A DNA stretch of 64,000 nt from assembly GCA_963702845.1 (NCBI GenBank), contig OY969763.1, positions 3,968,001 to 4,032,000 of the forward strand, in the 5' to 3' direction. The position numbers and the translations under genes were made by a program. This DNA is from an uncultured Verrucomicrobiae bacterium. Lineage in GTDB: Bacteria; Verrucomicrobiota; Verrucomicrobiia; Limisphaerales; Palsa-1400. Below are positions 1-64,000 of the stretch, piece after piece. The notes beneath the pieces were generated by a model. The model saw nothing but the letters and a program-made list of their open reading frames with translations, did not search any database and had not been told where the DNA came from. Every line of letters begins with the position of its first letter. The first letter of the stretch is position 1.

Positions 1-367
1 AAACTTGCTCTTATCCGCGAATCGTTTCGTCACGGATTCGAACCTAACCAACGCCGTCGCATCACTGCGGGACACCTTGGACCAGGCAAAAACGTTGGTT
101 AAACGCATCGATGGTCGCGTCGATCCATTGGCCAACAGCGCCAACGACACCCTCGCCGAACTGCGCAAAACTCTTGGGCACCTGCGCGTCGGCCTGCAGA
201 ATGTATCCAACCTGATCGGATCGGATTCCACATTGGGTCCTGAATTGACCAAGGCCTTACAGGACCTCGGTGCTGCCAGCCGCTCGATTACTGACCTTGC
301 AGATTTTCTGCAACGCCATCCGAACTCATTGTTGACCGGCAGAAAAATAACAAAGGAGCAGCCATGA
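1..367 (+). CDS. MlaD/PqiB-family (MCE) protein, C-terminal part (truncated by window edge)
   Basis: Helical repeats ending ...LADFLQRHPNSLLTGR, typical of PqiB/MlaD C-termini; overlaps a PqiC-like gene. Confidence 0.75.
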   Translation, partial: NLLLSANRFVTDSNLTNAVASLRDTLDQAKTLVKRIDGRVDPLANSANDTLAELRKTLGHLRVGLQNVSNLIGSDSTLGPELTKALQDLGAASRSITDLADFLQRHPNSLLTGRKITKEQP

Positions 368-1005
368 AATTCCGCCGTTTGACACAATATTTCCTGATCT
401 CGTTCGTCACTGCGGCTCTCGTCGCCGGCTGCATGTTCAAACCAGCCAAAGTTTCAACGCGGCAATTCACTCTCACTCCCGCGCCGACAAACAATCTCAC
501 TTCGGCCACCAAAAACGATATGCCGGTCGAAATCGCGTCCGTAAAAATGCCCTCCTATCTTGAGCGACAATCCCTCCTTGTTCGCGTCAGCCCAACTGAA
601 ATCAAATATTTCGAAAACGCCGTCTGGGCCGAACGATTGGATCAAAGCTTTCAACGCGCCCTCGCCGCCGATCTTTCCCAAACGCTGCCATCGGATAAAA
701 TCTACACCTCCGGCTGGGGACACGGCCCAGTCATGGCAAAAGTCTTCATCGACGTCCAACAATTCGATGTCGACGTCAACGGCCGGAGCACCCTCAAAGG
801 CCAAATGCGGATCACCTCCTCCGACACCAACACGCCATCCAAAAACGTCGACCTCCACATCGTCCGCTCCACCCCCTCTCCCCACGACAAACCCGAAACC
901 GTCGCAACCGCACTAAGCGGATTGGTCGCGGACCTAAGCCGCCAGGTCGGCCAAGCCATTCGCGATCACGTCCACGCCTCATGGCAATTCGGGGAAAAAG
1001 ATTAG
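364..1005 (+). CDS. PqiC-family ABC transport auxiliary lipoprotein
   Basis: Lipobox LVAGC; motifs MPSYL and WAERL; follows the PqiB-like gene. Confidence 0.8.
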   Translation: MKFRRLTQYFLISFVTAALVAGCMFKPAKVSTRQFTLTPAPTNNLTSATKNDMPVEIASVKMPSYLERQSLLVRVSPTEIKYFENAVWAERLDQSFQRALAADLSQTLPSDKIYTSGWGHGPVMAKVFIDVQQFDVDVNGRSTLKGQMRITSSDTNTPSKNVDLHIVRSTPSPHDKPETVATALSGLVADLSRQVGQAIRDHVHASWQFGEKD

Positions 1006-1052
1006 CTGTGGAAACGTAGTCGGCGTGAGCGGCGGGGCGCCACTCACGACAC

Positions 1053-1077
1053 GACAGGCGAGGCGACTGTTCTACCC
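1053..1077 (-). repeat. GTAG-type REP-like hairpin
   Basis: Minus strand GTAGAACAGTCGCCTCGCCTGTC between convergent genes. Confidence 0.45.
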
Positions 1078-1182
1078 AAGACAATACGGATTTGGTCGCA
1101 ACTGGTCGGTGCGTGCTCGTAAGGTCGATGAAAACGTACCAACCGCTTGCTCACGCGCGCGGCTCAGTTTGATTCACCTTGC

Positions 1183-1713
1183 TCATTGTTTTGCGCCGGA
1201 TTGGATTTTTTCCACTTTTTGCACGAGATCGTTATATTGGTTTACGACTTTGTTGCGGTCGGCGATGGCGTTGTTCAACTTGGTGACCAGGTCGTCGCGC
1301 TGAGTAACCAAATCTTTCAAGGATGCGTTTTGTTTTTTAATGCCGTCGTAGGCTTCTTTCAATTTTGTCTCCAACTGCGGGATGGCTTTCTCATATTCCG
1401 AAATACGGTTGGTATAACTGCGGGCTGCGGCTTGGAGTTCGAAGATTTCCCGTTTTTGTTCGACGATCTGTTGCTGGTTGGTTTTGGTGGATTGTTGGAT
1501 GGTCAGCGTTTGCGATTGCATTTGCGCGACCTGGGCGTCGAGTGTTTTGATCGAGTTCGTATAGCTCTGGATGGCGATGTCTCTTTGGTAAACGTCGTTG
1601 CTTAGTTTTTGGATTTCGGTCCGCTGACGCGTTTGAATCCGCCACTGAAAGACGCAGAGGCCGCAGAGTGCGGCGGCGATGATGACAAATAGACTACGAT
1701 GGAAGTTTCTCAT
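1183..1713 (-). CDS. Membrane-anchored coiled-coil hypothetical protein
   Basis: N-terminal hydrophobic segment then a long Q/K/E-rich heptad region; overlaps the exbD stop. Confidence 0.75.
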   Translation of the reverse strand: MRNFHRSLFVIIAAALCGLCVFQWRIQTRQRTEIQKLSNDVYQRDIAIQSYTNSIKTLDAQVAQMQSQTLTIQQSTKTNQQQIVEQKREIFELQAAARSYTNRISEYEKAIPQLETKLKEAYDGIKKQNASLKDLVTQRDDLVTKLNNAIADRNKVVNQYNDLVQKVEKIQSGAKQ

Positions 1714-2120
1714 GGCGCGGGTGTGACGGCGAAGGCGACGCGGGAAACTCCGGCGCGTTTCACGAAATCTAAAACGTAAACCATCGAGCCATGTGTCGCG
1801 TCGCGAGCCCCGGAGATGTAGACGGGCAGGTTCGGGTTTTTTTGGACGCGATTACTCAGGAGCGTTTGCAATTCGGGGAATGCAACGGGTTTGCCATCAA
1901 TCAAGGCGTTACCGTATTTGTCGACTTGCAGTTTGACCATGTCCGGTTTGGTGGCTGAGGTCGCCAGCGTCGCCGTGGGTAGGCTCGCTTTGAGCGTGCG
2001 GACTTTTTGCATTTGCAAACTGACCATCATGAAGGAGGCGAGGAGGAAGAACATGATGTCAATCAGCGGGATGATTTCGAGGCGCGTGCGACGCTTGGGC
2101 AATGGCGAGCGCAGTTTCAT
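1710..2120 (-). CDS. exbD: Biopolymer transport protein ExbD
   Basis: EIIPLIDIMFFLLASFMM transmembrane motif with conserved Asp. Confidence 0.9.
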   Translation of the reverse strand: MKLRSPLPKRRTRLEIIPLIDIMFFLLASFMMVSLQMQKVRTLKASLPTATLATSATKPDMVKLQVDKYGNALIDGKPVAFPELQTLLSNRVQKNPNLPVYISGARDATHGSMVYVLDFVKRAGVSRVAFAVTPAP

Positions 2121-2542
2121 TGTGTCACCTCGTTTTTTGGCTCGCTCACCATGAAGGAGACATTCTGCACACCGGCAGCGCGGACAAGTTGCAAAACGTC
2201 AGTCATCGCGCCGTGCAGGGTATCGCGGTCGCCGCTGATATAGACAGGCAAGTTGGTGTCGTAACGAAAACGGTTGCTGATGACTTGCGACAGTTGCGGA
2301 AGTGAAATTTCCTTTTTCTCGAGCCAGGGATGACCGGCTTTATCGACGGCGATGTTGAGCATGTCCGGTTTGAAGTCGTGACTGGCTTCGGTCGCGGACG
2401 GCAGGTCGACGTGGACATTCCGCGATTGGTCAAGTTGCAGGCTCACCATCATGAAGGAGGCGAGCAGAAAGAACATAATGTCGATCAGCGGGATGATCTC
2501 AATGCGCGCGTGCTTGCGACGAACTGGGAGAGCGACCTTCAT
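2117..2542 (-). CDS. exbD: Biopolymer transport protein ExbD (second copy)
   Basis: Same IIPLIDIMFFLL motif; ISGDRD in the periplasmic domain. Confidence 0.9.
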   Translation of the reverse strand: MKVALPVRRKHARIEIIPLIDIMFFLLASFMMVSLQLDQSRNVHVDLPSATEASHDFKPDMLNIAVDKAGHPWLEKKEISLPQLSQVISNRFRYDTNLPVYISGDRDTLHGAMTDVLQLVRAAGVQNVSFMVSEPKNEVTQ

Positions 2543-3165
2543 TGTTTCGGGCCTAACTTGCCGGAGTTGGCGAGGACTTCGACGCTGCTGGCGGCGGTCT
2601 CGAGTTCGAACTGCAGCCGTGCGAGCTTACCGGAGAAATAATTGAGCGGGACGAGCGAGACTATTGCGATGCCTAGACCGCAGGCGGTGGCAATGAGTGC
2701 TTCGCCGATGCCACCGGTGACCGCGGTGACGGATAGTTCAGCAGAGCCTATTTTAAGAAACGCGCGCATCAAGCCGGTGACAGTGCCGAGCAAGCCGAGC
2801 AAGGGCGCGAGTGTGACGAGTGTGTCCATAACGATAAGGAAGCGACCAGCGCGTTCGAGTTCGATACCTGCTGACATTTGCAAGGCGACGGGCAAGGACG
2901 TGTGCGCGTGGTTGAGGCTGTCATTGATCATTCGCACAACGGGATCTTCAGAGCCGACGGCAAGAGCTTTGGCAGTTTCAATGTCCGATTTGTCCAACGC
3001 GGTGAGCACTTGCTCGACTTTTCGCGGGTCGCGATGGCGGCTTTCGCACCACCACCAGTAGCTGCGTTCGCCAAGGACGGAGATCGCAGCCAACGCGCAG
3101 AGAAGCATCGGCCACATGACCGGACCGCCTTTGAGGAAGTATTCGTATGCGATATTTGCGAACAT
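2539..3165 (-). CDS. exbB: MotA/TolQ/ExbB proton channel protein
   Basis: APLLGLLGTVTG and GIGEALIATACGL motifs. Confidence 0.92.
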   Translation of the reverse strand: MFANIAYEYFLKGGPVMWPMLLCALAAISVLGERSYWWWCESRHRDPRKVEQVLTALDKSDIETAKALAVGSEDPVVRMINDSLNHAHTSLPVALQMSAGIELERAGRFLIVMDTLVTLAPLLGLLGTVTGLMRAFLKIGSAELSVTAVTGGIGEALIATACGLGIAIVSLVPLNYFSGKLARLQFELETAASSVEVLANSGKLGPKQ

Positions 3166-3192
3166 ATTTTTGCGATTGTAAGGGTAAATCGG

Positions 3193-3891
3193 TTATTGCA
3201 GTCGATAAGTAATGGTCACCTGGAACAGGCGCGTGCCGGTGCCGGGGGCAACGGTCCAGTGTTTCTTCACAAACTCCAGCGCCGTGCGATCCAACAACGG
3301 AAAGCCCGAGGATTCTTTGACTTTGACTGAATTAATTCCGCCGGCCTCGTTGGCCGACATGAGCAACATGACTGACCCTTGCTGCCGTTGTTGAAGCGCG
3401 GTTTTTGGATAGGGCGGGTCCGGACGCGCTCCGCCTCCGCCGGTGCTGGTCAGATTGACGGGCGCTTTTTGCAAGGGTGCGACGGGCGCGATCGGTCGCA
3501 GTGTGGGTGCGGCTGCGACGGAGTTCGGGACGAGAATGTTGCCGATTGTTGGAATGGAAAAACTGATACTCGGCGATTCAGGAGTGACGATTACGACGCG
3601 GGGTGTTTCGGCGGTGTCCTGCTCGGTTTGTTTAGGCAGTTCTTCGACGACTGTTTGTTTTGGAGGTTCGACGGGCTCAATGATGGCGGGAATTGGCTGC
3701 TCGATCGACGGAAGCGGTTTTGGTTTTGGAATTCCTTCGCTTGCTCCCGCCAGTCCGATGATGAGAACGACGAGACAGATTGAATTGAGCCAAGCGATTA
3801 TGCGATCGGGATCGCGGACTTCCGAGGCGTGATAAAACTGCGCCGCCGGTGGCTCCGCGGCCGGTAATTTAGCCAATCGCTGTTTTTCCAT
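3193..3891 (-). CDS. TonB-family energy transducer
   Basis: TM helix, Pro-rich linker, C-terminal PYPKTA...QQGSV...SSGFPLLDRTAL; start placed at MEKQ. Confidence 0.85.
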   Translation of the reverse strand: MEKQRLAKLPAAEPPAAQFYHASEVRDPDRIIAWLNSICLVVLIIGLAGASEGIPKPKPLPSIEQPIPAIIEPVEPPKQTVVEELPKQTEQDTAETPRVVIVTPESPSISFSIPTIGNILVPNSVAAAPTLRPIAPVAPLQKAPVNLTSTGGGGARPDPPYPKTALQQRQQGSVMLLMSANEAGGINSVKVKESSGFPLLDRTALEFVKKHWTVAPGTGTRLFQVTITYRLQ

Positions 3892-4112
3892 TTGCCTCGT
3901 GGTGCAGGAGTTCGTGCAGGGCCGGACTGACCGCCAGCAATGATGAAACAGGGAGAAGCGCAACGAGAAATAGCGAGACCAGCGATTTGCGGGGACGAGA
4001 ACAATTTGTTCGCTCAGGCTGCACTTGGAACGCAGTAAATAAGTGCTACCCAGATAACGCAAGCGCGAACTGCAACTGCACCAAGCAATCAACCGATCAA
4101 ACAATTAAGTCG

Positions 4113-7100
4113 CTACGGACTAGTGAGGCGCAGGAAGAGGTAGGGAAATGCGGTGTCGTTGGTGACTGCGGCGTTGAAGGCGCCGTTTGTATCCGTGATA
4201 AATGTTGATCCGTTGACCCAGTTCGTCAGATCGGAGGATGATTGGAGAGTCGAGTGTTGCAAAGGTGCACTGAGGATTCGCACGGGTATGGAATTGCTCG
4301 CAATGGCGGCCGTGATTTGCAACAGCGGCGGATTGAAGGCGAAGTTGATGTTGGTCGAATTGACGCCATCGACCGCGACTGTATTGGTGGCGGGAGTCAA
4401 ACCGGAACCAACCTGAACAGGAGTGATGGGGTATGAACCGGCGAGAAGGTTGGTAAAACTAAACGTTCCATTCGATGCCGAAACTACGTTGGTTGTGCCG
4501 TTCCCGATGGTGACTCCGTCCACACCATTGGTGCCAAAAGTTATTCGCCCGCTGATGGTGGAACCTCCGCGAATGACCAGCGTTGCAGGCGGACTGGTTG
4601 GTGAGTTGGTTCCGTTGCTGACGGTGACGGTGTAGGAACCGGCGTTTGTCGCTGCGGTAGTCGAGATTGTATATGACGAATTTGTCGCTGGAGGAACAAT
4701 GGGAGCGCCGTTGAAATTCCATCGGTAAGTCAATGTGCCAGTGCCCGTCGCCGTGACGTGGAACACAGCAGGCGCGCCGAGATCAACCACTAGATTGGTT
4801 GGCGGAGCGGTGATCGCGGGATTTTGCACCGTCACGGTGGCCGCGTCGCTCGTAACCGTCCCCAATGCGTTGCTCGCGACTACTGTGTAAGTATCATTGG
4901 TGGCCGGCGAGTTTGTGTAAGTGGTTTTTGTTGCGCCAGCGATCTTGTTGGTGGCGCTGATCACGTTAGGTCCGTGACGCCATTGGTAAGATATAGTGTT
5001 TGTGCTGCTGCTCAAAGCGAGGACCGTAAGAACCGCGGGAGCACCGAAATTGACCGTCACGTCGGAGGGTTGCGTGACAAATGCCGGATCGTTCACAGTT
5101 AACTTAACCGGAGAACTATTGATCGTGCCAAGCGAATTGGTGACCACCAATTTATAGGTACCCTGGTCGGCGTGGGTCGCGCTGGTAATGGTCAAGCTGG
5201 CAGTCGTCGCGCCGACGTAATGGGTGCTCTCCGTCAGCGCAACGTTGTTGGAGTACCATTGGAAATTCAGTGGGGCTCCGGTAGCTACTACGCTAAATAC
5301 AGCTGTTCCACCGAGGTCAACTGTGACGTCTGACGTTTGACTCGTAATTCCCGGTGCGACCTCAGTCGATAGCACGGCGTTTGAGCTGGTAACTGACCCA
5401 AGACCGTTTGTGATGACAACGAAATAGCTGCCAAAATTCGTTGCCTGGACATTGGTAATCGTGAGGCTTGTGTTCGTGGCGAGTGGGAGAAGCACGAGCG
5501 GGCCGTTGGTCGGCAGAAACTGCCATTGATACACGAGCGGCGTATCGCCCACGGCGGAGACGGTGAAAGTCGCATTCGCGCCTTTAATGACCGCGAGACT
5601 TAACGGCTGGATCAGAATTCGCGGTGGTGATGGTGCGGCCTCGAATGCACCGACGTCAGAGAGAAGGTTCGTTGTAAACCGCAAGGCTCCGCGCTGGTCG
5701 GCGACGGGACAATTCGTCGGATTATCGGCGGGAATCGCAGGAATACGACTGTGGGCGCAGCTTGGCAGGACAATTTCCAGCACGGGCGGATAGCCGGGAT
5801 ACGTGTTCAAAATTGCCGCCATATTTGCGTTGGTTTTGGAGAGGCTGTTCGTGCTCGTAAACGCGCAACTGGTATCCGAACTAATATTAAATCCGCCGTC
5901 GGTGACGCCGTTATAGCTATCGGTGCCTGCGCCGTGTTGAAGGATGCAATTGATAATCTTCGATGTTCCACTTACCCGGGCAAGATTACCGCCGTGGACC
6001 GGGCCGGTTGCGCCGTTGCGATTGGAAAAAGGACTCACGCCATTGGTGCCGCCGATGGTGTTGTTTGTGGCGAAGGTGCAATTGCGAGCGACGAAAGTGG
6101 CGACATTGGCCACCGCTCCGCCTTCGGCATAACCACCTGTGCCAGCGTTGGCGCTGGGATCGCCCAAGGTATCGCCGCCCGAGCCGCCGTGACAGGCGTT
6201 CAGGAAGAAGGTGCTGTTTTCGATATTGAAAATGCCGAAGTTCTCGATGGCGCCGCCAAGGGCTGGTCCGCCATCTTTGCCGTTCAAGCTGACGCCGTTT
6301 CCCGAAATCTTTTGCGGCCCACTGTTGCCACCGAAGGCTTCGTTACCGGCAAACGTGCAGTTCGTAACATTCAATATACCGCCGGCGGGAATGTAAATCG
6401 CCCCCGCCACTGCCGGATCCCCCTGCCCGCCTGCACCGGTCGCGCCACTGATCGATCCTGTCCCAGAATTGCCACCGCCACCACCACTGCCACCAAAGGC
6501 GCCGTTCGCCACAAAATAACAGCCGATAATAATGTTAGTTCCGGTGCTGTAAATCGCGCCGCCCTGGGCAATGCCACCGGCACCACCGTCGCCGCCATTG
6601 CCACCGAGATCATTGAAACCATTGCCGCCGTTTCCACCATTGCCACCAGCGGCGAAGTTGTTGGTAAAAGTACAGTTGGTCAGCAGTAACGTACCGTGAT
6701 CGCTATAAATCGCTCCACCGTCGCCAGCGACACCAGCACCGCCGGCATTACCATTGATGCTGCCGCTCCTCCCATCCGTGCCGTTGGCAGCGGGTCCATT
6801 TGTCGCGTTGTTTTTGGCAAAAACGACATTACTGGCCATCAGCGTTCCAGACTTATTGTAGATCGCGGCGCCTTGCGAACTTTTGCCGCCGGTGATTTGC
6901 AGGCCCGTCAAAGTCAGCGTGGCATTCGTAATAGCAAAAATGCGGGTGACGTTGCCGCCGCTCAAGATGACGTTCAAGCCGGTGGCGTCGATTTGCGTAT
7001 TGGTGACGATGGCAATGGAGTTGGTTAAAGTAAATGTGCCGTTCGTTTGAAAGGTGAACGCGCCACCGTTGGTGATGACGGACAAATCGTTAGTAATTAC

Positions 7101-7220
7101 CGTAGGCACGTCCGCGCGCGACGACGTGACGGCACTCAGAACCAAGAGAACCGAGAGCAGGAGCCGATAAAAACCATGGAGCCGCCGCATTTTCAAGAGT
7201 GAATAGGATATACGTTTCAT
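4113..7220 (-). CDS. Large secreted protein: Gly-rich beta-helix (GGAI repeats), four Ig-like domains, C-terminal beta domain
   Basis: Signal peptide; GGAIY repeats; DQRG...DVGAFE; repeated YQW/YxVVxTN Ig motifs. Confidence 0.8.
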   Translation of the reverse strand: MKRISYSLLKMRRLHGFYRLLLSVLLVLSAVTSSRADVPTVITNDLSVITNGGAFTFQTNGTFTLTNSIAIVTNTQIDATGLNVILSGGNVTRIFAITNATLTLTGLQITGGKSSQGAAIYNKSGTLMASNVVFAKNNATNGPAANGTDGRSGSINGNAGGAGVAGDGGAIYSDHGTLLLTNCTFTNNFAAGGNGGNGGNGFNDLGGNGGDGGAGGIAQGGAIYSTGTNIIIGCYFVANGAFGGSGGGGGNSGTGSISGATGAGGQGDPAVAGAIYIPAGGILNVTNCTFAGNEAFGGNSGPQKISGNGVSLNGKDGGPALGGAIENFGIFNIENSTFFLNACHGGSGGDTLGDPSANAGTGGYAEGGAVANVATFVARNCTFATNNTIGGTNGVSPFSNRNGATGPVHGGNLARVSGTSKIINCILQHGAGTDSYNGVTDGGFNISSDTSCAFTSTNSLSKTNANMAAILNTYPGYPPVLEIVLPSCAHSRIPAIPADNPTNCPVADQRGALRFTTNLLSDVGAFEAAPSPPRILIQPLSLAVIKGANATFTVSAVGDTPLVYQWQFLPTNGPLVLLPLATNTSLTITNVQATNFGSYFVVITNGLGSVTSSNAVLSTEVAPGITSQTSDVTVDLGGTAVFSVVATGAPLNFQWYSNNVALTESTHYVGATTASLTITSATHADQGTYKLVVTNSLGTINSSPVKLTVNDPAFVTQPSDVTVNFGAPAVLTVLALSSSTNTISYQWRHGPNVISATNKIAGATKTTYTNSPATNDTYTVVASNALGTVTSDAATVTVQNPAITAPPTNLVVDLGAPAVFHVTATGTGTLTYRWNFNGAPIVPPATNSSYTISTTAATNAGSYTVTVSNGTNSPTSPPATLVIRGGSTISGRITFGTNGVDGVTIGNGTTNVVSASNGTFSFTNLLAGSYPITPVQVGSGLTPATNTVAVDGVNSTNINFAFNPPLLQITAAIASNSIPVRILSAPLQHSTLQSSSDLTNWVNGSTFITDTNGAFNAAVTNDTAFPYLFLRLTSP

Positions 7221-8125
7221 GCGGTTGTAAGCAAGCTGTTCAGGGCTTCCACGACTGTTTTCACAGGGAGTTTCTTAAGGGTTTCGCCGTGGCGCAAAAT
7301 CTGCACACGCTCTCCCAGTGGCCGCCAAATCTGTTCATTGCTCGGTCCCCAAAGGACAATGCAGTCCAACCCAAGCACGGCGGCGAGGTGGGTTATGCCG
7401 GAGTCGTGGCCGATGAAAACGCGGCAGATCTTCAGACGGCTGGCGACTTCGACAAGCGGACGGTTGAATGCGACTTCGCGGCGGGTCTCAGGGATGAGTT
7501 CGGCGAGGCGAGGAAGAAGAGTGCGCTCGGCTTCGCCGCCGATTAACAGGATTTTATCGTCAGTATTCAAGACGAGATGCTGGAGGAAGGAACGCCAGTT
7601 TTCTTCGGGCCAGTTTTTTTGCGGGCTGCCGCTACCGGGGTGAAGGGCAATGACGGGAGAGGAAGACAAACGTCCAACGTCCAACTTCCAACTTCCAAAA
7701 TTGAAGTGAACTGCAATCAGGTTCCGCAAGGGTTCCAGTAACTGAATCGACGCGTGGATAGTTGATTGGTCGCTGGGGCGATGAGGGCCGGTTATGAATC
7801 GTGCCTTTGAATGGCGACGGAGGTTGTTTTCGAAAAGGTTGTTGGGGTCGTAAGCGTACGAGATAATCAAATCGAAACTGGAGAGCCAGGCTGCAATGTC
7901 AGAGGAACATCGGCCGTTTTCTGCAAATAGCGGCGCGAAGGGCAGTGAACCGAGATCGCGAATGTTGTCTGCCAGGCCAAACTCGATTGCGAGTGATGCG
8001 ATGGAGGGATTTGCTAACAGGTCGATACGCGCGTTGGGAAATTTAGTTCGCAACGCGGAAAGCACCGGCATGGTGAGGATGAAGTCACCAATGGCACCGC
8101 CGCGGATAACAAGGATGCTGTTCAC
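7217..8125 (-). CDS. Glycosyltransferase family 9 (heptosyltransferase-like)
   Basis: ILVIRGGAIGDFIL, HPGSG..KNWP and FIGHDSGITHLAA motifs; GTG start inferred. Confidence 0.9.
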   Translation of the reverse strand: MNSILVIRGGAIGDFILTMPVLSALRTKFPNARIDLLANPSIASLAIEFGLADNIRDLGSLPFAPLFAENGRCSSDIAAWLSSFDLIISYAYDPNNLFENNLRRHSKARFITGPHRPSDQSTIHASIQLLEPLRNLIAVHFNFGSWKLDVGRLSSSPVIALHPGSGSPQKNWPEENWRSFLQHLVLNTDDKILLIGGEAERTLLPRLAELIPETRREVAFNRPLVEVASRLKICRVFIGHDSGITHLAAVLGLDCIVLWGPSNEQIWRPLGERVQILRHGETLKKLPVKTVVEALNSLLTTA

Positions 8126-8227
8126 TTGAACTCTTTGCTGAAGCCGACAGTCGCGGAGGCAGTCAGAGCGTGCTGACGCCGTTGGCCATATATACGCCTT
8201 ATGCCTCCGCACGCCGACGGCTACATA

Positions 8228-10639
8228 TTAGAGATCGGGCGTGGCGACCGGCTTGTTCGTCATGTAAGACGTACCGTTATTGTATTGGTAAGGCTGGCTC
8301 GACACCTTTTTCTTTTCCTGCTTTGCATCGCGCTCTTCACGGGCTTTGCGGATTTCGTCGTCGTTCTTCAACTGCTCTTCGATCTTGCGATAGCGTTCTT
8401 CTTCTTCGATGCGCAGGTCGCGTTCGCCTTGTTTGACGCCCGAGAGACGATTGCGTTCTTCGGTCGCAAACTTAGCTGCGATTTCAGGTGTGGGCAACAC
8501 GGTCGGGCGAATTAAGACGATGAGTTCGTCCTGGTCCGACGAGTCCTTGCTGCTGCGGAATAACACGCCGATACCGGGAATGTCTTTAAGGAACGGCACG
8601 CCGGAATTGCTCTTCGACTTCGTTGAGCGAATAAACCCGCCGAGAATGACTGTTTCGCGATCTTTGACCGCGACCTTCGCTTCGGCCTGGCGTTTGCTCG
8701 TGATGGGCACGTCGTTCTGGTCGATCTTGGTCGTGCCGCTGACTTCTTCGATGTTCTGCCGGATGTCCATGACGACGAGGCCGTCCGGATTAATCAACGG
8801 CAACACTTCGAGACTGATACCCACTTCTTTTTGGGTGTATTGCGAACTGCCGAGACCGCCGCTGTAACCACCATAATAACTACCGGTGATGTAAGGAATG
8901 GTTTGACCGTTGAAGAGTAGCGCGGGAACGGCGTGCGAGGTTTGAATGCGCGGACGGGATAGAATCGTGGCGCGACTATCGGATTCGATTGCTTCAACGG
9001 CGACGTCGAAGTTGTTGAACTTGCCGATCGCGCTGAGTCCACCGGGAAGAGCGGTGAGACCGGAAATGGGGATGCTGTTACTGCCCTGAGTAGTGGTCGC
9101 GGTACCGTTGAGGAACGACGATGCAGTCCCACTCAGATTGTTAACGCCGCCGGCAAAGTTGCCGTTCTTGGCGCTACCTGACGCTAGGTAACTCACACTG
9201 AGATTTCGATCCTTCGTCAACGCGACGTCCACGATGATGGCTTCAATGAGAACTTGAGCGAGGACAACGTCGAGCTTGCTGACGATCAACTTGATCATCT
9301 TCATGTCGTCGTCGTTCGCGAAAATCAGCAACGAATTAGTGCGTTCGTCGGCGATGATTTTGGTCTGGCCGAGAATTTGGAAGTCGCCGCCACCGGGACC
9401 GCCGCCAGGCCCCCCGGCCGCGTTCTTGATGATGCGGGCCAGATTGTTTTGGAAGCTAGAACGCGTGGTCGTGCCGGGCGATGCCAAAGAGCTCGTGCCT
9501 TGAACACCGGTATTGCCGTATCCAGGCTGGCCGGGAACATTTCCGCCTTGACCGTAGGCACCACCACTACCACTGCCGCCGATGCCGCTGCCACCACTGA
9601 TTCCCCGGCTCGCACCTAAACCACCGCCGGATTGATGGCTGCCCACTGAAACCGTGCCGCCGCCGCCGCCGCTCAAGCTGCTGAGCGCATTGGCCATGTC
9701 GCTGGCGAGCGCGTATTTGATCGGGATCACTTCGGGCTTCACTTCCATCGGAGAGCTCACGTCGATCTTCTCGACGATTTCCATCATGCGCTTCACGTTT
9801 TCAGCGTAGTCGCGCAAGACCAAGGTTTGCGTGCTCGGAATGAAAATAATGCTGTTCGGCGATTTGCTGAACGGAGTCAAAGCTTGCGCGATGTCCTGGC
9901 CGGCGTACTTGAGCTGAACAATCTGGGTGATGTATCGGCCCACATCAGGCAACTGCGCGGCAGAGGTGGTATTGAACGCTCCACCGACTGTTCCGGCGAC
10001 CGCATCAGGAACCACTTTCAGAAACTTTTCACCGACAGGCACAACGGTGACGCCATTCATGCCAAGCACGGCTTCCAACGCCATGATCGCTTCACGGCGT
10101 GTTAATTTATGGCCCGGACGAGTTTTCAAGGTGATGAGCGTGCCTGGAGCAACAAGCGCCGCGCCATTATTCGCACGCAAAATCGTGCGGTTTACCAGTT
10201 CCGCGTATTCGTCCAAAATTTGCTCAACCGGAGTGGCAATAAAGTTGTAATCGTAACTCGGGACATCGTCCGGATTTGCCAGGGCACCTGGCTGCATCGC
10301 CATTCCAGGCGCTGGCGCAGGCACACCAGCAGCGCCGGGAAGAACTGAAGTGCCACCAGGAGTGCCGGGGGCAGCAGTTTGCGGAAATCCAGCGGGCGGA
10401 ACGGAAGGAAATGAAGGGAATGCGGGTTTGGCTTTCGCGGCGATCGGCGTCACATTGCCGGAGGTCAAAGTTGTCGCCGTGTTTGTCCCCGACGAAACAT
10501 GCGGGCGGAAGGGTTTCGAAGGGCGATTTGGCAGGGCCACTGTGCTGGCCTGAGCCAGAAGCAGATCATCCGCGTTTGCCCGGAAGTCTGGCACAAGCGC
10601 CAGCAACAGGAGCGAACAATAAAACGATTTCGAACTCAT
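8228..10639 (-). CDS. gspD: Type II secretion secretin GspD
   Basis: IIADERTNSL, QVLIEAIIVDV, SGVPFLKDIPGIGVLF, ELIVLIRP. Confidence 0.92.
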   Translation of the reverse strand: MSSKSFYCSLLLLALVPDFRANADDLLLAQASTVALPNRPSKPFRPHVSSGTNTATTLTSGNVTPIAAKAKPAFPSFPSVPPAGFPQTAAPGTPGGTSVLPGAAGVPAPAPGMAMQPGALANPDDVPSYDYNFIATPVEQILDEYAELVNRTILRANNGAALVAPGTLITLKTRPGHKLTRREAIMALEAVLGMNGVTVVPVGEKFLKVVPDAVAGTVGGAFNTTSAAQLPDVGRYITQIVQLKYAGQDIAQALTPFSKSPNSIIFIPSTQTLVLRDYAENVKRMMEIVEKIDVSSPMEVKPEVIPIKYALASDMANALSSLSGGGGGTVSVGSHQSGGGLGASRGISGGSGIGGSGSGGAYGQGGNVPGQPGYGNTGVQGTSSLASPGTTTRSSFQNNLARIIKNAAGGPGGGPGGGDFQILGQTKIIADERTNSLLIFANDDDMKMIKLIVSKLDVVLAQVLIEAIIVDVALTKDRNLSVSYLASGSAKNGNFAGGVNNLSGTASSFLNGTATTTQGSNSIPISGLTALPGGLSAIGKFNNFDVAVEAIESDSRATILSRPRIQTSHAVPALLFNGQTIPYITGSYYGGYSGGLGSSQYTQKEVGISLEVLPLINPDGLVVMDIRQNIEEVSGTTKIDQNDVPITSKRQAEAKVAVKDRETVILGGFIRSTKSKSNSGVPFLKDIPGIGVLFRSSKDSSDQDELIVLIRPTVLPTPEIAAKFATEERNRLSGVKQGERDLRIEEEERYRKIEEQLKNDDEIRKAREERDAKQEKKKVSSQPYQYNNGTSYMTNKPVATPDL

Positions 10640-11322
10640 AATTTTCCAGGAGGCTTTTTCTGCCCGGACGAATTCATCGTCGGCTTGGGCACTGCTGTCG
10701 CAGGTGGTCGTGCGGGCGTCGTTGTGGCACGCGCGGGTTCAGGCTGCTTTTTTGGGAAATTGGCGCTGAGCAAAATGGTGCCGTTGAGCCGGAACCGGTT
10801 CTGGTCGGCAGGCTTCAAAGCAAGCTCGCGCACACGGATCATGGAACTGTCGTTCCCGATGTCATAAAGGAAATTCACAAGATTGCTCTCACCACATTGA
10901 ACACTGATGCGAAGCGAACGTTCCTCGAAAAATGCGTTCGTTTTGCCCATGTTGTAAGCCGTGGTCGGAGTATCGGTATATGACAGGACGGTGATGCCGT
11001 ATTGCGGCGCCTTTTCCTGGACCTTACGTTGCAACTGAATTTCGCGGGATCCCTCCAGATTGGCCCCGCTGCCCTGCTCTTTCATGAGCGCATCGATTTT
11101 AGCTTTGGTTCCACCCGATCGGATGTCCGTCTGGATTTTTTCGTAGTGATTGGTCCAGTCGAGGCGGCCTTTGTTGATCGCGGCCAAGGCGTTGCTTGCA
11201 TCCGCAAAATGCGGCCAGACAAACCATGCGTTTAACACGACGAACACGACCACCGCCACAACAATCACGACGCGGCGTTCATGCGGACGCAGATTCAACT
11301 TTTCAAGAAAGTTCTTCTTCAT
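10636..11322 (-). CDS. GspM/PilO-like inner-membrane platform protein
   Basis: LRPHERR followed by a TM helix and periplasmic domain; lies between the gspL-like gene and gspD. Confidence 0.65.
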   Translation of the reverse strand: MKKNFLEKLNLRPHERRVVIVVAVVVFVVLNAWFVWPHFADASNALAAINKGRLDWTNHYEKIQTDIRSGGTKAKIDALMKEQGSGANLEGSREIQLQRKVQEKAPQYGITVLSYTDTPTTAYNMGKTNAFFEERSLRISVQCGESNLVNFLYDIGNDSSMIRVRELALKPADQNRFRLNGTILLSANFPKKQPEPARATTTPARPPATAVPKPTMNSSGQKKPPGKL

Positions 11323-12776
11323 CGGGTACCCTCGTATCCTTTCGTGAAACAGGAGAATCTCCATTCCGCCCTGTCGCCGCGAATTGTGACCGCTGGCGGG
11401 CCGACTTCATTGAATACTGGCGCGTTGTTCGATTTGGCGGCGCGCAAGGCGTCGTTGAATTCGGTGATAGCAAGCTGGGCGTCGGCAGGCGCCGAGCCGC
11501 GTAAATCTAATTTACCATGCTGAAACCCCATGTCGTCGAGCGTGATATCGGTCGGCATGTTCTGCGCAACGGCCTTCCAGCAATCAAGCGCGGCGTATTT
11601 GAGTTCCTGCCGATCCTGGAGAATGCGCAGTTGTTCGTCGTTCTTGAGCGCATTCGTATACGTAAGATTCATCGACTTGACGCTGTCGGTCACGGTTGAT
11701 GCCTTATAATTGAGCACCAGGACGACCGCGAAATAAACAACGACGGCAACGCCGTAGAGCACGAGCGCGCTGAACAATGCACGCATCCATAAGCCGTCGA
11801 TAAACTGCTGGCGATAACGGTGCCCGTAATCCTCCGGTAATAAATTCGTGGTCGATCCATCGTGCGCGGCGGATTCCGCAGTTTTACCAGCGGCATCAGC
11901 GGGCTTGAGCGCCGGGGTAATCTGAATGGAGGCGAGAGCCGATCCGGCAATCCCATTGGGATTGGTTAATTCGGATTCGGCGGTGCGTCGCAAGACGGGT
12001 TCCCAGACCTGAACCTGCTCCGGCGTGGCGACGAGATGAATAGAGGGGGGTTCGGTCAGCCAACCTTCCAGTTCGCCTGCCCACGCCATTTGTTCGATCT
12101 GGCTTTTAAGCAATTCGCCACTGTCCTCTCCGGGTGGAATGGAAACGATCGTGAGGTTATGCAACGTTCCGTTGGCCCACCATGCAATCAACACCGGTTC
12201 ACCGGGCCCATTTGGATAAAACCAAACGCCGTTGCTAGCTTCCTTCGTTGCGAGCAACTGCTCGAGTCCGAGAACTTCCAAGCGGTCGGCGAGGAAACCT
12301 TGATTCTCGAGTTCACCCAAAAATTCTTCGACATAACTGCGCGCCGCAATGATAACAATGACCGTTTGCAGCGGCATCGAGGTGGTTGCCGCAGGTTCGC
12401 CCTCGGCAGTAGCCACGGGCGTGGGCGCTTTTGTCGCGTTTGGCAGCACTTGAATGCTCCAAACGATTTGCGTCACCGGAAGTGGTGAAAGTTTTTCAAT
12501 TTGCAGTTCGACCATCGAACGGATTTCGTTGAGGTCACTGCTCGGCAGTTGAATAGCGCGTAAGAAAACTTTATCGGCGGGCAACCACGCGACATTGAGT
12601 TTGCTGCGCAGGAGCGTACGCCAGTCTTTAGCGACGAGATCAGCGGGGAGCGGCTCGTTAACGCCGAGCTTCTGTTCTTCAGCGAACGCGAAACCAGTGC
12701 CGTTGGCGTTGAACCGCCAAAGCTGCCGGCCACCGGGCGTTGTGTGAAGAACGTTTGCGGATTGCCAGCGAGCCAT
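11319..12776 (-). CDS. GspL/PilM-PilN-like protein
   Basis: Cytoplasmic domain, NLLP motif before a TM helix, PilN-like C-terminus; follows gspE. Confidence 0.65.
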   Translation of the reverse strand: MARWQSANVLHTTPGGRQLWRFNANGTGFAFAEEQKLGVNEPLPADLVAKDWRTLLRSKLNVAWLPADKVFLRAIQLPSSDLNEIRSMVELQIEKLSPLPVTQIVWSIQVLPNATKAPTPVATAEGEPAATTSMPLQTVIVIIAARSYVEEFLGELENQGFLADRLEVLGLEQLLATKEASNGVWFYPNGPGEPVLIAWWANGTLHNLTIVSIPPGEDSGELLKSQIEQMAWAGELEGWLTEPPSIHLVATPEQVQVWEPVLRRTAESELTNPNGIAGSALASIQITPALKPADAAGKTAESAAHDGSTTNLLPEDYGHRYRQQFIDGLWMRALFSALVLYGVAVVVYFAVVLVLNYKASTVTDSVKSMNLTYTNALKNDEQLRILQDRQELKYAALDCWKAVAQNMPTDITLDDMGFQHGKLDLRGSAPADAQLAITEFNDALRAAKSNNAPVFNEVGPPAVTIRGDRAEWRFSCFTKGYEGTR

Positions 12777-14541
12777 TAGGCGGTCGCTCCTTTCACCCAC
12801 ACGTCCGCTTTGTCGTCCATGAGTGATTTCAGGTGTTCTTCCGTTTGGGTGACGCGGAGCACTTCTTCAATCGTGGTCTGGCCCGCCGTAACTTTCTTCC
12901 AACCATCTGTGCGCAAGGTGCGCATGCCGTGTTCCATGGCGCGTGCGGCGATGGTCGTCGACGCGGCGCGGCTGAGAATGAGCGGGCGAATGCCTTCGTC
13001 CATGAAGAGCAATTCGTAAATACCCATGTCGGCCTTGATAGCCAAGCTGGCGGCATTCCTCGCAACCGGCGCCCTTGTAAAATTTGCTGGTCTCGATTTC
13101 GTTCCTCGGGAAAACCGATGCGACGCAGGTAATCGCGCTCCACCTTTTGTTCGGTCTTGCAGTGTTTGCAAATGGTGCGGACGAGACGTTGCGCGAGCAC
13201 CGCTTCGACGGAGGAGGCGACGAGGAACGGCTCGATGCCCATGTCGATCAAACGGGTAAATGCGCTCGGCGCGTCATTGGTGTGCAGCGTGCTGAAGACC
13301 AAGTGACCGGTGAGCGCCGCGCGAATGGCGATTTCGGCGGTTTCAAGGTCGCGAATTTCGCCGACCATGATCACGTTGGGGTCCTGGCGCAAAATGTGGC
13401 GCAAACCCATCGCGAATGTCAGTCCGATATCGGAGCGCACGGCGATCTGGTTGATGCCTTTGAGTTCGTATTCGACCGGTTCTTCAATCGTGATGATACG
13501 TTTGGTGACCGAATTGATCGTGCTGAGAAACGCGTAAAGCGACGTTGATTTGCCGGAACCGGTCGGGCCGGTGACGAGGAAGATGCCGTGCGGTTTAACG
13601 ATGATTTCGCGAATGCGCGATTCTTCTTCCGGCTGCGAAAACCCAGTTTTTCGAGACCAAGGAAAATTTTACCGCGCGTCAGCAAACGCAACGAGACACT
13701 TTCGCCGTAAACGGTCGGAACGGTGGAAACGCGGATGTCGATTTCTTCGCCCTTGATACGGACATTGATACGACCGTCCTGCGGCAGCCGCTTTTCGGCG
13801 ATGTTCATGCCCGACATGACTTTGATACGGGAGATCAGCGACGCCTGGAACCGCTTCAACTGCGCGGGCATCGGGGTCTGGTGCAGAATGCCGTCGATGC
13901 GGTAACGGATGCGCAATTCGTCTTCGGCAGGTTCAAAGTGAATGTCCGTCGCGCGGTCTTTGAAGGCTTCCCAGATGATCTGGTTGACGAATTTGATGAC
14001 GCTGGCTTCCTGGTCGCCTTCGGTAATTTCCTTGTTCGTCGACAAGCAATTCCAGCGGCTCGTCGTCGTTGGACATTTCGTCAAGGGTTTCGGCGCCGAC
14101 GCCGTAATATTTTTTCAGCGCCTTCTCGATTTCGGCCTTGGGCGTCAAGCGCGAAATCGCACGGGCGTGCGAGCGTCGAATTGGACAGCACTGAGCATGG
14201 CCGCATCAAACGGATTGCTGACGGCGACATGAAGCTGGCCGTTTTCGAACTTGATCGGCAGAACGGTGAATTGGAATGCGACCTTGGTTGAGATGCGATC
14301 TGCGCGCGTCCTGCGAAACGTCGGTCTTGGGCAGGTCGATAAACGACCAGTTCAGGGCCTTGGCCAGTTCCTGCAAAAAAACGTCTTCGGCCACGCCGCG
14401 TTCCCGCGCAATAAAGGCCAGCAGCGAGTCTTGCGAACCGCTGTCGGCAGCCTTGCGCCACGCCTTGCTCCAATCCTCAAACTGCTGAGGAGTCGCCAAA
14501 GAATGACGGGCTAATAAACTTTTGATTGATGCGAATGCCAT
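12776..14541 (-). CDS. gspE: GspE/PilB secretion ATPase (split by several frameshifts)
   Basis: [45 protein letters not shown] and EEVLRVT spread over successive frames. Confidence 0.9.
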
Positions 14542-14671
14542 CTGACTTACCTACTTAAACAACAGAGAATAGTTAAAGTTGCGCGTTGGTCAACGGATTA
14601 ACCCGAGAAAACCTTAATTAATTAGAGGGAATTCCGGCCTGCAAAGATACACGAAACCTGAGTTTGCGCTA

Positions 14672-16271
14672 CTACATCTTCTTCAAAATCGTATCGCGTT
14701 TTCCCCAGGCCGGATCTGTTTTTAGATAGTCCAAATTGTAATGTAAACCGCGGCTTTCAGGCCGCGTCAAAGCGGAGGCGACAATCAATTCGGCGACGGT
14801 GGCGATGTTGCGCAGTTCGAGGAGGTCGTTGCTGACTGTGAAATCCCAATAGTATTGCTGGATTTCTTCCTGGAGGTTGGCGATCGCGTTCGCGCGCGCG
14901 TTGCAGACGTTTGTTCGTGCGCACGATGCCGACGTAGTCCCACATCAAGCGCCGGATTTCATCCCAGTTATGGGAAATGACGACGAGCTCATCGGGATTG
15001 GTGGCGTGGCCGGATTGCCAGGCAGGGATTTGGACGTCGACTTTTGGTTCGGGTTTGCGTGCGAGGCACGTTCGGCTGCGCGATGCCGCAAACGAGAGCT
15101 TCCAACAGAGAATTGCTGGCGAGACGATTGGCCCCGTGCAGCCCAGTGCAGGACACTTCGCCCACGGCATACAGGCCGGCGATATCGGTTTGGCCGTTCA
15201 CATCGGTCATGACGCCGCCGCATTGATAATGCGCGGCGGGAACCACGGGGATCGGTTCTTTGGTGATGTCGATGCCGTATTGCAGGCAGGTCGAATAGAT
15301 GTTCGGAAACCGCTCGCGGAGGAACTCGGCGGGCTTGAACGAAATATCCAGGAACACACAGTCCGCGCCGCTCTTCTTCATCTCGTTGTCGATTGCGCGC
15401 GCGACGATGTCGCGGGGCGCGAGCGATTTGAGCGGATGGTATTTGTCCATGAACTCCACGCCATCGCCATTCTTCAAAATGCCGCCCTCGCCACGGACGG
15501 CTTCGCTGATCAGGAACGATTTGGCTTTCGGGTGATAAAGGCACGTGGGATGGAACTGGATGAATTCCATGTTGGCGATGCGCGCTCCGGCTCGATAGGC
15601 CATGGCCACGCCGTCGCCGGTGGCGATATCCGGGTTGGTCGTGTAGAGATAAACTTTTCCGCAACCGCCCGTGGCCAGCAGGACCGTACTGGGCCGCGAA
15701 CGTTTCCACCTCGCCGGTTTTTGTCGCAGAGAACATAGGCGCCGACGCAACGGTTCTGCGCGTCGTCCTTTTTCAGTTTGCTGCGTGGTGATGAGGTCGA
15801 TGGCAAAATGGTTCTCGAAAATCTCGATGTTCGGGTTGCTGCGCAATGGCGGCGAGCAACGCGCGCTCGATCTCCCGCCCGGTGACGTCTTTGGCGTGCA
15901 GAATACGGCGCTTTGGAATGGCCACCTTCGCGCCCGAGATCCAACTCCTTCCGCCATTGCCCTTCCCGCTCGGAAAATTTCATTCCCAAGTCGATGAGTT
16001 CGGCGATGCGCGCCGGGCCTTCCTCGACGATCGTCCGAACAACATCCTCGTGGCAGAGACCGGCGCCGGATTCGAGCGTGTCGCGCACGTGCATCTCGAA
16101 CGAATCTTCTTTGCTCGTGACTGCGGCGATGCCGCCTTGGGCGTAGTTGGTGTTCGATTCGGCGCGCGATTTCTTGGTGACGATGGCCACGCGACCGAGC
16201 GGCGCGACTTTCAATGCGAACGAAAGTCCCGCGATGCCGCTGCCAAGAACCAAAAAATCAAATTGTTTCAT
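14672..16271 (-). CDS. nadB: L-aspartate oxidase (frameshifted)
   Basis: [47 protein letters not shown] across frames. Confidence 0.92.
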
Positions 16272-17125
16272 CTACAAAGTCGCATTGTCGATCAGCCGCG
16301 TTTTCCCAAAAAAGACTGCCAGGGCCATTTGCGTGCCGCGTCTCACGATCGTGACCGGCTCGAGCGTTTTCGCGTCGAAAAACTCAATGTAATCCAGTTT
16401 CGCTTTCGGCCGCGTGCGAATGTGGGCGGCAATTTGCGGCTTAAGCTGTTGCGCCGACACCGGCCTGTTTTTCACGGTCGCGCTGGCCTCGTCCAAAGCC
16501 TCGTGCAAGACGGTCGGCCTGGGCGCGCTGGTCTGCGGTCAAAAATTTATTCCGCGAACTCATCGCCAAACCATCGCCTCACGTAAGGTTGCCCCGAGCA
16601 ACATGACTTCACCGGAAAATTCAAATCGCGCACCATTCGTTGAACCATCGCCGCCTGCTGAAAATCTTTCGCACCAAACACGCGAAATTCGGAGCTGAAC
16701 AATGTTAAATAATTTGGCCACAACGGTGCAGACGCCTCGAAAATGCGATGGCCGCGAAATCGCCTTCCATCGATTTCGAAAGGGTTTCTTCCACTGACAA
16801 ACGTGCTGAAGTCTTCCGGATACATCTGTTTATCGCTCGGGATAAAAACAACATCGACGCCAGCGTCCTTGCAGAGCTGTTTATCGCGTCGCAAATCGCG
16901 CGGATACTTTTTCAGATCTTCGTTCGGCGCGAATTGGGTCGGATTAACGAAGATGCTGACCACGACTTTACTCTTTGCGCCGACCGCTTTGCGCGCGCGT
17001 TGGACAAGACTGAGATGTCCCTCGTGCAAATAGCCCATCGTCGGAACAAACGCGACGCACATGCCGGAATTTTTCCAGGCGCGCGATTGCTGCTGCATTG
17101 CGGAAATAGTGCTAACGACTCGCAC
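16272..17125 (-). CDS. panC: Pantoate-beta-alanine ligase (frameshifted)
   Basis: VPTMGYLHEGH, SIFVNPTQF, FGAKDFQQ, C-terminal TRLIDN. Confidence 0.92.
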
Positions 17126-17251
17126 TCCTTGCAAATTAGGAACAACCGCGGCAGTGGCAAGAGGATTTGAACGGGTATCAAGTCGCGCGCAAAACGATGT
17201 AAAAACGGGGGTAAAATCGCACCGTGAAATAGCGCGAAGTTTTTGCAGGGC

Positions 17252-18610
17252 TGTGGGTTGAGCGGGCAGGTTCAGAACATAGGTAACACAGATGGTTTAG
17301 AATATGGGTAACATTTTATAGGTAGAGACAGCGTTGAGAGACGTTGTCGATGCCGTGGAAAGAGACCGAGAAGATGGATCAACGAATCGAGTTGGCGATC
17401 AAGTCGATGAACTGTGTGAACTTTCGTGAGCTGTGTGGCGAGTATGGGATCAGCACCAAGACCGGATACAAGTGGCGGGAACGCTTTATAGCGCGCGGGC
17501 TGGACGGCATGAGTGATTTGAGTCGCCGTCCGCACGCTCACGCCGATCAGCTCACCGAGCAGGTGGTCTGTGAGATCGTGCGTTTAAAGACGGCCCATCC
17601 GCATTGGGGGCCGCGCAAGGTTGCCGCATTGTATCAACGCAAGCATGGAGGAGAAGCTCCCAGCGAAAGCAGTTTCAAACGAGTTTTTGAACGTGCCGGG
17701 TTGACGGTGCCGCGGCGACTGCGGCGCAGCAGTGAAGCGGGTCGATTGACCAGCGGCATCAAGGCAGAGAAGCCCAACGATATCTGGACAGTGGACTTCA
17801 AAGGCTGGTGGAAGGACCGCGACGGGTTACGTGTTGAGCCATTGACGGTAAGAGACGAATACAGTCGCATGCTATTGGATATGCGGATACTGGGCGACAG
17901 CCGGACCGAATCGGTGCAGGCATGCTTCGAGGGGCTCTTTGAACGTTACGGCTTGCCGGCAGCGATCCGAAGCGATAATGGCAGTCCCTTTGCCAGCGCT
18001 CGATCGCTGTTGGGTTTGAGCAGGCTCTCGGTGTGGTGGTTGGCCTTGGGCATTGATTTAGAGCGTAGTCGTCCTGGTTGTCCGCAGGACAATGGGGGTC
18101 ATGAGCGGATGCATCGAGACGTGCGTCAAGAGTTGCAAGCCGGTCGCGTAGGGCGCGATCAAGCGGCCTTTGATGTGTGGCGCGATGAATATAATCAGGA
18201 GCGGCCACACGAGGCCTTGGAGATGAAAATGCCGGCGGAAGTCTATTGTCGCTCGGACCGGCGATTTGAAGGCACACCGGATAACATCGAATATGAGGGC
18301 GCTGACCGACGAAAAATCAGTAAGCCGGGCGGTAGCATTCGATACGGGGGTGAAGAGATATTTATCACGACTGCATTGAATGGGTGGTCGGTGGGCCTGA
18401 GACCGCGAACCGATGGGCTGATAGAGATATGGTTCAGCAAACTTTTGCTGGGTCATTTAGATCCGGGCACGTTCGCCTTTGAGCCTGCCCGTACGGGCAG
18501 GCTCAAAGGCGAGGAACCAAAACAGAAAGAAGTGTAACCCTAAACAACAAATGTGTTACCTATGTATTGAACCAAAAGTGTTACCGATGTTTGCCTCTCG
18601 GTGTTTTGCA
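17252..18610 (+). mobile_element. IS481-family insertion sequence (outer ends approximate)
   Basis: Transposase flanked by inverted, internally repeated motifs: GGTTCAGAACATAGGTAACACA (17269-17290) vs TGTGTTACCTATGTATTGAACC (18552-18573), with second copies at 17294-17313 and 18578-18592. Confidence 0.8.
17350..18537 (+). CDS. IS481-family DDE transposase (HTH + integrase core)
   Basis: MPWKET start, GISTKTGYKW HTH, WTVDFKG, SDNGSPF, NGGHERMH, YNQERPHEAL. Confidence 0.92.
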   Translation: MPWKETEKMDQRIELAIKSMNCVNFRELCGEYGISTKTGYKWRERFIARGLDGMSDLSRRPHAHADQLTEQVVCEIVRLKTAHPHWGPRKVAALYQRKHGGEAPSESSFKRVFERAGLTVPRRLRRSSEAGRLTSGIKAEKPNDIWTVDFKGWWKDRDGLRVEPLTVRDEYSRMLLDMRILGDSRTESVQACFEGLFERYGLPAAIRSDNGSPFASARSLLGLSRLSVWWLALGIDLERSRPGCPQDNGGHERMHRDVRQELQAGRVGRDQAAFDVWRDEYNQERPHEALEMKMPAEVYCRSDRRFEGTPDNIEYEGADRRKISKPGGSIRYGGEEIFITTALNGWSVGLRPRTDGLIEIWFSKLLLGHLDPGTFAFEPARTGRLKGEEPKQKEV

Positions 18611-18848
18611 TAGGGTGCTGCAATCTCAAATTTCATATTTCAAATTTCGACCTGAACACCCTAAGGCGGCAGGCAACTGGATTATATAGTGAAGTCACTG
18701 CTTGTCAATCAGTGTAGATTTTGGTGGCCTGAATTTAACGCAAAGGCGCAAAGGTGCAGAGAACGCAAAGAGCCGTGTTTTCACTTTGTGCGGAATCGCG
18801 CCTGCCGTTTGCCGTGGACAAAAAGTGGGTAGGTCAAACACACTGACC

Positions 18849-20102
18849 ATGGTGCAAACAACAACTTGTGGCAGCATTCGTCGAATCGGGATTATTTTGG
18901 TTTGGAGTTGCAGTGCGCTTTTGCTTGTCTGACTGCTGGCGCGTTTTCTCTGCTGGGACCGATTCCTTCGTGGATGGAAGCGACGAATCTTTGGTTTTAT
19001 CCCGGCGAAATCGGCGGACCGATGGAGAAAGGTCAGGGATACGCCGCAACGTGAAGTTATCAGGTATGGTTTTAATCAATGGTTCCTAGATTATTTCGGC
19101 AACGCCGGTGTTCTTGCAGTGCAACAAGCTTTCGTCACACTGAACCGACTGCCAAGTGCCACGCTGCTTGATGTAAACCGGTATCCAAGGAACGTCATTG
19201 GTTCCAATCAAGGTGCATATTACGCAAACATCATCGATTTAAAACTGGTGACGCTCCATACGGTGCTCGAGGAGATGGGGCTGAGTTCTCCACTCCGTTA
19301 CGTTTGGACGCTGCACTACATGGACGACGCTTTCTTGAATAACCTTTTTTTCTACGACGAGGCGAGCATGTCGCCTGAACAGATTGCGTTTTATCTACGA
19401 AAGTTGAATTTCGATCCTGTGACTTTTCAGCCAACCCCTTGGCTTAGCGGCCAGCGCTATACGTTTCAAATCGACATCTTGGGAATCCATGGACCGTCGT
19501 TTGCTCAATCGGTCCCAATCGATCCATCTATAGGGGTCATCCCTCCAGTTGCTGACGCAAACGTGTTCAACCGTGGTCTTTTTGCCACGGGCCTGAGCCG
19601 CGATGACGTCGGCGGTCTCAAATACCTTTTGCAGTATAACAACGTAAACGTCGAAACATTCGATCCGTCGGTTCACGTTCGATTGGCCAATCGCCGTCCG
19701 GTGGCCAGGACCGGTCGGCACCTCGGCGTCGATAAAATCACGTTTGTTAAGCACCGCAGCAATGGCGTGGGAGCTTTTTTGCCGATGACATTCAGATCCG
19801 CGGTTTATGTTCTCGATGGTCACCATGTCGAGACAGCCCTCGCCAATCGCTTTGTGACAAAGCCGGATTTCTTGTTCAGTGCCGGGCATTTGAGCAGACC
19901 TTGGGTTGAGCGTTCAGGAACCTCGAACTGGGTGAATAACAGCGCGGCAAACCACAAAGCCGACGGGGAGGGCCCAGGCGTTATCGCGGGCCAGACGCAG
20001 ATCACTTTTGATACTAACACGAGCCCTGTCACACTGCCTCGCTACCAATGGCATTGGGGCAACATCACGTCGGCCACTAATGCGGTTATTTTGGGTCGGT
20101 GA
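18849..20102 (+). CDS. Secreted hypothetical protein; N-terminus frameshifted (intact ORF from 19119)
   Basis: Signal-like N-terminus, AFSLLGP...GGPMEKG fragment in another frame, then a 327-aa ORF. Confidence 0.55.
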
Positions 20103-20461
20103 GTTGGTCCAGCTCGGCTAGTCGGGCCCGCACTAAGTTCTTCAACAATTTTCGATCGAATTCCCAATCGACAGGGATTTGAAAGCAGTGCTTCGTAACG
20201 ACAAATTTTCCCAACCTCGACTTTGAATGCTTGAATCACACTAGGACTCCAGGGTGCAAATGTTAAATGATGCTTATAGGCAGCAATGCCAGCGACATAT
20301 TTCCCGTTCCGATGGATGTTGGGGACATTCCAGGAAATTTTAGATTCCAGTTCCGGAAATTCGACAAGTATCAAATCAATAACACCCTTGATCGTCCTGG
20401 CTTTTGTAGGATCCACTGAGGCTAAATAGTCTTCAACGGAATTGAATCTTGGGGACTTCAT
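20086..20461 (-). CDS. DUF1801/YdhG-like protein (frameshift near C-terminus)
   Basis: SVEDYLAS, ISWNVP, AYKHHL; C-terminal LLKNLVRARLAEL in another frame. Confidence 0.75.
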
Positions 20462-20626
20462 TTCTTTTCGACGTGGGCAGGCAACAACCTTCGCCCCTCG
20501 CAACTTGGTCTCAATCTAATCGCGCCGTTACTCATCGTTCAATTTCTTTCCCTTTAGAATTTGCGGCAGGCATTTTTCAACTATCGCCTCTCGAGTTGCT
20601 ACGCAACCTTTTCGAGAAGATTTTCG

Positions 20627-21976
20627 CTACTTCACCGTTGGCAGGATGATGCCGAAGGTGGTGCCGCGGTTGACCTGGGTCTGGAATTCCAAGGCGCCGC
20701 CATGTTTTTCGACGATGCGCGCAGCGATGGAAAGGCCAAGGCCGGTTCCGCTGTCTTTGGTGCTGAAGAACGGGTCGAACAATCGCTTCTGCACATCCAG
20801 TGGAATTCCTTTTCCGGTATCCTGAGTTTCGAGGATGACGACCGGTTGCGGATGCCCGTTGAGACGTGCGGTTGAAGCACGCGCCCTTAAAACGACGTGG
20901 CCATGTTGATCGATGCTCTCGGCGGCGTTCTGGACCAAATTAATCAACACTTGTTTGAGTTGCTGCGGATCAGCTTCGAACGAATCGTTGGACAGCTCTT
21001 CGATACGCAAGGTAATGCCGCGTTTTTCGAGCTGCGGGGCGAGCAGGTCGCGAATGTCACGCAAAATGGGTTCGGCGGTCAGCCGTACCAATTGCGGTTC
21101 GGATGGACGCGCGAATTCAAGGAAATCTTTGACGATGCGTTCGAGACGATTGATTTCCGCGCCAATGACAACAACGTCTTCGAATTCTTCGGTGCCCTTG
21201 TTTAAACGGCGTTGGTGACTGAACAAACGCGCTTTGATGGCAGTGAGCGGGTTGCGGATTTCGTGCGCGACGCCGGCGGCGAGGACGCCGAGTGAGGCAA
21301 GCTTTTCCTGGCGCTCGATGATGGCGTGGGTTTGAACGAGCTTGAGCTGAAGCGGGGCGATCATTTCGCGATAGATGGTGACGAAGAGCCAAATCAGTGA
21401 ACCTATCAGCAATCCCAATGAACCGAAGATGACCCAGCGCAGGAGCGAGATGGATTTTTGCGATTCAAGAAAAGCGGCTTCGAGAGTTGCACGGTGGGCG
21501 TCGGCGAGGAGATGGCCGAGTTCAAACAAGGGCGAGACAGTTTTTTGAGTTTCTTCGATGTGACGTATCCTGGAATCTTCGGATCGATCCGGATCGTTCA
21601 AAGCTTTGGAACTGGCGGCGTGAAACGCATCAAAGGCATTGTCGATTTCGTTCAGCAAGGAAAGTTCGCGCGCTGAATTGAGCACAGGCTTCTGTTCATT
21701 GATCCAGTTATCCAGAGCGGCGCTATCACGTTTAAATTTATCGAGAGTGCCCGGGTCGTGCCGCAGCTCAAAAGTCACGAGGTCGGTTTGCAATCCGAGG
21801 ATCGTTGCCTGGAGGTGGTCGGCGATTTCAAAACTGCGCAAGTGGCCAGTGCTGAGCTGTTGTTGAAGGCGGCCGACTTCGCGCCAGCTCGAGTACGCAG
21901 CAAATCCGATGGCGCCGGCGAGGGTGATGATCACCAATGCAAACGTTACCAAACGAACTTTGAGAGCCCGGTTCAT
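20627..21976 (-). CDS. Membrane sensor histidine kinase (NtrB-like)
   Basis: Two TM helices; AHEIRNPL H-box, NLVQNA, DTGKGI, FDPFFSTK, GTGLGL. Confidence 0.93.
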   Translation of the reverse strand: MNRALKVRLVTFALVIITLAGAIGFAAYSSWREVGRLQQQLSTGHLRSFEIADHLQATILGLQTDLVTFELRHDPGTLDKFKRDSAALDNWINEQKPVLNSARELSLLNEIDNAFDAFHAASSKALNDPDRSEDSRIRHIEETQKTVSPLFELGHLLADAHRATLEAAFLESQKSISLLRWVIFGSLGLLIGSLIWLFVTIYREMIAPLQLKLVQTHAIIERQEKLASLGVLAAGVAHEIRNPLTAIKARLFSHQRRLNKGTEEFEDVVVIGAEINRLERIVKDFLEFARPSEPQLVRLTAEPILRDIRDLLAPQLEKRGITLRIEELSNDSFEADPQQLKQVLINLVQNAAESIDQHGHVVLRARASTARLNGHPQPVVILETQDTGKGIPLDVQKRLFDPFFSTKDSGTGLGLSIAARIVEKHGGALEFQTQVNRGTTFGIILPTVK

Positions 21977-22289
21977 GGGTTAGATAGTTATCAATGTGGA
22001 AAGTTCCTTACCACATTTCCGCAGTGTTAAATGACATTTTACTATTTGTTACGAGGAACGGAACGAATTTCCCAACACTTGGCACGGTTAGAGCTAAATC
22101 CCTGCCATCGGTAGACGGTTTTCGTGACCGATACTAATTTGGGCGCCGAGTGACACTCTGGACTCACTGGCCGAGTTAGCTTTCTCGGCTGGAACAAGAC
22201 TCGCTCGGTGCCCTTTTTATTTCGTCCGTTGTTACTTACTGTCTGCAATTTCCCGTACGCCGCTTTCCAGATTTTCGCTTCTGACATTC

Positions 22290-22601
22290 TTACGTTTTCT
22301 GTTCTGCGTCGGCCATTTTGCGGAGCGTGGCGAATGGGAAGATGCCGGAGTTGTGGCCGTCGCCCCACGTGGGTTGGAGACCATAGCCGCCGATGTTGTC
22401 GATACGCAGCAGAATGTACGAGCGGGGGGTCAGTTTGATTTCAGGACCTTTGTGCAGATTGCCCATCACATCCATTTCGCCTTTGCAACCGGCGCAAGGA
22501 CAATACTGGCGTAGTGATTTCAACGAGAGAAAAGTTTCTTTGCCGTCGTCCCATTTGATGGCGAGTTCTTCGCCGATGGTCTGGATGTCGGTCGGGCGCA
22601 T
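22290..22601 (-). CDS. DUF971 / GBBH-N-like protein
   Basis: LRQYCPCAGC, IGGYGL, WGDGHNSGIF. Confidence 0.85.
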   Translation of the reverse strand: MRPTDIQTIGEELAIKWDDGKETFLSLKSLRQYCPCAGCKGEMDVMGNLHKGPEIKLTPRSYILLRIDNIGGYGLQPTWGDGHNSGIFPFATLRKMADAEQKT

Positions 22602-22605
22602 AAAT

Positions 22606-23043
22606 CTATTTAGGGCTGAGGTGCAAATCGGGTTCGGTCCACGCGTGTTCTTTTTTATCGACGATAATGACGCGTGGGAGGAATTCGATGACGTGTCCAA
22701 ATTGTTCCATAGTAACGGTCCCGGGCAGGAAGGTCGGGTCCTGGAAAAGCATTTTGCCGAATGGAATTTCGGTAGTGCCCTGGTAGAATTTGACAGTTTG
22801 ATTGAGATTGGTTTGTGGAGTTTTGGTGGCATCGAAAATAATCCGATGCGACAGATGGAACGTTGGTTGTTGGATCTCCAACGACGGTGCGCCGTTGGTG
22901 TCGGTGATGAAAGTGATTTCCCACGGGCCTTTGCCTTCGCGCCGGTGCTGCATCCAACTGAAGAACACGAGGTAGAACACAACTGCGATCACAGCAGCGA
23001 TGCCAGCGTGGCGAAGGAAACTGTCTTTTCCGTCTTTTTGCAC
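22606..23043 (-). CDS. Hypothetical single-pass membrane protein
   Basis: TM helix then a beta-rich domain; adjacent and co-oriented with the DUF971 gene; start inferred. Confidence 0.65.
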   Translation of the reverse strand: MQKDGKDSFLRHAGIAAVIAVVFYLVFFSWMQHRREGKGPWEITFITDTNGAPSLEIQQPTFHLSHRIIFDATKTPQTNLNQTVKFYQGTTEIPFGKMLFQDPTFLPGTVTMEQFGHVIEFLPRVIIVDKKEHAWTEPDLHLSPK

Positions 23044-23184
23044 GTGGCAATATTCGGCAATCGAAGGGCAAAGGAAAGTGAAAGTGCGAACCTGTTGGGT
23101 GGCCCCTGCCACTTCGATCATGGCTACGTCTTAAAAGTATTGTCGCAAAGAACGTTGCTCTTGGGTCATGCTGTCGTCGGCGTG

Positions 23185-23949
23185 ATGAAAAGTTCTGAAA
23201 TTTGGCGATGGATTGTCGTGATTGCCGGTTTGTGGACGACTACGGGGGCCTTTGCTCAAGGTGGCCTGACAAACCCGCCGCCTTTGATGGAAGTTTCGCC
23301 GGGCGTCTATCAAATCGGGCTCGTGCAACTGGACAAATCCAATAAAAGTGTTCAATTCCCTGCTGTTTTAAACATGGATCACGGGTTGATCGAGTACCTG
23401 CTCGTCACGACCCGTGGGAAAACCCATGAAAGCCTGCTGAAGACTGAGGCAGAGCCATACCATATTCATGTCGCGATGCTGTTGCTGGGCGCGAAGGGCG
23501 CGGCGCAAACGAAGGAACTGTTGAACGTACCGACGGGCGAGTATCACGTTAACACGCCCGGAGCGGCGACGAATCGGTTGGCGGCTTTGTTGAAGGGGGA
23601 TCCGATTCGGATCGAGTTGGTTTGGACGAATGCAAATGGCGCGCGCGGAGCGACGCACCCTACCGTTAGCACGAACGCGGCCGAGGATTGGATTACGGAT
23701 TTGCAAACGGGAAAATCCGCGGCGCGCGGAACGTGGGATTACAATGGGTCGCGAGTTGTCGATGGCATATATATGGCGCAACAGCAGGGCTCAATTGTGG
23801 CCGTTATCGACGATGTGGATGCGATGGTGAATAATCCGCGCAAGGGACATGAGAACGATCAGGTTTGGGAGGTTCGCACCAATACGGTGCCGAAATTGAA
23901 CGGGAAGGTGTTGGTCAGGTTCAAATTAGGCAGTAAGGTACGCAACTGA
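23185..23949 (+). CDS. Secreted YdjY-domain-like protein
   Basis: Signal peptide; IEYLLV..GKTHESLL..HVAMLLLG; YNGS motif. Confidence 0.7.
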   Translation: MKSSEIWRWIVVIAGLWTTTGAFAQGGLTNPPPLMEVSPGVYQIGLVQLDKSNKSVQFPAVLNMDHGLIEYLLVTTRGKTHESLLKTEAEPYHIHVAMLLLGAKGAAQTKELLNVPTGEYHVNTPGAATNRLAALLKGDPIRIELVWTNANGARGATHPTVSTNAAEDWITDLQTGKSAARGTWDYNGSRVVDGIYMAQQQGSIVAVIDDVDAMVNNPRKGHENDQVWEVRTNTVPKLNGKVLVRFKLGSKVRN

Positions 23950-24088
23950 CCACACGCGGAGGAAACGCCACGCCGCATCGCCAAGATGCAGGCTTGAAAC
24001 TTTTGGGCTAAAACGGGTTTAATATGGTAGGCAGGTACCCGACTTTTTCACGAACGACGGAATTATTTGATTAGAACTATAGATACAA

Positions 24089-25370
24089 ATGCCAGCATTC
24101 GCTTACAAAGCACGTAAACGCTCCGGGGAAGTGGTGACAGGTGTTCTGGAAGTGGCCGACCGCAGTGCGGCGCTGCTCCAGATCGATCGCCTTGGCCTAT
24201 TCCCTATCGCCGTCGATATGCCCAAAGGTGCGGCGGCGGCTGCTGCATTGGCCGACAAGGGCGGTGCGACGAAGGGGAGCATGGATTTTCTGCCGCCCGC
24301 ATTGCGCAATATCGTCAATCGCAAGCGCAAACCTAAGATGCAGGAGTTGGCGACGTTCACGCAACAGCTCGCAAACCTGCTCAAAGCCGGCATGCCGCTG
24401 ACAACGGCGCTTAACAGCATGACGTATCTGACGAGCAAAGGAATTTCGGCGGATGTCGCCAAGCAGCTCAAGCAGGACGTCATGGAAGGTAAAGGTCTTT
24501 CGGATGCGATGGCCAAGCAGCCGGTTATTTTCTCGAATCTCTACATCAACATGGTAAAAGCGGGCGAGCAGTCCGGCGCGCTGGAGGATGTGTTGCGCCG
24601 GATGGCGGATCACTTCACGCGCTTTGCGGAAGTGCAGGCGAAGTTTAAGTCGGCGCTGATCTATCCAGCATTCGTTTTGATGGTCGGCATCGGCATTGGT
24701 ATTTTCTTCATGACCGTAATGTTGCCGAACTTTTTGAAGTTGTTTGATGGCTTCAAGATTCCCCTGCCCCTTGGCAACGCGCATGTTGATCGGGTTGAGT
24801 AACTTTTTCCAACATTGGTGGTGGCTGATACTGGCGGTGGTCTCGACGGCGGTGTTGGTGTTTTACCGATTCAGCACGACGGAGCACGGGAAGCGAGCGA
24901 TCGATCAATGGAAACTTTCCGTGCCAATCGTCGGAAAGGTGATGCGCTTAAATTTATTCGGACAATTCGCGCGCACACTGGCGACGTTGTTGCACAACGG
25001 TGTGCCGGTCCTGACGGCCTTGGAAATCACCGAGCAAATCATCCCGAACCGAATCGTGAAGGAAGCGATTGCGCAAACGCGACGCGAGGTCACGGACGGA
25101 AAAACGATCGCGCAACCATTGGCGCGCAGCAAAGTGTTTCCGCAGTTGATGGTCGACCTGATTAAAATCGGCGAAGAAACTGGTAACGTGCCCGGCTCGC
25201 TCGCGAACGTGGCGGACACTTACGAGAACGAGTTGAATATCGCGTTGCGCGTGATGACGAACATGATCGAACCGGTGATCATCGTCATTATGGCGATGGG
25301 TGTCGGCTTCTTGCTGGTCAGCGTGTTGTCAGCCATGTTTGCAATTACGTCGAACATTGGCATGAAATAA
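24089..25370 (+). CDS. gspF: Type II secretion inner-membrane protein GspF/PilC (frameshift near 24770)
   Basis: FAYKA, FTQQLANLLKAGMPL, AGEQSGAL, SALIYP, IGEETG, MIEP. Confidence 0.9.
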
Positions 25371-25404
25371 CACAAGTCCGCCACTTACGTTGCCGACTAC
25401 TTAA

Positions 25405-25872
25405 TTGATGCATTTTCACAAGAGCACATTTCACAAAGCGTTTACGCTGATCGAAATCATGGTCGTGGTTGCGATCATGGGCCTGATTCTCGCAATGGGT
25501 ATGCCATCGATCGTGAGAAGTTTGCGCAAAGAAGGAATGCGCAAAGCGGTGGATGATATCATGGAGGCGTGCAAGGCGGCGCGGTCGGATGCGATTATCC
25601 ACCAGAAAACGGCTGATTTGGTTTTGCATCCCGTCGATGGGACGATTTCGGCCCCGGGGTTCAAGGAAGCCACGCTGCCGAGCAATATTGAAATTCAAAT
25701 CCTCGGCGTGAATTTCGTGCAATTCGAACGTGCTGACGAAGCGAAGGTTCATTTTTTTCCCAACGGCACAAGCGACGAGTTCACGATTGTTTTGCAAGAC
25801 GACCAATTGCAAACGCGGAAAATTTCTCTCGATGTGATGACCGCGTTGCCGGACGTGGAGGCGATTAGATAA
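25405..25872 (+). CDS. gspH: Minor pseudopilin GspH-like
   Basis: AFTLIEIMVV prepilin motif; FFPNG. Confidence 0.75.
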   Translation: MMHFHKSTFHKAFTLIEIMVVVAIMGLILAMGMPSIVRSLRKEGMRKAVDDIMEACKAARSDAIIHQKTADLVLHPVDGTISAPGFKEATLPSNIEIQILGVNFVQFERADEAKVHFFPNGTSDEFTIVLQDDQLQTRKISLDVMTALPDVEAIR

Positions 25873-26301
25873 ATGAAAGTTAAAGGTCAAATACTAAGGG
25901 CTAAAGGAACACGCGCGTTCACCCTTATCGAAGTGGTCGTCGCGGTGGGGGTGTTTTTCATGGCGATGTTTGCAATCCTCGGGGTCATGAGCCAATGCAT
26001 TCGCGCCGTAGGAAGTTTGCAAAAAGATTCGCCGACAGCGGGAATGGTTGCAGCGATGGCGACGTCCGTTGATAAGTGGGAAGAAGGGTCTGATTCCGGG
26101 GATTTCGGCGATTTTTATCCGGATTATACGTGGGAGACAACCACCAATCGTTTTACCGGCATCACGCCGGGTGATGACGGTAATCAGCCGCCGGTTTTTG
26201 AATTGGACATCATCGTGAAACACAAAGGAGAGGTGGCATCGGCATTGAGCGTGTTGCACTACTCGCCGAATTCGCCGATGAAAAGCGGGTTCGGACATTG
26301 A
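25873..26301 (+). CDS. gspI: Minor pseudopilin GspI-like
   Basis: AFTLIEVVVA; small size; gene order. Confidence 0.7.
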   Translation: MKVKGQILRAKGTRAFTLIEVVVAVGVFFMAMFAILGVMSQCIRAVGSLQKDSPTAGMVAAMATSVDKWEEGSDSGDFGDFYPDYTWETTTNRFTGITPGDDGNQPPVFELDIIVKHKGEVASALSVLHYSPNSPMKSGFGH

Positions 26302-26975
26302 TGAAACTTTTTACTCACAAATTGAAACACGACGGCCGCAAGCGATCGCTCCTGGCGTTTACGCTGCTGGAACTTCTTGTCGCGATGACGCTCTTCACGC
26401 TGGTGCTGGTGTCGATTTTTCAATGTTGGAAGTTGATCGCAAATGGTTCAAAAGTCGGACTCGAAGCGGCAGCGAGTGCGCAACGAGCGCGCACCGGAAT
26501 CTTGACGATCCAGGCAGCGTTGCAGACCGCGCAAATGTCGCTCGGCAGTTTGGACTATTACACGTTTGAGGCGGACACGAGCGGCAAGTTCGCAGCGCTG
26601 GCGTTTACGGCGCGATTGCCGGACAATTTTCCCGGCTCATCGCTGTTTGGTGACTCAAGCACACGCCGCATCACCTTCCAGGTGGAACGCGGGCAGGATA
26701 ACAAAAACAACCTGGTCATGACACAGTGGCCGTTGTTGGTCGCCGTGACGAAAGATGCCACGCCCTACCCTATCGTGCTGGCGCGGGATGTCAGCGTGTT
26801 CAACATCGAGTTTTGGTCGGACAAAGAAAAGGATTGGGTGACTGAATTTCTGGACACGAACCAGATCCCCAAGCTCATGCGGGTTGCCCTGGGGGTTGGT
26901 TATTCGGCGCATGATTGGAATCGACCGCAGCAACTCGTCACGCGCGTAGTTGCGCCAGCAGCATCAGCCCATTGA
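26298..26975 (+). CDS. gspJ: Minor pseudopilin GspJ-like
   Basis: AFTLLELLVA; C-terminal W..E...PKLMRV. Confidence 0.75.
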   Translation: MMKLFTHKLKHDGRKRSLLAFTLLELLVAMTLFTLVLVSIFQCWKLIANGSKVGLEAAASAQRARTGILTIQAALQTAQMSLGSLDYYTFEADTSGKFAALAFTARLPDNFPGSSLFGDSSTRRITFQVERGQDNKNNLVMTQWPLLVAVTKDATPYPIVLARDVSVFNIEFWSDKEKDWVTEFLDTNQIPKLMRVALGVGYSAHDWNRPQQLVTRVVAPAASAH

Positions 26976-28120
26976 AGACAAGAATTACAGTTGAATCTCG
27001 CAACTCGAATGGTCAACGCGGCGTCGCGTTGATCATGGTGATGATTATTATCCTGACGCTATCCGCGATTGTGGGCGGGTTTGCCTATGCGATGAAGATT
27101 GAGATGACGCTGGCGCGCAATTCGGATTATGACAACGACATGATCTGGATGGGACGATCAGGGGTCGAATTGGCGCGCTTTTTGATAACACTGCGTCCTC
27201 AAGGGCAAAACATTGATGCGCTCAACCAACCGTGGGCAGGTGGGGTAAGCGTGGCCAATGATACGCTGGCAAAGGTGCCGACTGACAATATTGAATTATT
27301 TCCCGGCAAGATTTCGTACAAGATCACCGACCTTTCATCCAAGTTCGACATCAACATGGTCGTAAATCCCGGGTATCCGCAGAACCTTGTTGTTTTGCAG
27401 AATGCCTTGAATCAGATGGGCGTGACGGATTCCGGGTTGGTGCAAACCATTGTCGATTCCATTCAAGACTGGGTCGGCCCTCGCAGCGGACATGCGCGTC
27501 TGAGCGGCGCCAAGGACGACTATTACATGAACCAACAACCTCCGTATTATTGCAAATCCGGGTGGATTGATGATATCAACGAACTGCTCCTCATCAGGGG
27601 CATCAACGAGCATCCGGAAATTTTCTGGGGCTCGAATTCAACCAACCACACGACTTCCGCTTACCAATTAAAGGCACAAAACAGTCCATTTTTGCGGGAT
27701 CGACAACAACCAAATTATCCGTTCGGACTGAACGACATTTTTTGCGCGGGTGGCATTCAGCTTAATGTGAATACGGCGAAGCCAAATGTTCTGCAAATGA
27801 TCCCCGGCATGAACGACATGATGGCTGAAGATGCGCAGAAACGGCGCGCAGGGGTCGATGGAGTCGATGGCAATGAAGACGACGCTCCGTTCACGAGCCC
27901 ACAGGATATTTTTCAGTCGTTTCAAGGCGCAGGTCCCGCGCCCGCACCCGGAGGCGCGCAATTCGGCGCGTTGGGCCAATTGCTCGGTGTTACCAGTCAT
28001 CTGTTCCAGGTGAAGGTGGATTGCGAAATTAATGGTTACAAAAAGGAATACACCGCAATTCTTCGCCGCGTTCCGAACAAGCCCACCGAATTGCAAGTGC
28101 TTCAGTTTTTTTGGAAATAG
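26972..28120 (+). CDS. gspK: Minor pseudopilin GspK
   Basis: QRGVALIMV, SKFDIN, IQDW, ELLLIRG, LNVNTA. Confidence 0.85.
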   Translation: MKTRITVESRNSNGQRGVALIMVMIIILTLSAIVGGFAYAMKIEMTLARNSDYDNDMIWMGRSGVELARFLITLRPQGQNIDALNQPWAGGVSVANDTLAKVPTDNIELFPGKISYKITDLSSKFDINMVVNPGYPQNLVVLQNALNQMGVTDSGLVQTIVDSIQDWVGPRSGHARLSGAKDDYYMNQQPPYYCKSGWIDDINELLLIRGINEHPEIFWGSNSTNHTTSAYQLKAQNSPFLRDRQQPNYPFGLNDIFCAGGIQLNVNTAKPNVLQMIPGMNDMMAEDAQKRRAGVDGVDGNEDDAPFTSPQDIFQSFQGAGPAPAPGGAQFGALGQLLGVTSHLFQVKVDCEINGYKKEYTAILRRVPNKPTELQVLQFFWK

Positions 28121-28214
28121 CGCGCCACTCCGCGGTTGTTTTCATTGACTTCTCAACTGGTAAAAATTCTCATAGGCACGAATTCCTGCCGCGATAGAAT
28201 CGCCGGGAACACCT

Positions 28215-30238
28215 ATGACCAGGAGAACCTTCGGTTTTGTTATAAGCCTGTTTCTGCTCGCTGCGGCCCCGTGGCTGCACGGTCAGACTCAGCTGATCGT
28301 CAATGGCGGTTTTGAAAATGGGCCGGACAATCCGAACCCATGGGTGTTGGAGGACTCGATCGTTTCGACCCCGTCCGACGCCACCTACGCGCGGAGCGGG
28401 ACATATTTTCTGTGGCTCGGTGGCCTGGCGCCATGGTTCGATGACGCTTATCAATTCGTGACGCTACCCACCGGACTGTCCTCAGCGACGCTCTCGTTTT
28501 ATTACAACGTGAATACTTTCGAGGGCACGACCACAGCGAAGGACTTCTTTTCAGCAAGCATCCGCAACACAAGCGGAAGCACACTGGCGACGATCACAAA
28601 CTTGTCCAATGTGAACGCGGACTTCGGTGTTGGCAGCGCCTTTTACCATCAGCAAACATTCAACCTCCTGCCCTACGCCGGACAAACGGTTGCCATATAT
28701 TTTGAGAGCCAAAACGACAATTCGGCTGAAACGAGTTTTTTCATCGATGACGTCAGCGTCGCGGTGACGTTCGCAAGTGGACCAGCGGATTTAACGCCGC
28801 AAAATGTTTCTGTCTCGCCGACGACCGCCCTCGCCGGTGGAACCGTGACGGTGAACTACACCGTCGCCAATGCGGGTGGGGTCGCGGCGCCAGCAAGTCA
28901 CACGAAGGTTGTCATCAAAGACCCGGCCAACAACGTTTTCACCCAACAAATTTTTCCGACCGCTGCCGTCGGGATTGGAGGCACGACCAATGAAAGTCAT
29001 ACGATGGGTTTGGTCGGAGCCATTGCCGGATCTACAACGTCTACGTGACCGTCGATGCCAACAGCGAAGTGACGCAGACCAATACCAGCAACGATACCAG
29101 CATAGCGGTGCCGCTCACAGTGGTCGCGCCGGCGGGATTGATCATCAACCCGATCTACGATTCAACCATCACGAGCGATCCGAATTCCGCCACGATTCAA
29201 AACACGATCAATACGGCGGTTCAGCAGTATGAAGGATTATTTTCCGATCCCATCACTGTGAACATTTTGTTTTCGAAAACAAATACGGGGCTCGGGCAAA
29301 GCTTTACGTTTCTCAGCGGCGTGAGCTATTCGACTTTTCTGACCGCGCTGACTTCGGATTCAAAGACTACGAATGACGCCGTTGCGCTGGCCAACCTGCC
29401 GGTTAGCGCGAACAACCCGGTCAATGGCAACGCTTCGATGTTCTTGACCCTCGCGAATCTGCGAGCGTTGGGATTGAGTGGCACATCATCCACGAATTAC
29501 GACAGCCATATCTTTCTGAATCTTTCAATTATTAATCTGAGCCGATCGAGCATTGACCCGTCGAAATATGACCTGATGGCGGTGGCACAACATGAAATTG
29601 ATGAAGCGCTCGGGTTGGGCTCGTCGCTCAACGGACTCGCTAACGGCTCTCCTGCTCCCACAGGGCCGGTGCACGTTATGGACTTGTTTCGATATGACCA
29701 GAACGGCGCGCGCAGTTTCAACACGTCGAGCACTGCCCAAGCATACTTTTCCATGGATGGCGTGACAGACCTGGCGCGTTTCAATCAAACGCAGAACGGG
29801 GATTTTCAAGATTGGTACAGCCCGGGTGGCCAAACGCCACGAGTCCAGGATGCGTTTGGAACGCCCGGAGCTACGCCGAACCTGGGCGTCGAACTGATCG
29901 CGCTGGATGCAATTGGTTACAACCTAGTGAGCGCAGTTCCAGTTCCGAGAATCATCAACGCTTCGAAAAGCGGCAACACGATCGCGCTGACCTGGACGTC
30001 ACAGGCGAATTTGAATTATCAACTGCAATATAAAACCAACGTGGCGCAGGTCGGATGGTCAACCTTGGGGAGCGCGATCAAGGCCACAAGTTCCACCACG
30101 AGTGCTTCGGATACGATTTCCGCAACGCAACGTTATTACCGTGTCGCTGTGTTGACAGCGTCGTCTTCGATTGTGTCCAGGCTCGCATCCGAACCGCCGG
30201 TCATCAGTGTGGCGACGAATTATTATCGGCCTTTTTAG
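28215..30238 (+). CDS. Secreted protein: jelly-roll domain + CARDB-like Ig + zinc-metalloprotease-like domain (frameshift near 29030)
   Basis: Signal peptide, NGGFE, TVANAG, ANLRALG, HEIDEALG, DLFRY. Confidence 0.75.
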
Positions 30239-30314
30239 ACCACCGCACGCCGCGCAAGCTCTTCCAGCGTAAAACATTCAGCAGGCATGCGAAGTGCTTT
30301 AGCAATTGCCAGAA

Positions 30315-32367
30315 ATGATTGGCAAGAGAGTGTTCGCTTTGGTCCTCGGGATTTGCGGGATGTTGGTTTCCGGAAACATCGCGATCGCCCAAACCCAATT
30401 AGTCGGTAACAGCGGTTTTGAAACGGGAATCGCCACTCCGTGGGTACTGGGCGGATCGGTCGTTGCGAACAACGGTTACGCTCACAACGGCACTTATTTG
30501 CTTTGGCTCGGCGGCATGTCTCGCTGGAACGACTCCGCATATCAGACAGTGACTATCCCGATGGCGATTTCGTCGGCCACTTTGTCGTTCTATTACAATA
30601 TTAGCAGCGCCGAAACGAACACGTCGGCTCTCGATACTTTCACCGCCACGATTCAGGACACGAACGGCGCTGTGCTCGCGACCATCGGAAACTGGTCAAA
30701 CCTCAATCGCGATCCAGCTCCGGGCAATCCGAATTATCACCAGCAAATCTTTAACCTCACCGCCTACGCGGGCAAAACGGTTCGGATCGCTTTCGCCAGT
30801 CAAAACAACGCCACGTTGGTCACCAGCTTTTTTGTCGACGATGTCACGGTGCAAACGACAGCCGCAACTGGCCCAGCCGATTTGATGCCACAGAAAATAT
30901 TCCTCATGCCAACTCCAGCCCTGGCCGGCGGTCAACTTACCGTGATGTATACAGTCGCGAACATTGGGGGCACGGCTGCACCAGCGAGCCATACGAAGAT
31001 TCAAGTCATCGATTCAGCCAACAACGTTTTGAACCAGCAGATTTTCTCGACTGCTCCCGTGGCTACAGCCGCTTCGACCAACGAAATGCATAACATGAGT
31101 TTGGTTGGTGCAACCGCGGGCAGTTACACCGTCGTCGTCACAGCGGATTGCAATGGTGAGGCGGGTCAAACGAACAGGAGCAACGACGTAAGCACGCCTG
31201 CGCCTCTGACGGTGCAACCAGGTGCCGGTCTGGTCATTCATCCCATTTACGATGCGACGATTACCAACGACCCGAATTCTGCGGTGATTCAGAACGCCAT
31301 TAATGCCGCCATCGCAAGTTACGAGTGGCAGTTTTCCGATCCGATCACCGTGAACATTCAGTTTTCCAAAATGACGAATGGACTCGGGCAAAGTTCAACT
31401 TATGGGGGCACGATTGCGTATTCAGATTTTGTGACAGCCCTTGCGGGTGATTCAATGACGACCAATGACGCGATTGCTCTGAATTATTTGTCGGCAGGCA
31501 CGGGTAATCCGGTCAACGGCAATCCATCCATCACGTTGACCACCGCGAATCTGCGTGCGCTCGGCATCAATGTGAGTCCCCCAAATAATCAGCTGGACAG
31601 CTACATCGCGTTGAATTTTTCGATCATGAACCTGACGCGCGCGAACGTAGATCCAACCAAATATGATCTATCGTCGGTGGTGCAGCATGAGATCGATGAG
31701 GCGCTCGGCCTTACATCGTCGTTGAACAACTTGAATAATGGTGCGCCAACTCCGACCGGTGCCATCCGCGTGATGGATTTGTTCCGCTATGATCAATACG
31801 GAGCGCGCAGTTTTAACACGGCATCGAATTCCCAATCATACCTATCGATTGATGGCGGCACGACGGACCTCGTTCGCTTCAATCAAACGCAAGTCGGCGA
31901 TTTCCAGGATTCGGTACAGCGGCACCGGTCACACGCCACGCGTGCAGGATGCATGGGGCATGCCGGGCGCAACGCCAAATCTCGGCGTGGAACTGATCGC
32001 TTTGGACGTGAGCGGATACAATCTCGTTTGCGCGATTCCAAAGCCGGAAATCGTCAGCATGGTCCCGAGCGGTAACAACATGAACGTGACTTGGGCCTCC
32101 GAACCGAATCTCAGCTATCAATTGCAATCCAAAGCGACCCTGCTCGGCGGATGGATTAACCTGGGAAGCCCGGTCACCTCGACCAGCACGACCACGACCG
32201 CAGCCGCAGCCATGACAACAGCGCAATCATTCTTTCGAGTGGTTTTGATGAATGGTTCACAAACGTCCTCAATGAAGCCCTCGACGGTGTCGCGCGCAAC
32301 AGCATCGATGAACCGCCAACGTTCAGCGATGCACGAGTTGCCGCCGCAAAGTCACGCGCAGCCCTGA
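30315..32367 (+). CDS. Tandem paralog of the preceding metalloprotease-like protein (frameshift near 31910)
   Basis: Same domain order and motifs (NSGFE, GPADL, HEIDEALG, PRVQDA, PNLGVELIALD). Confidence 0.75.
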
Positions 32368-32412
32368 CCGCCTTGACTTGCGAAAATGCCCAAAGGGCTT
32401 TAATACGGCGGA

Positions 32413-33261
32413 GTGAATCCATACACAAAGCTGGTTTCGAATTTCTCAAACGCAGTCAAAGAAGGCCGCTCGCTTCCGCTCGGCGGAATTCCAAAAGCCG
32501 CCCGACCAACCATAAAACCTGACGCACCGAAAGCGTTGTTTTTCGCGCCGCATCCGGATGATGAAACAATTAGCGGTGGATTAGCTCTGCGTTTGTTGCG
32601 CGAAGGGCCTTGGAACGTCCTCGACGTCGCCGTGACGCAGGGGAGCAACAAGGAACGACAGGCCGGACGATTACAGGAGTTGAAGGCCGCATGCGATTAC
32701 CTGGGCTTAGGCTTAATCCAGACAGCGCCGAACGGTCTTGAGAAAGTAACGCCTGCCACGCGCGAGAAAGATTCGACGCATTGGGCGAGCATGGTGCAAG
32801 TGACGCGCAAAATCCTGGTCGAACAAAAGCCGCGCGTGATCATGTTCCCGCATGTATTGGATTGGAACGGAACACACATCGGCGTGCATCACCTCGTGAT
32901 GGACGCGTTGAAAGCGGAGCTATCGATCGATTGCTTTCTGGTCGAGACAGAATTTTGGGGACAAATGGCGGCTCCTAATTTGATGGTCGAATATTCCGAG
33001 CAAGACGTCGCTGATCTGATTGCCGCGACTTCCTTCCATGTCGGCGAGGTCAACCGCAATCCCTATCACCTGCTGCTTCCAGCCTGGATGCAGGACAACG
33101 TGCGGCGCGGAACGGAGTTGGTCGGTGGCCAGGGTGGCGCTGCCCCACAGTTCGTGTTCGCACAGCTCTTTCGAATCGGACGCTGGCGCAATGGCGCGGC
33201 GGAATGGTTCAAGGCGCAGTTTTTGCCAGCATCGCAAAACGCGGCAAGTTTGTTTCAATGA
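32413..33261 (+). CDS. PIG-L family deacetylase
   Basis: APHPDDE motif. Confidence 0.85.
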   Translation: MNPYTKLVSNFSNAVKEGRSLPLGGIPKAARPTIKPDAPKALFFAPHPDDETISGGLALRLLREGPWNVLDVAVTQGSNKERQAGRLQELKAACDYLGLGLIQTAPNGLEKVTPATREKDSTHWASMVQVTRKILVEQKPRVIMFPHVLDWNGTHIGVHHLVMDALKAELSIDCFLVETEFWGQMAAPNLMVEYSEQDVADLIAATSFHVGEVNRNPYHLLLPAWMQDNVRRGTELVGGQGGAAPQFVFAQLFRIGRWRNGAAEWFKAQFLPASQNAASLFQ

Positions 33262-33728
33262 GCGAACTGGCCATCGTCGCGATCGGCTCGAACCTCGGGC
33301 ACACCCGCGAACTGGTGTTGCGGGCCATGGATCGGCTGCAGGAATTTTCGGACGAACCGATGTTGCGATCGTCCCTTTACGAAACCGCTCCTGTCGATTG
33401 TCCTCCGGGGTCGCCGAATTTCCTGAATGCTGTTGTCGTATTTGAACCGCGTCCCGACGAAACGCCGGACTCCCTTTTGCAAAAACTGCAAGCGCTCGAG
33501 AAAGAATTCGGTCGTCAGCCCAAGAAAATCCTCAACGAATCGCGCCCATTGGACTTGGATATAATCGCTTTTGGCCAACGCAACTTGAGTAGTCCGCAGC
33601 TTACCCTGCCCCACCCTCGCGCGCATTTGCGGCGGTTCGTTCTGGAACCGTTAAGTGAAATTGCGCCGGAATTAGTGTTGCCCGGGCAAACGAAAACAGT
33701 TGCCGTCCTGCTGCAGGAATTGCGTTGA
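33258..33728 (+). CDS. folK: 2-amino-4-hydroxy-6-hydroxymethyldihydropteridine diphosphokinase
   Basis: IGSNLG, SSLYET, FLNAV, RPLDLDI, LPHPR, FVLEPL. Confidence 0.95.
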   Translation: MSELAIVAIGSNLGHTRELVLRAMDRLQEFSDEPMLRSSLYETAPVDCPPGSPNFLNAVVVFEPRPDETPDSLLQKLQALEKEFGRQPKKILNESRPLDLDIIAFGQRNLSSPQLTLPHPRAHLRRFVLEPLSEIAPELVLPGQTKTVAVLLQELR

Positions 33729-33785
33729 TATAGCGCGCCAGCGTCTTGGAGTGCGGCTCCAGTCCGTGCAAGCCGACCGCATGAT

Positions 33786-33994
33786 TGTCTCCGTGTCTCA
33801 TGTCTCAGGCGCCGCAGGGGTGAGACAATTCAATTTTGTCTCAGGCCCTTGGCCCCTGAGACATGAGACAACTTACTAAAGCAGGTTGATAACACGTTCT
33901 GTAAGTCGTTGATAAGAACATGGCGATTCACGACTTGTCTCCTGTCTCCGTGTCTCCGAGGGCAAGCGCCCGGAGACAAATTCTGTTTTGTCTC
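33786..33994. repeat. GAGACA/TGTCTC palindromic element, copy R1 (right end incomplete)
   Basis: TGTCTC-N15/16-GAGACA units around a core containing TAAGTCGTTGATA; colinear with R2 and R3. Confidence 0.9.
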
Positions 33995-34022
33995 GGGCTC
34001 CGCTCGCGGAGGCGCTTCAGAG

Positions 34023-34805
34023 TTAGGGTGGCGACATGTGCGCAATGACCCAGGCAAGATCTCGCGCGGGCGCAGGTGGCGCAGGTGGGGCAAACGGCAA
34101 GCCTTGCCGGTAAATCTGGGTAATGGGCTTTGCCGTGCTTCCATCCATCCATTTATGGATATCTGAATGCCCGTCGGCAAACGTGATACAACAAGATTGA
34201 TTGTGAAAAGAAGCGGGCAAATCCAGCCAGTCATTGGTATCGGTTCCCGAGCGCACTGGAACGAACCACCCATCATTGATGCTGTCGGGATGCTCTTCCA
34301 GCATCGTGAACGTCGTCGAGGGCCTGCTGATCTCGGTGTGGCGAAAAAAACTGTGGTAGGCCGTGCTCCCGGTAAAGGGAATGGAACCGACAAAGCCATT
34401 CATCGAATAAGTCCTCAGGCGCAGGGCCTGTCCCGGAGCCGCACTAAAATCTGCCGGGCAGCGATAAATCCTCACGTTTTGGGCCGTGTAGGGAAGAAGA
34501 GAACCCTGGACCAACAACGCCACGTTGGTGTTATCGCTATTGGCCCCGGACCAGTCCTGAAGTCCCCTGATCCAGCTTCCCGGCGGTGAGTTAGGCGGAT
34601 TGAGCGGCAAAATGTTCTGGGCGTCCCCAACATACAGGGTCCACGCCACTGCCAGTTGTTTTGTATTGCTAAGACAAGCTATCGTGTAAGCCTTTTGTTT
34701 TGCCCGGTTGAGCACGGGCAGCAATAACGCCGCTAGACTGGCAATTATTGCTATGACCACCAGCAGTTCGATAAGAGTAAACCCGTCTCGATTTCTCCTA
34801 TCCAT
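34023..34805 (-). CDS. Prepilin-type N-terminal / H-X9-DG domain protein (cargo 1)
   Basis: [36 protein letters not shown]. Confidence 0.88.
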
Positions 34806-34986
34806 TATCAAAGGCTTAATTGTTTTCCTAACCGTTCTAACATTTAATATGCGACAACAATTCGCATATTTGTAACAGGCGAACAAGCACTCAATCGCAG
34901 TCAATTCTACAGCAAAGAAATGTTGCGTGTTTCATCAGGCCAAAGCGCCGGTCGGCGGCCCACTCCAAGACGATCCGCGCGGTTCT

Positions 34987-35266
34987 TGTCTCAGTGTCTC
35001 ATGTCTCAGGCACCGCAGGGGTGAGACAAATTAAGTTTTGTCTCAGGTCCTTGGCCCCTGAGACATGAGACATGAGACATGAGACATGAGACATGAGACA
35101 CGAGACAACTTACTAATGAAGGTTAATAACACTTTCTGTAAGTCGTTGATTAGAACATGGCGATTTACCGACTTGTCTCCGTGTCTCCTGTCTCCGAGGG
35201 CAAGGGCCGGAGACAAATCTGGTTTTGTCTCCGCCTCCGGTGGTCGGGGACAGGAGACAAGAGACA
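34987..35266. repeat. GAGACA/TGTCTC palindromic element, copy R2 (complete, with 7x heptad expansion)
   Basis: Four TGTCTC-N15-G(A/G)GACA units; (NGAGACA)7 at 35059-35107; core TAAGTCGTTGATT. Confidence 0.92.
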
Positions 35267-35385
35267 AGTTCGCCCTTTTTGCGGCGAGGCTCCTGCCGAC
35301 TTACAAAGGCTCCGCGTAAAATCGCAAGTTATCAGGCGTGGCAACGTCCATCACGTCGAGGTCTGCGAAGTCCCGAAGAATATCG

Positions 35386-36240
35386 TCAATCCCATACTAA
35401 AAACCATCCGGGCTGGTCGTTGGAATACTCGCGTGGGATATGTGCACCAGGTCGCTCCTCACGATAGAACTCCGCTCGAAGCTCGCGTGCCCAGGCCGCG
35501 ATGACTGTCTCATCGACAGGCCCTGCCACGAAGACACAATCACTGTAAGGCTCCAACTCATTCTCTGCATCCACATACTCTCCAACCGGAATCACGCAGC
35601 GATTGACTCCTGGCTCTGTGCTCAATCTGGTCAGTGTCTCCTTGAAGTCAGCCTTACTGGGATGCGGCTCAAGATTCGGGGCGAGGCAATAATTACCCGC
35701 ACACTTGGAAAAGAACTCATCGATCGAAAGGTATGCGACGTGATGGGGTCTCGTGCTTTTGGAGTGGGGCATCCGTAGCCCGCCTGTCCGACTCGTCGTC
35801 GTTGTTGGAATGGGGGCATCATCTCCGTAAAAAGGCGACGCCGGGAATTGCCAGCCTACCATCGCCTGCAATGTCTGATGCAGGAGCTTCAACTTTTCTC
35901 TGAATCCTGGTGGGGAACCATGCACCTGGCCCCTCGACGCCATGCTCCGGGATCCGACCTCCAACTCCGTAATCCACTGAAGGCCGTCACACAGGTGCAA
36001 ATCGCCGAGCGTCGGAGGCCACGACCAAACATCAATCTCGTCGCAAACTTGCCAAAACTTCTCCCATTGTTCAGCCGTGGGAGTCATCGACTCGTCCCAG
36101 TCTCGTGAGTTATTAGAAAAACCGGGTAGCATGAAAGTGAGGTGGCCGCTCTGCCAACAAAAGCTATTAGGACCATCAGGTGGCCACCCTTGAAGACCAT
36201 GCTTTAGTCTGACTGGCTCCAACAATTTTGACGAATTCAT
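35386..36240 (-). CDS. Hypothetical protein, possibly two fused ORFs (cargo 2)
   Basis: Long ORF with a low-complexity linker (PIPTTTTSRTGG) before an internal Met. Confidence 0.6.
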   Translation of the reverse strand: MNSSKLLEPVRLKHGLQGWPPDGPNSFCWQSGHLTFMLPGFSNNSRDWDESMTPTAEQWEKFWQVCDEIDVWSWPPTLGDLHLCDGLQWITELEVGSRSMASRGQVHGSPPGFREKLKLLHQTLQAMVGWQFPASPFYGDDAPIPTTTTSRTGGLRMPHSKSTRPHHVAYLSIDEFFSKCAGNYCLAPNLEPHPSKADFKETLTRLSTEPGVNRCVIPVGEYVDAENELEPYSDCVFVAGPVDETVIAAWARELRAEFYREERPGAHIPREYSNDQPGWFLVWD

Positions 36241-36447
36241 ATTAGTGCGCGATGCCACCTAACTAAATTATTATGTATTACTTCTTTCCGCCTAAGTTCA
36301 TAAGTGAACGTTAAAGGAGGAGGAAAACTTTCCCTGTTTTTGTTCGTGTGTGTTTGTCGATGGAGCGTAGTTGCGGCACCCAGCGCGGTGCAATCGTAAA
36401 CTTCTGCGCTGCCTGGATTGCGGGAGTTTAGCTGAAGGCGCTCGATT

Positions 36448-36656
36448 TGTCTCCGTGTCTCCTGTCTCAGGCACCGTAGGGGTGAGACAAGAGACAAACT
36501 TTATAAAGCAGGTTGATAACACTTTCTGTAAGTCGTTGATCAGAACATGGCGTTGGCGATTCACGACTTGTCTCCGTGTCTCCGAGGGCAACAGCCGGAG
36601 ACAAATCTGGTTTTGTCTCCGCCTCCAGTGGTCCGGAGACAGGAGACAAGGAGACA
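36448..36656. repeat. GAGACA/TGTCTC palindromic element, copy R3 (unit 2 missing)
   Basis: Terminal inverted repeats match at 23 of 25 positions; same core. Confidence 0.92.
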
Positions 36657-36689
36657 ACTCAACAGGCCAGCTAGTCCTCGTCGCTCCGT

Positions 36690-37181
36690 TTACTTCCTCG
36701 TCGCCAGCCGTTTCGACCGCTGGTTACGCTGGACCATGGCTGGATAGAAATTCCAGACCACGTTAACGAGACCCACTCCTATCGCCAGCAATGGGTCCGC
36801 AGATATTCCTAGGTACAAGGCCACCGGCAGGCTGATGACAAAGGCCGCGGTGTGAATGAATTCCGCTCTCCTGGTGTTGTTATCGTATTGCGCTAAACCG
36901 CTCCGTGTCCCGTCGAAGATCAATCTGTCGTAGAGCAATCTCTTGCTGATCCGTGGGTTCCAGACCGTCCGCCGGAGGAGCGTCCTGAACAGCTCGATCC
37001 TCAAAATCTTGCAGGCGGATGCGAATGATTTCGAACGCACGGCTTCGTAGTAGGAGTCGGGAAGCAGCCGATACATGGGCCAGGCGAAGCCGATGACAAA
37101 GATACTCAGTATGTAAAAATTCAGGAGAATTGACTCAAGCAGGATTGCACCCAATGAAGCCGGCTGAGAGTGTTCGACCAT
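36690..37181 (-). CDS. Membrane protein resembling the CrtO-like acyltransferase family (cargo 3; true start may be upstream)
   Basis: TRRAEFIH and NFYPAMVQRNQR resemble the family's RAE..H and YP..QRYNR motifs. Confidence 0.55.
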   Translation of the reverse strand: MVEHSQPASLGAILLESILLNFYILSIFVIGFAWPMYRLLPDSYYEAVRSKSFASACKILRIELFRTLLRRTVWNPRISKRLLYDRLIFDGTRSGLAQYDNNTRRAEFIHTAAFVISLPVALYLGISADPLLAIGVGLVNVVWNFYPAMVQRNQRSKRLATRK

Positions 37182-37405
37182 CCAGGGACACCAGCAGCGA
37201 GGCCCGCCACAGCATGAAGGCCGACAACGCGCTCGATAGAATTTGCAGCGAGAGGATTCTAAACCTTGTCACTGTCAACTGTGCCTCCAAATGGCGCAAG
37301 GATCTGGCAATCCGGTCGCCTGACGTTTCAGCTCAGCCAGTGACAAAAGAATACCGCAGCCGAAGCGAATGCCAAGCTTCGTGGCGAATTACCAGCGGCA
37401 CACCT

Positions 37406-37462
37406 TGTCTCCGTGTCTCATGTCTCCGGCCACTGCACCCTGAGACATGAGACACGGAGACA
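37406..37462. repeat. Minimal GAGACA element R4: perfect 21-bp inverted repeat with a 15-nt spacer
   Basis: TGTCTCCGTGTCTCATGTCTC-CGGCCACTGCACCCT-GAGACATGAGACACGGAGACA. Confidence 0.92.
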
Positions 37463-37477
37463 TCCGCTGAAGACCGG

Positions 37478-38740
37478 TCAAAGTGGCTTCGCGTAAATCC
37501 GCTCCATCTTCCCCAACGGATCCACAATCGTTATTCCCTCTTTATCAAACCGCGCCGTTACAGGAGCGCCTTTGCCCTCTTGCATATATTTGAAGTTCAA
37601 ATCCCGCACTATCGCCGCAGCGTGAACAATCGCCACGACAATCCGTGCATCTTCCGCCGTCGGATAAATCTCCGCAAGTTGCTCGCGTTTTTCGTTCGAA
37701 AATTTGCTGCGGCAGACTGCGGCCAGGCCGACGGTGAGACTGTCGACGCCGTAGCCGATGTAAGCTTTGCTGCCGTCGGGCCGGACAACATCGCGCGTGA
37801 AATGATTGTTCGATGTGCGACTGCCACCGCCTTTATTCCACCAGCGAAAACCGCGATATTGTTGATCGCTTTCCACCTTGCCATCGGCACCCAAAATTTC
37901 GTGGCCTTGATTCACCGGCCCTTCGAAGTCCGGAGGCGTGATCCAGTTGTTGTGGAAATTGATGCTCATCCCGTTCTCGAAATCGACCCGCACCTGAACG
38001 GCATCGTAGGCATTGATCTTGTCGCGAACGAGCCGTTGTTTCTGCCCAACAGCCGTCAGCGAAACCGGTTTGCTATTGTAATAATGCCAAATCAAATCGA
38101 CCCAGTGCGGCCCAACATAGCTGAACGGATCGCTCTGCTCCGCCCACTTGAACGTGCTGGTAGAAACTTCGAGCGGCTCTTCCAGATACGCCGTGCCGTA
38201 GAGCGGTGCGCCGATGCGATTCTTGATATCATCGCGAATACGCAGGTGGTCCGGATCGTAACGCTTGTGCATATCCACCGCGACGATCAGGTTTTTCTTT
38301 TTCGCGAGCTCCACAATTTCATCCGCTTCGTGGATGTTCAGGCACATCGGTTTTTCGGTGATGACATGCGTGCCGTTGTTGAGCGCGGCGAGGATGACTT
38401 CGGTGTGCAGATTATCGGGCGTGGCAACGGCCATCACATCGAGGTCTGGAACGTCGCGCAGAATATCGAGCCACGGTGTTTTGCCAAAATAGGTTTTGGG
38501 CGCTTTCCCGGTTAGCTCTTTATAAGTCTGTTGCGCCCGTTGCGCAGACGCTTCAGAGCGCGTCGCGACCGCGACCAATTCAAATTCAATCGGCGCGAGA
38601 TCGCGCGTCCATTTGTCGAGCCCCACTCGCGCAAGTTGCGACGCGATGCCGAATCGCTGAAGATCGGCGTAAGCGCGCATGTGAACGTCGCCGCCGAACA
38701 TGCCGGCGCCAACAAGTGCAATCTTTACTCTGCCTTCCAT
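37478..38740 (-). CDS. Gfo/Idh/MocA family oxidoreductase
   Basis: IALVGAG, VATPDNLH, TEKPM. Confidence 0.9.
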   Translation of the reverse strand: MEGRVKIALVGAGMFGGDVHMRAYADLQRFGIASQLARVGLDKWTRDLAPIEFELVAVATRSEASAQRAQQTYKELTGKAPKTYFGKTPWLDILRDVPDLDVMAVATPDNLHTEVILAALNNGTHVITEKPMCLNIHEADEIVELAKKKNLIVAVDMHKRYDPDHLRIRDDIKNRIGAPLYGTAYLEEPLEVSTSTFKWAEQSDPFSYVGPHWVDLIWHYYNSKPVSLTAVGQKQRLVRDKINAYDAVQVRVDFENGMSINFHNNWITPPDFEGPVNQGHEILGADGKVESDQQYRGFRWWNKGGGSRTSNNHFTRDVVRPDGSKAYIGYGVDSLTVGLAAVCRSKFSNEKREQLAEIYPTAEDARIVVAIVHAAAIVRDLNFKYMQEGKGAPVTARFDKEGITIVDPLGKMERIYAKPL

Positions 38741-38776
38741 TTCGACAATTAAGAGTTAGAACGTAAGAATTAAGAA

Positions 38777-39535
38777 GTGCAAAATTACCTGATAGGGCCG
38801 CTGCTCAACGGCGCTGCGATTGTCGTTGCCGTCGCCGTGGCATTGCTCACGCGCAAATCCATCCCGGCGCGGCACCAGGGCAATCTGCGCGTGATCTTCG
38901 GCGCGGCCATTGTTTGGTTTGGCCTCAAGCTGACCTGGTCGAGTCTCACCGGCAGTTTCGGTTTTTGGATGAAACAACTGATGACCATCCTGCTCGCGAT
39001 GGCGCTGGGCAAGATCATCGGCAGAATTTTGCACCTGCAAAAACTCTCCAATTCGATCGGTCGTTTCGCTAACCGCCTCATGGAATCCCGCGTGTCTGGC
39101 CCCCGACCTTCGACGTCCACTCAACCGAACTTCAACGAAGGCTTTCTCGTCGCGACCGCACTATTTTGCGCCGGACCGCTCGCGATTCTCGCTTCAGTCC
39201 AATCCGGCGTCGAAGGATTTGCGCCTATATTCATAGTCAAAGCCGCCCTGGATGCATTGGCCGCAATGGCATTCGCCACAACCTTCGGCTGGAGCCTTGC
39301 GATGTCAGCGATTCCGGTGGTGGCCTTTGAACTGGCGATCATTCGGCTCGTTCAACAACTCATTCCCTGGGCTCACAACCATCCGCAGCCGCTCCTCGAA
39401 TCAATCTTGGCCACCGACGGCCTGCTTATTTTCAGCGTCGCATTAATCATTCTGCAGCTAAAAAAAGTGGAAATCGCCGACTACCTTCCAAGCCTCGCAT
39501 TGGCACCACTGCTAACCTGGCTTTTCAACAGGTAG
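38777..39535 (+). CDS. DUF554-family membrane protein
   Basis: GPLLNGAAI, FCAGPLAIL, KAALD, ADYLPSL. Confidence 0.8.
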   Translation: MQNYLIGPLLNGAAIVVAVAVALLTRKSIPARHQGNLRVIFGAAIVWFGLKLTWSSLTGSFGFWMKQLMTILLAMALGKIIGRILHLQKLSNSIGRFANRLMESRVSGPRPSTSTQPNFNEGFLVATALFCAGPLAILASVQSGVEGFAPIFIVKAALDALAAMAFATTFGWSLAMSAIPVVAFELAIIRLVQQLIPWAHNHPQPLLESILATDGLLIFSVALIILQLKKVEIADYLPSLALAPLLTWLFNR

Positions 39536-39540
39536 CGCTT

Positions 39541-40038
39541 ATGAACGTCTGTCGTCAGAGAAGAATAATCGCAATAGCCGCAGGTCTGGCCTATTTGATT
39601 ATCGTGCTCGCCCTCCTTCTCGGCGTATATACATCGGAGCCGATCGGAAACACTGGAGGCACGGTCTCCTTGAATTTCCTCACCTACACAAACGATGCTC
39701 GGGGCCGGTCATGCGCATCATGTGTACTTTCGAATTCAACCCCGCTGAAAATCCAAATTGTGGTAGCTATGGTCATCCCTCACGAACACGGTCCTTCCGT
39801 TACTACGGGGCAAATTCTGAACCAACGAACCGTATTGTATCCGGGTCGAACCTTTATTCTTAGCCCGCTGATACCAAAAGAAAGATCCACGTTTCAAGTC
39901 ATCTATTCTGATTACGATGTGCGAAACGATTTGCTTCTCTTCGCGCAACGAATGCATTTATTGCGACTGTGCCCAAATAGCTGGAAGCAATCGCGAGGAG
40001 TTGCGCACCTTGTGAATACTGAGATTCCAGCGCAATAA
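39541..40038 (+). CDS. Hypothetical membrane-anchored protein
   Basis: N-terminal TM helix; operon-like spacing. Confidence 0.55.
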   Translation: MNVCRQRRIIAIAAGLAYLIIVLALLLGVYTSEPIGNTGGTVSLNFLTYTNDARGRSCASCVLSNSTPLKIQIVVAMVIPHEHGPSVTTGQILNQRTVLYPGRTFILSPLIPKERSTFQVIYSDYDVRNDLLLFAQRMHLLRLCPNSWKQSRGVAHLVNTEIPAQ

Positions 40039-40196
40039 CCCAACGGACCAAGCACCTACTCCAGTGGGACTATTTTTCGCAAAATAATTATTGCGTGCCC
40101 GCTCCCAGCCTCTACGATTGAAACCCTGTTCGTCAGAAACCGAAGCCCAGTTCGCAAAAACAAACAGCTTCAACTGACTTATTTCGAATTCAAACT

Positions 40197-40484
40197 ATGA
40201 AACATGGCATTTTGCTACATGAATCTCACGACGATGTCGGTGTCGCCGTTGAGGATTTGAAAAAAGGAAGCACCGTCGGCGCGTTGACCCTCGAAGGAAA
40301 AGCCGCTGGAAAAGTAAAACTTCTCCACAACGTTCCGCTCGGTCACAAAGTCGCTCTTCGCGACCTCGCCAAAGACAAACCCGTCATCAAATACGGCCGT
40401 CCCGTGGGCAAAGCCGTCGCCGACATCAAGCGCGGCGCACATGTCCACACCCACAACGTCAAAACCCTGAGGTGGTCAGTATGA
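40197..40484 (+). CDS. suyA: SAF-domain subunit, (2R)-sulfolactate sulfo-lyase alpha-like
   Basis: [33 protein letters not shown]. Confidence 0.75.
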
Positions 40485-41647
40485 TCAATCCAAAAAATCT
40501 TAAATTAACCGGCTACAAGCGCGCGAACGGTGCCTACGGCATCCGCAATCACGTTGTCATTCTCCCCGTCGACGACATCTCCAACGCTGCCGCAAACGGC
40601 GTCGCTGCCCTCATCAAAGGCACGATGGCCCTGCCCCATGCCTACGGACGTCTCCAATTCGGCGAAGATCTGGAACTGACCTTCCGCACACTCGCCGGCA
40701 CTGGCCGCAACGCTAACGTCGCTGCCGTCATCGTTATCGGCATCGAACCTGTCTGGACCGATCGCATCGTCAAAGACATCGCTCGCACCGGCAAACCCGT
40801 CGCTGGCTTCACCATCGAACGCACCGGTGACCTGATGACCATCGCCAATGCCGCACGCAAAGCGCAGGAATTCGTCCAATACGCGACCGAACTCCAACGC
40901 GTCCCGTTCCCGATCAACAAACTCGTCATGAGCACCAAGTGCGGCGAGTCCGACACCACCACCGGCCTTTCCTCTTGCCCGACCGTTGGTCGCGTGTTCG
41001 AACGCTTGGAAAAATGCGGCGCGACCATGATCTTCGGTGAAACCAGCGAACTCACTGGCGGCGAAGACATCATTCAATCCCGCTGCGTCAGCCCGAAAGT
41101 CCTCGCTGGCTTCAATGCCATGTTCGAAGACTATACGAACCTGATTAAAGGCCAGGGCGTTGACCTCCTCGGTTCACAACCCACCGAAGGCAACATCCGC
41201 GGCGGACTCACCACCATCGAAGAAAAAGCGATGGGCAACATCCAAAAAATTGGCCGTTGCAAAGTTCAATCTGCGCTCGAACCCGCGTTCGAACCCAAAG
41301 GTCCGGGACTGCATTTCATGGATTCATCCAGTGCAGCCGCCGAAATGATCACCCTTTGCGGCGCCGGCGGTTCAGTCGTGCATTACTTCCCGACTGGCCA
41401 AGGCAACGTCATCGGTAACCCGATCGTTCCCGTCATCAAACTCACCGGCAACCCGCTCACGACTCGGACAATGTCCGAACACGTCGACGTCGATGTCACC
41501 GGCATTCTCCGCATGGAAATGAACCTGGACCAAGCCGCTGACCACGCGTTGGAAGTGCTCCAACGCACCATCAACGGCCGATTCACTGCTGCCGAAGCCT
41601 TGCGTCACGACGAATTCGTCCTGACCAAACTCTACCGCAGCGCCTAA
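40481..41647 (+). CDS. suyB: UxaA-family lyase, (2R)-sulfolactate sulfo-lyase beta-like
   Basis: [54 protein letters not shown]. Confidence 0.78.
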
Positions 41648-41674
41648 GGTAGGGACGGTCGCGCTGCGCCGTCC
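41648..41674 (+). repeat. GTAG-type REP-like hairpin
   Basis: GGTAGGGACGGTCGCGCTGCGCCGTCC immediately after the stop codon. Confidence 0.55.
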
Positions 41675-41684
41675 ACTCACTCTC

Positions 41685-41716
41685 AAGCCCCGTCACGAAA
41701 GTGGCGGGGCTTTTTT
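41685..41716 (+). terminator. Intrinsic terminator
   Basis: GCCCCGTCAC-GAAA-GTGGCGGGGC followed by a T run. Confidence 0.85.
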
Positions 41717-41902
41717 ATTAAATTAATCTTCGACCTTCGCGAGAAATCCTTTTCCCGTTTTGGGATTTGAATTTTCTTTGGATTTTGAAGTTTGGATTTT
41801 GAAGTTTAATTCCCAATTCCCCCACCCCACCTCCTCCAAACCTGCAATCCCCTTTCCATCTCCCTCCCGTTCCAAAAAACCTACCCCCGCATAAATTCCG
41901 TC

Positions 41903-42778
41903 ATGAGCACAATCCGCACGAACGACGGCACCGAAATTTACTATAAAGATTGGGGCACCGGGCAACCCATCGTCTTTAGCCACGGCTGGCCGCTGAGCTC
42001 AGACGCCTTCGAAGACCAAATGTTCTTTCTCGCCGAACGCGGCTACCGTTGCATCGCCCACGACCGGCGCGGCCATGGCCGTTCCAGCCAGCCCTGGACC
42101 GGCAACGACCTCAACACCTACGCCGACGACCTCGCCGAACTCGTCCAGGAACTCGAGCTCACCGATGCCATCCACATCGGTCACTCCACAGGCGGTGGTG
42201 AAGTGACTCGCTACATCGCGCGGCACGGAACCGACCGCGTCGCCAAAGCCGTCCTCATCTCCGCCATTCCACCGCTCATGCTCAAAACACCGAACAACCC
42301 CGGCGGCCTGCCCATCCAACCCTTCGACCAAATTCGTCAAGCCGTTCTCACCGACCGCTCCGCATTCTGGAACGATCTCAGCATGCTGTTCTACGGCTAT
42401 AACCGACCCGGCGCGAAAATCTCCGAAGGCGTCCGCCATTCATTTTGGCAACAAAGCATGATGGCTGGCCTGCCCAATGTTTACCAATGCATCAAGGCAT
42501 TCTCCGAAACCGATCAATACGAAGACCTCAAAAAATTCGACATCCCCACCCTCATCATCCAGGGCGACGACGACCAAATCGTCCCCTATTCCAACGCAGC
42601 GTTGCTCCAGGCAAAACTCATCAAAGGCGCAATCCTTAAAACCTACAAAGGCGCTCCGCACGGTCTCTGCACCACCCTGAAAGACCGCGTCAACCAAGAC
42701 CTCCTCGACTTCATCAAGAGTGACCAGACCTCAACAAAGTCTGCCCGCAAACAAAAGCCAGAGCCCGTCCTCCTCTAG
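41903..42778 (+). CDS. Non-heme chloroperoxidase-like alpha/beta hydrolase
   Basis: [38 protein letters not shown]. Confidence 0.9.
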
Positions 42779-42803
42779 CAAATTGCGCGATCAACTCGGT
42801 CTC

Positions 42804-42838
42804 AAAGCCCCGCACGAAACTGCAGGGCTTTTTGTTTT
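42804..42838 (+). terminator. Intrinsic terminator
   Basis: AGCCC...CGAAA...GGGCT followed by a T run. Confidence 0.7.
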
Positions 42839-42970
42839 CTAGCCCTCTTCCTCTTTGTGATCTCTGCGCTCTCTGCGGTAAAATAATCTCCGCCTTTCTT
42901 CGCGTTCTTCGCGAGACACCACCTCTCCACAAATCCATTGGACAACCGTCAAACAGAGCTACATTAAAAT

Positions 42971-43351
42971 ATGGAACCCAGCGCACCAACAAATTCAGCA
43001 ACCGACATTGAACATCTGGAAGATTTCGGAGCCCGCCGGCTCCAAAGCGTCCACGCCGCCATTGAAGATTGGGACAACGTCTGCGCCTCGCTCCCCGCAT
43101 GGGAACAGGAAAACCTCACCAGTCCCTATGCAACCGACGACGCCTTGGCACAACACAACCAATGGCTCAAACAACTCCTCTTCTGGGGCCGCCTATATCA
43201 ACGAGCCCTCCGCCACCCCGACTTCCCCGACAAATCATTGGCCGAACGCGTTGAAAACCGCATTTGCCATTTAGAAGACAAATACTCCATCTGGCACGCC
43301 GGCATGACCGGCGAAGATGAAGAGCGGATCCTGAAAGACGCCTTCGACTGA
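42971..43351 (+). CDS. Hypothetical protein
   Basis: 126-aa ATG ORF co-oriented with its neighbours. Confidence 0.55.
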   Translation: MEPSAPTNSATDIEHLEDFGARRLQSVHAAIEDWDNVCASLPAWEQENLTSPYATDDALAQHNQWLKQLLFWGRLYQRALRHPDFPDKSLAERVENRICHLEDKYSIWHAGMTGEDEERILKDAFD

Positions 43352-43452
43352 TCCGCAGACCACCGTTTGCATTCTGAAACCCGTAATTCGGCTACACGGA
43401 TAAACCGTGTTCCATCCGTGGTCGACCCGTGGCAAAATAAAGCATCGTTCAA

Positions 43453-43875
43453 ATGACCGACGCATCCATCACTCGATACATTACCGGAACATTTCCCAAC
43501 GTGGAAACCGCCGAAAACTTCGGCTACACCTTTTTCTTCTACGGCGCGGAGCGCATGCTTCCGTTCGCCACACTCGCCACCGCCGACAACGACTACGACC
43601 GCGTCTCCAATCTCGACCGCCCCGGAGTCTTCCGCCTCAACATCGGCATCACCAAACAAACATTCCAAGCGCTATTCGGGCCGGGCCTTATCGATGTCAG
43701 CACCTACGACTACACCGCCTTAGACAAAATCATGCCGCACCCGGATTACTCCCCGCAAAATTTCATCTGCGTCCTCAGTCCGAGCGATTCGACCTGGGAA
43801 AAAGTCCGCGAATTACTAGCCGAAGCCCATACCATCGCCGCCACCCGCCACGCAAAACGCAAAAAAGATCAATGA
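43453..43875 (+). CDS. DUF6194-like protein
   Basis: [33 protein letters not shown]. Confidence 0.75.
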
Positions 43876-43915
43876 CCCAAACACGGCAGGCCTAAAGGTC
43901 CCGAGACATAGGGAG

Positions 43916-44746
43916 ATGTTGTCACCCAACCCACTCTTGCACTCCCCATCCATTCACCCTACGTTTGACAACGTGATCTCAAGGAGACCGATCATCGCGA
44001 AGGCCGCGTTCACATTAATCGAATTGCTCGTCGTCATAGCAATCATCGCCATCATTGCGGCCTTGCTGCTGCCAACCCTCGCCCGCTCCAAAAACGCCGC
44101 GCACTCCGCGAATTGTAAGAGCAATCTCAGACAACTGGGCACCAGTCTCCACATGTTTGTGTCCGATAACCGCTGCTATCCAACCAACGCTTTCCAGACC
44201 AAGCCCCTGTCCCCTCCAAACTCGGACAGATTCTGGCTGGGCAAACTGGCGCGTGAAGGACTTGGCATCCCTCGACCATCCACTAATTTCCAACGCAGCG
44301 GCGTGTGGCGTTGTCCGACAGCACGCTGGAGCGATTCGATGAAAACCGGAAACGACCTGAATAATTTCACTGATTACGGTTACAACGACGATAAGTTCGC
44401 TGGCAAAGGGCTACTCGACAGCACCAATAAATTTGGGCTCGAGGGACATTATCGTCCCGGTCCCGGTTTCGCGTCCGCTTGGCCTTTCATTCCAATCGCC
44501 GAGAACGAAATAGTCGCACCGAGCGAGATGATGGCCATGGGCGATTGCTTTGAAGCCAACGCGCTGTTCACCCGTAGGCGAATCGATGTTTTTACCGAAT
44601 TCGGAAATATCCTCGATCGGCACCAGGGCAAGGCTGAAGTAGTATTCTGCGACGGCCACGTCGAATCGCCCACCCTCCAATTCCTCCTCGAAGACACCAC
44701 TGACGCGGCACTCGCTCGCTGGAACTACGACCATCAGCCCCACTGA
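43916..44746 (+). CDS. Prepilin-type N-terminal / H-X9-DG domain protein (start uncertain)
   Basis: [37 protein letters not shown]. Confidence 0.88.
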
Positions 44747-44920
44747 TCTTCGCGCCCATTGCGTCCGTCGCGAGACACGCCTTCGCAACCCCGCTTGCAC
44801 TTTCCTGCATTTCACACCGCAATTTTTGGTGCCTTTTCACGATTTTCGTGCACACAATCGGACGCTCCTCCTCCGTTTTTTACTTCATCCTTCAACCTTG
44901 AGCCTTTAGCCTTGGGGACA

Positions 44921-46300
44921 ATGCCTGCTCAAGAAGTCATCGCGGAACTCCAGAAAATCGTCGGGAACAAAGACGTCCTCACCTCTAAAGAGGACCTCAT
45001 CACTTATTCCTTCGATGGCACCGCCGCCATGAGCCAAATGCCCGGCTGCGTTGTGTTCGTCGAAAACGCCCAGGAAGTCTCCGCCATTCTGAAATTGGCC
45101 AACGAGAAAAAATTTGCCGTCGTCACTCGCGGTTCCGGCACCGGCCTGAGCGGCGGCAGTTTGCCCAGTCCCGACTGCGTTGTCATGTGCACGGTTAAGA
45201 TGGACAAAATCCTCGAACTCGACCGCGCCAATCTCACCATGCTCGTCGAACCCGGCGTGATCACCTTGCAAGTCGCCGACGCCGCGATGGCCGCCGGACT
45301 TTTTTATCCGCCCGATCCTGGCTCGATGAAAATCTCCACCATCGGCGGCAACGTCGCCGAAAATTCCGGCGGCCTGCGCGGGTTGAAATACGGCATCACC
45401 CGCAACTACGTCATGGGCCTCGAAGTCGTTTTGCCCAGTGGTGAAATCATGACTACCGGCAACAAATGCGTCAAAGACGTCGCCGGCTATTCGCTCAAAG
45501 ACATTTTCATCGGCTCCGAAGGAACGCTCGGCGTCATCACCAAAGTTTTGCTGAAGTTGATTCCGAAACCCGCCGCGAAAAAAACGATGGTCGCGACTTT
45601 CTCGCAAATGGACAAAGCCGCCGAAGCGGTCTCCGCCATCATCGCCGCGCAAATCATTCCTTGCACCCTCGAGTTCCTCGACCGCACCACCATTCACTGC
45701 GTCGAAGACTACGCCAAGATTGGTCTGCCGTTGGATTGCGAAGCGTTGCTCCTGATGGAAACCGACGGCCATCCCGCCGCCGTCGCCGACGAGGCCGCCA
45801 GCATGGAAAAAATCTGCCGCGAAAAAGGCTGCATGGAATTCCGCACCGCCGCCGATGACGCCGAAGCCACCAAACTCGCGAGCGCCCGCCGCAGCGCCTT
45901 CTCGGCCCTCGCGCGTGTCGCGCCCACCACAATTTTAGAAGACGCCACCGTCCCACGTAGCGAACTGGCCAAGATGATTCGTTTCGTCGAAGCCATCGCC
46001 ATCAAATACAAACTGCGCATTGGCACCTTCGGCCACATGGGCGACGGCAATTTGCACCCAACCTTCCTGACCGACGAACGCAACAAAGAAGAAATGCATC
46101 GCATCGAAGAAGCCTTCAAAGAAATCTTCGACGAAGCCATCCGTCTCGGGGGCACCATCACCGGCGAACACGGCATCGGTATGGCCAAAAAATCCTTCCT
46201 GCCCAAATTTCTCGGCGAAGCGCAAATGCGCGTCACCCGCGAAATCCGTCGCACCCTGGATCCAAACGGAATCCTCAACCCCGGCAAAATGTTCGATTAA
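44921..46300 (+). CDS. glcD: FAD-linked oxidase, glycolate oxidase subunit GlcD-like
   Basis: [43 protein letters not shown]. Confidence 0.85.
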
Positions 46301-46328
46301 GGTCGGGCGCGGAGCGACGCGCCCTACC
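46301..46328 (-). repeat. GTAG-type REP
   Basis: Minus strand GGTAGGGCGCGTCGCTCCGCGCCC; similar copies at 47574 and 59117. Confidence 0.7.
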
Positions 46329-46374
46329 AAATTCTAATTGCGTTTCACTCACATTAAGCAAACATTCGCCCCGC

Positions 46375-47550
46375 ATGAAAAAGACCGGTAAATTCGCAGC
46401 ATATCCGAGGTTGAACCCGCTCGGCATCGGCAAAAACATTTCCGCCGCCGACCTGATCGACCAAACATTTTTGGCCTATAACGGCGGCCGCCTCCGCGAA
46501 GCCGCGAAACTGCTCACCGACAAAATGCTGCCGAATAACGGCTTCGTCGGCATGAGCCTCACCGGCGCGCTCACTCCCGCCGGCCTCGGCAAGTCGTGCC
46601 TCATCCCGCTGATGAAAGCAGGCTTCGTCGATTGGATCGTCTCCACCGGCGCGAATCTTTATCACGATTTACACTACGGCCTGAACATGGAACTGTTTCA
46701 AGGTTCCCCGTTTCTCGACGACGTCGTGCTGCATCGCGACGGCGTCATTCGTATTTACGACATTCTGTTCGATTACAACGTCCTGCTCGACACCGACGCG
46801 TTCGTCCGCGAAGTCATTCAAGGTCCGGAATTCCAACGCACCATGGGCACCGACGAATTCCATTATCTCCTCGGCAAATACGTCTCCGAACGCAGCCGCC
46901 AATTGAAGTTGAAAGATAGTTCCGTTCTGGCGACAGCCTACGAATGCGGCATTCCCGTCTTCACCAGCAGTCCGGGCGACAGCTCGATCGGCATGAACGT
47001 CGCGGCCATGAGCATGCGCGATTTAAAACTAATTCCAGACGTGAATCGCGACGTGAACCAAACCGCCGCCATCGTTTACGAAGCCAAATCTTCGGGCCAC
47101 AAATCGTCCGTGTTTATTTTGGGCGGTGGTTCACCGAAAAATTTCATGCTCCAAACCGAGCCGCAAATTCAGGAAGTCATGGGTATCGAAGAAAAAGGTC
47201 ACGATTACTTCCTGCAATGCACCGACGCCCGTCCCGACACCGGTGGTCTCAGCGGCGCGACGCCTGCCGAAGCCGTCAGCTGGGGAAAAGTTGATCCCAA
47301 TTCCCTGCCCGATTGTGTTGTCGCCTATCTCGATTCGACGGTGTCGCTCCCGCTGCTCACGGCTTATGCTTTGAGCCGTTGCAAACCGCGCAAACAAAAG
47401 CGTCTCTACGATCGTCGCGACGCACTCTATGAAAAAGTGCGTTCGCTTTATCTGAAGATCGGCACCGTCTCGAAAATCAAGACGAGCCGCAAAATCGCGA
47501 AGCGCTCGAGTGGCGTTGTTGTGAATAAGACCCTCGACCGCGATCGTTAA
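46375..47550 (+). CDS. Deoxyhypusine-synthase-like protein (homospermidine biosynthesis type)
   Basis: [42 protein letters not shown]. Confidence 0.9.
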
Positions 47551-47573
47551 AAGCAAAACGCCGGGGAAAACGA

Positions 47574-47598
47574 GGCGCGCGGAGCGATGCGCCCAACC
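47574..47598 (-). repeat. Degenerate GTAG-type REP
   Basis: Minus strand GGTTGGGCGCATCGCTCCGCGCGCC. Confidence 0.6.
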
Positions 47599-47606
47599 AT
47601 TTTGGC

Positions 47607-47645
47607 AAAAAAAATCCCCGTTGAAGGTTTCCCTTCAACAGGGAG
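47607..47645 (-). terminator. Intrinsic terminator on the minus strand
   Basis: Minus strand TCCCTGTTGAAGG-GAAA-CCTTCAACGGGGA followed by T8. Confidence 0.8.
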
Positions 47646-47900
47646 TTTGGCTTAGCAGGGACTTACATGCGACATGAGGGAACCCAACGAAACCCCACAC
47701 CACTTCGGCCGCCTGCAAAGATTGTCCAAAACTTTTAAAGATCGCTCGGAGCGCTCAAGACGATCCGAGGCAAAAAGAACGTCTGCCGATTGAGTCAGCG
47801 TTTGTGTGTTGAGGATTCAGGAACGGGTCGGCATCTCTAAAGCGTTCCTCAACACACGCTGACTCTTAACTTCAGGTTCAGCTTGCGAGTCCAACTCTAA
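47607..47900 (-). ncRNA. Candidate structured non-coding RNA (unassigned; 5' end uncertain)
   Basis: Intergenic region of about 550 bp with no ORF in the track, a long stem, possible pseudoknot and a minus-strand terminator. Confidence 0.45.
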
Positions 47901-48124
47901 GCTTCTATTCGCTTGTCACAACTCCTCTAAATACGGATTTTATGTCGGGTGGTGTACGGATGGCGTAATCCGTTGTAACTCCCTGCTCTGTCACTATTAC
48001 ATTCTCGGGAAAACCTCTATATCGGCTGATTTTGCTTGAAAACCCAGGGCTCTCCTGCGCTCAATTATAGGGAAATGTCCTGACCCCCTGACATCGAATG
48101 TCGATGGGCGCGGACCCGCATTCT

Positions 48125-49351
48125 ATGCCGTCGCGTATCTCAAGAGCTTTGTTGTTTGTTATCCTGGGACTGCTCAGTGTTTGCACTGGCTACACCCAAG
48201 GCCTCCACAAAACCAACGGTGTCGAAGTCACCCTCTACGATGCCGATCCCACGCACGTGGCCAATCGCGTTTACAAAGCGCTCTTTGCCTGGAAGAGCAA
48301 CGAAGAAGCGCCGCCCAGCCATTGGCCAAAACAAAAGATGGCGCTCGATACCGCCACCTTGAAAGCGGCGTTGGACGAACTGTTGCAAGTTAACATCTCC
48401 AAAGAATTTCCTGATCCGGTGAAGCGTGTGTTTCTACAGCGCGACCTGTGGCTGACCTTCGATTGGTTGGCTCAACAATCGTCCGCGATTGGTTCTGAGA
48501 ATCCAGTTATCGAACGCAAACTGGTGCGCTGCATTCAGCACATCGCATTGCCGCTGGCCCAATTGCGTCAGTTGCCGGATAACTATGATGAGCAACTTAC
48601 CAGCGACATTTTTCCGATCGAATTTGATCGTGCAAATCCAAACACGCCATTTCTGCCGGGCGGATTATGGACGCGCAACAGTGCTTGGATCATGGTTGGC
48701 GATCGGGACACTCGTGGCATTCTCGCCGCTCAACATGTTGATTTTTTCCGCGGTCACAGCGCCTATATGATTTTCGTTCGCGTGCCGGCTGGCCGCACAG
48801 CAACCATTAATTATCTAAACAAGCTGACCACCGCGGCAATGGCGCACAGCAAATTGCCGGAACTTCCCGAAGGCTCACAAATGGCGCTGGTCAACCAAAT
48901 CATGGCGATCGACGACAAAGGCATGCCCTTCCCCACCACCATCACCGAATCTGTTCAGGTCCGCGTTTATCGTCAGCCGAAGAAATCGTTGACCATGGCC
49001 AATGACGCACAATCGCGTTTCGAATTCCGTTTGGATCGCGCCGCATTGTTCGCACACAAGCCGGCTACGCTTCGTCCTATTGACGGAAAAGAAACGGACT
49101 GGGAATTCATCAATTATCTCGGACAGAAAAAAGCCGACGCTGAAGGCAAAGGCCAAATCATGGCAAGCTGCTTCGACTGCCATAACGAGGCCGGCGTCGA
49201 ATCATTCAAAACCTTTACAGAAATGCGCAACGGCGCCGCGCAAATGCACCACCTGACATTGTCGAAGCGCTCTGAAGAAGCAGGCCGCACCGTCACCTGG
49301 AAAAAGCGCCAGCGTGATTTTCAGTTGTTGCGCCAGTTCTGGGTGGAGTAG
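48125..49351 (+). CDS. Secreted hypothetical protein with one C-terminal CxxCH motif
   Basis: Signal peptide; SCFDCHNE. Confidence 0.7.
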   Translation: MPSRISRALLFVILGLLSVCTGYTQGLHKTNGVEVTLYDADPTHVANRVYKALFAWKSNEEAPPSHWPKQKMALDTATLKAALDELLQVNISKEFPDPVKRVFLQRDLWLTFDWLAQQSSAIGSENPVIERKLVRCIQHIALPLAQLRQLPDNYDEQLTSDIFPIEFDRANPNTPFLPGGLWTRNSAWIMVGDRDTRGILAAQHVDFFRGHSAYMIFVRVPAGRTATINYLNKLTTAAMAHSKLPELPEGSQMALVNQIMAIDDKGMPFPTTITESVQVRVYRQPKKSLTMANDAQSRFEFRLDRAALFAHKPATLRPIDGKETDWEFINYLGQKKADAEGKGQIMASCFDCHNEAGVESFKTFTEMRNGAAQMHHLTLSKRSEEAGRTVTWKKRQRDFQLLRQFWVE

Positions 49352-49363
49352 CCTCGCCTCGCG

Positions 49364-50770
49364 ATGCCATTTCCCAGAGTTTGTCGAATTCTCCTATTCG
49401 TTTTTGGCTGCGCAATTTTCTGCGCAGCTCAATCCAAAGCTCCACGGCCCAACATTGTTTTCGTCCTGATGGACGACCAACGCTGGGATGACCTCGGCTT
49501 TGCCGGACATCCATTCGTCCAAACGCCCAACATCGATCGCCTCGCCCACGAAGGCATTCGTTTCAATCACGCGTTCGTTACCACACCGCTGTGTTCCCCA
49601 AGCCGCGCCAGCTTTCTCACCGGCCAATACGCGCACACGCACGGCATCATCGACAACACCGCGCGCGACAAACATAGCCACGAATTAATCACGTGGCCGC
49701 GCCTGTTGCACGACGCTGGATACGAAGCGGGGTTCGTCGGCAAGTGGCACATGGGCCTTGATGACACGCCGCGGCCCGGTTTCGATTATTGGGTCAGCAT
49801 CCCCGGCCAGGGCCAATATCTCGATCCGCAAATCAACGACAACGGCAATCGCCACGTCATCAAAGGTTACGTCACCGACATTTTTTCCGACTACGCCGTG
49901 GACTTTCTCAAACGCAAACACGACAAACCATTCCTGCTTTGGGTCGCGCACAAAGCCGTCCATCCCGACCTACAACAAGCTGCCGACGGCACACTCTCGG
50001 ATCCATCCGCCGGAAAATTTATTCCCGCCGAACGTCACAAAAATTTGTATGCCGGCAAACCGATTCCACGCCGTCCAAATTACGGCATTCCACCAAAAGA
50101 CAAACCTGCTCTGGCGCGACAGGTCGATTCGTTACCGCCGCTCAGCGACAAAACCGGCACCGACGACGAAACCGTCCGCAATCGCCTGCGCATGGTGACT
50201 GCCGTCGACGAAGGAATAGGCCGGATGATTAAAGCGCTCGAAGACGCCGGACAGTTCGACAACACCGTGTTCGTGTTCACGAGCGACGAAGGCTATTTCT
50301 ACGGCGAACACGGCCTGAGCGTCGAACGCCGATTGGCATACGAAGAATCGGCGCTGATTCCGATTGTCATAAGATATCCGAAACGGATCAAACCCAATAC
50401 CGCCCGCGACGAAATGGTCCTCAACATCGATATCGCCCCGACGATGCTCGAACTCGGCGGCGTGAAAATTCCTGCTTCGATTCAAGGCCGCTCGCTCGTT
50501 CCACTTTTGGAAGGCACGACCGTCCCGTGGCGCGATTCATTCCTTATTGAATACTGGTCCGACAAAGTTTTCCCGCGCGTCTTGAAAATGGGCTACAAAG
50601 CCGTCCGCACTGATCGTTGGAAATACATCCATTACGTGGACCTCACCAACATGGACGAATTATACAACCTCCAACAGGACTCTTACGAACTCACCAACAT
50701 CATCAACACCGTTCGGGACCCGCGCGCACTGGGCCGCTTAAAAGAGGAACTCAGCCATCTAACCAAATAA
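49364..50770 (+). CDS. Cys-type sulfatase
   Basis: PNIVFVLMDD, CSPSRASFLTG, GKWHMG. Confidence 0.95.
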   Translation: MPFPRVCRILLFVFGCAIFCAAQSKAPRPNIVFVLMDDQRWDDLGFAGHPFVQTPNIDRLAHEGIRFNHAFVTTPLCSPSRASFLTGQYAHTHGIIDNTARDKHSHELITWPRLLHDAGYEAGFVGKWHMGLDDTPRPGFDYWVSIPGQGQYLDPQINDNGNRHVIKGYVTDIFSDYAVDFLKRKHDKPFLLWVAHKAVHPDLQQAADGTLSDPSAGKFIPAERHKNLYAGKPIPRRPNYGIPPKDKPALARQVDSLPPLSDKTGTDDETVRNRLRMVTAVDEGIGRMIKALEDAGQFDNTVFVFTSDEGYFYGEHGLSVERRLAYEESALIPIVIRYPKRIKPNTARDEMVLNIDIAPTMLELGGVKIPASIQGRSLVPLLEGTTVPWRDSFLIEYWSDKVFPRVLKMGYKAVRTDRWKYIHYVDLTNMDELYNLQQDSYELTNIINTVRDPRALGRLKEELSHLTK

Positions 50771-50921
50771 GCTGCTGGCTGGACCACTGATGGGTTAAAA
50801 AAATCAGCCCATGACAAAACCGTCATGCTGATCGGATTGAAGCGTATTGCAACTGCTCGCCCACACGATTATACCTCGTGTTGAATTAACAGGCACAGGC
50901 CAACCCGCTCGCAGAACTCAA

Positions 50922-52178
50922 ATGAAGCACTTTTTCAAAAAACTTTTCGTTATCGCTATCCTGGCAGCGATCGGCGCCAGCGTGTGGTGGTGGCTATCGA
51001 ATGACGGCCCCAAACTGTCATTCACCACCGTTCCGTTAAAGCGCGGCGACGTTGCCGCCACCATTGGCGCGACCGGCACCCTCGAACCCATCGAGGTCAT
51101 CGATGTCGGCGCGCAAGTCGCCGGCCGCGTCAGCGCGTTCGGCAAGGACAAAAGCGACAAGATCGTCGACTACGGTTCCCTGGTGGAACAAGGCGCGTTG
51201 CTCGCCAAAATTGACGATTCGGTTTATTCCGCCGACCTCTCTGTTGCCAAAGCCGGCGAACTCAGCGCCGCCGCCAACCTTGAGCAAATGCAAGCCAAGC
51301 TCGATCAAACCGAAGCCGAGTGGAACCGCGCTCAGGAGCTATTCAAAAACAAACTCAATTCGCACGTCGACTATGATACGGCAAAGGCCAATTACGAAGT
51401 CGCCAAGGCGAATGTCTCCGTTGCCAAATCCGGAATCGCCCAGGCAAAAGCAGATTTAGAGAAAGCCCAACGCAATCTCGATTTCTGCACCATCAACTCG
51501 CCCGTCACTGGCGTCATTATTGATCGCCGCGTCAACGTCGGCCAAACTGTCGTCGCGAGCCTCAACGCCCCCAGCCTTTTCCTCATCGCACGCGACCTGA
51601 CCCAACTTCAAATCTGGGCCTCGGTCAACGAAGCCGATGTCGGCAAAATCAAACCCGGCCTGCCGATCACTTTCACCGTCGATGCCTTCGCCGGCCACGA
51701 ATTTCACGGCTCCGTAGGCAAAGTCCGCCTGAACGCGACGATGACCCAAAACGTCGTGCTCTACACGGTTGAAATCGCCGTGGACAACAGCGACAAAATC
51801 CTCCTGCCCTACCTCACCGCCAATGTGCGCTTTGTTCTCAATCACGAAGCTAATGCCTTGCTCGTGCCTAACGCCGCCTTGCGCTTCTCGCCTTCATCAA
51901 TGACCCAGACTGACCACAAATCGCACAGGAACCTCAGCGAGGCCCGTGCCGAATCCCCGGAAAGCAGCTCGCAAAAAAAATCTACTCACACGATCTGGAT
52001 TAAGAGTGCCGACGCAATTACCTCCGTTGAAGTGACCACCGGAATTTCCGACGGTGCAAATACCGCCGTGACCGGCGAAGGCCTGCACGAAGGCGATGAA
52101 GTAATTACTGGCGAAGTTGCTGCCGCTAAAAACGACGTCAAAAACCCCTTTCTGCCGGCAAAATCATTCCGTCATTAA
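50922..52178 (+). CDS. macA: MacA-like periplasmic adaptor
   Basis: VGAQVAGR, SPVTGVII, GQTVVASLNAP, VPNAALRF. Confidence 0.85.
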   Translation: MKHFFKKLFVIAILAAIGASVWWWLSNDGPKLSFTTVPLKRGDVAATIGATGTLEPIEVIDVGAQVAGRVSAFGKDKSDKIVDYGSLVEQGALLAKIDDSVYSADLSVAKAGELSAAANLEQMQAKLDQTEAEWNRAQELFKNKLNSHVDYDTAKANYEVAKANVSVAKSGIAQAKADLEKAQRNLDFCTINSPVTGVIIDRRVNVGQTVVASLNAPSLFLIARDLTQLQIWASVNEADVGKIKPGLPITFTVDAFAGHEFHGSVGKVRLNATMTQNVVLYTVEIAVDNSDKILLPYLTANVRFVLNHEANALLVPNAALRFSPSSMTQTDHKSHRNLSEARAESPESSSQKKSTHTIWIKSADAITSVEVTTGISDGANTAVTGEGLHEGDEVITGEVAAAKNDVKNPFLPAKSFRH

Positions 52179-52184
52179 CTGCAC

Positions 52185-54311
52185 ATGGAACTCATCCGGC
52201 TGGAAAATCTTTGCAAAAATTACTACCGCGGCGATTTGGAAATCCCCGTTCTCCGCGGCCTCTCGCTCACTATCCAACGCGGCGAACTCGTGGCCCTGGT
52301 TGGTTCCAGCGGTTCCGGCAAAAGCACCTTGATGAATATTCTCGGCTGCCTCGACCGCCCCACATCCGGCAGCTACAAACTGAATGACATAGAAATTTCC
52401 TCACTCTCGCTCGACGAACGCGCCAACTTGCGCAACGCCAAAATCGGTTTCGTTTTCCAGAATTTCAATCTGCTCCCGCGCACCAGCGCCCTCAATAATG
52501 TCCGCATGCCGTTGGATTATTCACCCGCGCATCCGTCCGACACCGATAGTCGCGCGCACGCCACACGCATGCTCGGAATCGTCGGCCTTGCCGACCGCAT
52601 GGACCATGAACCTGCTGCCCTTTCCGGAGGCCAACAACAACGTGTCGCCATCGCGCGCTCGCTAATCAATCGCCCCGAACTGCTGCTCGCCGACGAACCC
52701 ACCGGCAATCTCGATTCTCAAACAGCCGAAGAAGTCTTGCGAATGTTGCAGCGCCTCAACGAAGAAGAAGGCCTCACCGTCATCATCGTCACGCATGACG
52801 AAGCCGTCGCCCGCCACGTCAAACGCATCATCCGCGTAAAAGACGGCGTAATCGTCGAGGAAGGCGAACCCGCGACAAATCCGGCCGCAGCCAAACCGGC
52901 AACATTGCCGCCGCCTCCGCACGCGGCCACGTTCGGCGTTTTCAGCCGATTCAAACAAGCCGCTCGTACTGCGCGGATGGCGTTCGGCGCTTTGCGTCGC
53001 AACATCATGCGCTCAGCCCTGACCTGTATTGGGATCATCATCGGCGTCGCCGCCGTGATCGCTATGATGGAAATCGGCGGCGGTTCCTCACACGCTATCC
53101 AACAAGCCATCTCCAGCCTCGGCGCAAGCGTCATTCAAATCGATTCAACCGACGTCTCCGTCGGCGGCGTCAGCACCGGGCGCGGCGGCAGTATGGACAT
53201 CACCATTGACGACGCTGAAGCGCTCCGCCGCGAATGCAGCGCGCTGCTAGCCGTCGCGCCCAGCGCCGATTCCTGGGGTCAGGTCATTTCCGGAAACAAG
53301 AACTGGCGGCCGAGCCGCATCCTCGGTTCCACGCCCGACTATCTCGATGTCCGCAACTGGCCGGTCGTCGAAGGCGAACCCTTCACCATGGATGACGTCC
53401 ACAGTTCCGCTGCCGTTTGTCTCATTGGTCAAACGGTTGCCGAAAAACTTTTTGGCAACGAATCGCCCGTTGGCAAAGAAGTCCGCCTGCGCGGCGTCGC
53501 TATGAAAGTCGTCGGCCTCCTGAGCCACAAAGGCGCCAACGTTATGGGCTCAGATCAGGACGACTTCCTACTCGCTCCGCTCACCACGATCAAATACCGG
53601 GTCATGGGCGTGCGTCAGGCCACCCAATCCACCGCGTCAGCCGCGGCAACCGCCTTTAGCCCGAGCCAAACCTACATCGGCCAACAACCGCCGCTTTATC
53701 CGCCGCAATCTGCCACTCAGGCTGCGAACAATCCCCAGACCACCCGTTTCGCCGACCTCGATGACATTTGGGTCGCTGCTGGTTCACCCGAAAACATCCC
53801 GCTCGCCATCAAACAAATCACCGCCGTTTTCCACGACCGTCATCACATCCAACCGGGCCACCCTGACGACTTCCGCATTCGCGACTGGACCGAAATGTCC
53901 CAGACCTTCGCTTCCACCAGCCGCGTCATGACCAACCTCCTGCTTATCGTCGCACTGATTTCACTGATCGTCGGCGGCGTCGGCATCATGAACATTATGC
54001 TCGTGAGCGTCACCGAACGAACTCGCGAAATCGGCATCCGCATGGCCGTCGGCGCAAGAGCGCGCGACATCCTCCGCCAATTCCTCATCGAAGCACTGGC
54101 GTTGTGTTTAGTCGGAGGCTTTGCCGGAATCGTTTTAGGTCGCACCATCTCCATCATCGTCACCCGAATTCTGCATTGGGCAACGATGACCTCAGTTCCG
54201 GCGATCATCGCTGCCGTCGCCGTCTCCGCAACCGTCGGCATCATCTTCGGCTACTACCCCGCCTGGAAAGCCTCTCGCCTCGATCCTATCCAGGCTCTGC
54301 GCTACGAGTAG
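52185..54311 (+). CDS. macB: MacB-like ABC ATPase-permease fusion
   Basis: [41 protein letters not shown]. Confidence 0.92.
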
Positions 54312-54452
54312 TTATCGTCCGATATCTCAGGTAATCGACCGGGCTGATGAAGCTACGCTATCGTAACTTTCGATCTGGCCAGAGCGTCCTATTAGCTTGT
54401 AGCAAAGCTCAACATCTGATACGCTTGACCGAGCAAAAAATACGAGGTGGCT

Positions 54453-55859
54453 ATGTTTGATAACTGCGATAATTGCGATCACGTTCCGATCTATACACGC
54501 CGCGATTTCCTGAGCCGCCTCGGCATGGGTTTTGGCGCGCTCGGACTCGCCAGCTTGCTCCATGAAGATTTCGTGGGCACTGCCAATGCCGCTCCGCTCC
54601 TGTCGCCACTCGCGCCGAAAAACCCGCAATTCCCGACGAAAGCCAAACGCGTCATCCACATCTTTGCCTCCGGCGCACCGTCCCAAGTCGATACCTGGGA
54701 CCCGAAGCCGATGCTCACACAATACGATGGCAAATCCATCGGCGGTCGTGGCGTCGCCATGGCTTCACCATTTAAATTTCAGCCGCACGGAAAGTCCGGC
54801 ACACCCGTCAGTGAAGTGTTTCCGAACCTCGCCAATCACGTCGACGACATGGCGATCATTCGCTCGATGCACACCGATATTCCGGCACACGAAATCGCGA
54901 CCGTCATGATGAACACCGGTTCGCGCCAACTCGCGCGGCCCTGCCTCGGTTCGTGGGCCGTTTACGGGCTTGGCAGCGAAAACCAGAACATGCCCGGTTT
55001 CATTTCCCTCCGCGCCGGCGGCGGCTTGCCTCCCGGCGGCACGCAAAACTGGGGTTCTGCATTCCTACCCGGCGTTTATCAAGGCACCAGCATCAACACC
55101 TCCGCCGGTTCCGTGACGGACATGATCCAAAACATCCGCAACCCCTATATCTCCGAGGAAGAACAACGCCGCCAACTCGATCTCATCCATCAGCTAAACG
55201 AACTGCACGCGCAAAACCTGCAAAAAGACGCGCAACTCGAAGCTCGCATTGAAGCTTACGAAATCGCCTTCAAAATGCAGTCCGCCGCATCCGACGCTTT
55301 CGATTACCGCAAAGAACCGCAAAATGTTCGCGACAGTTACGGAGACAGCGGCCAGGGCCGACAAATGCTCATTGCCCGGCGCTTGCTGGAACGCGGCGTC
55401 CGTTTCGTCCAGGTCTGGGCCGGCGGTTGGGATCATCATCAGGATATCGAAACCCGCTTGCCCGAACGGGCCCGCGAAATCGACAAACCACTTTCAGCCT
55501 TCATCGCCGACCTCAAACGCCTCGGCATGCTCGACAGCACGCTTGTTGTTTGGGGCGGCGAATTCGGTCGGCAACCCACGCGCGACCGCAACGGCAACGC
55601 CAACCCGGGCCGCGACCACAACGCAAAAGCGTTCAGCGTCCTGCTCGCGGGCGGTGGTGTGAAAGGCGGGACCGTTTGGGGCGCAACCGACGATTTCGGC
55701 GCTCAAGCCGTCGACAAACCCGTCCACGTCCACGACCTCCACGCGACCATTTTGCAACTGCTCGGTTTCGACCACACGCGCCTGACCTACCGCTACAACG
55801 GTCGCGATTTCCGCCTAACCGAAACCTACGGCAACATCGTCAAAGGCATCATCGCTTAG
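54453..55859 (+). CDS. DUF1501 domain protein with Tat signal
   Basis: TRRDFL, AKRVIHIF.SGAPSQVDTWDPKP, RGVRFVQ, WDHH, GEFGR. Confidence 0.9.
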   Translation: MFDNCDNCDHVPIYTRRDFLSRLGMGFGALGLASLLHEDFVGTANAAPLLSPLAPKNPQFPTKAKRVIHIFASGAPSQVDTWDPKPMLTQYDGKSIGGRGVAMASPFKFQPHGKSGTPVSEVFPNLANHVDDMAIIRSMHTDIPAHEIATVMMNTGSRQLARPCLGSWAVYGLGSENQNMPGFISLRAGGGLPPGGTQNWGSAFLPGVYQGTSINTSAGSVTDMIQNIRNPYISEEEQRRQLDLIHQLNELHAQNLQKDAQLEARIEAYEIAFKMQSAASDAFDYRKEPQNVRDSYGDSGQGRQMLIARRLLERGVRFVQVWAGGWDHHQDIETRLPERAREIDKPLSAFIADLKRLGMLDSTLVVWGGEFGRQPTRDRNGNANPGRDHNAKAFSVLLAGGGVKGGTVWGATDDFGAQAVDKPVHVHDLHATILQLLGFDHTRLTYRYNGRDFRLTETYGNIVKGIIA

Positions 55860-56037
55860 CGGTCCAACTCATCGGCCTACTGACTCACCCTGACTCACCC
55901 ACTCACGCCCCCTGTTTTTGGGTCTCGGTCGTCCCTCATTCCACCGTTTGCCCTGAGTTGACGCTAGGCGTATCTTCCCATACCGTCCACAGACGCCAAA
56001 ATGGCACTACCCGCCCATGTACGGAGGCGCGGATTAT

Positions 56038-59000
56038 ATGATCGGATTTATAGTAAAAAAAATCATCGGTTCGAGAAACGAACGCGAAGTCAAAAAAATG
56101 CGACCCATCGTCGCTAAGATCAACGAGATCGAACAATCGTTGCAATCTCAGCCCGAGGACGCCCTGCGCCAGAAAACCACAGCGTGGAAGGCCGAACTCG
56201 CGCAGATCAAAGACAATGAACAGCTTGCCCGTCGGCTTAATGAAATCTTGCCCGAGGCGTACGCCGTCGTAAAAAACGCCTGCCGCCGCCTGTGCGGTTC
56301 CGAGATCATCGTGCGCGAGCATCCGCTCAAATGGGAAATGGTCCCGTTCGATGTCCAGCTCGTGGGAGGCATGTCCTTGCACAACGGCAAAATTGCCGAA
56401 ATGGCCACCGGTGAAGGCAAAACCCTCGTCGGCACCCTCCCCGTTTATCTCAATGCCTTGACTGGTCGCGGCGTCCACGTCGTCACCGTCAACGACTACC
56501 TCGCCGCCCGTGACTCCGAATGGATGGGCGCGGTTTATAAATTTCTTGGCCTGACCGTCGGTTGTATTTTGCACGATCAAGACCCTGAAGTTCGTCGCGA
56601 ACAATACAATTGCGACATCACTTACGGAACCAATGCCGAATTCGGTTTCGATTATCTCCGCGACAACGGCATGGCTAGCCGCAAGGAACTCCAGGTCCAA
56701 CGTGGCCATTATTTTGCGATCGTCGACGAAGTGGACTCCATCCTCATCGACGAAGCCCGTACTCCACTCATCATCAGCGGTCCGTCTGTCGTTGCCGCAT
56801 CGGAAAACGAATACGACCCGTTCAAGCCGATGGTCGAGGGCCTCGTCCGCGCTCAAGTCCGCCTTTGTGACGAATATCTCGAAGAAGCCAAAAAGCTGAT
56901 CAAGAAGCTGCATCCCGAAGACGGCTCCAATCCGAAGAATCCGGAGCTGCTCGAAAAAGAAATCGGCCTCCTACTTTATCGCGTTAAAGTCGGCAATCCG
57001 CGTTCCGAGAACCTGATGAAGGTTCTCGAAGAGGCCGAGAACTTGCGCTTCATGAACAAGGCCGAGCTGGAGCTTCACGCCGACCAGAGTAAAAAAGATC
57101 TCTACGCGCAAAAAGAAGAACTCTTTTTCGCCATCGATGAAAAGAGCCACGATGCCGATCTGACCGAAAAAGGCCGCGCCCACCTTCGCCCGAAAGATCC
57201 GGACGCGTTCATGATGCCGGACCTCACGACAAAGTTTCACGAAATCGATTCCGGGCCCGAAGCCGACCCGCGCAAGCGCATGGAACTCAAATCCAAAGCG
57301 CAAGCCGAGTTCGAGCAAAAGGCGATGCAGATCCACACCATCTCGCAATTGCTCAAGGCCTACAGCCTTTATCAAATCGACGTCCATTACGTCATCGAAA
57401 ATGGCAAAGTGGTCATCGTCGACGAACACACCGGCCGTCCTATGTATGGCCGCCGCTGGAGCGATGGGTTGCACCAGGCCGTCGAAGCCAAGGAAGGCGT
57501 CGCCGTCGAACGCGAGACCCAAACTCTCGCCACGATCACGATTCAGAATTATTTCCGTCTTTACCTGAAGCTGGCCGGTATGACCGGCACCGCCGAAACG
57601 GAAGCCGGCGAATTTTTCGATATTTATAAACTCGGCGTCCTCGTCATCCCGACGAACCGCCCTGTCGCGCGCAAAGACAAGAACGATTCCGTTTACAAAA
57701 CGCGCCGCGAAAAATTCAACGCGGTGATGAAAGAAATCACCGAGATTCACAATCAGGGCCGCCCCATTCTCGTCGGCACTGTCTCCGTCGAAACCAGCGA
57801 ACAGGTTTCGCGCATGTTGAAGAAAATCGGGATCATTCATTCCGTCCTCAACGCCAAATATCACCAGCAGGAAGCCGAAATCGTCGCGCGCGCCGGTCAA
57901 CGCGGCGGCGTCACCATCGCCACCAACATGGCAGGTCGCGGCACGGACATTAAACTCGGTCCCGGCGTGGCCGATCTCGGCGGCTTGCACGTCATCGGCA
58001 CTGAACGCCACGAATCGCGCCGCATCGACCGCCAGCTCCGCGGACGTTGCGCGCGTCAGGGCGACCCTGGTTCATCGCACTTTTTCATCAGCCTCGAAGA
58101 CGATCTCATGCGTTTATTCGGCTCCGACCGAATCGTCAAATACATGGAACGCATGGGCCTCGAAGAAGGCCAGGAGCTCGAAGCTGGTTTGCTCAATCGC
58201 TCCATCGAACAAGCGCAAAAGCGCGTCGAGCAACACAACTTCCAGATCCGCAAACGCACGCTCGAATATGATGACGTGATGAACAAACAGCGCGAAGTCA
58301 TCTACGGCTTCCGCAATGAAGTCATTCACTCCGACGACGTTCGCGATCGCTTGATGGACATCATGGAAGAAGTGGTCATCGTGAAGGTCACGAACATGAC
58401 CAGCGCCGAGGAGCCCTCGACATGGAACATCCGTGCGCTCAACGACTGGGTCACGCTCAACTTCCCGTTGCCCATCACCGAAGACGACCTCCGCAAAGCC
58501 GCCGATTCCGGCAGAGACATTCCCGTTGAAGGTTCCGCCTTCGACGGCATGAGCCCCGCGCAATTCGCCGTGTGCCAGTTCGTCGTCAAACAAGTCCGCG
58601 ACGCCTACGATCTAAAGGTCAGCTTCGAAAATCCGGACCATCTCAAGACCATCGAACGTTTCACCATCCTGAGCGCCATCGACGAACTCTGGCAGGAACA
58701 CCTTTACAGCATGGACAGCTTGCGCAGCAGCATTGGACTGCGCGCCTACGGCCAACGCGATCCGCTCGTCGAATACAAAGCCGAAGCATTCACCATTTTC
58801 GAGGAGTTGATGACCAACGTCAAATCGCGCATCTGTCACAACATCTTCCGTAGTGCGTCGAGCCAGATGGCGTTCGAGAACTTTTTCAACAACCTGCCAA
58901 AGCGCACCGAGCATCAATCGGTCAGCACCTTCGGTGGACCTCCTCCGTCAAACGCCGCTCCTGCCGAAAGAAGCGCCAGCGACATCGTCACGGAAGCGAC

Positions 59001-59110
59001 CGAAGCTTTTGCGAAAGCCAAACCGGCACGTCACCGGCCCGAAAGTTGGCCGCAACGACCCCTGCCCCTGCGGTAGCGGCAAGAAATACAAGCAGTGCTG
59101 CGGTAGATAA
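56038..59110 (+). CDS. secA: Preprotein translocase SecA (frameshift near 59030 separates the SEC-C tail)
   Basis: [58 protein letters not shown] in another frame. Confidence 0.97.
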
Positions 59111-59116
59111 TTCAGC

Positions 59117-59141
59117 TAGGGCGCGTCGCTCCGCGCGCGCC
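59117..59141 (+). repeat. GTAG-type REP
   Basis: TAGGGCGCGTCGCTCCGCGCGCGCC just after the secA stop. Confidence 0.65.
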
Positions 59142-59196
59142 TTTTCCGAATTTTATTGCAACAAATACGAGCCCTTGCATACTGGACACATAGCCC

Positions 59197-60381
59197 GTGT
59201 CCGTATTCGTTAAGCCCTATTTTGGGATTGCTGTTGCCGGTGTTTCGAAGTCTGTATTCGCGAAAGTTGCTTTTTGCTGTACGCTCCTGCTCGTTTTCTG
59301 CGACGCAACTTTCGCGGGCAAGACCGAATGGGCCTTCGTCGCCTCGCCTACTCGCGGAATTTATTCCTACAAGTTTGATGTCGGTACAGCCGAAGTCCTC
59401 GAAGCCGGCCGTGCCGCCGACTTCCCACATGCCACTTTCCTCGCACTACATCCTAACGGCAAATACATCTATGCCGTCGTCGAAGGCAGCACCTGCCGCG
59501 ACAGTTTCGTCGCCGCATTCTCAATCGATAACGAAACCGGCAAGCTCCAACTTTTGAACCAAGTCCCCTCCGGCGGCCGAGGCCCCTGCCACATCTGCGT
59601 CGACCCGAGCGGTGAGACGGTGATGGTGGCCAATTACAACAGCGGCAGCCTCGCAGCCTTCCCGATCCAAAAGAATGGCGCGGTCGGAGTGATGTCCGCG
59701 CTGATTCAGGACAAAGGTTCCAGCATCAATCCAAAGCGTCAGGAAGGCCCGCACGCCCACTGCGTCATTTGCGGCCCCAAAAGCCACTGGGCGCTGGCCT
59801 GCGACCTCGGATTGGACAAAGTGATGGTGTTCCGTGTCAATCCGTCCGACGCCACGATTGTCATTGCCAACAAGCCGCCTTCGATGTCCGTGAAACCGGG
59901 CGCGGGCCCGCGCCACATCGCATTGCATCCGAACAACAAGTTCGCTTACGTCATCAATGAACTTGATTCGACGTTGACAGCATTTTCATGGAATGCAGAA
60001 GATGGAACGGATTGAAAGAACTCCAAACCATCTCCACTTTACCAACAGGTTTCAAAGGCCAGAACTTTCCTGCCGAAGATCACGGTCCATCCAAACGGCA
60101 AATTTATCTTTGGTTCAAACCGCGGTCACGACAGCATTGTCGTTTACAAAGTGGATGATAAAACTGGAACTGTAACTCTGGTTGGCCACCATTCGTGCGG
60201 CGGCCATTGGCCACGCCACTTCGAAATTGATACAACGGGGAAGTTATTGCTGGTGGCAAATGAACAGTCGGAAGGAACCTCAATTTTCCGAATCAATACC
60301 GACACAGGAAGTTTGACGCCGACCGGAACGACGCTCGCGCTGGAACGTGCGATGTGTGTCAAGTGCATCGAAGCCAAGTAG
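59197..60381 (+). CDS. Lactonase (6-phosphogluconolactonase-like beta-propeller), frameshifted near 60010-60080
   Basis: GPCH, VANY, GPHAH, DLGLD, GAGPRH, WPRHF. Confidence 0.88.
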
Positions 60382-60404
60382 CACGGGCGCGCGCCGTTTC
60401 ACTT

Positions 60405-62969
60405 TTAGCCGAACAAATCCATCTGCGGCGGCGGGCCCAGCTTTTTCAACGCCTCTACCTCACGTCGCGGACGATGCTGCCGCACTTTGCCTTCTGGCGT
60501 GAGTTCGGAGTCTTCGAGATTACGTAAAATTTCTTTGGCGCGTTCGACCACCGTTTTTGGAACTCCCGCTAGTCTTGCCACTTGAATGCCGTAGCTTTTA
60601 TCAGTTGCGCCTTCCACAATTTTGCGCAGGAACACGATCTGATCATTCCATTCGCGCACGGCCACGTTGTAGTTCTTCACCCGCGGCAGTCGTCCGGCGA
60701 GTTCAACTAATTCGTGATAGTGCGTGGCAAAGAGGGTTTTGGCGCCGACAACGTTGTGCAGGTGTTCGACGATGGACCACGCCAGACTCAAGCCGTCGAA
60801 CGTGCTCGTGCCGCGACCAATTTCATCAAGGATGACGAGGCTGCGAGTCGTCGCGTTGTTGAGGATGTTCGCCGTTTCGCTCATCTCGACCATGAAGGTT
60901 GATTGGCCGCGCGCGAGATCGTCGCTCGCGCCAATGCGAGTGAAAATGCGATCGACCAGATCGATCCGCGCCGAACTGGCCGGAATGAACGAGCCCGTGT
61001 GTGCCAGCAACGCGAGCAGTGCGACCTGCCGGATGAACGTGCTTTTACCTGCCATGTTCGGGCCGGTGATGAGGACTAATTGCTGCGCGGCGTTGCTGAG
61101 ATCGGCGTCGTTCGGAACGAACCGTTCTTCGTTGAGAGACTGTTCCAGAACCGGATGCCGGCCTTCGCGAATTTCAATGACGCCCTCGTCGCGCATTTCC
61201 GGGCGGCAATAGCTGTAGAGGCGCGCGATCTCGGCGAAACCGGCGAGCACATCGAGTTGGGCGAGGGCGGCGGCGGTTTGCTGCAGGCGCGGGAGTTGTT
61301 CGAGCACCTGTTCGCGGACGCGTTGGAAGAGTTCGTACTCTAACTTTTCGCTGCGTTCTTCCGCGCCGAGGATTTTGCCTTCCATCTCTTTCAACTCCGG
61401 CGTGATGAAGCGCTCACCGTTGGCGATCGTTTGTTTGCGGATGTAATGCGCGGGGACTTTGTCGAGATTGGATTTGGTAACTTCGATGTAATAACCGAAT
61501 ACCGAATTAAACCGCACTTTCAGCGAAGTGATTCCTGTTCGTGTGATCTCGTCCTGTTGAAGTTTGGCGATCCAATCTTTACCGTCACGCGAACCTTGCG
61601 GAGTTCGTCGAGATTAGGATCGAAACCGTCGCGAATGATGCCGCCTTCTTTCAGCGCGAGCGGCGGTTCGTCGACGATGGCGCGGGAAATCAATTCAACG
61701 AGATCGGGGGCTTCGGCTAGTTCGTTCCCAAGTTGTTCGAGCAAGATTGGCGGACGGTTTCCGGCGGCGGTTGAGGGATGGGCAGTTCACGTAAAGTGCT
61801 CGGCTCGGAGGCGGCCACGGTCCGGAGAATCCGTTTCAGGTTGGGAATTTTTTCCAAGTGCAAGACGAAGTCCGTTTAGATCACGCCCGTTTCCGGAGCC
61901 GACGCTTAAGCGGCCAATCGTCCGTTCAAGATCGCGAACTTCGGCTAGCTCGACTGCGGAAATCGTCCAGGGAGTTGGATGTTTCGAGCCAGCGTTGTAC
62001 CGCGTCTTGTCGTTGGCGGATGGGTTCGACGGCAGCGAGGGGTTGGCTCAGCCAATCACGCAATCGCCTCGCGCCCATCGGCGTGACGGTCTTGTGCAGC
62101 GCGCCGAACAAGCACGATGTCCTCGGGGCGTCCGAATGGCGCGGCTCGAGAATTTCGAGGTTGCGCAGCGAAATTGAATCGAGGGCAAGAAAATCGCGCG
62201 ATTGATAAAACGACAGCCGGCTCAGCGCAGAAACGTCGCGACGCAGGTGCTGCGTCAAATAGTGCAATACGGCTCCGACCGCGCCGATGGCGGCGGTTTT
62301 GTCTTTGAGACCAAAGCCGTCCAGCGTCGAGACTTTAAAATGTTCGCGCACGGTGAAGATCGCGGTTTCGGGCGCGAACACCCAATCTTCGTAGGGATTG
62401 CAGATCGAGAAATTATTTTCGAGCAGTGGACCAAGCGATGTTGCGCCGGTCGGATAGACAACTTCTGCCGGGCGCAAGCGTTCGAGTTCGGTGCTTAACG
62501 CTGCGTCGCCATCCAATTCGGTCGTTTTGAACTCGCCGGTCGTCATATCGACGCAGGCCAATCCGTAGGTACTGCCAATCGGACACAATGCTGCGAGAAA
62601 ATTATTTCGTTCTGGAGCGAGGAGCCGTTCGTCGAAATGGGTTCCCGGACTGAGAATCTGAGTGACGTCGCGTTTAACGAGTTGGCCGGGTTTGGCTTCT
62701 TCCAACTGTTCGCAAATCGCCACTTTGCGACCGGCCTTGAGCAGGCGCGCGATGTAGCCGTTGGCGGCGTGGAACGGAATACCGCACATCGGGACGACGC
62801 CGCGTTTGGTCAGGGCAACGTTGAGGAGTTGCGAGCCCGTTTGAGCATCTTCGAAAAACATTTCGTAGAAATCGCCCAGCCGAAACAGGAGCAACGCTTC
62901 ACGCGGCAGTTCGCTTTTAATTCGGCGATACTGCGCCATCATTGGTGATAATTGAGCGTCGCTACCCAC
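60405..62969 (-). CDS. mutS: DNA mismatch repair protein MutS (frameshifted)
   Basis: [46 protein letters not shown]. Confidence 0.96.
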
Positions 62970-63120
62970 GCCGTAATTAAAAATTAACCCGGTGGAATTA
63001 AGAAGGAAAAACGGTGTTTAACGGCAAAGGGTGCAAACATAGCCAGCGAAGCGCCCAGAGTGACGCGACCAACCTCAATTCTTAATTGAGGTCTCGCCGT
63101 TCCCCCCTTACCTTCGGTCA

Positions 63121-64000
63121 ATGTCTGATAAGCTGATCAATCTACCTTCTGCCAGCGCCGGCAATGCTTCGCAAGCGCTTGCACCGACCGATTGTTTTGT
63201 CCGCCGTCATATTGGGCCTGACGCCAAAGAAACCGCGCAAATGTTGGCGGAACTTGGGTATTCTGACCTCGACTCGTTCATTGGAAACGTTGTTCCGCCG
63301 CAGATCCGATTGCACAAGCCCCTCAATATCCCGGGCGGTTGGAGTGAACACGCGGTGTTGCACGAGCTTCGGACAATCGCCTCGAAGAACCAGGTGTTCC
63401 GCAACTATATCGGCATGGGCTATTCAGATTGCATCACGCCACCGGTGATTTTGCGTAATGTCCTGGAAAATCCGGGTTGGTATACGCAATACACGCCGTA
63501 TCAGGCGGAGATCGCGCAAGGTCGTCTCGAAGCGCTGTTGAATTTTCAAACGATGATCACGGATTTGACCAGTCTGGACATTGCCAACGCCTCGTTGCTC
63601 GACGAAGCAACGGCGGCAGCGGAGTCGATGCACGTTTGCCAAAACGTAAAACCGGATCGGAATGTATTTTTCGTTTCGGAAAATTGCCATCCGCAAACGA
63701 TCGACGTGGTGAAGACTCGCGCCAAGGCGGTGAACGTGGAAGTTGTCGTTGGCAATCACGAGACGTTTCAAGTTACGGACAAAGTCTTCGGCGTGTTGGT
63801 GCAATATCCAGATACTTACGGCTCGATCTTCGATTACGAAAACTTCTTTGCAGCGGCGCATGCGGCCGGCGCGATGACGGTGGTTGCGGCGGATTTACTG
63901 GCGCTGACGGTTCTGCGCGCACCGGGTGAGTTCGGCGCGGACATTGCGGTCGGCAGTGCCCAACGGTTCGGCGTTCCCCTGGGTTATGGTGGTCCTCATG
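63121..64000 (+). CDS. gcvP: Glycine dehydrogenase (decarboxylating), N-terminal part
   Basis: Translated by eye: [45 protein letters not shown]; runs off the window. Confidence 0.95.

Follow-up and report, generated by a model that had tools for sequence, protein, structure and literature searches.

The window, a 64,000-nucleotide stretch of contig OY969763.1 (GCA_963702845.1) from an uncultured Verrucomicrobiae bacterium, contains palindromic repeats that alternate with three genes between two host genes, which raises the question of how these genes came to be stacked and what part the repeats play. Coordinates and Pfam matches confirmed the order of the array given by the initial annotation: convergent folK (PF01288) and Gfo/Idh/MocA oxidoreductase (PF01408) genes enclose R1 (33786-33994, extending to 34002), R2 (34987-35266), R3 (36448-36656) and R4 (37406-37462), with one cargo gene in each interval. 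The cargo, all on the minus strand as annotated, encodes an H-X9-DG pilin-like protein, a protein without match in the Pfam copy searched and CrtO (PF18927). The stops lie 29, 120 and 34 bp from a repeat for cargo 1, 2 and 3, respectively, in agreement with the roughly 30 bp claimed for cargo 1 and 3. R1, R2 and R3 are, as described, colinear direct repeats (R1/R2, 78% identity over 256 columns; R2/R3, 84% over 182). Features that the initial annotation did not contain are the two-element composition of R1-R3, each made of two elements and a 65-72 bp spacer, one helicase and one oxidoreductase scar, attI/attC remnants, and five copies outside the window. Blocks run E_up, cargo, E_down, designating the elements upstream and downstream of the gene:

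33261-33728, plus strand: folK, host gene, left boundary (PF01288; adjoins the oxidoreductase gene in G002)
33734-33757, plus strand: half of a host REP-like repeat, unrelated to the elements (5 further matches in the genome)
33786-33870, no strand: R1a, E_up-type iteron palindrome, oriented as the lone element of G002 (score 111 vs 83 reversed)
33871-33935, no strand: conserved inter-unit spacer, copy 1, with an att-arm-like motif (only 3 copies in the genome)
33936-34002, no strand: R1b, truncated E_down-type iteron palindrome, end of unit 1
34023-34805, minus strand: cargo 1, pilin-like H-X9-DG protein (N-methylation; PF07963, phrog_3433), ~260 aa
34835-34887, minus strand: attI-like site ahead of cargo 1, end GTTAGAA; matches the intI-adjoining site in L129-L131
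34942-34984, plus strand: second half of that REP-like host repeat
34987-35107, no strand: R2a, E_up of unit 1, its heptamer run expanded to 7; alignable with E4, which lies 5' of the helicase gene
35108-35173, no strand: spacer copy 2 (89% to copy 1)
35174-35266, no strand: R2b, E_down of unit 2; 96 columns align with E3, directly 3' of the helicase stop
35298-35385, minus strand: scar of a second oxidoreductase allele beside R2, an internal piece fused to the gene 3' end
35386-36240, minus strand: cargo 2, 284-aa protein (homologues cover at most 51% of its length)
36253-36399, minus strand: conserved leader ahead of cargo 2, ending at GTTAGGT (second-island leader, 87% over 140 bp)
36448-36496, no strand: R3a, E_up of unit 2, with an internal deletion
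36497-36568, no strand: spacer copy 3 (86% to copy 1)
36569-36656, no strand: R3b, E_down of unit 3
36657-36690, minus strand: scar of the last helicase codons, in register with R3b (first 14 bases exact, 25/34 ungapped)
36690-37181, minus strand: cargo 3, CrtO-like acyltransferase, 163 aa, fused to the helicase scar (PF18927, E 3e-14)
37318-37376, minus strand: attC-like site with an internal deletion ahead of cargo 3, end GTCAGGC (both ends match fuller copies)
37406-37462, no strand: R4, E_up of unit 3 with a deletion, comprising three plus three iterons; 15 bp separate it from the stop of the oxidoreductase gene
37478-38740, minus strand: Gfo/Idh/MocA oxidoreductase, host gene, right boundary (PF01408)

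The element consists of three heptamers, 21 bp, one heptamer, an AT-rich centre, one heptamer, 21 bp and three heptamers (<<< > < >>>), a layout that the window copies share with an outside copy, E3. All 12 genomic clusters of at least four GAGACA/TGTCTC sites fall within two islands, the window array and a second island; none is scattered singly, a check that the initial annotation had called for. Random placement of the 1399 sites produced at least one such cluster in only 5 of 1000 trials and five elements fold as strong single-strand hairpins (z -6.7 to -9.7), so that chance does not account for the clusters. The five outside copies lie 65-70 kb away, bringing the total to nine loci in two clusters. 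Inside R1-R4, neither GTTRRRY nor RYYYAAC was found, nor any match to a dif consensus at up to 6 mismatches, which upholds the claim that the repeats lack attC boxes and dif arms; a pdif module was rejected on the same terms, no XerC/XerD arms with a 6-bp centre being present. Rfam returned just 8 weak miRNA-hairpin matches, all far under the gathering score. The repeats contain no promoter-like site when scored with the sigma-70 consensus only, and one terminator-like site lies beside R2. No target-site duplication was seen by eye in the flanks, and no tRNA gene lies at the island ends.

In the second island, two of the outside copies, E4 upstream and E3 starting 2 bp past the stop, bracket a gene whose product is a DnaB-like helicase ending in a winged helix; no integrase accompanies them. 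The unit contains DnaB N-terminal and AAA_25 domains only, without primase gene or domain beside the helicase. Its C-terminus adopts a winged-helix topology in the predicted structure (pLDDT about 75-92), and the closest solved proteins are DnaB and RepA. The gene is frameshifted relative to four fused homologues, through either decay or an assembly error. The closest homologues, P0002-P0005, are 72-77% identical and unsplit, on contigs of 2-56 kb. The gene was not found in 30 other genomes of the family, including G001 and G002 (67-73% complete), and plasmid and phage records held no such protein. A viral scan with the single protein returned nothing, and an alignment scan returned 14 loci, all of which lack a second array. 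Like the window array, the second island begins and finishes with an element in a convergent intergenic gap.

Comparison of 37 related helicase loci links this protein to the repeat. The recognition helix R-x-SAYR accompanies GAGACA in 7/7 cases, compared to 0/20 for the other parsed helices, and in the sister proteins L036 and L066 word and helix change jointly. An element on each side of the helicase gene (-1764 to -1803 from the stop) was found at all three integrase-free loci and at none of the 34 others; because the tblastn integrase screen was insensitive, having missed an integrase-looking ORF in L038, integrase absence is trusted only for G000 (the genome studied here), G304 and G211, which were checked by Pfam. 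The CCC-TATA-GGG hairpin, common in integrase-linked origins, is missing from the symmetric form, and four genomes with a GAGACA helicase plus an integrase have one origin apiece. Kinship to these helicase-adjacent origins indicates that the repeat is probably an iteron origin of the SaPI/PICI type. As described in PMC6092414 and PMC9371898, SaPI/PICI origins carry iterons of 5-7 bases directly 3' of the helicase stop, in two opposed sets that flank an AT-rich centre, and a C-terminal winged helix reads them. The array element shares the position 3' of rep, the opposed iterons, the AT-rich centre, the transport of accessory genes and, judging from the predicted structure and the helix comparison, a winged helix at the C-terminus that corresponds to the iteron. 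It differs from those systems by lacking an integrase, att site, repressor and primase, by a DnaB/RepA-like helicase with an element on each gene side, and by an origin that is multiplied and serves as a cargo-block boundary.

Hence the enzyme in trans that had been postulated stands in part: a cognate protein is encoded elsewhere in the genome, but it appears to be a replication helicase/initiator rather than a recombinase, HUH or DDE enzyme. Derivation of the window units from the helicase unit is supported by R3b, which bears the helicase end, and by the alignments of R2b with E3 and R2a with E4. The match level of the helicase scar is reached at only 2 unrelated places on the genome plus strand. 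The oxidoreductase scar is 86% identical over 57 bp to 38412-38468, and its end piece matches the gene end of G002 at 18/21 positions. E3 and E4 were also considered as reciprocal attL/attR-like hybrids; this was not supported by the arm comparison, as element arms do not sort as hybrids of a reciprocal crossover.

The cargo retains traces of an earlier history. A crossover-type box stands at the start of two genes, within an attI for cargo 1, whose start was set at the ATG following this site, and within a deleted attC for cargo 3. The attI-like site has 37 BLAST matches in this genome, fuller copies of the attC-like site occur at C1:100420-100539 and elsewhere, and a CCTAAC box overlaps the cargo 1 stop. 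The cargo 2 leader has 7 matches in the genome and no real match to an intI-proximal attI. None of the three genes kept a whole downstream attC. Since two of the three carry integron remnants, the capture history is partly of the integron type, and these traces are older than the stacking. No IntI scored above the TIGR02249 cut-off in this genome (assembly 90% complete); one above it was found in 4 of 30 family genomes. CALIN arrays (PMC4889954) share the co-oriented genes, the lack of intI and, for cargo 1 and 3, a start at GTTRRRY-type boxes; the array boundaries here, by contrast, are not attC, and its integron traces predate stacking. The second island also contains an IS110 inserted in an attC, one of 5 copies that are unlinked to the elements.

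Relatives showed that the repeats mark variable cargo, as had been expected. The folK-oxidoreductase interval differs in all three genomes of the genus: G002 has one element and zero cargo, and G001 has different cargo with a TGAGAA element and lacks the second island. The cargo of G001 is not bracketed by elements, which implies that stacking may not need the helicase. Oxidoreductase orthologues occur in 13 of 31 family genomes, and a GAGACA cluster follows the stop in two of these 13. G304, from a different family, reproduces the layout with TGAGAA, an integrase-free helicase gene lying between two elements, and has an 11-kb cargo island bounded by four elements; a further element is an orphan. 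No clean empty site was found for G304; in five relatives the permease is followed by neither element nor helicase, but the next genes differ. Only G000 and G304 form arrays, G211 having a solo helicase gene without cargo. The tree does not reject a single origin of the three forms (p-AU 0.129), leaving separate origins of the G000 and G304/G211 forms unsupported.

We are evenly poised on the reading that we favour, namely that the array units are non-autonomous, descend from a helicase-origin element without integrase and were stacked when origin copies recombined. A self-loading, DnaB-like helicase would read the heptamer iterons through its winged-helix tail, as the helix-word match and the structure model suggest. 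The parent would be a minimal element of ~1.8 kb comprising E_up, a promoter, the helicase gene and E_down (the origin), with no integrase, and the window would hold three derivatives, head to tail, whose helicase gave way to cargo, some of it old integron cassettes. A helicase from elsewhere would bind and fire the window sites, units would be looped out or copied, and homologous recombination by the host, acting on element copies, would insert them at the element resident between the convergent genes, so that the origin would also act as an integration site. More tentatively, such elements may form a distinct integrase-free class in Verrucomicrobiota, made up solely of a self-loading helicase and a symmetric origin, with mini-circle replication, integration by homology at resident origin copies, origin-bounded derivatives that capture integron cassettes and host DNA and build cargo arrays, and word-set specificity groups (GAGACA, TGAGAA).

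Alternatively, the units could be passive relics of integrase-bearing satellites that decayed at accessory-gene hotspots, the surviving origin block, perhaps a terminator or a decoy absorbing incoming helicase, having been multiplied together with adjoining DNA by unequal inter-strain recombination as in PeSL cassettes, with no role of the helicase in spread. The scar from another oxidoreductase allele would then record two versions of one hotspot stacked together, and the frameshifted resident helicase, the interval that varies in 3/3 genomes of the genus and further orphan origin-like arrays in the genome are all in line with decay. So is the spacer, whose motif matches the integrase-proximal end in L039 at 24 of 26 bases, a weak match (E 3e-4 in 347 kb). 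This reading leaves unexplained the element on both helicase sides at a near-constant distance, confined to the integrase-free loci, the exact ending of both islands at elements and the missing hairpin of the symmetric form, and we regard it as rather unlikely. The same arm-like motif, the constancy of the spacer, the fixed unit ends and 11 PF00589 matches in the genome could point to one of its tyrosine recombinases shuffling cassettes in trans at the repeats or spacer, which is the initial proposal taken strictly. This is improbable: no PF00589 match lies near either island, the closest tyrosine recombinase being ~250 kb from the second one, and IntI is lacking; with one mismatch allowed, the motif is present at 15 places, and among 17 integrase-upstream regions only L039 has it; the spacer is missing from the second island and G304; and neither a core-site nor a hybrid-site pattern emerged.

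A REP- or MITE-like hairpin mobilized by a transposase, whether HUH (RAYT) or of another kind, with incidental cargo, would fit the hairpin strength, the elements standing right after stop codons, the host REP-like halves on both sides of unit 1 and two Y1_Tnp genes in the G304 island. However, the nine loci in two clusters show no dispersal, the closest of 7 Y1_Tnp matches in the genome lies over 330 kb away and those of G304 have their own, different repeats. A REP/RAYT family was rejected on the first two grounds, and the iteron word tracking the helicase helix largely refutes this reading, which we consider very improbable. The proposal of a possibly undescribed gene-capture or shuffling system thus holds in that the repeats mark variable cargo, but not as to the repeat, probably a known kind of origin, nor as to a cutting-and-joining enzyme, none having been found, which leaves an active shuffling system unsupported.

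Two other systems resemble the favoured derivatives. Non-autonomous IncQ satellite plasmids (PMC6925257) likewise retain an origin, have lost replication genes and need the full element in trans; they are extrachromosomal and transient and lose accessory genes, whereas the array units are chromosomal and stacked and gained cargo. In T4-type phages, PeSL cassettes (PMC2839356) also place a short repeated element between variable genes that are shuffled by recombination between copies, with mini-circles as possible vectors, but a PeSL is a promoter-terminator motif of a phage genome, and the array repeats contain no promoter-like site and are origin-derived.

The array hints at a little-known bacterial way of collecting extra genes. 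If the origin is at once replicon, integration homology and cassette boundary, genes could accumulate without a dedicated recombinase, by a route that integrase-based island finders would overlook and that would account for the spread of integron cassettes in a genome lacking IntI. If decay alone is at work, the array would be a neat, ordinary record of satellites decaying at a hotspot. The helix-to-word table amounts to a small, testable DNA-recognition code, and the helicase-origin unit, at 1.8 kb, may offer a minimal replicon to a phylum poor in genetic tools.

Satellite origins are normally single and integrase-linked, and the literature on bacterial short tandem inverted heptamer repeats may bear on novelty. 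The iteron origin itself is of a known kind. Literature searches, which covered subscription papers thinly, returned nothing relevant on such an element. A strict element pattern had no match in viral or metagenome contigs and one among genome contigs (L046), which was not counted as a further case as its surroundings are identical to a locus already counted. R1 as a DNA query matched 2 of 61 relatives, G000 included, and a looser pattern matched 5 of the 401 genomes of the order: G000, three where it adjoins a cognate helicase, and one that is chance-like.

The four repeats (R1 to R4) and the three minus-strand genes between the convergent folK and oxidoreductase genes lie where the initial annotation had placed them, and a motif check inside the repeats agreed with its statement that they carry neither attC boxes nor dif arms. 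An Rfam search of the repeats matched no family. Clusters of at least four GAGACA/TGTCTC sites occur 12 times in the 6.03-Mb genome and are confined to two islands about 65-70 kb apart, that of the window and a second one on the same contig (C1); with randomly placed sites, even one such cluster appeared in only 5 of 1000 trials.

Second island: C1:4070351-4076190 (L001:10352-16191 of the extracted locus), between convergent GNAT and LTXXQ genes
Contents of the second island: five elements, a frameshifted helicase gene, a ParE-type toxin-antitoxin pair, two cassette-like genes and an IS110

The IS110 sits within an attC-like site and has 5 more copies in the genome.

The basic element of about 90 bp consists of three heptamers, 21 bp, one heptamer, a mostly AT-rich centre of 9-10 bp, one heptamer, 21 bp and three heptamers. 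R1, R2 and R3 each comprise two roughly mutually inverted elements, an upstream-type (a) and a downstream-type (b), flanking a 65-72 bp spacer that is confined to these three places in the genome; R4, R3a and R1b are deletion forms of the element.

Two of the five elements of the second island lie on either side of a gene encoding a helicase with DnaB N-terminal and AAA_25 domains, and one of them, E3, begins 2 bp past its stop codon. Homologues of this helicase were found in 15 of 401 genomes of the order, including the source genome, as well as in 10 metagenome and 14 viral loci. Among 37 helicase loci (some near-duplicates included; L065, L068, L069, L070 and L073 excluded), most carry an iteron array directly past the stop, and the iteron word varies along with the protein. 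The recognition helix was parsable in all but 10 of these loci: R-x-SAYR went with GAGACA in 7 of 7 loci, while no locus with one of the other 20 helices had GAGACA as its top word, and in one well-supported sister pair of proteins helix and word switch together. In the predicted structure of a close intact homologue, the C-terminal three helices and hairpin form a winged helix whose third helix starts with R-x-SAYR; the closest solved proteins are DnaB and RepA. The layout, with iterons adjoining the helicase stop, is that described for SaPI/PICI origins (PMC6092414, PMC9371898). Given the helix-word match, the winged-helix model and this layout, we infer that the repeat is a docking site for the helicase and probably an origin of replication.

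Compared with four fused homologues, the resident helicase gene is interrupted by a frameshift, possibly through an assembly error, since genes in the window look split as well. Two tandem paralogous secreted CARDB-domain genes (window 28215-32367) each appear frameshift-split.

The last helicase codons sit in register after R3b (25 of 34 bases match, including all of the first 14), where the stop of the CrtO-like gene (cargo 3) is fused to this scrap. Alignment pairs R2b with E3 and R2a with E4, which lies upstream of the helicase promoter. On these alignments, the island reads on the minus strand as three units, each running from upstream element through cargo to downstream element, in which cargo has taken the helicase's place. 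The units are linked by the constant spacer, and one extra upstream element adjoins folK. The stretch separating R2 from cargo 2, a gene of unknown function, contains a scar left by another allele of the oxidoreductase at the island's edge, which shows that the stack includes a version of this locus derived from a different strain or species.

Two of the cargo genes also bear integron traces. Cargo 1, the pilin-like H-X9-DG gene, begins at an attI-like site (window 34835-34887) that matches the intI-adjacent site of three family genomes; the source genome, in which no IntI was found, gives 37 hits to it. Cargo 3 is preceded by a deleted attC. Ahead of cargo 2 stands a conserved leader with GTTAGGT at its end, and the same leader precedes a gene of the second island. 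A second-island gene (C1:4075727-4076137) has a homologue at 4836346-4836669, behind a copy of the leader in a prophage-like region. Another H-X9-DG pilin-like gene lies outside the island (window 43916-44746), and the genome holds many members of this family.

Comparison of the folK-oxidoreductase interval across relatives, as the initial annotation had proposed, revealed differing cargo. One congener (G002) has a single element alone, oriented like R1a and R4. In the other (G001), the interval spans 3.7 kb and holds different genes together with a single element that shares the layout but has the word TGAGAA and does not bracket the cargo:

G001 interval: L063:600-4350, TPR, SMI1/KNR4 and small genes, a REP-like repeat and the TGAGAA element

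The site corresponding to the second island is empty in G001, and no cognate helicase was found in this 73% complete genome. In G304, from another family, an integrase-free helicase lies between two TGAGAA elements; four elements bound an 11-kb cargo island, and an orphan element lies on another contig. A pair of identical Y1_Tnp (RAYT-like) genes also lies between two origin-like elements there, each gene in a tandem unit that has palindromic repeats of its own (L093:6260-9530). In G211, the sister gene stands alone among housekeeping genes, preceded by half an array and followed by a symmetric one. Arrays on either side of the gene, the upstream one 1764-1803 bp before the stop, were seen at 3 of 37 helicase loci (the source genome, G304 and G211), upstream DNA being too short in six. 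Since the tree test did not reject a single origin of the source-genome and G304/G211 forms, these may represent one event. Four genomes in which a GAGACA helicase accompanies an integrase have exactly one origin each, mostly asymmetric and ending in a CCC-TATA-GGG-type hairpin. The spacer resembles an integrase-proximal arm at 24 of 26 bases, a single weak match that would fit a decayed integrating ancestor.

The most likely reading, to which we give about even chances, is a minimal parent element of helicase and origin without integrase. Its cargo-bearing derivatives would be looped out or copied, and the host's recombination would then insert them wherever a copy of the origin already resides. 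Counted against it are the helicase frameshift, the absence of the gene from searches of 30 other family genomes, the lack of a match to the helicase among plasmid or phage records, the possible single event, and the lack of a crossover signature when element arms were compared. That the repeats are passive relics multiplied through unequal recombination appears rather unlikely; a recombinase acting in trans, as first suggested, is considerably less probable, and a hairpin moved by a RAYT least of all.

In its working, the helicase-origin mechanism can be likened to a PICI origin to which the shuffling of PeSL cassettes (PMC2839356) and the dependence of satellite plasmids (PMC6925257) have been added. 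On the features tested, the island failed to qualify as a PICI, a pdif module, a REP or an integron or CALIN (PMC4889954). The literature searched, which covered few subscription papers, yielded no account of cargo arrays that are bounded by origins and lack an integrase; that mobile elements consisting only of a helicase and its origin form a new class is a tentative proposal that we consider somewhat doubtful.

Elsewhere on C1, a satellite-like block (5223307-5226982) follows the same principle with another word, a fused DnaB-N/AAA_25 gene preceding a CGGACT iteron array. Orphan arrays of opposed short repeats occur at 939993, 1663519, 3792251, 1024868, 2853861, 4439248, 1825176, 2599676, 3840800 and 5303121, with the words TGCAAT, TGCGAC, AGAAAC and TGCAAC; the TGCAAC array is present as four near-identical copies at dispersed sites. 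Two related prophage-like regions (about 127000-150000 and 4815000-4844000) each combine a tyrosine recombinase with an AAA_25 gene; the labelling of terminase, portal and capsid genes there is a guess from translations. Finally, a different short GC-rich repeat is present in four copies, one inverted, at 23634, 46298, 47568 and 59117 of the window.
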